32,000 nucleotides of DNA from Candidatus Baldrarchaeum yapensis (GTDB lineage Archaea > Asgardarchaeota > Baldrarchaeia > Baldrarchaeales > Baldrarchaeaceae), in the NCBI GenBank assembly GCA_016840465.1, contig JAEOSH010000003.1, positions 30,001 to 62,000 of the forward strand, given 5' to 3'. The notes below the pieces were generated by a model. It worked only from the letters and a program-made list of their open reading frames with translations. It made no database searches and was not told the origin of the DNA. The position numbers and the translations under genes were made by a program. This document shows, in pieces, positions 1-32,000 of this stretch (its first letter is position 1; each line of letters begins with the position of its first letter).

Positions 1-145
1 CCTCCTCTAAAAGCTTTATTTTATTATTTGTCTCCTCGAGTCTCTGCTTTAACTTTGAGATCTCTAATTTCTGTTCCTCTATTATCCTATTTTTCTCCTC
101 TAGTAGACGCTTCACCTTTTGTAAGAGAGAAGCGCTGGTGCTCAT
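1..145 (-). CDS. Coiled-coil protein, N-terminal part only (runs off window start)
   Basis: Manual translation from ATG at 145: MSTSASLLQKVKRLLEEKNRIIEEQKLEISKLKQRLEETNNKIKLLEE, open to the edge. GGAGTGA SD-like motif upstream; lies directly downstream of the Nudix gene. Not in the ORF track. Confidence 0.7.
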   Translation of the reverse strand, partial: MSTSASLLQKVKRLLEEKNRIIEEQKLEISKLKQRLEETNNKIKLLEE

Positions 146-150
146 CTCAA

Positions 151-588
151 TCACTCACTCCTTAAAAGATGTAGCTTCTTAAATAATTTTTCGCAGGAAC
201 TTGTCAGGGCGTAATTTCTTAACTCCTTAATATCGACCCATCTTGCATCATCTGCATCTGTGGACGGTGATAATTCCCCACCTTTATAGTCGGCGAGGAA
301 GTCTATTATGACATAATGATACTTCACGTTGCCATCCTTATCGCGTATAATAACATCTATGGCATCGATAACTTCTCTCGGCTCTATAAAAATTCCCGTT
401 TCCTCAAATATCTCGCGCCTCACGGCATCCCTTAATGTCTCACCGAGTTCAACAACCCCGCCCGGAACACTCCACTTCCCCTTTCCCGGATCGTATTTCC
501 TCTTTATCAGTAGGACCTTGTTATCTTTAAACACTACAGCTGCAACGCTCACTATGGGCATTCTCGGGTACTCGCGCCTCTCGGTCAT
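151..588 (-). CDS. Nudix hydrolase (ADP-ribose pyrophosphatase-like)
   Basis: Nudix box GGVVELGETLRDAVRREIFEETGI. ATG at 588 (MTERREYP) preferred over the track start at 615. Confidence 0.9.
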   Translation of the reverse strand: MTERREYPRMPIVSVAAVVFKDNKVLLIKRKYDPGKGKWSVPGGVVELGETLRDAVRREIFEETGIFIEPREVIDAIDVIIRDKDGNVKYHYVIIDFLADYKGGELSPSTDADDARWVDIKELRNYALTSSCEKLFKKLHLLRSE

Positions 589-812
589 TGGTAGTACCCT
601 AACAGTAATTTTCACCGTAAACCTACATCTAGAACGCTTTAAAAGTTTAGATGGCGTTCATAACCTACAATCCCCCTCGTTAGTATTGAAATCCCAAAAC
701 CTCTGATGAAATCTCTACAGAATCGCTGGAGAACGCATAATTAGATGTTGAAAATCACACTAAGACCCACACTTATATGAACATTTGTTACAATCTTATG
801 TAATTATGTAGT

Positions 813-1322
813 TTGAGGAATCAAGTGGGGTGTGTTGAGATATTCAAGGTTACTGTACGTGGAACTGATTTAAAATTCTCAGCGGCGCACTTCCTAATAG
901 GGGAAAACGTGAAAGAGGGAATACACGGCCACAATTATGAGGTCGAGGTCTCAGTATGGGGGGCATTAAACGCTGATTACATGGTTGTAGATTTTAGGAA
1001 ACTAAGGGATCTCGTTAAAGAGATTTGCAAATCCATCGATCATAAGGTAATAATCCCAAAAAATAATGGCTGTCTGAAAGTAAGTACAAATGGCGATAAG
1101 GTCGAGGTGAGGACAGAAACTTCCACATATGTCTTTCCGAGGGACGACGTGGCGTTTCTCCCAATAGAGGCGAGCACCGCCGAACTTCTTGCAAAATACT
1201 TATGCGACAAAATAATCGAGAATCTGCTGGAACATCATGACAACATCTATGGAGTTGAGGTCAAAATATACGAGCATGCCGGTAGCTGTGCAACATATAC
1301 ACGGAAAATCCGTGGTGAGTAA
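813..1322 (+). CDS. 6-pyruvoyl-tetrahydropterin synthase family (COG0720, T-fold) with PTPS-III-like signature
   Basis: FSAAH, E-G-I-H-G-H-N-Y, DH and TAELLA motifs. The true start may be GTG at 825. Confidence 0.88.
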   Translation: MRNQVGCVEIFKVTVRGTDLKFSAAHFLIGENVKEGIHGHNYEVEVSVWGALNADYMVVDFRKLRDLVKEICKSIDHKVIIPKNNGCLKVSTNGDKVEVRTETSTYVFPRDDVAFLPIEASTAELLAKYLCDKIIENLLEHHDNIYGVEVKIYEHAGSCATYTRKIRGE

Positions 1323-1809
1323 GCTGGGACGTGGAGTTTACACTTTAGTTATCAGGGTTAAACGTCAATTAAGGAAGAAAATAGGAAAATTTGGCGAGTA
1401 TGTATTCCCACCAGGCCTGTACGTCTACATCGGATCTGCAATGGGGGAGGGGTCTACAAGTCTAGAAAACCGGTTAAAAAGACATTTTTCGAGAAATAAG
1501 AGGTTAAAATGGCATATAGACTACTTATTGTGCGATCCGAGCGTTGAACTTGTAGGAGCAATCTATGCGTTATCGGAGCGAAGACTGGAATGCGAATTAT
1601 CAAAAACAATTGCACAACATCCCGCATCGAGAGTTATTGTCAGGGGATTTGGCTCGTCGGATTGTACAAGCGGATGCCCCTCTCATTTGTATAAAATCGA
1701 ATTGGAGATACACGATCTCCTTAAGATGTTATTTAAGTGTTTCACAAGTGTCGATGTAGAGCCTCATTGGATTGGCGCTAAAAACCATAAAACCTTCGTA
1801 AAGGAGTGA
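1315..1809 (+). CDS. DUF123 GIY-YIG (Uri) superfamily endonuclease
   Basis: GVYTL...GLYVYIGSA, RLKRH, WHIDYLL, GFGSSDC..GCPSHL. GTG at 1315 overlaps the upstream stop; the track start at 1237 is probably too early. Confidence 0.85.
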   Translation: MSKLGRGVYTLVIRVKRQLRKKIGKFGEYVFPPGLYVYIGSAMGEGSTSLENRLKRHFSRNKRLKWHIDYLLCDPSVELVGAIYALSERRLECELSKTIAQHPASRVIVRGFGSSDCTSGCPSHLYKIELEIHDLLKMLFKCFTSVDVEPHWIGAKNHKTFVKE

Positions 1810-1875
1810 AACAAATTTATATCACAAATACGTGTTCATCTCTCTACTCAAGAACTTCAGGATCGGTGCTGGATT

Positions 1876-3033
1876 TTGAATAGGGTTTACATAATAGGCG
1901 TCGGAATGACAAGAGTCGGAAGACATTATGATAAAACGCTAAAGGTCTTAATATCCGATGCGGCTCTTGAAGCACTGAAGGACGCGGGCTTCCCAAAAAT
2001 AGATGCGATTTATTTCTCAAACGCGTACGCGGGAATCGTGGATCATCAGGAAAACATAGCACCTCTCATCGCGGACAGCCTGGGTTGTCACGGGATTCCT
2101 GCGGTGAGAATAGAATGCTCATGTAGTAGTGGAGGAGTTGCAGTTCATGAGGGCTTTAAGGCCATAGCATCCGGAATACACGACGTAGTTCTGGTCATCG
2201 GTGCAGAAAAACTTTCAGATCTCGATCAATGTAGCACGACTAGTACTCTGACATCGAGTGAAGATGTAAGCTACGAAAGCTTCCAAGGTCTCACGATACC
2301 CGGAGCATATGCACTAATGACCCGCCAATACATGCAAACATTCCAAGTATCGGAGGAAGATCTTGCAATATGGCCCGTGCTCATGCATGAACACGCGTAC
2401 CATAATCCCTATGCACAAATAAGGCGTAGAATTACCGTTAGAGACGTAATCGAGAGCAATCCGGTTGCAGACCCGATAAAATTATTAGATTGCTTCTCGG
2501 CCGGTGATGGCGCCGCCGCTATAGTAATGGCAAGTGAAAAAATAGCCAAGGGGGTACGCGACAGGGCAGTTGAAGTAATAGGGATAGGAGCCGCAACTTC
2601 TGCTCTACATATGCATGAGAGGCCGGATCTCACGCGCCTTCAAGGAACCGTGGATGCAGCAAGGCAGGCGTACACGATGGCAAAGTTGACACCTAAGGAC
2701 ATCCAAGTTATAGAGCTACATGATGCATTCACCATCACTGGTATAATCTCCCTCGAAGATCTGGGGATCGTCGGGAAAGGGGAGGGTGTGAAGTTTGTTG
2801 CCGAGGGTATGACATCGAAGGACGGAAAAGTGCCGACAAATTTGAGCGGTGGGCTCAAGGCGCGCGGTCACCCGGTCGGTGCAACTGGGATTTATCAAAC
2901 CGCAGAGGTCGCTCTACAACTCAGGGGAGAATTTCCGGGATTACAAGCACAAAATGACCCAGAGGTGGGTCTCGTACATAATGTTAGCGGAACTGGTGCT
3001 CTCACAACAGTCACCATTTTAAGGAAACAGTAG
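1876..3033 (+). CDS. Archaeal thiolase (acetyl-CoA C-acetyltransferase family)
   Basis: ECSCSSGG (catalytic Cys region), ELHDAFT, SGGLKARGHPVGATG. Confidence 0.9.
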   Translation: MNRVYIIGVGMTRVGRHYDKTLKVLISDAALEALKDAGFPKIDAIYFSNAYAGIVDHQENIAPLIADSLGCHGIPAVRIECSCSSGGVAVHEGFKAIASGIHDVVLVIGAEKLSDLDQCSTTSTLTSSEDVSYESFQGLTIPGAYALMTRQYMQTFQVSEEDLAIWPVLMHEHAYHNPYAQIRRRITVRDVIESNPVADPIKLLDCFSAGDGAAAIVMASEKIAKGVRDRAVEVIGIGAATSALHMHERPDLTRLQGTVDAARQAYTMAKLTPKDIQVIELHDAFTITGIISLEDLGIVGKGEGVKFVAEGMTSKDGKVPTNLSGGLKARGHPVGATGIYQTAEVALQLRGEFPGLQAQNDPEVGLVHNVSGTGALTTVTILRKQ

Positions 3034-3081
3034 AATCACCATACTGATACGAATCACCAACAACACAGCGGAAGTGGTAGG

Positions 3082-3969
3082 TTGTCCGAGGAGAAGTTCT
3101 TACTCTATCTTAGGAAATGGATTGAGCATAACGTCGAACATAACAGAAAACACCTGGAGGAACTCAGAAAACTTCTGCAAAGAGTGAGAGAACATAACCT
3201 CAGAGAAGTGGAAGCGGAGTTGAGCGCAAGTGAGATGTTCATGGAAAAAGTTATTAAAAGCTTGGAAGAGGCGCTAAAGAGGCTAACAAGAGAACGGAGT
3301 GAAGTCGTCACCGCACATGAAGAACAAATGCTCGATCTGGAAGTTGAGATCGATATTCTTGAAATAAACAGAAGACTCGCAGATGAGAATAGACGAATAT
3401 TTGACGAACATGGTATAAAGGTTATAGATGTGAGAGGTGCCATTGGTAGTGGGAAAACATCACTAATAGAGGCAATTATTGATAAGTTGAAGGGGAAATG
3501 TCGAATAGGCGTGATAGCGGGTGATGTGACAACTACAATAGATGCCGATAGAATAAGGCGTCACGGCGTGGACAGTATATGTGTAAATACGGGAAAGGAA
3601 TGCCATTTGGATGCTCTACTGATAAGAAAGGCAATATCTAAAATGAATCTGCCAAATTACGATGTGATATTCATAGAAAACGTTGGAAATCTGATATGTC
3701 CGGCCGATTACCCCCTAGGGGCTCACCTGCACGTTGTTGTGGTCAGCGTGACCGAAGGATCAGATATGATCCTCAAGCACCCTCTGATATTCAAAGATGC
3801 AGATGTGATAGTGATTAATAAGACGGATCTCGCGGAAGAAATGAATGTGGATGTAAATAAACTCGTAAAGGACGCAAGAAGAGCAAACCCCAAGGCGAAA
3901 ATAGTAACTACAAGTGTAAAGACTGGAAGAGGAATAGAGGAATTGATAAAGGCACTTGGCTTGTCTTAA
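3082..3969 (+). CDS. hypB: Hydrogenase nickel-incorporation GTPase HypB with extra N-terminal helical domain
   Basis: GAIGSGKT (G1), GKECHLDA (metal site), ENVGNLICPA, NKTD (G4). About 75 extra residues precede the usual archaeal HypB start. Confidence 0.9.
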   Translation: MSEEKFLLYLRKWIEHNVEHNRKHLEELRKLLQRVREHNLREVEAELSASEMFMEKVIKSLEEALKRLTRERSEVVTAHEEQMLDLEVEIDILEINRRLADENRRIFDEHGIKVIDVRGAIGSGKTSLIEAIIDKLKGKCRIGVIAGDVTTTIDADRIRRHGVDSICVNTGKECHLDALLIRKAISKMNLPNYDVIFIENVGNLICPADYPLGAHLHVVVVSVTEGSDMILKHPLIFKDADVIVINKTDLAEEMNVDVNKLVKDARRANPKAKIVTTSVKTGRGIEELIKALGLS

Positions 3970-4781
3970 TCCGATATCTTCGCTATCGGTGGTAACTGCC
4001 GTTTGTGTTCACTGCTCTCAATCATACGTTTTACGTGAAGCACTCGTTCTAACGGTATTGATAGATCTTCCGCAACCTCTTCGGGACTCATGCCTAAATC
4101 GACAAGACCATGCAATATTAGATCTAGTAAATCATACGTTATCCCAAGTTCACCCTCATCGGTCTGTCCCGCCCATAAACCAGCCGTTGGCACCTTCTTT
4201 ATTATTCTCTCCGGTATACCAAGGTACCGCGCCAGCTGCCTCACCTGAGTTTTGTATAGATCGCCTATCGGCAGAAAATCCACTCCCCCGTCTCCATACT
4301 TGGTGAAATATCCGACTAAAAGTTCACTCTTGTTTCCAGTCCCTGCAACAACACCATTTAACCTGTTAGCATGGTAATACAGCGTGATCATACGGATACG
4401 TGCCATGACATTGCCTAATGAGATTCTGTCACTTTCGTCAAAGTGCCCACACTTGGAGAATACCTCCTTAAACGTGTCCACAATGGGAGTTATTTCGATA
4501 ACTTCGAGATCTATCCCAAGCATTTTCGCCACACTGGAGGCATCCTCGTAATCCTCTTTCTTCGTGACATTCGTCGGTAGAAAAAGTGCATGAATTTTTT
4601 CGGGCCCAACCGCTCTGCTACAAAGACACACCACTACCGAACTGTCGATACCACCGCTCATCCCTATAACTATCACTGATGCTCCAGATCTCTCGAAGAT
4701 CTCCTTAATGAATCCTTCTATCCTTTTAGACACCTTCTCGGGGTCTATGCGCAACGACTCCGGCGTAAGTCTTCGCCCCAC
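3966..4781 (-). CDS. nadE: NH3-dependent NAD+ synthetase
   Basis: SGGIDS, NVMARIRM, GTGNKSE..VGYFTKYGDGG, PTAGLW.GQTDE. GGAGGTGA SD supports GTG at 4781. Confidence 0.95.
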   Translation of the reverse strand: MGRRLTPESLRIDPEKVSKRIEGFIKEIFERSGASVIVIGMSGGIDSSVVVCLCSRAVGPEKIHALFLPTNVTKKEDYEDASSVAKMLGIDLEVIEITPIVDTFKEVFSKCGHFDESDRISLGNVMARIRMITLYYHANRLNGVVAGTGNKSELLVGYFTKYGDGGVDFLPIGDLYKTQVRQLARYLGIPERIIKKVPTAGLWAGQTDEGELGITYDLLDLILHGLVDLGMSPEEVAEDLSIPLERVLHVKRMIESSEHKRQLPPIAKISD

Positions 4782-4900
4782 ATTATCACCTCCTCTGAGG
4801 ATTGTCATTTCACACCTTTTAAAATGATACGGAAAAGTTCACATTTTACAGGTTTTTCATTAAACATCTTTCGAAAAATAGCTTAAAATTCGTACATTTT

Positions 4901-4914
4901 TCAATTATAATTGA
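4901..4914. promoter_or_regulatory. Perfect 14-bp palindrome TCAATTATAATTGA in the nadE/GTPBP divergent promoter region
   Basis: Direct reading; its centre is also TATA-like. Function inferred. Confidence 0.4.
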
Positions 4915-5020
4915 GAATTTCGAACGATTACCGCACACTAATCGGCGGGACAATACAAGCTTCTCACTCAACCTAAAAATTATTAGGTCCGTTGCCGTAA
5001 CCTTAGCCAAAGATGAACCC

Positions 5021-6703
5021 GTGGAGCGTTATGACGTAATGTCGGAAAGAGAAAAAGAGTTGATTGAGAGAATAGTGGAGATGGGGGAGACTCACAATGT
5101 TGAAATAAAGAGGATGCTCTACGAGAAAGACCTTAAGCTGGCAGGCCGCAAAGAAAAACTCATTGCGCAACTTAAGTACATTACAAGCGATGGACCTGGG
5201 GTTTTCATAATAGGGTTGGAAGACATTGATGGAAAGCGCTGGGAAGTTTATGGTCTGAGCAGAAGTCAGCTCGAGAGCAGTGAAAGAATTCTTAAAGCAT
5301 TATGCGAGGAGGCGGGAATAAGAATAGTGGAGGAGGAAATATTCGAAACGGAATACGGTTATGTCGGAAAGTATGTCCTTGAAAGGGCGCCGTTGCAAGG
5401 AGTTCAAATATCAATAGGGATAAATGTCGTCGGACGGGTGAACGCAGGCAAATCGACGCTGATAGGGGTCATGGTTACTGGTAAGCTTGACAACGGTAAA
5501 GGGAAGGCAAGAGCCTTTTTGTTGAAGCATCCCCAAGAACTAAAGAAAGGGCAGACAGCGGATCTTCATCAGGCGGTTTTAGGTATCGATGATGACAACA
5601 AACCGATATTTTTAGAGTCACCGTTAAACAAGGAGGAGCTGGCGCTTGCTCTCGACAGATCAAGAAAAATAATAATATTTCACGACGCACCGGGACACGC
5701 GGAATATGCAAAAACGATGATAAGATCCGTCCTAGGACAAGACGCGCAGTACGGACTTGTCCTCATACCAGCAAATGACGAATATAAAATAATAGTGTCG
5801 GAAGAGATGAGAACGGGACGCCCGAGGCTCGATGAGATAACAAGGGAGCACATGCTACTCTTGATAAACCAGGGATTGCCGTTCATGGTCGCAATTTCGA
5901 AAATAGATACTGTGTCGAGAGAAGCCCTCCTTAAGGTCATGACGATAGTCAAAAAGACGCTGAAGGATATAGGAAAAGTTCCCCTCGTCGTACGTACCCT
6001 CCAAGATGTAAATATAGCGGCACGGGAACTGCCGCACGGCTCCATCGTTCCAATATTCCAAATATCGACAACCACGGGCATTGGTATAAACCTCCTCAGA
6101 GAGTTGATAACCAAACTGCCGCCAACAGTGTCCGATGACCTCCTCTCAAAGCCGGCTCTCGCCTATATAGACAAAGTGTATAGGGGAATATCCGGTACGA
6201 ACGTCGTGGTGACCGGAACGGTTCGGTCAGGCGTGTTCAAACCTGGGCAGACGGTAATAGTGGGACCCGACGAGAATGGAGAATTCCTTGAAGCAAGAAT
6301 AGCAACGATCGAGATATTCAAGAAGAGAGTGGAACGTGTAAAGGCGGGCGACGCTTTCGGAATAGATTTGAAAAAGATCGATCCTAAGATCGTAAGACGA
6401 GGACAGGTGATCGCAGATCCCGATTTCCCCGTAAAGGCAGTAAGAACTCTTGAAGCGAATATAGTCGTGACCAGACATCCGACAAGGATAGTAGAGGGAT
6501 ACTCCCCCGTATTGCACTGTCATACTGTTTCTCAGACTGTCATTTTCGAGAAAATATACGGAAAAAGATACCTTGTTGTTGGAGATTTTGCAAGGGTGAG
6601 AATGAGGTTTAAATTCCGCCCAGAAATGGTACTTGAGGGAGATAAAATAGTAACCCGTGAGAGCAACACCAGAACGATAGGAACAATCATAGCCGTTCAC
6701 TAA
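5021..6703 (+). CDS. Translational GTPase of the GTPBP1/2 family (archaeal GTPBP)
   Basis: GTPBP-type N-terminal domain (HNVEIK...LIAQLKY...GVFIIGLED), G1 GRVNAGKST, G3 DAPGH, G4 SKID, EF-Tu-like beta-barrel domains II/III. Confidence 0.85.
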   Translation: MERYDVMSEREKELIERIVEMGETHNVEIKRMLYEKDLKLAGRKEKLIAQLKYITSDGPGVFIIGLEDIDGKRWEVYGLSRSQLESSERILKALCEEAGIRIVEEEIFETEYGYVGKYVLERAPLQGVQISIGINVVGRVNAGKSTLIGVMVTGKLDNGKGKARAFLLKHPQELKKGQTADLHQAVLGIDDDNKPIFLESPLNKEELALALDRSRKIIIFHDAPGHAEYAKTMIRSVLGQDAQYGLVLIPANDEYKIIVSEEMRTGRPRLDEITREHMLLLINQGLPFMVAISKIDTVSREALLKVMTIVKKTLKDIGKVPLVVRTLQDVNIAARELPHGSIVPIFQISTTTGIGINLLRELITKLPPTVSDDLLSKPALAYIDKVYRGISGTNVVVTGTVRSGVFKPGQTVIVGPDENGEFLEARIATIEIFKKRVERVKAGDAFGIDLKKIDPKIVRRGQVIADPDFPVKAVRTLEANIVVTRHPTRIVEGYSPVLHCHTVSQTVIFEKIYGKRYLVVGDFARVRMRFKFRPEMVLEGDKIVTRESNTRTIGTIIAVH

Positions 6704-6781
6704 TGATACTATGCTCGTGCTACATCTCTTTATAATCCATCCCGCCGATCTCTTAATGCAGCATGTATCGGAGGGTAGTTC

Positions 6782-8347
6782 TTGGACGTAAAGCAGTACT
6801 TGGAAGTACTAAAGCAGGATCCCATGCCCTTCAAAAGTTTCGTCTCACGAGGAGATGTTCCCGATGAAATAGACATTCCAGAGCCAAGAATGGACGCAGA
6901 AGAGATGGTTAACGACGCGATTCTCATGGTAAAAATGACTAGGATTCCAAGAATAGTTCCGGTAATAGGAGATGCGGGAATGGGAAAAACACACTTCTTC
7001 TGGGCACTTAAGAAGAGGGAGGAGGAAAATAATACTCTTATCGTGTATGTACCGAGCCCACCGAACCCTGCAAAAGTGTTTTTGCACTTTTACACGTGCC
7101 TAATGGACGAATGCGGCCCTTACCTCATCCAATGTGCATCAAAAAGAATCCTAAATCAAGTGGGCAACACGAATGGAGAACTGAGCGATATGCTTGCGGC
7201 CTTAGCACGAAAATACCCAGGAGTGTACGCGGATGTTGCAAAAGCCATCTTACTTTACACATTAGATGAAAAACTCAAAAGCCTCGCGGAAAGGTGGCTC
7301 TATGGTGAAACTCTGAGCGAGGAGGACATGGAAGCGCTGGGAATAAGAAGACCAATTGAAGAGGAGGACATATGCTTTGCCGCACTGAAAATGCTCATAG
7401 AAAACTGCGACAAGGTCGTCCTACTCTACTTAGATGAGATTGAAAGCCCACTCGTGAACTGGGGAGAGGACGCAGAACGGAAGTTCCTTGATGCAATAAA
7501 AAGAATATACAACGAAGTCGGTGGCGTATGTTTCGTGATCACAGCCCTCCCGTCCACATGGAAGAAAATCACACAAATAATGGACTCAACACTGTTAAGT
7601 AGAATGGATGAGCCTGCACGGCTCAGAAAATTCTCCATGGAAAACATAAAAGAACTCTACAAGAAGGCGATGCTTAAATACTGGGAACAGAAAGGTATAA
7701 CCCCACCGGATGATGAATACTTCCCGCTCTCGGAAGAAGAACTGGAAGAGATCTATGAAAGGAGTGGTGGGAATCCAAGAGAAGCCATAAAACTGATAAT
7801 GAGGAAAATAGTGCAAATTGCAACCGGAAGGTTGCCAATTGATACAACTCGCCGGGAAATCAGACTCACGCATGCCGCGCTTGCAGATGCTCTCTTCTTT
7901 GCAATAAAGAGCATAGCCGAGGAACTAGGGCTACAGGCAAAACTCGTAATGGCATATTCATTCAGCGTAGGAAGCAAGAAGCAACATGTGGATGCAATAC
8001 TAGAGGTAAGTGATACATCGAAATCCGTCAAAATAGGCTTGGAGATACCGAATGTGAGAAATTGGAACAGAAGCGGCGGTGTTGCAGCATATTATGCTCT
8101 CATAAGGTTAAAGAACGCAATATTAGCTGGCTTAGTAAGTAAAGGAATATTATTGGTCCCAAAGGGAACTTCAGGCGCAAAATACAGAAGGGAAGCCGAG
8201 GCCCTGAAAGACAAGGTGCTGATAATAGAAATCTCCGAAGATGACGCAAGAATACTTATCGAAATGGAACAAAGCAGGGTATTGACAAGAGAAAGGACAA
8301 GAATATTGGAGGAGATACGATCCTTTATCTCAAATGTCACGCGATAA
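6782..8347 (+). CDS. AAA+ ATPase, BrxD/DUF2791-like, with uncharacterised C-terminal alpha/beta domain
   Basis: Walker A GDAGMGKT, Walker B LLYLDEIE, LLSR, sensor-2-like GGNPREA, helical insert AERWLYGE...LGI. Own TTTATAAT box (~6729) and GGAGG SD. Confidence 0.75.
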   Translation: MDVKQYLEVLKQDPMPFKSFVSRGDVPDEIDIPEPRMDAEEMVNDAILMVKMTRIPRIVPVIGDAGMGKTHFFWALKKREEENNTLIVYVPSPPNPAKVFLHFYTCLMDECGPYLIQCASKRILNQVGNTNGELSDMLAALARKYPGVYADVAKAILLYTLDEKLKSLAERWLYGETLSEEDMEALGIRRPIEEEDICFAALKMLIENCDKVVLLYLDEIESPLVNWGEDAERKFLDAIKRIYNEVGGVCFVITALPSTWKKITQIMDSTLLSRMDEPARLRKFSMENIKELYKKAMLKYWEQKGITPPDDEYFPLSEEELEEIYERSGGNPREAIKLIMRKIVQIATGRLPIDTTRREIRLTHAALADALFFAIKSIAEELGLQAKLVMAYSFSVGSKKQHVDAILEVSDTSKSVKIGLEIPNVRNWNRSGGVAAYYALIRLKNAILAGLVSKGILLVPKGTSGAKYRREAEALKDKVLIIEISEDDARILIEMEQSRVLTRERTRILEEIRSFISNVTR

Positions 8348-8403
8348 TCAGACGCTGGAAACCCAAAAAATTGTAAAAAGGTGAAAAATTTAAGGCTCTA
8401 GAA

Positions 8404-8634
8404 TCAGCCAAAGAGTTGCTTGTATGCAAGCTTAATGTCATCAGCAGTTATGGTTTTTCTTCCTGCATGTTCCGCGAGTTCTCTCGCTGCGCTCGCAATC
8501 TTCAATGTGAGGTCCTCTAACAACTCTCGTAACGTCCTAGTAGCGGTCGCACTGACTCTCTCAGCGCCTCCCTTCTTAATCAGTCTCTCTATTGGTGCAA
8601 GTGGGAATAATCTCTCACGAGGCATACCACTCAC
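8404..8634 (-). CDS. Archaeal histone (HMf family, single histone fold)
   Basis: FPLAPIERLIKKGGAERVS...LAEHAGRKTITADDIKLA. Start is GTG 8634 or ATG 8625; GGAGGAG SD. Confidence 0.95.
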   Translation of the reverse strand: MSGMPRERLFPLAPIERLIKKGGAERVSATATRTLRELLEDLTLKIASAARELAEHAGRKTITADDIKLAYKQLFG

Positions 8635-9479
8635 TCCTCCTTGTCTGCTTTCAAATCAACTATACTGCGTTTTTCAATGTGTAGGTTCTATTGGAGTTCT
8701 TTTTAAATCTTACCCTCATTTCCCATTAGAACTCAAGTAGTTGTAGCAAGATATAGCTAATAAGTGGACTCCAACGTTGAAGCCCCCCTCTACTTATATG
8801 CTGATGATGCCCATATCATCAATCATTGGTCGCATCAACCAGCAATCGAATATTATTCAGATGTCAATTATGGTGAGCGCTGATGTCAAATCAAACATGT
8901 AGCCACGTTCTTTCTCTCAAATATATTCTCACATTCAACAAAACAGATAAAAAAGAGAAAGGCATGTTTTAGCTAAATACGATAGTATATATTTGACAAA
9001 CGATCGGATATATTGCAATTTAAAGAAGAGGAGAATATAAAATGTTGAAATGCATCAAATGAGATAACTACCGGAAAACCTCCCCTAAAGTTTTTAACTA
9101 AATACAATTAGGGGCATCGGAGAAATTATCGAGATTTTTGCGCATACTCAAAAAACAATATCGGAATAAATGAATAATTTCAGTAAAATTGCAATATAGA
9201 AGATTTGTGAGCTTTCATACTAAGCATTACCATTTATCAAAATAAGTAATTGCAATTGATTGGTGAATTATTGTAAAATTAAAAATTCCGGCTCCAAATA
9301 TCAAAATCTGATTATTTAGCAATTATTAACGTCTAAACTCACCAGTCGACAATTGCGTACTGACTAGGACTCCAATAATTATTACCTAATTAAAGGTAAT
9401 AGTGTTGAGGTCCACATCATTGCCATCATTACCTTTTGCAATATAAGTGACGGACAAGCATGCACTTCCTCCATGCCCA
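8635..9479. other. 845-bp AT-rich gene-free tract with repeated ATTGCAAT palindromes
   Basis: No ORF of 60 aa or more other than antisense shadows. ATTGCAAT at 9012, 9188 and 9249; CCCCTAA/TTAGGGG inverted repeat at 9082-9114. Confidence 0.6.
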
Positions 9480-11246
9480 TTACTCGGTCTCTATCTTCTT
9501 AAGTTGCATCCTGTACATCTCGACTATCTCACTTGTCGTCGTAGCGTCGTACGGCCCCTTGTCATCTCTCCATCTTCCAGTAAATCGTGGGAATCTCACC
9601 GCAATTCCTGCGTCCTTCTTAATAACCCCCCATGCGCATGTGTGCACGGGACTTAACGTCAACTCATCGCCTATTATTTCGATCACCTTTGCAGGCTCAA
9701 ACCATACGTCGGGCTCAAGTTTTGAATCGACATCTTTGGGTTTTCTGTCCACCTTGTAGGGTTCGAGGATATTAGGTAACGTTTGCAGATCCGCGTCGGT
9801 GAATCCCGAGCCAACCTTGCAAATTGTCTCGAAAACCCCACGGTCAGGGTTGTATACTGCACATAGAAGAGCACCGTAAGTACCTGCACGTTTCCCCTTG
9901 CCTGCGAAGCCTCCGACTATAACAACATCTATTGGCTCCGCCATTTTCGATTGATATGATCTCTTTAGCTTTATCCACAACCATCCTCGTGCCCCAGCTT
10001 GATAAATGCTATCGGATCTTATTGATTTCATAACGAGACCTTCACAACCCGCCTCGATTGCTTGCTCGAAGAACCTCTCTATCTCCTCGACATCATTTGA
10101 AATTATCATCTGAGAGAGGCAGAATCTATCAGTTTCCCTAACTATCTGCTCCAATATCTTTCTTCTCTCGGGATAGGGCTTTGAGGTCAAGTCCTGTCCG
10201 TCAACATAGAGCGCATCGAAGAGGAAGACCTTGACGGGGTACTCCTTCATTGCCTTCTCAATATCATATTTACGCCTTCTGTGCATAAGTTCTTGGAACG
10301 GCAGAAACTCCTCGGTGTCGGGGTTTATTGCAACGATTTCTCCCTCGACGATCGCCTCATCCGCCAGAATATTCTCTCGGATGTACTCCTGTACATCCGG
10401 ATACTGATCGGTTATGTTTTCAAGCCTCCTTGAAAAGATCCAAACCTGATCCCCCTTCTTATGCATCTGTGCTCGCTCTCCATCGTACTTCCATTCGCAT
10501 GCGGCAACTCCGCCCAGTTTACTGAGCACCTCACGCGCCGATGACAACCTTTGGGCAAGCATCGGTCTGATGGGTCTTCCCACCCTTACAGTGAACTTCC
10601 TCAATCCCTCTAATCCTTCCTTCGCTGCAACTCTTGCAACCTCACCCAAGTCACTACATAAGTTGTATGCCCTCTCCACGATCGGTCTATTTCCCTTACC
10701 ACCGGCGAATGCCATTGCAAGTGCATCTAAGATCGTCATATCCGCAATACCAAGTCGCAATCTGCCAGTTACCGTCCTTAAAAGGTATCTTGCTTCCTTG
10801 GGCTTCGCACTAGTGAGCAATCCGGAAAGAAGCTTTATTTTCTGGTCTTGCGCTCCCTCTCCCGATGTTTTTGCAATTTTTTCAAGCGTACTGAACACCT
10901 GGGAAACTGTCAATTCTTTAGCTACAAAAAGCGTCATCTGTTTCTTCATAGAGCTAAGCTTTTCAGCAACCTTACCAAGATCCCCAAGTTTCTTAAATAA
11001 CTCCTCTACATCCCTCAAGGGCTTACCGTAGGCATAAACAAGAGCTCTCATCGCCATTTTCTCGGCAATTCCGAACTCGAGCCCGACAAAGTCAGGGCAG
11101 ATTTTCCCTTGTGTCAGATAAACAACTTTGTCTATTAGATCGGGCGGAGTTTCCTTAAAGAGCGACACTAAAAGGTTCGTCATGTCTATACGACTGCTTG
11201 TCCTCTCTATTTTCTCGTAAAATTCGCAGAGCCTGAGGTACTTCAC
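9480..11246 (-). CDS. lig: ATP-dependent DNA ligase
   Basis: Motif I EWKYDGER, EGEIV, FDAL, EGLVMK, WIKLK, AVRFPRF. GGAGG SD supports GTG at 11246. Confidence 0.97.
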   Translation of the reverse strand: MKYLRLCEFYEKIERTSSRIDMTNLLVSLFKETPPDLIDKVVYLTQGKICPDFVGLEFGIAEKMAMRALVYAYGKPLRDVEELFKKLGDLGKVAEKLSSMKKQMTLFVAKELTVSQVFSTLEKIAKTSGEGAQDQKIKLLSGLLTSAKPKEARYLLRTVTGRLRLGIADMTILDALAMAFAGGKGNRPIVERAYNLCSDLGEVARVAAKEGLEGLRKFTVRVGRPIRPMLAQRLSSAREVLSKLGGVAACEWKYDGERAQMHKKGDQVWIFSRRLENITDQYPDVQEYIRENILADEAIVEGEIVAINPDTEEFLPFQELMHRRRKYDIEKAMKEYPVKVFLFDALYVDGQDLTSKPYPERRKILEQIVRETDRFCLSQMIISNDVEEIERFFEQAIEAGCEGLVMKSIRSDSIYQAGARGWLWIKLKRSYQSKMAEPIDVVIVGGFAGKGKRAGTYGALLCAVYNPDRGVFETICKVGSGFTDADLQTLPNILEPYKVDRKPKDVDSKLEPDVWFEPAKVIEIIGDELTLSPVHTCAWGVIKKDAGIAVRFPRFTGRWRDDKGPYDATTTSEIVEMYRMQLKKIETE

Positions 11247-11560
11247 ATGAATTCCTCCTCTTTTTCCTAGCACTCTCACATATAAACCACAGCAGACAGT
11301 GTTATAAAATGTCCCATTGTGATATTTCGGACTAGAGCAACTTCACACTATTTATTCCTCGCAACCTCTTCTAAAAATTCGTATAACGATTAGCATCCCC
11401 AGGCAGAAGTTTTATACCGCTTTCGTGTAGACCACGTGGTCGTGATTGCACACGTGACGAGCAAATCTTAACCCTTGTCGCCGTGTTGCTCTAATGACGG
11501 AATCGCTTAAATTCACATAGGGTGTTAAAATCACCCTTAGTGCACCCGTGGGTGAGCAGT

Positions 11561-13081
11561 TTGTTGAGGTTTCGTGCTCGTGTGTTAGGGGTACATTTCG
11601 GCGGCAATGTTGTCATTCTAAATCCTGATGACATGGAAGAACTTGAAACTTCGATTAACGAGCGGGTAAGGGTCAAATGTAGTGGCATGGAGTTTTCCGC
11701 AACCGTTTGCGGTTCGCGGCAATTAATACAAAGGGGAGAGGTCGGAATTCCGGAAAATATTGCGACATTTTATGGCATTGCCGATGGGGACATTGTCGAG
11801 GTTCGTCCATCATCAATACCCGCTTCAATAGAGTACATTAAGAAGAAGATCGATGGCAAGTCCCTAACGTACGAGGAGATTTCAAGTATCGTGAAAGATA
11901 TGGTCAGGGGGAACCTCAGCGACATAGAGATAATAGCATTTATTTTGTCGGAACAGTTTCACGGCATGAGCGTAGACGAGATAGAGTATCTTGCGAGGGC
12001 CATTGCGGAAAGCGGAGTACAGGCGGATTTCGAGGAGCCAGTCTATGACAAACACTCCATTGGAGGAGTGCCGGGAAACAAAGTATCGTTGTTGATAGTG
12101 CCAATAGTTGCAGCAGCGGGATTGCTCATTCCAAAAACTAGTAGTAAGGCTATTACAAGCCCGGCCGGAACCGCCGATACGATGGAGGTGCTGGCACCAG
12201 TAGAATTCTCGGTAGAAGAACTCGTGAAAATTGTAAAGAAAACAAAAGGCGCAATAGTCTGGGCAGGAGGTTTAAACATATGCCCAGCAGACGACATATT
12301 TATACGTGTGCAACGACCGTTGATGCTGGATCCGGAACCCCACATGATAGCAAGTATGATGTCTAAGAAAATCGCATTAGGTATCGACTTCCTAGTTATA
12401 GATATCCCTATGGGAAAGGAAACAAAGGTGGAAACGAAAGAGCACGCCATAAGGCTAGCGAGAAAGTTCACGGAACTGGGCGAGAGATTGAATATACACG
12501 TAGAATGTGGGATAACTTACGGCGGTCAACCAGTGGGGCACGCAGTGGGTCCAGCTTTAGAAGCAAGAGAAGCGCTATTGGCACTAGAAGGTAAAGGTCC
12601 TTCGAGTCTTATTGAAAAATCCACTGCTCTTGCCGGAATTCTCTTTGAAATGGGAGGACTTGCGCCGCGTGGGAGAGGAAAAGATCTAGCAAAAAGAATA
12701 CTTGAAAGCGGAAGGGCCTTGAAAAAGATGAGGGAGATAATAGAAGCACAGGGTGGGAATCCGGACATAAAACCCGATGATATTCCGGTAGGAGATCACA
12801 GGGCGGTAATTGAGGCACCATGTGACGGTTACGTGACTGATGTCAGCAACGCGGCGATAACAAAAATCGCAAGAGCCGCTGGTGCGCCCAGGGATAAAGG
12901 CGCGGGCGTTGTGATTCGATATAAACGGGGACATAAGGTGAAAAAAGGTGAACCCATATTGGAAATATATGCCGAAAGGGAGAGCAAGTTATCGGAAGCT
13001 TACTCCCTTGCAGTAAAGCTGAATCCTATAACAATTGAAGGAATGTTGCTCTACAGGTATCCTGACTTTGAGTTCAGTTAA
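11561..13081 (+). CDS. AMP phosphorylase (archaeal thymidine-phosphorylase family)
   Basis: N-terminal double-psi-barrel-like segment, DKHSIGGVPGNK, PKTSSKAITSPAGTAD, QPVGHAVGPALEA, AGAPRDKGAG. GGGTGAG SD supports TTG at 11561 or 11564 (track start 11522). Confidence 0.92.
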   Translation: MLRFRARVLGVHFGGNVVILNPDDMEELETSINERVRVKCSGMEFSATVCGSRQLIQRGEVGIPENIATFYGIADGDIVEVRPSSIPASIEYIKKKIDGKSLTYEEISSIVKDMVRGNLSDIEIIAFILSEQFHGMSVDEIEYLARAIAESGVQADFEEPVYDKHSIGGVPGNKVSLLIVPIVAAAGLLIPKTSSKAITSPAGTADTMEVLAPVEFSVEELVKIVKKTKGAIVWAGGLNICPADDIFIRVQRPLMLDPEPHMIASMMSKKIALGIDFLVIDIPMGKETKVETKEHAIRLARKFTELGERLNIHVECGITYGGQPVGHAVGPALEAREALLALEGKGPSSLIEKSTALAGILFEMGGLAPRGRGKDLAKRILESGRALKKMREIIEAQGGNPDIKPDDIPVGDHRAVIEAPCDGYVTDVSNAAITKIARAAGAPRDKGAGVVIRYKRGHKVKKGEPILEIYAERESKLSEAYSLAVKLNPITIEGMLLYRYPDFEFS

Positions 13082-13704
13082 TCCGCATACTCTTCAAGCT
13101 TTATCCCGTCTTTCGTTATTATCGCTACCTGTATTTTACCTCCCGATGCAGCATCTCGTTTTCTTGCGGCCTTTATTGCACGCTTTGCAAGTTCAACTCC
13201 CTCTTCTATCGACATTCCGTCCCTATACCCGTCCTCCAGTACACCGTAGGCGATCACGCTACCCGAACCAGTCGCCGTGAACTTGTCTTCCTCAATCACG
13301 CTACCGAGAGGATCAAGTGAGAAGAGGTGAGGACCCTCAGAGTCTATTCCACCAACTATCAGTTGTGTTATGTACGGGAATAACCTATTCTGGAATAACA
13401 ACGCGGCAGTCAGATGGGTCACCGATCTGACGCTCGCCTCATGCTCGGTTTCTAACATTTTCAGATTTATATTTGCACGAACGAGCCTGACGAGCTGTTG
13501 GGCGTCCGCAACTGTCCCAGCAATTGTCATTGCAATTCTGTCAGTAATCTTGTGAATCTTGGCCGCTCTCTCGCTCGCAATGAGATATCCCATGGTCGCT
13601 CTCGACTCCGTAGCTAGGATGACTCCCCCATTGCATATTAGGCCTACAGTTGTTGTTCCGCTTTCGAGGACCTGTGGTTGCCTCCTTAAGGGCTCCGAGA
13701 ACAT
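13078..13704 (-). CDS. psmB: Proteasome subunit beta
   Basis: Short propeptide then G|TTTVG, ATESRATMG, ATGSGS, RDAASG. Confidence 0.96.
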   Translation of the reverse strand: MFSEPLRRQPQVLESGTTTVGLICNGGVILATESRATMGYLIASERAAKIHKITDRIAMTIAGTVADAQQLVRLVRANINLKMLETEHEASVRSVTHLTAALLFQNRLFPYITQLIVGGIDSEGPHLFSLDPLGSVIEEDKFTATGSGSVIAYGVLEDGYRDGMSIEEGVELAKRAIKAARKRDAASGGKIQVAIITKDGIKLEEYAD

Positions 13705-13904
13705 AGCACTCGCCTCCCGAACCTGACATATCCTCCGAACGTTTATACCATTCTCTTTAAAATGATGATGGATAGATAACGTTTTTGGAATTTGCCTAAA
13801 TGGAGAGGACAGGAATCCGCCTTAAATCGAATATTTAGACAACGTTAGAATATAACGGCGTTAACCCTAAATATAAGGTCATCACCTATTGTATAGGTGT
13901 TCTG

Positions 13905-14276
13905 ATGATGGAGTTACGAGCGAAGGTCATTGTAGAGGGACTGAGATCGAAAGATATCATAAAGGAGATATTCAATCTGAGCAATTTCGAAACTGACATT
14001 TACTTCTTTTTGTTGAACGGCATATACTTACTAAAAGACATTATAAACCATTTTGACAAGAGCAAAAGTAGTATACAGCGAGCTATTAACTCTTTGATGA
14101 AAAAGAAGCTAGTTGAAAGGGTTGCAATAAACGCAGAAGGGGGTTCCCTCCGATATGGCTATAGAGCGGTCTCGTTGGACGCCCTGAAGGAACGTATAAA
14201 GGAACTTCTCCGGAATTGGTACGCCAAAATCATGGAGGCGACCAAGAGTCTAGAACAAGGCAAGATGAGTCCTTAA
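13905..14276 (+). CDS. Winged-helix transcription regulator (TrmB-like, COG3355-type)
   Basis: FNLSNFETDIYFFLL...KSKSSIQRAINSLMKKKLVER...GG..YGYRA. Confidence 0.8.
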   Translation: MMELRAKVIVEGLRSKDIIKEIFNLSNFETDIYFFLLNGIYLLKDIINHFDKSKSSIQRAINSLMKKKLVERVAINAEGGSLRYGYRAVSLDALKERIKELLRNWYAKIMEATKSLEQGKMSP

Positions 14277-15742
14277 GAAGAACTGAATTCTATAGGAAGT
14301 ATAAAACGTACAAGTACGGCTAGAGCCTTTCTACCCACGGTTGTCGTTCCGGTCTTCGAAATCGAAATAATATCAACGTCCCTGAGTGAAAACCTCTCTA
14401 AACCTTCCACGGAAAGAAGCGATTTTACCAGTGAAAGAGCGGTAGTGTACTTCCTTTTCACACAAGTCCAATAGAACCCCCTATCTGCGTAAGCATCTGG
14501 ATGCTTTCTTAGGAACTCTTTAACATGCTCCTTTGCCCAAACGGGTGGCCCTCTTCTGATAAACGTATCGGGAATCTTAGGTTTTTCGATAAAAAACGCC
14601 ACAGCATAAATGTCCCCATTCTCAAAGTATATTTCAAATATCACCTTGCCAAATCTTTTCTCACCAGTTTCCTCACGTTCCAATATCTTTGTCATATAAG
14701 ATGCGAGCCTGTAGAGTTTATCACGTACAATAACATAATGAACATCACTTTTACATCGAAACTCCACAACTATAGTGTTTTTCCGGAACCGCCTGTGCTC
14801 ATCGGCACTCAATGGTTCTATCGGCTTTCTCAGAAAATAATCCACACGAGGATTCTCAAGGAATTCCTTTATCATCCTCCTAATGTGCAGATATGCACGT
14901 CTATCTATACTAGCGGCAAGATTCCTATTCGGGTCCACGGGATCTATTATTATCAAGAAATCATCCTTGAATCTCGGGTTGCTTTTGAGTTGAGCGGGTG
15001 GTCTATTGAAAAAATCTATAGGTTTTTGCGCAAGTTGATCAAAGTTCAGAAGCACGTTTTCAAATGAACCGTAGTGGTATACCAGTACCTCGGCACTATA
15101 ACCAGTAAAACCACACCTTCCGACCGCGCTCTTATCCCCGTATGCGTGATTTGCAATGAAGAATGCCTTAAGAAGTCTAACATCATTCCGCTGAGCATCA
15201 TTCAGCGCATCCTTGATAAACCTGCTGTGATGTGGTGTTCTGTCCACCGCCGTTATCGGCCCACAGCTCATCAACGCCTCACGGGTTATATAAAAACACC
15301 CGACGATGTCTATGTCAAATCGCCCATAACGCGCTGAAAGGTAAGGGTGCTCGGCATATGCTATCTTAATATCTGAGCATCCCGCCCTGATTGCAGCCTC
15401 TTTAAAGCAGTCCTCAACTATTCTTCCGAAGATTCTCCTTATCTCCTCCGCTCTTTTACGTCTACTCATCTTGAAAATGTGGGAATACGCGGTCGGAGGG
15501 AACTCGACGAAAATGTCGATATCGCTGGCACCTCTAAGTTGGGTCTGTTTGATTCCGGTGCTACCATGTGCCTCCACACCAACGAACTCGTATCCCTTCT
15601 CCTCCAATGTTTTAATGAGGTGGGACTTTAAGCGATCTATGACCCTATTCTGTTCTTCAATCTCTTCTTTCGTCGGTAAAATAAACTTTAAGGCCTGCTC
15701 CTTGACCCTACGTACATCTTCAAGTCTTACCATCACCTTCAA
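14273..15742 (-). CDS. cca: Class I CCA-adding tRNA nucleotidyltransferase
   Basis: GST...T.LRGASDIDIF, YAEHPY, AVDRTPHH, VRLLKAF, GFTGYSAEVLV, IIIDPVDPNRNLAA. Confidence 0.92.
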   Translation of the reverse strand: MKVMVRLEDVRRVKEQALKFILPTKEEIEEQNRVIDRLKSHLIKTLEEKGYEFVGVEAHGSTGIKQTQLRGASDIDIFVEFPPTAYSHIFKMSRRKRAEEIRRIFGRIVEDCFKEAAIRAGCSDIKIAYAEHPYLSARYGRFDIDIVGCFYITREALMSCGPITAVDRTPHHSRFIKDALNDAQRNDVRLLKAFFIANHAYGDKSAVGRCGFTGYSAEVLVYHYGSFENVLLNFDQLAQKPIDFFNRPPAQLKSNPRFKDDFLIIIDPVDPNRNLAASIDRRAYLHIRRMIKEFLENPRVDYFLRKPIEPLSADEHRRFRKNTIVVEFRCKSDVHYVIVRDKLYRLASYMTKILEREETGEKRFGKVIFEIYFENGDIYAVAFFIEKPKIPDTFIRRGPPVWAKEHVKEFLRKHPDAYADRGFYWTCVKRKYTTALSLVKSLLSVEGLERFSLRDVDIISISKTGTTTVGRKALAVLVRFILPIEFSSS

Positions 15743-15814
15743 AGCACCGCACTGGCCTTTTCAGCATCTTTTTATCCCTTTGCTAAAATTAGGCTATGAA
15801 GGAGGTTTGTAAAC

Positions 15815-16573
15815 TTGATGCTTGTGGATGCCCACTGCCACCTCTCGATGGGTCGTCTAGCGAGGAAGTTGCCTGAAGTTATAAAACGAGCAAAGGAAAG
15901 GAACCTTATTGCAATAGTGACCTCTACAATCTCGCCGGAAGACTTCAGCGTAACTAGAAAACTTGTCGAGAAATACAAGGGATACGTCTTCATATCTCTC
16001 GGCCTGCACCCTCCGGGGGTCAATCCAACAACCTTAATGAAAACGATAGAATTGATAAAAAAGCATCAACGAGAAATTGTCGCGATCGGGGAGGTCGGGC
16101 TGGACTACTACTGGGTTAAGGACGAGAAGAGAAGAGAGTTCCAAAGAGCGGCATTTAGAGAATTCATAAAGCTGTCAGATGAGACAAATCTTCCGTTGGT
16201 GATTCACAGTCGCGAGGCCGGCCACGATACTTTTAAAATACTCGAGGAATGTGATGCAAAGAGGGTCATGTTGCATTGTTTTTCCGATTCTACGGACATG
16301 GCAGCATATGCGGTAAAGAAGGGCTGGCTTATCTCGATACCCACAACAGTTACTAGGAGAAAGGTGCATAAAGACGCCGCATCGGTAACACCGCTAGATA
16401 GCATGCTCGTCGAGACCGATAGCCCCTTCTTATCCCCATTCGGTGGAGTGAATGAACCTGCAAATGTGTACTACGCAGTTGAAGCAATAGCACGAATTAA
16501 GGGAGTTGATATAGAGACCGTTGCAAACAAAACATCGGAAAACGCGTTGAAGTTCTTTGAAATAAGCATATAA
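15815..16573 (+). CDS. tatD: TatD-family metal-dependent DNase
   Basis: DAHCH, GLHP, AIGEVGLDY, LPLVIHSR, LHCFS, ETDSPFL. Confidence 0.93.
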   Translation: MMLVDAHCHLSMGRLARKLPEVIKRAKERNLIAIVTSTISPEDFSVTRKLVEKYKGYVFISLGLHPPGVNPTTLMKTIELIKKHQREIVAIGEVGLDYYWVKDEKRREFQRAAFREFIKLSDETNLPLVIHSREAGHDTFKILEECDAKRVMLHCFSDSTDMAAYAVKKGWLISIPTTVTRRKVHKDAASVTPLDSMLVETDSPFLSPFGGVNEPANVYYAVEAIARIKGVDIETVANKTSENALKFFEISI

Positions 16574-16605
16574 GGTTGCAATATTTCTTATTATCATGCA
16601 TTTGC

Positions 16606-17511
16606 CTAAATGGAATGGTACAGCGAAAGCAAGTACTGCGCGTCCTGCTCCTTAAGTGGACTTTCGCAAATTAATGTCCCACCTACTCCTCTTTCCTTTA
16701 GCACCTTTAATACCAGCTCTGGGCTCGGCCTCCCACTTCTGACTTCTAAGTGCTTTTTCTCAGTACCCTCACTTTCACTTATCTGTTTGCCTCCACTACC
16801 GGTGAATGCGTCGAGAGACCATGATGGATACCTTATTATTGAAAACTCGACCCCGGTGAAGTGCATGTGAAGATCAAAGAGAATATCACTCCCAAGGATT
16901 TCCTCTATTTTCTCCAAAACGTGAATGACATCCTCATTGGTCTTAAGTCTGCCACCACTTCGGGCATAAAGATGAGCCCAATCCACAACTAGTGTTACTC
17001 CTTCACAACTGGAAACAACCTCCAGCAGCTCATCTAACTTCCCGAATTGTCTATGCTTTCCCGTAGTTTCAAGTCCAAGGAGAATACCACTAATCTCGCT
17101 CATGACTTCTCTACAGTTCCGAGTAACAATTCTTATGTGATCATCAATACTGATATTCGGCTGATAGCCACCCGGATGGAGAACCACCACTCTACAACCA
17201 AAGTTTTTCGCGATTCGTAAGCATTTTAGCAATCTCTTTTTCCCGTAACTTTTGAACTGCTTTTCGTTCGTGAGACTTATTGTAAACGGTGCGTGCAGCG
17301 AAACGACAACTCCATGATCTTTACAGATAGTTCTAAATTTCTCAAAATATCTCTGCGGAAACACTGGCAATTCGTACTGGTATATGGTGAACGGTATCTC
17401 AAATGCCTTTAACTCAGGAAAATTTTTTACTAAATACGTTAGCCCATTGAGAGGGTCATTCGTGATTAGTGTACCACTCGGGCCGAAACGGAGGAGTGCC
17501 ATCTCGACCAT
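16606..17511 (-). CDS. Endonuclease IV-like TIM-barrel protein (archaeal Nfo family)
   Basis: RFGPSG, SLHAPF.ISL, VVLHPG, GLETTGK..QFG.LDE, VDWAHLYAR, HMHFTG, EKKH, ICESP. Alternative ATG at 17502. Confidence 0.85.
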   Translation of the reverse strand: MVEMALLRFGPSGTLITNDPLNGLTYLVKNFPELKAFEIPFTIYQYELPVFPQRYFEKFRTICKDHGVVVSLHAPFTISLTNEKQFKSYGKKRLLKCLRIAKNFGCRVVVLHPGGYQPNISIDDHIRIVTRNCREVMSEISGILLGLETTGKHRQFGKLDELLEVVSSCEGVTLVVDWAHLYARSGGRLKTNEDVIHVLEKIEEILGSDILFDLHMHFTGVEFSIIRYPSWSLDAFTGSGGKQISESEGTEKKHLEVRSGRPSPELVLKVLKERGVGGTLICESPLKEQDAQYLLSLYHSI

Positions 17512-17515
17512 CTGG

Positions 17516-18802
17516 TCATGCTGGTACCAGTTTTGTACTGCGCTTGCCCCAGTTTACATCTATCAGGGTAACAGCGCTCGGCACGAACTCATTTATTATT
17601 TCGAATCCTCCATACTCACATATTTTTCTCGAAAACTCAACGATATCGCTATGACGCGGCTGGAAGAGTTCAAACGCCCTCTCACGGGGATAACCCATGC
17701 GCTCGCAGTAGTCGCCCATCCTCCTACGCGCCCCTCCTACATACGTAAAGCCCTTGACCTCCACGAAGTGAGGGTTCGCGTTTTCTATGATCTTCGCATA
17801 CTCCTCCGGTTTTACCATATTTAGATTCTTGACCGCGGTTATTCTAATAACCGTCCTGCATGATAACGTATCCAAAAGTTCTAACGTCCGCATAAGCCTC
17901 CGCCATCCTCTTTCTATCAGTGGCCTGCATACTTCCAGGTATATCTTCTCGTTGGGAGCAGGTAGCGTTATGTAGAGTTGCGAAGGCTCTCTCGATATGT
18001 TTTCGAGAGCCTCCGGAAGGGTACCATTTGAAACTATGAACGTTGTAAAGCCCCGTCTCCGAAACTCCTCCACAAGTTCGCCGATCTGCGGATATAAGAG
18101 TGGCTCGCCCGCGAGCGATATTGCAGCATGCTTTGGCTCGAGAGCCTCCCTATGCACTCTCCTGATATCTGCTGGATTTGCAACTCTGCGTTTTACTAGA
18201 TCCTCGAGATCATCGGTGCTCTCTGCAACCTCCTCGACATCCTTCGACAGAATATAGCGTCCTCCCCCGGCCTCCGCAATAAGACCCTCCCTTAGGAGGT
18301 GTTCGGCGGCCTCTCTGAATTTCCTCCTGGATATTTCTGCCTTTTCAGCAATCTGCACCCCAGTTATTGCTCTTCTTTCCTTCAAAAGCACTTCTAGGAT
18401 CTTTATCATGTTCTCGTAATTTGTCAGAAGCCTATCGATGCTGTAGCGCTCCTGTATCATTCTCTTCTGCGCTGCTATCATTTCCTCCGCAAGGTGGATT
18501 GCATCATCTAATTCGAAACCCTCGAGGGAGGACTCCTTCCATGAGAGCCCCAGGTCGCTTGGTTGCACCCTCCAGCAGAACAGACATCTGTGCGTACAGA
18601 AGTAGAGTACGGGGGTGTTCTGTATGCAGAGGTGGCTCTTAACGCCATAGAATTTCTCTTTATAGCACCCCCTCCTGCCTGTGAAAAGCTTCTGCTCGAG
18701 CCAGTGGCAGGGCTTTATAGCCGCATGCTTTCGCGATCCTACGATTATGTAACCGGGTATGCTTCTGTAGGCGTTTATGTACTCCCCTGGAATCTTCAAC
18801 AT
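17516..18802 (-). CDS. taw1: 4-demethylwyosine synthase TYW1/Taw1 (radical SAM) with internal wHTH insertion
   Basis: HAAIKPCHW, CYKEKFYG..SH.CIQ.TP, CTHRCLFCWR, PKHAAISLAGEP, SNGT, LYITL.AP, EVKGF. GGTGA SD supports ATG at 18802. Confidence 0.93.
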   Translation of the reverse strand: MLKIPGEYINAYRSIPGYIIVGSRKHAAIKPCHWLEQKLFTGRRGCYKEKFYGVKSHLCIQNTPVLYFCTHRCLFCWRVQPSDLGLSWKESSLEGFELDDAIHLAEEMIAAQKRMIQERYSIDRLLTNYENMIKILEVLLKERRAITGVQIAEKAEISRRKFREAAEHLLREGLIAEAGGGRYILSKDVEEVAESTDDLEDLVKRRVANPADIRRVHREALEPKHAAISLAGEPLLYPQIGELVEEFRRRGFTTFIVSNGTLPEALENISREPSQLYITLPAPNEKIYLEVCRPLIERGWRRLMRTLELLDTLSCRTVIRITAVKNLNMVKPEEYAKIIENANPHFVEVKGFTYVGGARRRMGDYCERMGYPRERAFELFQPRHSDIVEFSRKICEYGGFEIINEFVPSAVTLIDVNWGKRSTKLVPA

Positions 18803-18951
18803 ATCATCACCGGCCAAGACCACATAAATCGACGGATTCACTATGGAGTATTTGTGATTCCTACATTTCAAAATATCTGTTAACGTTATACCATCCTTTT
18901 TACAACGTGCTACAAAAATCTTATCTCAAAGAATCTAGCGGTGAGATCACG

Positions 18952-19311
18952 ATGGACAACTACCTCAAGAGATTGGAGGAGGCTCTTGCCTCGGATCCTG
19001 CAAAACGCGCAATCCTCGAAGTCCTCCTCGATGGTGAGTGGCACTCAACTGTCGAAATATGGAGAAAAGTAAGGAGCACAAGAAAGTTTATAGGGCTTGT
19101 CGGAATCGGCACCGCAATCCGTCAAATGGTAAATCTTACTGGGAATGAGATAATAGAATGCAAAAACGGAGTAGATATTTCCGAGTGGAGGTTAAAGCCT
19201 GAAGTTATCGAGGATGTGAGAAAGCTCTTGGAGAATTTCAAGAAGCCGGATAGACACGAAATTAGCAGGGATTACACGGATCTTATACTGAAGGGGCAAA
19301 AGAGCGTATAG
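18952..19311 (+). CDS. Uncharacterised winged-helix protein
   Basis: DPAKRAILEVLLDGEWHSTVEI...EWRLKPE pattern of an ArsR-like wHTH. GGTGAG SD before ATG 18952. Confidence 0.65.
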   Translation: MDNYLKRLEEALASDPAKRAILEVLLDGEWHSTVEIWRKVRSTRKFIGLVGIGTAIRQMVNLTGNEIIECKNGVDISEWRLKPEVIEDVRKLLENFKKPDRHEISRDYTDLILKGQKSV

Positions 19312-19480
19312 TTTCGTCACAAAATGGGGCATTCTTCTTTCGAACAACCAAGTTTTTAGGAGAGATTCCAATCACACATGGAAAAATAGAGGCCGCATCA
19401 TCCTCGCCGCGCCTTGTGACCTCGATACTCAACTGTGTTCCCTTGTCCATTAACTTTAAATTTTCAAAATTCTCATACAA
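19283..19480 (-). CDS. Possible small protein (doubtful)
   Basis: Track ORF of 65 aa with an internal ATG at 19450. Strand purine bias resembles neighbouring genes; no secure family. Confidence 0.25.
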   Translation of the reverse strand: MYENFENLKLMDKGTQLSIEVTRRGEDDAASIFPCVIGISPKNLVVRKKNAPFCDETIRSFAPSV

Positions 19481-19500
19481 ATCCTCTGACAGGAGGTTCT

Positions 19501-19551
19501 ATGCGTGAGGGGTTCTATTCTCATACAAAGGACACGTCCGTAAATCCGTGA
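19501..19551 (+). promoter_or_regulatory. Candidate 16-codon upstream ORF in the leuS leader (MREGFYSHTKDTSVNP)
   Basis: AGGAGG at 19491-19496, four nt before the ATG; TTTAAA box at ~19455. Confidence 0.4.
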
Positions 19552-19602
19552 AAACACGCCTAGTTATCATCACCAGCCCTGCTTCTCCACTAGTTCTGCG
19601 GG

Positions 19603-22509
19603 GTGCTGTTCTTGAGTGGAGAGTTTCTAAATCTACTTAGGAGTATCCAGGAAAAATGGCAAAAAGAATGGGAAAGGAGCCGAATATTCGAAGCAGATCC
19701 TGATCCTTCGAAACCAAAGTTCTTCCTAACAGTAGCATACCCATATCCGGATGCGCCGCAGCACATCGGTCACGGGAGAACTTATAGTCTTGCCGACGCT
19801 TACGCGAGATTCAAGAGAATGCAAGGGTACAACGTACTATTCCCTATGGCCTTCCATTACACGGGAACTCCTATCCTCGCAATTGCAAAGAGACTGGCTC
19901 AAGAAGATAAAGAATTGCTGAGGATATTCAGAGATGTCTTCCACATACCAGAGGAGGTAATAAGAACTCTCACTGAACCCATAAAGCTAGCAAGGTACTT
20001 CCACGAGGAGATAAAGCAAGGAATGAAGGAAATGGGGTACTCTATCGACTGGCGGAGGGAATTCACGACAATAGATCCGCCGTACAACAAGTTCATCATG
20101 TGGCAATTCCACAAACTGCATGAAAAGGGTCTAATAATAAGAGGGCGTCATCCGGTACCTTGGTGCATTTCTTGCGACAACGCGGTTGGTCAGCATGATA
20201 CCCTCGGTGATGTGGAACCAGAAATAGAGGAAGTTACACTATTGAAGTTCAAAATGGCGGAGAATGGCATGATACTGCCTGTAGTTACCTTTAGACCTGA
20301 GACCATATTCGGTGTTACCAACATATGGGTAAACCCGGAGATAGAGTACGTGGTTGCCGATGTGAATGGAGAAACTTGGGTAGTATCCGAAGACGCGGCA
20401 ATGAGGCTGAAATACCAGGGCAGAAAGGTTAAAGAGTTAAGAAGGGTGTCAGGAAGAGAGTTCATCGGAAAAGAGGCAATAAACCCGGTAACTAATGACA
20501 GAATTCCGATACTTCCCGCTACATTCGTAAGCGCCGAGTACGGTACTGGAATAGTAATGTCAGTTCCTGGTCACGCACCTTATGACTATCTGGCGCTCGA
20601 GGACTTGAAGAAAAATGCCGACATGCTAAGAGAGTATGGAGTGGATCCGGAGGTCGTCAAACGCATAGAACCGATTTCCATAATATCGATCGAAGGGTTT
20701 TCGGATATTCCCGCTAAGGACGCCGTCGAACAGCTTGGGGTCAAAAATCAAAATGATCCGAAAGCCGAAGAAGCGACAAAACTAGTCTACGGTAAAGAGT
20801 TCCACATGGGTGTTATGAAGAGCAACACAGGAAAATATGCTGGATTGAAGGTTTCAGAGGCCAAAGAGAGAGTGAGAGAGGACCTGATCGAGGAGGGCAT
20901 TGCAGAGGAGTTCTACGAAATAGTGAACGGGCCAGTGTACTGCAGATGCATGTCAAGAGTTGTCGTTAAGGTTGTGGAAGATCAGTGGTTCATCAACTAT
21001 GGTGACGAGAATTGGAAGGAACTAGCCCGTGAGTGTCTAAGAGAAATGAGAATAGTGCCCGAAGAAATAAGACGAGAATTCGAGGCGTGCATCGATTGGT
21101 TGAAGGCAAAGGCATGTGCACGGAGAAGCGGCCTAGGAACGCCGCTTCCATGGGATCCGAACTGGATAATTGAGAGCCTCAGCGATTCTACAATATACAT
21201 GGCGTACTACACAATCGCAAAGTACATCAATCAGTACGGAATTAAAGGCGATAATCTAAACGATGAAGTCTTCGATTACATCTTCTTAGGAAAGGGAGAT
21301 CCTAAAGAAATATCCGAAAGAACCGGAATACCTGCAGATGTACTGAAGGCAATGAGGGAAGAATTCCTATATTGGTACCCTCTGGACTCGAGACATAGCG
21401 GGAGAGACCTCGTGTGGAATCACCTGACGTTCTTCATATTCAATCACGTCGCGATATTTCCGCGAGAACTATGGCCAAAACAGATAGTTGTAAATGGGTT
21501 CGTAGTTGCCGAAGGCGGTCAGAAAATGAGCAAGTCTCTGGGAAATATAATACCGATCAGGGAAGGTCTGAGAGAGTACTGTGCCGACCCGATCCGTCTA
21601 TTGCTACTTGGCGGTGCTGAACTGCTATCAGACACAGAATTCAGTCCGAAAATTGCGCGCTCAATACTGGCTCGATTGGAGAAGATGTATAGGCTTGCTC
21701 AAAGCGTTAAAGACGCACCTAATATTGAGTTCTCTGACATGGAAATGGACATTTGGGATAAGTGGATAGTCTCACGGGTTCAACGTCACATCATTGAAGC
21801 CACGCGTGCATTGGAAGATTGTCGGATGAGGGATGCCGTCCAACATGCGTTCTATCTGATGGATGCAGATGTATCGAAATATATCGATGCGGTTGGCGAC
21901 GTAAAGAGAAAGGCCTCAATGCTGAAGAAAATCCTAGACATATGGGTTCGTCTGCTGGCGCCATTTGCACCGCATATCTCGGAGGAAATCTGGCATATGC
22001 TCGGCAACGACACATTCGTATCCGTAGCCAAGTGGCCTGAGGCCGATAAAAGACTAATAAATGATAGAATTGAAAAGGCGATAGAATTCATTGACGCGGT
22101 TATCGAGGATCTAAAAGAGGTAAGAAAGCTTCTAAAGAAGGGCGAGCGCGCACACATATACGTCGCGCATGGATGGAAATACGAACTGATGAAGAAAATA
22201 GAAGAGACGATCGCGGAAACGGGTAAGATGGATCCGAAGATATTGATGCGAAGCGTAATGCGGGAAGCTAAATTCAAACAATTCGGAAAGGAGGTTACAA
22301 AGATTGTGCAACAAATCGCGAAAGGCGGCATGTGGACGTGGCTTGAAAGTCCTGAGGAAGAAATGAAAGTATTGGAGGAGACAACTACATACATAGAAAA
22401 GGCGACGGGACTGAAAATAAACATACAAAGCGCAGAGAAACCAGAGTATGACCCACGCAGAAGATCACAGGTGGCGCTACCCGGAAAACCAGCAATCTAT
22501 ATAGAGTAA
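19603..22509 (+). CDS. leuS: Leucyl-tRNA synthetase, archaeal/eukaryotic type
   Basis: HIGH, KMSKS, CP1 editing domain (TFRPET, GTGIVMSVPGHAPYD), SDSTIYMAYYT. TTG at 19612 is an equally likely start. Confidence 0.97.
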   Translation: MLFLSGEFLNLLRSIQEKWQKEWERSRIFEADPDPSKPKFFLTVAYPYPDAPQHIGHGRTYSLADAYARFKRMQGYNVLFPMAFHYTGTPILAIAKRLAQEDKELLRIFRDVFHIPEEVIRTLTEPIKLARYFHEEIKQGMKEMGYSIDWRREFTTIDPPYNKFIMWQFHKLHEKGLIIRGRHPVPWCISCDNAVGQHDTLGDVEPEIEEVTLLKFKMAENGMILPVVTFRPETIFGVTNIWVNPEIEYVVADVNGETWVVSEDAAMRLKYQGRKVKELRRVSGREFIGKEAINPVTNDRIPILPATFVSAEYGTGIVMSVPGHAPYDYLALEDLKKNADMLREYGVDPEVVKRIEPISIISIEGFSDIPAKDAVEQLGVKNQNDPKAEEATKLVYGKEFHMGVMKSNTGKYAGLKVSEAKERVREDLIEEGIAEEFYEIVNGPVYCRCMSRVVVKVVEDQWFINYGDENWKELARECLREMRIVPEEIRREFEACIDWLKAKACARRSGLGTPLPWDPNWIIESLSDSTIYMAYYTIAKYINQYGIKGDNLNDEVFDYIFLGKGDPKEISERTGIPADVLKAMREEFLYWYPLDSRHSGRDLVWNHLTFFIFNHVAIFPRELWPKQIVVNGFVVAEGGQKMSKSLGNIIPIREGLREYCADPIRLLLLGGAELLSDTEFSPKIARSILARLEKMYRLAQSVKDAPNIEFSDMEMDIWDKWIVSRVQRHIIEATRALEDCRMRDAVQHAFYLMDADVSKYIDAVGDVKRKASMLKKILDIWVRLLAPFAPHISEEIWHMLGNDTFVSVAKWPEADKRLINDRIEKAIEFIDAVIEDLKEVRKLLKKGERAHIYVAHGWKYELMKKIEETIAETGKMDPKILMRSVMREAKFKQFGKEVTKIVQQIAKGGMWTWLESPEEEMKVLEETTTYIEKATGLKINIQSAEKPEYDPRRRSQVALPGKPAIYIE

Positions 22510-22520
22510 ACTTTTCTAAA

Positions 22521-23372
22521 CTATTTTTTCTTGCCGATTATGATAATCGATTCCCCAAAATCGCTCAATTTGTTATTTCTACATAGCAGATCTTCCAATT
22601 TTCCCATAATTTTAAGGTATGCCCTAAGTAGAAATCCACGTGCTTTTCTAAGAAAGCGGGGCGGAATAAGTGGAGCAAAGACGTGCATACCTTGCATCCT
22701 TAGGATCTTACCTCCTTGATCCGATAGCAATCGTCTTATGACGTTCACTGAGAAGTAGTATTGCGAGATAAGAAAATCTTTTCCCTGCTCGGAATACACG
22801 AACTCCATTATCTTCACTTCATCTTTCTTCAAAAGTTCCCTTATGGTTTTCTTGGCTGCATCCTTCCCATATATTCCAATCACTCGCCAAAGCGTGTCTA
22901 TGCATTTCCAGTTTTCAAATTCCAGCATGAACATACCATTCGATCTTAGTATCCTCAGCATCTCTTTTATTCCTTCGTGGAAAAACTTTAGGTGATTTAT
23001 AACACCGCCTATGGAAAATGTCATATCAAAAATCCCAGATCTTATTGGGAGACGGTCAGCGGATGCAAGAATTATTCCTCCTCTCCTCATTTCAATCCCA
23101 GTTTTTCTTATTTTGTCCCGCAGAATGCGCAACATTTCTGCGGATACGTCCAAAAAACAGACATCCTTGCCCTTTTCAGCGAGAAATATCAACCCCGGAA
23201 ATCCGGTTCCACAACCTATATCGAGAATGAGGTCACCGGGAGGCTCTATAGACCTGATCTCGCGCTCATAGATCATGTAGAGGTCTTCATCGTAAAGAGT
23301 ACCTGGTAAGTCGTAGAGTTCCGCAACGCTATCATAAAATTCCTTGACCTTTCTTTCCTCGATCATACGCAC
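22521..23372 (-). CDS. Class I SAM-dependent methyltransferase
   Basis: LILDIGCGTG, FLDVSAEML, ADRLPI, FDMTFS, RILRSNG. Confidence 0.88.
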   Translation of the reverse strand: MRMIEERKVKEFYDSVAELYDLPGTLYDEDLYMIYEREIRSIEPPGDLILDIGCGTGFPGLIFLAEKGKDVCFLDVSAEMLRILRDKIRKTGIEMRRGGIILASADRLPIRSGIFDMTFSIGGVINHLKFFHEGIKEMLRILRSNGMFMLEFENWKCIDTLWRVIGIYGKDAAKKTIRELLKKDEVKIMEFVYSEQGKDFLISQYYFSVNVIRRLLSDQGGKILRMQGMHVFAPLIPPRFLRKARGFLLRAYLKIMGKLEDLLCRNNKLSDFGESIIIIGKKK

Positions 23373-23439
23373 TCCTCGTGAGAACGCTATTGAAAATCAC
23401 CAAAAATTGACAATAACGTGGTGCCTTAAAGATAGTGAT

Positions 23440-23457
23440 CGGTGAGAACCCTCACCG
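23440..23457. other. Hairpin CGGTGAG-AACC-CTCACCG in a divergent intergenic region
   Basis: Perfect 7-bp stem with 4-nt loop, just downstream of a TTAAA box at ~23426. Function unknown. Confidence 0.35.
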
Positions 23458-23579
23458 TCACCCCAACCTCTTTGCGGTATCACCCATGTACTCCGGCACA
23501 AAAATAATATTGAAAATCCCTCATCTACTCGTTAGAATTCCTAAGCCTGGCAGTCCATGTGAGAGATCGGTGATGCGGC

Positions 23580-24305
23580 TTGCTAACGATTGGTGCCGTT
23601 GCTGATGTGCACTCACCGAAATACCTGAAGTTGTTTAGGGAGGCAATGGACACACTTGATGTCAGTGCGATCGATCTTATGTTTTTAGCCGGCGATATGA
23701 TATATAAGGGCAGAGTTGAGGAGATGAACAACATAATTGACATTCTCGAACGAAAGGGCGTTAACTGCCCCATTATTGCAGTATTTGGAAATGAAGAATT
23801 CGAAGACAGGCATGAAAAAATTAGAAGGTTGTGTGAAGGAAAAATAATATTCTTGGATGATGAAAGCGTTGTTTTAAACTTAAAAGGCCTCAAGGTTGGT
23901 ATAGTGGGAACTAAGGGCTCACTCGACAAACCCACAACTTGGCAGGCGCGCAATATACCGAATATTCAACAGATATATTCCGAAAGGATAAAGAAAGTGG
24001 ACAATCTGCTTGCAAATTTGAATTCCGACGTTAAGATATTACTAATGCACTATGCGCCGACATATAAGACGCTAAAAGGCGAAAAGACTTCAATATATCC
24101 TCTTCTCGGGTCAAAAAAGTTTGAAGAAGTAATACTCAGGAGGCGCCCTGACCTCGTAATTCATGCTCACGCGCATAACGGGTCGGAATTTGCATCTCTG
24201 AACGGTATACCCGTATATAACGTATCTCTCCCGCTCACGAGGAAAATCTGCATAATAAAGTTGAAGGGTGCCCGAGGCCTCGACGCCTTTATATCGAGGG
24301 GATGA
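23580..24305 (+). CDS. Calcineurin-like metallophosphoesterase
   Basis: ADVH, AGD, GNEE, LLMHYAP, HAHAH. GGTGA SD. Confidence 0.9.
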   Translation: MLTIGAVADVHSPKYLKLFREAMDTLDVSAIDLMFLAGDMIYKGRVEEMNNIIDILERKGVNCPIIAVFGNEEFEDRHEKIRRLCEGKIIFLDDESVVLNLKGLKVGIVGTKGSLDKPTTWQARNIPNIQQIYSERIKKVDNLLANLNSDVKILLMHYAPTYKTLKGEKTSIYPLLGSKKFEEVILRRRPDLVIHAHAHNGSEFASLNGIPVYNVSLPLTRKICIIKLKGARGLDAFISRG

Positions 24306-24586
24306 GTTTGAGGGAGTTCTTAGAAGTTGAAAACTGGGAAGACTTCGTAAAAATAGCCCAGGCCTCGAATCTCGTCATACGCATCGATCCGTACGTGTTT
24401 GTTTACCTTTACGGCCTCATATTCTTCATAGACCTGGGTAAGTTGACATCCGAGGATGTAAAGAACCTATTCCAGGCGTTAAAGGAGAAACTAGTACTGG
24501 TGAAGGGGGTTAAGGTGAGCAGATCGATCTATGAGTTCATCAAGAGGCAATCGGATAAGGGGGATATGAATGAAGGCAATCAGTAA
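24302..24586 (+). CDS. Hypothetical protein, 94 aa
   Basis: ATGA overlap with the upstream gene and overlap with the downstream gene; globular-looking composition. Confidence 0.75.
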   Translation: MSLREFLEVENWEDFVKIAQASNLVIRIDPYVFVYLYGLIFFIDLGKLTSEDVKNLFQALKEKLVLVKGVKVSRSIYEFIKRQSDKGDMNEGNQ

Positions 24587-24995
24587 GATGATTACTATAA
24601 GAACTAGGAGCAGATTCGAGATAATAGACATAACCGCTGAAGTCGAGAAAATCGTAAGAGAAGCAGATGTTGACAACGGCTTCGTGCTAATCCATGAACC
24701 ACACACCACGGCCGCTGTGACAATAAACGAGAACGATCCCTCTCTTTTCACAGATTTCATAAACATTTACACAAAAATAGCCCCACCAAACGGCGAATAT
24801 GAGCATAATAGGAAATATATGGGAATTCCCTCGGAGCAAAACGCCCATGCTCACATAATTTCATCATTGATAAAACCATCGGTGGTGATTCCGGTGATCA
24901 ATGGGAGAATTATGTTAGGGACGTGGCAAAGGGTACTTTTCATCGAGTTGGACGGCCCGAGAACGAGAGAGGTCAACATAATAGTTTATTACTAG
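24570..24995 (+). CDS. yjbQ: YjbQ/UPF0047 protein (secondary thiamine-phosphate synthase family)
   Basis: HTTAAVTINE, YEHN, NAHAHI, LGTWQRVLFIELDGPR.R. Confidence 0.93.
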   Translation: MKAISKMITIRTRSRFEIIDITAEVEKIVREADVDNGFVLIHEPHTTAAVTINENDPSLFTDFINIYTKIAPPNGEYEHNRKYMGIPSEQNAHAHIISSLIKPSVVIPVINGRIMLGTWQRVLFIELDGPRTREVNIIVYY

Positions 24996-25828
24996 CCCTT
25001 AAGTAGCCTCTGAGTTCTCTCAACCGAGAGTCCCAATCTTTCGAGTACCGGAAGGATAGCATCCTTGTGCTCCTTTTTCATACCTTTCCAGTCCAAAATT
25101 GCATATTTGACCTCTTCCACAGTCTTTGAAACGGCCATTTTTATCATGTCCTCTTCCAGTTCGTCGAGCACATATCTAGGAGCTATGTGACTAAGTGCAA
25201 AATCGGTTCTTAAAACAACCTTCGTAAACTGGGGAGCATAATGTGGGCCTCCAAACCCTATAGCTACTTTATACGTTTTTTTCCCAAAGTTCATGCAGGC
25301 ACGCATCACAGCATGTGCAACGGCCTCTGCGGCCTTCTTATCGGACCATTGTTTTTCGGAGCTCCCGAGTTCCACGAAAACCACCGGACTTGAAAGAGAA
25401 GTGGGTCCATGATGAGAAACCTCAAGTGTGACATCATACTCCGACAAATTAAGCCTCTCTTTCTGCTCGGCCAACTCAAGTAACGCCTCCTTGATGGCTA
25501 CAGCCGAGGTGTATGCCAACTCCTTGGCCCTACCTCCCAATGGGGCATTAATGGTCCAATTTCCCGGTGCGTGCACCAGGAGAGCGGGCACTTCCATTTC
25601 CGACTTGTGTCTACTCGCAAAAATAAGCAAATCCGATTTTAGAATGTTATCTATATGCTCCGCCTCCACTAAGTCCTCATTTATGGTCACTAACTCTATT
25701 CCCTCGCACTCGTAAACCGGATGACCTTCTATAACTCTTGTCGTTTCCTTGAAGTCGTATAACTCGATCAAGCGCTCCTTGATGTTCATGCTTGCAATAT
25801 CAGCTGTTGAAGTTATAATTGTCGGCAT
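24992..25828 (-). CDS. dtdA: D-aminoacyl-tRNA deacylase, archaeal/plant DtdA (GEK1) type
   Basis: D.ASMNI, IFASRHKS, LVHAPGN, EVSHHGPT, FVELGSSE..W, GFGGPHYAP. ATG 25828 preferred to the track start 25897. Confidence 0.93.
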   Translation of the reverse strand: MPTIITSTADIASMNIKERLIELYDFKETTRVIEGHPVYECEGIELVTINEDLVEAEHIDNILKSDLLIFASRHKSEMEVPALLVHAPGNWTINAPLGGRAKELAYTSAVAIKEALLELAEQKERLNLSEYDVTLEVSHHGPTSLSSPVVFVELGSSEKQWSDKKAAEAVAHAVMRACMNFGKKTYKVAIGFGGPHYAPQFTKVVLRTDFALSHIAPRYVLDELEEDMIKMAVSKTVEEVKYAILDWKGMKKEHKDAILPVLERLGLSVERTQRLLKG

Positions 25829-25927
25829 CGTAACTTCATCTCCTGACCTATGGGCATCTATATTATCTAGATGTAGAGATATATGTGGTGTGCGCATTCC
25901 GCGTCAGAGCATTAGGAGAGTGGTCAT

Positions 25928-27106
25928 ATGAGTAAAAGCCACATTATGGACATCGTTAAAAGACATGAGGACTGGCGGTCCCAGTGCATAAATTTAATTC
26001 CCAGCGAGAACATCATGAGCCCCCTTGCGAGGAAAGCCATTGCCTCCGACCTTGGCCATAGGTACACAAATCCCGAAGGCTTTTATCGCGGAACGAAATT
26101 TTCCGATGAATTGATAGAAGAAGTCGAAAAACTGGCATGCAGGTTATTTGGAGCGAAAGTCGCATTTGTTAACGTTCTGAGTGGTCACATGGCCGTGTTA
26201 TCCGCATTGTTCGCATTATCAGAAACAAGAGATGTAATAATGATGCCATCTCCCGAAGACGGAGGTTATCCCCTGAATGTAGCCCCGCTTGCTCGTAAGC
26301 TTGTCTACTTTCCATTCGACAAGGAAAACATGAATATAGATGTTGACGCCGCGGTGGAAAGAATTTCCGAGACGAAGCCGAAGTTGATCTTCCTTGGTGC
26401 AAGTCTCTTCCTCTTTCCACATCCCGTCAGAGAGATCTGCAAAGTTGCAAACGAGGTAGAAGCAACAGTGGTATATGACGGATCTCACGTTCTTGGGTTA
26501 ATAGCAGGTGGGGAGTTTCAAAAGCCGTTTACTGAGGGTGCTTCCGTGCTTCTTGGAAGCACCCATAAGTCCTTACCGGGCCCCCAAGGCGGAATCGTGT
26601 TGTTAAAAGATGATGAACTAGCTGAACGGTTCAAAGAGGTCCTAGGATTCCCTCCAGTTCTCGTCGACAACATACATCTACATAGGCTTGCAGCGCTAGG
26701 CATAACATTGGAAGAAATGCTCGTCTACGGAAAAGAATATGCAAAGCAGATCGTTAAGAACGCAAAAGCGCTTGCTGAAACCCTATATAAAGGTGGGATT
26801 GATGTTGCATGTCCTCATCTGGGCTTTACGAGATCTCATCAAATCCTCATAAGGGCAGGAGGTAGGGAGCGAGAAATTGCCAATTTACTAGAGCGTGCAA
26901 ACATAATCGTCGATGAAGAAATCAGGTTAGGAACGCAAGAGGTCACAAGAAGGGGGATGAAAGAGCGAGAAATGAAAATATTAGGAGAAGTAATTTCGGA
27001 GTTGATAAATGGAGAAAGAAAGCCTGAAGACGTCAGGGATTACGTAATAGAACTTTCAAAGGAGTTTCAAGACGTGCACTATTGCTTCAAAGGTGATTTT
27101 CCTTGA
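25928..27106 (+). CDS. glyA: Serine hydroxymethyltransferase
   Basis: INLIPSEN, SDLGHRY, YDGSHV.GLIAG, STHKSLPGPQGG (PLP Lys), RLGTQEVTRRGM. Confidence 0.95.
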   Translation: MSKSHIMDIVKRHEDWRSQCINLIPSENIMSPLARKAIASDLGHRYTNPEGFYRGTKFSDELIEEVEKLACRLFGAKVAFVNVLSGHMAVLSALFALSETRDVIMMPSPEDGGYPLNVAPLARKLVYFPFDKENMNIDVDAAVERISETKPKLIFLGASLFLFPHPVREICKVANEVEATVVYDGSHVLGLIAGGEFQKPFTEGASVLLGSTHKSLPGPQGGIVLLKDDELAERFKEVLGFPPVLVDNIHLHRLAALGITLEEMLVYGKEYAKQIVKNAKALAETLYKGGIDVACPHLGFTRSHQILIRAGGREREIANLLERANIIVDEEIRLGTQEVTRRGMKEREMKILGEVISELINGERKPEDVRDYVIELSKEFQDVHYCFKGDFP

Positions 27107-27912
27107 ATACAGAAACTATCAGGGTTGCAGCAATTCAGATGAACATAGAACCGGGAAATAAGCACAAAAATTTAACAGAGGCGTTAAAAAGAATAGAGGA
27201 AGCAAAAGCCCTTGAAGTGGATATTGCATGTCTTCCCGAACTATTCCTCACCGGATATTCCCTTGATAACATTCAGGAACTAGCGGAGGAAATTCCAGGA
27301 CCCTCCATTCAACAATTATGCGAGATTGCGCGCAAACTCGATATTAATATCGTTGCTGGAAGTATCCCTGAGAAGGCAGGTAATAAACTCTTCAACACAT
27401 CGGTCATCATAGATGGTGGCGGCAAAATTAAAGGTGTTTACCGGAAAGTCCACTTATTTGAACCCTTTGACGAACCGAAATATTTCTCAGCGGGGAGTTC
27501 AATTGATGTGTTTGATCTTTCCACGGTGCGTATTGGAGTGGAAATATGCTATGATATCAGATTTCCCGAAATCAGCCGAATTTTATGCCTAAAAGGTGCT
27601 CAAATAATCTTTGTACCCGCAGAATTTCCGCATCCACGCGTCGAACACTGGGAACTGCTCGTGAGGACACGAGCATTAGAAAATCAGTTGTACGTAGTAG
27701 CAGTAAATAGAGTGGGGTCGGATGATAGAGCAAGCTATTTTGGTTTAAGCATGATAGTGAACCCATGGGGTCGTGTATTAGCCCGTGCTGGTAGCGATGA
27801 GGAAATAGTAACTGCAGATATCAGGCTATCGCAAATAGAAGAAGTCAGATCGAGCATTCCATGTCTGAGGGATAGAAGACCGGACGTTTATAAACTTTCT
27901 CTGTATAAATGA
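27103..27912 (+). CDS. Carbon-nitrogen hydrolase (nitrilase/omega-amidase family)
   Basis: Glu-Lys-Cys triad: LPEL, YRKVHLF, ICYDIRFPE; RALEN. Confidence 0.93.
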   Translation: MNTETIRVAAIQMNIEPGNKHKNLTEALKRIEEAKALEVDIACLPELFLTGYSLDNIQELAEEIPGPSIQQLCEIARKLDINIVAGSIPEKAGNKLFNTSVIIDGGGKIKGVYRKVHLFEPFDEPKYFSAGSSIDVFDLSTVRIGVEICYDIRFPEISRILCLKGAQIIFVPAEFPHPRVEHWELLVRTRALENQLYVVAVNRVGSDDRASYFGLSMIVNPWGRVLARAGSDEEIVTADIRLSQIEEVRSSIPCLRDRRPDVYKLSLYK

Positions 27913-27925
27913 AAATCACCTGAGG

Positions 27926-28504
27926 GTGATGCTCATGAAGAGAGAAGTGGACTTGAGTCTGGCGTATCGACTAATAGCCCCCCGTCCTGTCGTGATAATA
28001 ACAACCGTGGACAGCAATGGGAGAATAAACGCAGCACCTTTCAGTTTAGTATGTCCGGTTTCATTTGATCCTCCTCGTGTGATGTTTTGCACGGATCCCG
28101 AGCATGATACTTATCTGAACGTCAAGGAGACAAAAGAATTCGTAATAAACGTACCACCCGCGGATATTCTTGATAAGGTATGGGAGACAGCAAGGGATTA
28201 TCCACGCGGTGTTAATGAACTAGAAAAAGCGGGACTTAAATGGGAGCCCTCCCTTAAAGTCAAACCACCAAGGGTTGTTGAGTGTGTTGCTCATCTAGAG
28301 TGTGTATATGCATGGGAACGTGAGGTAGGCGACCACGTAATGATAGTGGGTGATGTTGTGGCTGCTTTTGTAAATGAGGACTGCATCGATAGGAGTAATG
28401 TCCTTGATGTCAGAACGGCTAAACCCCTTTTACATGTCGGAAGAAACGTTTTCGTTATCGGGGATAAGAGGATATCTGCAAAAATAACAAGATCGCGCGG
28501 CTAA
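27926..28504 (+). CDS. Flavin reductase family protein (DIM6/NTAB)
   Basis: PRPVVIITT, NAAPFS, DTY.N...KEFVIN, PPRV.EC.AHLEC, GDH. Confidence 0.9.
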   Translation: MMLMKREVDLSLAYRLIAPRPVVIITTVDSNGRINAAPFSLVCPVSFDPPRVMFCTDPEHDTYLNVKETKEFVINVPPADILDKVWETARDYPRGVNELEKAGLKWEPSLKVKPPRVVECVAHLECVYAWEREVGDHVMIVGDVVAAFVNEDCIDRSNVLDVRTAKPLLHVGRNVFVIGDKRISAKITRSRG

Positions 28505-29160
28505 CTTTTTCCACTCTCACAAATCGAGGATATTGGACACAAGTCGCATAATGGAGACCTCTTGCATATCTTGCGACCATGAGTGACCATGAGGGCATGA
28601 AACTCCTTATATACGTCAATGTTTCGCGGCAGCGATTCCATAAGAAACTCTCTCCACCGATCATATCCTCCTTTATTTTTAATACCGATCCTTGTCAGAA
28701 CCCTGACCGTATACTCACTCACGGGTAAGGAGAGTTTGTTTGCGGCATATAAGATGATGGAATCTGCAGTTTCGGGCCCTATTCCGTTTACTGATAGGAG
28801 AAATGATCTCAGTTCTGTAACCGGACAGGAAAATGCCTTTTCTAAGGAGCCGTATTTCGACAAAATGCCTCTGCACAAATTAATAATTCTCTGGGCCTTC
28901 TGTCTATAATAATTAACTCCTTTGAGATATTTTTCTAGAATTAAGGGTTGCATGTTTGCAAGAATCCTCAGATCAAGCAAGCCATTATTCTTCAATCTAA
29001 CAATAACCCGTGCGGATGCCTCCCAGCGGGTACGCTGAACCAAGATGGCCCCCACCACTATTTCTAGGGAACTCTCTCCAGGCCACCATCCCTGCCTCCC
29101 ATAATGCGTGAGTAAGGCTTTAAATACCGTTAAAATCTTACTCTTCTCGTTCTCGTCCAT
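28501..29160 (-). CDS. Endonuclease III-related HhH-GPD protein with [4Fe-4S] motif
   Basis: GWWPGES..EIVVGAILVQRT.W, GIGPETADSI.LYA, C-terminal CKRSPLCDLCPISSIC. Confidence 0.9.
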   Translation of the reverse strand: MDENEKSKILTVFKALLTHYGRQGWWPGESSLEIVVGAILVQRTRWEASARVIVRLKNNGLLDLRILANMQPLILEKYLKGVNYYRQKAQRIINLCRGILSKYGSLEKAFSCPVTELRSFLLSVNGIGPETADSIILYAANKLSLPVSEYTVRVLTRIGIKNKGGYDRWREFLMESLPRNIDVYKEFHALMVTHGRKICKRSPLCDLCPISSICESGKS

Positions 29161-29267
29161 ATGTCACCACTTTTATATCGCTAATCTCCCTGATACCGAT
29201 TCCATGCCTACTTTAAAAGGTTACATTTATTTTAGTGAGAGAAGTTGAGAACGTAGAGGTGCCATTC

Positions 29268-29411
29268 ATGCCTTACATGTGTACGAAATGCGGGCACATA
29301 GTGAAGATCGAGGAGACAGAGCGGTTGCTGGGAGTCAGATGTCCCAAATGCAACTGCAGAATACTGATAAAGGTTAGACCGCCGATAATAAAGAAAGTGG
29401 ATGCCGTCTGA
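29268..29411 (+). CDS. rpo12: RNA polymerase subunit Rpo12 (RpoP), Zn ribbon
   Basis: Manual translation MPYMCTKCGHIVKIEETERLLGVRCPKCNCRILIKVRPPIIKKVDAV; GAGGTG SD. Below the track length cutoff. Confidence 0.92.
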   Translation: MPYMCTKCGHIVKIEETERLLGVRCPKCNCRILIKVRPPIIKKVDAV

Positions 29412-29461
29412 ACCCCCGGAATAATCATCGTTATCCTCAATCTGCAAAGAGGTGCACCGAT

Positions 29462-31216
29462 TTGGACTTATATGAGAAAGTTATGGAGATGGCAAGGAGA
29501 AGGGGTTTCCTGTGGCCAAGCTTCGAAATATACGGTGGGGTTAGCGGTTTTATAACATATGGCCCCCTCGGCGCGGTCCTTAAGAGAAAGATTGAAGATA
29601 AATGGAGGGAATGGTTCGTACATAAGCAGGATTTTGTGGAAATAGAAACCCCCATAATAATGCCGGAAATAGTCTTTAAGGCGAGTGGGCACCTCGAGCA
29701 TTTCACTGATGCAATCACCGAGTGCCTAAAATGCAGGAGGAAGTTCAGGGCGGATCATTTAATAGAGGACGCCATAGGCGAGACCGTCGAGGGTCTGAGT
29801 ACAGAAGAATTAACAAAAATAATCATGGAGAAAAACATAAAGTGCCCCGAATGCGGGGGAGATCTAGATCAAGTCAAGGAATTCAATCTCATGTTCCAGA
29901 CAACCATAGGACCCTACAGCGATAACATTGGCTTTGCGAGACCGGAAGCCGCGCAGGGAATGTTCGTAGAGTTCAAAAGGGTGTATATAGCGGAAAGGGA
30001 AAGACTTCCACTTGGAATCGCGCAGATAGGGAAGGTCCTAAGAAATGAAATCAGTCCGCGAAAAGGTCCAATCAGGCTGAGAGAATTCACAATAATGGAG
30101 GTAGAAGTGTTCATAGATCCCGAGAACATAAACTCGTGTCCCTATTTTGACGAAGTAAAGGATGAAGAGCTAAGATTACTGACCGCTGATATGCGTATGA
30201 AGAACGAGAAGGAGCCCATCGAGGTCACAGCAGAAGAGGCCGTAAAGAAAGGCCTCATACTTACCGAATGGCAGGCGTACTTTATGGTTATTTCCAAGTT
30301 CTTCTTGCTGGATCTAGGAATTCCTTGGGAGAAGCAGAGATTCAAAGAACAGTTGCCGTGGGAGAAGGCCCACTATTCGAAGCAGACATACGACCATGAG
30401 GTACTTTTACAAAGATTTGGGTGGGTTGAAGTCGCGGGGCATGCCTACAGAACAGATTATGATCTCTCCAGACACATACAACATAGCAAAGAAGACCTCT
30501 ACGCTTTTAAAGAATTTCCTGAGCCTAAAATCGTAGAAAAGACTGTAGTGAAACCACTTAAGCATGTTATCGGGAAGGAGTTCAGAAAAGATGCTGCAAA
30601 GGTCATCGAGGCTATTTCTAAAACTCCCCCTGAGGAGATAATCAAGGCGTTTGAAACAAAGGGCTACTTTGAAGTTGACGGCATAAAAGTAGAGCCGCGG
30701 CATGTGAGTATAGAAAAAGTCAAAGAGAAGATAAGTGGGAAGAAGTTCATCCCACATGTGGTGGAGCCAAGTTTCGGTGCAGATAGACTGGTATACGCAA
30801 CATTAGAACACGCGTACACAGAGAAGGATGGAAGGGTGGTTCTGAGATTACCTATTGATTTGGCACCAATACAGGTTGCTGTATTCCCACTGGTATCAAA
30901 GGATGGACTTCCCGAGGTTGCGAAGAGGGTCTACCGTATGTTAAAGGACGAGGGCTTCACGGCAATTTATGACGAGACGGGGTCCATCGGCAGAAGATAT
31001 GCCCGTGTTGACGAAATAGGTGTGCCTATCGCAGTAACCGTTGATTATATGACCCTAGAGGATAATACAGTGACATTAAGAAATAGAGATACTTGGAGCC
31101 AGGTTAGAACCCGTATTAATGACCTTCCCGAACTCCTGCATAAGTACTTCCGCAAGAAGATAAAATTCGAAAATCTGGGGATCCCGTACACACCGACCGA
31201 AGAAGGGGGTGGTTAG
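29462..31216 (+). CDS. glyS: Glycyl-tRNA synthetase (archaeal/eukaryotic alpha2 type)
   Basis: SFEIYGGV.GF..YGP.G, ASGH...FTD, ARPEAAQG, RNEISPR.G.IRLREF, HVVEPSFG.DR, IGRRYAR.DEIG. Confidence 0.97.
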   Translation: MDLYEKVMEMARRRGFLWPSFEIYGGVSGFITYGPLGAVLKRKIEDKWREWFVHKQDFVEIETPIIMPEIVFKASGHLEHFTDAITECLKCRRKFRADHLIEDAIGETVEGLSTEELTKIIMEKNIKCPECGGDLDQVKEFNLMFQTTIGPYSDNIGFARPEAAQGMFVEFKRVYIAERERLPLGIAQIGKVLRNEISPRKGPIRLREFTIMEVEVFIDPENINSCPYFDEVKDEELRLLTADMRMKNEKEPIEVTAEEAVKKGLILTEWQAYFMVISKFFLLDLGIPWEKQRFKEQLPWEKAHYSKQTYDHEVLLQRFGWVEVAGHAYRTDYDLSRHIQHSKEDLYAFKEFPEPKIVEKTVVKPLKHVIGKEFRKDAAKVIEAISKTPPEEIIKAFETKGYFEVDGIKVEPRHVSIEKVKEKISGKKFIPHVVEPSFGADRLVYATLEHAYTEKDGRVVLRLPIDLAPIQVAVFPLVSKDGLPEVAKRVYRMLKDEGFTAIYDETGSIGRRYARVDEIGVPIAVTVDYMTLEDNTVTLRNRDTWSQVRTRINDLPELLHKYFRKKIKFENLGIPYTPTEEGGG

Positions 31217-31492
31217 ATGGGAGTTCCGCAGAGGAGATTGAGATTACGATATAAGGATGTCAAGGAAGGCGAGGCGTATATGAACCCTGAAATGATGAAG
31301 ATGCTTGGTCTCGAAGATGGCGATGAGATAGAAGTCGTGGTTGCAAAGAGAAAGTGGTTTACCTTCAAGGCACATCCGAGAGAAGAGGTTCCTAGAAACG
31401 AGGTCTGGACAAATCCCGACATTCTAAGGTCAAACGGAATTGCAGACAATTCGATAGCAACCGTTAGGAAATACGTACCAGAATCGGATTAG
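31217..31492 (+). CDS. Stand-alone double-psi beta-barrel protein (CDC48 N-domain-like)
   Basis: AYMNPE.M..LGLEDGDEIEV and EVWTNPD.LRSNGIADNSIATV repeat pattern; starts immediately after the glyS stop. Confidence 0.7.
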   Translation: MGVPQRRLRLRYKDVKEGEAYMNPEMMKMLGLEDGDEIEVVVAKRKWFTFKAHPREEVPRNEVWTNPDILRSNGIADNSIATVRKYVPESD

Positions 31493-32000
31493 ATTTCAAA
31501 AACCTCCCCCATCTTCGGCGCTTGCGCGTTTATATTTCTTTGCCTCAGTCTTTCGCTTAAATCCTCAACCTTATGTTCTTCCCCATGTATGCAGAAAACA
31601 TACTCCAGATCTTCAAACATTGTGACAAACCTGAAGAGATTAGGCTGATCTGCGTGAGCACTGAATTCGAAAAGCTTAACATCCGCGTTCACGTCAATAG
31701 AGGTGCCATCCGGAAGAGTTACGCGTTTGTTCCTGTTCAGTAATTGCCAGCCTATGGTTCCGGGAACTTGATAACCTGTAAGGCAAATCAGGTTGTTGGG
31801 ATCTTCACCAAATTCCTTCAAGTAGAAAAGTGCAGGCCCTCCCTCAAGCATTCCAGAAGTTGTAACTATAACGAGGGGTTCCTCACTCCGGACGATGTCT
31901 TCCCTTCGGCCAACATACCTAAAAATCTCGGATCTGAAAGGATCATACCCCGTATACCTTATTGAATTCCTTATTTCCCTGCTGAGGTAAATCCAATACC
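31489..32000 (-). CDS. beta-CASP metallo-beta-lactamase ribonuclease (aCPSF-type), C-terminal part only
   Basis: Frame is open to the window edge (YWIYLSREIRNS...), then TTSGMLEGGP, TGYQVPGT.G..L, FSAHAD, HGE. The track start at 31851 is an internal Met. Confidence 0.9.
   Translation of the reverse strand, partial: YWIYLSREIRNSIRYTGYDPFRSEIFRYVGRREDIVRSEEPLVIVTTSGMLEGGPALFYLKEFGEDPNNLICLTGYQVPGTIGWQLLNRNKRVTLPDGTSIDVNADVKLFEFSAHADQPNLFRFVTMFEDLEYVFCIHGEEHKVEDLSERLRQRNINAQAPKMGEVFEI

Follow-up and report, generated by a model that had tools for sequence, protein, structure and literature searches.

A HypB GTPase of Candidatus Baldrarchaeum yapensis with an N-terminal DUF8180 hairpin that looks like the nickel-binding core of CooJ

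The nickel-insertion GTPase HypB of the Asgard archaeon Candidatus Baldrarchaeum yapensis begins with an extra stretch of sequence ahead of its GTPase domain, and the question raised by this locus is what that stretch is and what it could contribute to the delivery of nickel. N-terminal additions to HypB are familiar from bacteria; E. coli HypB carries a high-affinity CxxCGC nickel site at its N-terminus, and the HypB proteins of Bradyrhizobium and Rhizobium have His-rich N-terminal stretches. To our knowledge, archaeal HypB lacks the bacterial CxxCGC site and is otherwise without any N-terminal nickel site. The gene lies in a 32,000-nucleotide stretch of contig JAEOSH010000003.1 (positions 30,001 to 62,000), referred to here as the window. 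An initial annotation of the window, made from the letters alone, described the extra stretch as a helical hairpin with three aligned His residues and proposed a built-in module for metal storage or hand-off. Our analysis of the protein, its relatives and their gene neighborhoods indicates that this HypB has probably gained a DUF8180 hairpin by in-frame fusion at its N-terminus, the hairpin being homologous to stand-alone, CooJ-like proteins encoded in CODH/ACS gene clusters. The coordinates of the features are collected in Table 1.

Table 1. Features of the fusion gene (positions in the window) and locations of DUF8180–TrmO_N fusions in other Asgard genomes
Feature	Position	Strand	Basis or remark
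Whole fusion gene	3082-3969	+	TTG start, 295 aa plus stop; DUF8180/CooJ-like hairpin, linker and HypB GTPase
DUF8180 (PF26551)/CooJ-like helical hairpin, residues 1-68	3082..3285	+	PF26551 annotation, family profile, AF2
Putative metal-site stripe on helix 1, residues 13-27	3118..3162	+	W13, H16, H20, N21, H24, E26, E27
Flexible linker, residues 69-91	3286..3354	+	pLDDT and alignment to same-order HypB N-termini
HypB G3E GTPase domain, residues 92-295	3355..3966	+	TIGR00073, 2HF8, invariant columns
Purine-rich, SD-like stretch ggaagtggtagg, directly 5' of the TTG	3070..3081	+	Read from the sequence; candidate SD
DUF8180–TrmO_N fusions, Asgard	L056:3004-3765, L058:3004-3783	+	
DUF8180–TrmO_N fusions, Asgard	G040:C11, G031:C11, G198:C70, G208:C22, G240:C110, G263:C19, G283:C75		

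For the GTPase part of the protein, the TIGR00073 HypB equivalog model matched residues 86–292 (E = 5.5e-82; 274.4 bits, the cut-off being 121.2), and residues 86–290 could be aligned to HypB of M. jannaschii (2HF8; E = 3.2e-67). The P-loop (GxxGxGKT) runs from G119 to T126 and the NKxD motif is present as NKTD at 246–249; among these positions, the glycines of the P-loop, K125, T126, N246 and K247 do not vary across 16 Asgard HypBs. C174/H175 and C206, the Cys-His...Cys metal site of the G-domain dimer interface, fall on the ECH and NLICP motifs in the alignment to 2HF8. As judged from sequence, the gene encodes a HypB of the canonical GTPase type over approximately residues 86–292, sharing the P-loop, ECH, NLICP and NKxD motifs with the archaeal GTPase-type HypBs of M. 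jannaschii (2HF8/2HF9) and A. fulgidus (2WSM). Those two proteins begin ~10 residues ahead of helix 1 of the G domain and are without an N-terminal domain, whereas the fusion protein has one.

The extent of this domain was taken from the HypBs of related genomes, which are ~215–250 aa long (~34–35 genomes with a match, of 40) and whose alignments begin at residues 47–92 of the fusion protein. HypBs of the same order carry a tail that aligns from approximately residue 66, covering residues 66–82 of the fusion protein, so the true addition is ~68 residues (1–68); the extra stretch described by the initial annotation is therefore there, although the ~75 residues given for it are too many. The linker corresponds by homology to the tail with which related HypBs natively begin, and the ancestral start position no longer holds a start codon. 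AlphaFold2, run with the family alignment, predicted a helix (residues 3–37), a turn (38–40) and a second helix (41–73 or beyond) with a pLDDT of 91.6. In the full-length AlphaFold2 model, for which the alignment consisted of HypB rows only, the hairpin reached a pLDDT of 90–95 and residues 79–90 stayed below 50 (disordered), followed by a normal HypB fold. A HypB with an N-terminal helical hairpin is thus what the TIGR00073 match from residue 86 and the predicted hairpin together give, as had been described from the letters, and the three His residues placed at i, i+4 and i+8 of one helix are H16, H20 and H24 of helix 1. General searches with the isolated N-terminus returned little: residues 1–82 gave sub-threshold coiled-coil noise only against local Pfam and NCBIfam collections (the Pfam copy was without PF26551), and phmmer with the 82-residue N-terminus found 0 matches among 1.84 billion representatives.

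Relatives of the hairpin came from a six-frame search of related genomes with the whole protein, which found small stand-alone ORFs matching residues 10–76. A profile of these ORFs recovered 21 small proteins (36–101 aa) from an index of 5.8 billion proteins; all of them carry PF26551, and the names of several refer to Freyarchaeum and Jordarchaeaceae. PF26551 is also precomputed on the representative of the cluster to which the fusion protein belongs, and profiles built from family members matched the fusion N-terminus with E values of 9.3e-21 and 4.6e-21. In the ESM Atlas, PF26551 is DUF8180, the nearest clusters are 100% DUF8180, and clusters occur in Chloroflexota and Methanobacteriota. 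These profile and domain matches place the extension in Pfam DUF8180 (PF26551), a family of which a literature search found no mention under either name. Its stand-alone proteins are 66–135 aa long and matches were present in 133 of 400 Asgard genomes, so the free-standing WIEHNxxH proteins that the initial annotation had mentioned could be located.

The hairpin of the fusion protein is 19–44% identical to other DUF8180 members. Across 30 diverse members, L10, H20, N21, H24, A50, L61 and A64 (fusion protein numbering) are invariant, and the retention of every one of these residues at such low identity argues for purifying selection. The H16 column contains His or Tyr in the 30 members and the following column contains Trp in nearly all of them, giving the family a signature on helix 1 of H/Y-W-x-x-H-N-x-x-H; the fusion protein has Asn17 in the Trp column and its own Trp at residue 13, one turn earlier. 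Conservation of the His residues among homologues, on which the metal proposal had leaned, is therefore borne out. A 12-nt tandem duplication (EHNV/EHNR) had been considered as the source of the third His and was rejected, as the gapless family alignment puts H16/H20/H24 on the three His columns of the family. Many members, among them ones from Frey/Jordarchaeia, Lachnospiraceae and Acetoanaerobium, have His-rich tails, which occur at either end. The fusion protein has no such tail, which makes hand-off of metal more plausible than its storage.

The genes around stand-alone DUF8180 members were then compared. In the large Asgard family f9, the DUF8180 gene is present in 123 of 135 genomes, and 11 of 18 loci have cdhA upstream of it in the same orientation, with gaps of 55–172 bp at nine of those; the encoded cdhA-type CODH has Prismane and 4Fe-4S insert domains and a length of 783–784 aa. 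Two loci (L080:5985-8642 and L081:5749-8377, both on the minus strand) show a full-length cdhA followed directly by a DUF8180 gene of 69–73 aa. No cdhB, cdhC, cdhD or cdhE was found within ~6 kb of the f9 cdhA at the two loci inspected in full. A gene for a Gtr1/RagA-Arf-like GTPase converges on the f9 DUF8180 gene in 15 of the 18 loci. In a bathyarchaeon, the DUF8180 gene abuts cdhE/D/C; across Bathyarchaeia, 44 of 301 genomes contained the domain, in every case within an open frame of 41–144 aa, and no long fused frame was found in any of the 301. The acetogen Acetoanaerobium noterae has the gene order acsB-gcvH-RACo-cooT-DUF3842-DUF8180, in which the product of the last gene is 115 aa long, opens with an extended His-rich head and contains the motif AHWVDHNNSH. 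The replicon concerned (L085; NZ_CP154629.1) is entered in PLSDB as a plasmid with four annotated features; at 2.63 Mb and carrying the acs cluster, it looks chromosome-sized. In Frey/Jordarchaeia, the His-tailed form of the gene is situated 2–3 kb from hypA and hypE. With cdhA, cdhC/D/E, acsB together with cooT, and hypA/hypE as neighbors, the stand-alone relatives do lie near nickel genes, as the initial annotation had it.

The family was also compared with the CODH chaperone CooJ, whose nickel-site motif is quoted as HWXXHXXXH in a preprint (bioRxiv 10.64898/2026.03.10.710785). The His-rich region of CooJ may be at either terminus (bioRxiv 10.64898/2026.03.10.710785), and the protein is hard to recognize by sequence (bioRxiv 10.64898/2026.03.10.710785; PMC13056359). 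A genomic survey of 2026, which lists 68 candidates, reports CooJ from no CODH operons other than those of clades E and F (PMC13056359), and a cooJ–hypB neighborhood is on record in Citrobacter amalonaticus Y19 (PMC6006190). The DUF8180 pattern H/Y-W-x-x-H-N-x-x-H matches the published CooJ motif; the fusion protein itself has the H-x3-H-x3-H triad and lacks the aromatic W/F after the first His. Superposition of the hairpin model (residues 3–68) on truncated R. rubrum CooJ containing the high-affinity nickel site (6hk5_E, 5–68) gave an rmsd of 1.0 Å over 64/64 residues at 19% identity, the best fit to any whole chain, yet its Z of 9.5 is not above that of unrelated hairpins, the highest of which reached 10.9. 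With an offset of two residues, H16/H20/H24 fall on positions 18/22/26 of 6hk5_E, which we take to be the nickel ligands of CooJ. Foldseek with the hairpin model gave no match at E ≤ 0.001, and the two DUF8180 family profiles (A4 and A5) gave no match to R. rubrum CooJ (6hk5) at E ≤ 10 when searched against PDB sequences; what they did return were designed coiled coils and a weak ferritin-like hairpin, NE0167 (3k6c, E = 0.096). Since there is no profile match to CooJ in the PDB, the link is built jointly from the motif, the fold, the arrangement of tails and the gene context. R. rubrum CooJ (6HK5) is a small antiparallel helical hairpin, as DUF8180 is predicted to be, and has a ladder of His residues on helix 1, H-(W)-x2-H-x3-H, with the same spacing. 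Both have variable His-rich tails at either end (CooJ forms with an N-terminal His tail occur in Shewanella fodinae and Clostridium pasteurianum BC1) and both are encoded beside CODH/ACS and cooT genes. Unlike CooJ, the hairpin described here is archaeal and joined covalently to HypB; it is without a His-rich tail, and Asn replaces the aromatic residue of the motif; its relatives adjoin archaeal-type cdhA, whereas the surveyed CooJ proteins belong to clade E/F CODH operons (PMC13056359). Taken as a whole, the extension looks like the nickel-binding core of CooJ.

A hairpin of this kind could instead act as a coiled coil for dimerization or docking only, its His and Asn residues making inter-helix hydrogen bonds or contacts to a partner and binding no metal. 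The generic antiparallel fold does superpose equally well on many proteins without metal, and both fusion partners of the family, HypB and the TrmO-like barrels described below, are dimeric enzymes. We nevertheless regard a metal-free hairpin as improbable, given that invariant residues of polar, metal-ligand type stand at the exact spacing of the CooJ nickel site, that many members carry long His-rich tails, and that their genes cluster with those for nickel enzymes and CooT.

In addition to HypB, the hairpin was found fused to TrmO_N, a TsaA-like barrel, in proteins of 253–265 aa from at least nine Asgard genomes. As in the HypB fusion, the hairpin is N-terminal in these proteins (G152, G289, G040, G031, G198 and others) and is followed by a low-complexity linker, whereas the partner is a TrmO/TsaA-like barrel and not a nickel GTPase. 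Genes for a ferredoxin (4Fe-4S), a DsrE-like protein and a second, Zn-ribbon TrmO-like protein lie nearby at the five loci that were examined. In some TrmO fusions (L054:2419-3138 and L057:2419-3138, both on the minus strand), the first ATG/GTG/TTG codon lies inside the hairpin motif (MHNNQH...) and the open frame extends ~22 codons further upstream, as would be expected if translation began at an unusual codon or if the hairpin were truncated. In Anaerolineae, the DUF8180 gene is found among genes for MinD-like/ferredoxin ATPases, TrmO-like, NifX-like and radical-SAM proteins; one of these loci (L074) has a separate TrmO_N gene ~1.4 kb upstream of DUF8180, between two MinD-like ATPase genes. 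In a Chloroflexi MAG, the DUF8180 gene is followed by one for a 230-aa membrane protein (L073:4441-5133, plus strand) with only a weak Pfam match, to DsbD_2; its H-x4-D-H stretch (RHALDADH) recalls the NiCoT permeases for nickel and cobalt.

The TrmO_N fusions and the MinD-like and NifX-like neighbors mean that the role of DUF8180 may be broader than nickel. They also lend some credit to a hairpin that binds another metal (Zn, Co or Fe) or serves a pathway other than hydrogenase and CODH maturation, such as one in which the TrmO-like, MinD-like/ferredoxin and NifX-like genes also take part, as do the weak ferritin-like matches to Pfam Ferritin (E = 0.0087) and 3k6c. Those matches are below significance and without the ExxH pattern, however, and the fusion partner in C. 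B. yapensis is a dedicated nickel GTPase, with CODH/ACS genes and CooT the commonest neighbors of the family; we give this explanation a low probability. A built-in nickel site on HypB is the reading we prefer.

The fusion gene sits between genes for a thiolase and an NAD synthase, outside any CODH operon with cooC/cooT; NUDIX, PTPS, DUF123 and EF-Tu-like GTPase genes are also in the neighborhood. No hyp or hydrogenase gene was found within 5 kb, in agreement with the earlier remark that neither hypA nor a hydrogenase gene is adjacent. Its TTG codon is the first possible start past the in-frame TAG (3031–3033) that closes the thiolase gene, leaving an intergenic gap of 48 nt, and with a gap this short co-transcription of the two genes is likely. 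A TTG start in a frame that also holds ATG codons at residues 52, 54 and 83 raises the prospect of a mis-called start, with HypB beginning at Met83 (or Met52/54) and the upstream frame being the untranslated remnant of a separate DUF8180 gene. Several observations make this very improbable. No stop codon separates the hairpin from HypB, the family-invariant residues are all intact, and HypB-homologous residues (70–82) precede Met83, the ancestral start position having no start codon. Translation from the TTG would yield an N-terminus (MSEEK...) resembling those of other members, and the SD-like stretch precedes this codon; the 295-aa product is present in both NCBI and JGI records, and G+C content is unbroken across the junction.

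The cluster containing the fusion protein consists of four near-identical 295-aa sequences with one A45T difference, located on ~9 contigs of 58–159 kb from five sources (NCBI, ENA, MGnify, Logan and JGI); independent gene callers thus chose the same start. That the source genome is a 100-contig MAG (96% complete) would allow for an assembly or binning chimera, but the recurrence of the 295-aa protein and its A45T variant on these contigs, and a junction inside uninterrupted coding sequence with no repeat or compositional break, reduce this explanation to a negligible chance.

Outside this cluster, the fusion was not encountered again. Among the 400 Asgard genomes, DUF8180 in a HypB-length frame was found only in the C. 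B. yapensis genome, all other fusions being to TrmO_N. A word-index search with residues 1–85 returned the protein's own cluster only, as did a profile search among longer proteins, which is insensitive and missed the TrmO fusions too. The HypB fusion therefore appears to be confined to one species-level lineage among the 400 Asgard genomes, the 301 Bathyarchaeia genomes and the 5.8-billion-protein index, and as a single species-level cluster it offers little evolutionary replication.

The nickel inventory of the host genome comprises three [NiFe]-hydrogenase large subunits, HypA, HypD, a cdhABCDE operon and a CooT homologue. The HypD match (G000:C67:5011-6072, minus strand; locus L067) contains one in-frame TGA, for which faulty sequencing, a frameshift in the gene or recoding of the codon may account. 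A family-profile search found no second DUF8180 copy in the host genome, and none was found in four genomes of the same order. As the only DUF8180 copy in a genome with CODH/ACS and CooT, the fusion may serve CODH/ACS too, and the absence of a stand-alone gene fits the suggestion of the initial annotation that the module replaces a partner chaperone.

Within HypB, the hairpin invites comparison with the N-terminal sites of the E. coli, Bradyrhizobium and Rhizobium proteins, which likewise place an extra nickel element (here a putative one) on a flexible tether before the G domain. The bacterial sites are a short Cys motif or a disordered run of His, whereas the hairpin is a domain with a fold and an evolutionary course of its own, which also occurs as a stand-alone protein; the distinction drawn earlier between the hairpin and CxxCGC or His-rich N-termini is therefore upheld. 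HypBs of two other Asgard genomes, G034 (L008:1405-2148, plus strand) and G014 (L013:1498-2256, minus strand), carry His-rich N-terminal stretches with runs of H, D and G. These occupy the position of the hairpin and resemble those of the bacterial His-rich HypBs, which points to the HypB N-terminus as a recurrent site of nickel-binding add-ons.

The hairpin is most likely a built-in, dimerizing and putatively high-affinity nickel site that feeds the G domain of HypB. We infer a mechanism of four steps, namely dimerization of the hairpin, binding of nickel, hand-over, and service to hydrogenase and possibly to CODH as well. An antiparallel four-helix bundle like that of R. rubrum CooJ would form from two hairpins and hold the HypB dimer together. 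At the bundle interface, the ladder of His16/His20/His24 would build nickel sites, probably together with Glu26 or Glu27, and the hairpin would thus take a role that falls to the CxxCGC site in E. coli HypB and to His-rich stretches in other HypBs. Nickel would pass by way of the flexible linker of ~20 residues to the Cys174/His175/Cys206 site of the GTP-bound G-domain dimer and, after GTP hydrolysis, to HypA and on to the large subunits of the [NiFe]-hydrogenases.

What is new here is the HypB–DUF8180 fusion itself. It ties two nickel-maturation systems together and provides a "Rosetta stone" hint that the CooJ-like hairpin and HypB act together, which bears on the delivery of nickel to archaeal HypB and on the role of CooJ in CODH maturation. 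It also suggests a function for the unannotated DUF8180 and offers one small protein in which nickel capture, dimerization and GTP-gated release could be dissected. If the homology to CooJ holds, the cdhA-adjacent genes of Asgard archaea and the genes of Bathyarchaeia would extend the range of CooJ beyond bacterial clade E/F operons. A more speculative proposal, which we think unlikely, is that CooJ-like hairpins are general nickel-donor modules on maturation NTPases, that the fusion records a direct CooJ–HypB partnership, and that in this organism one chaperone supplies both the [NiFe]-hydrogenases and the archaeal-type CODH/ACS, replacing the cdhA-adjacent stand-alone gene of other Asgard archaea. 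If true, the fusion would be natural evidence of cross-talk between hydrogenase and CODH maturation, and of CooJ-type helpers for clade A CODHs.
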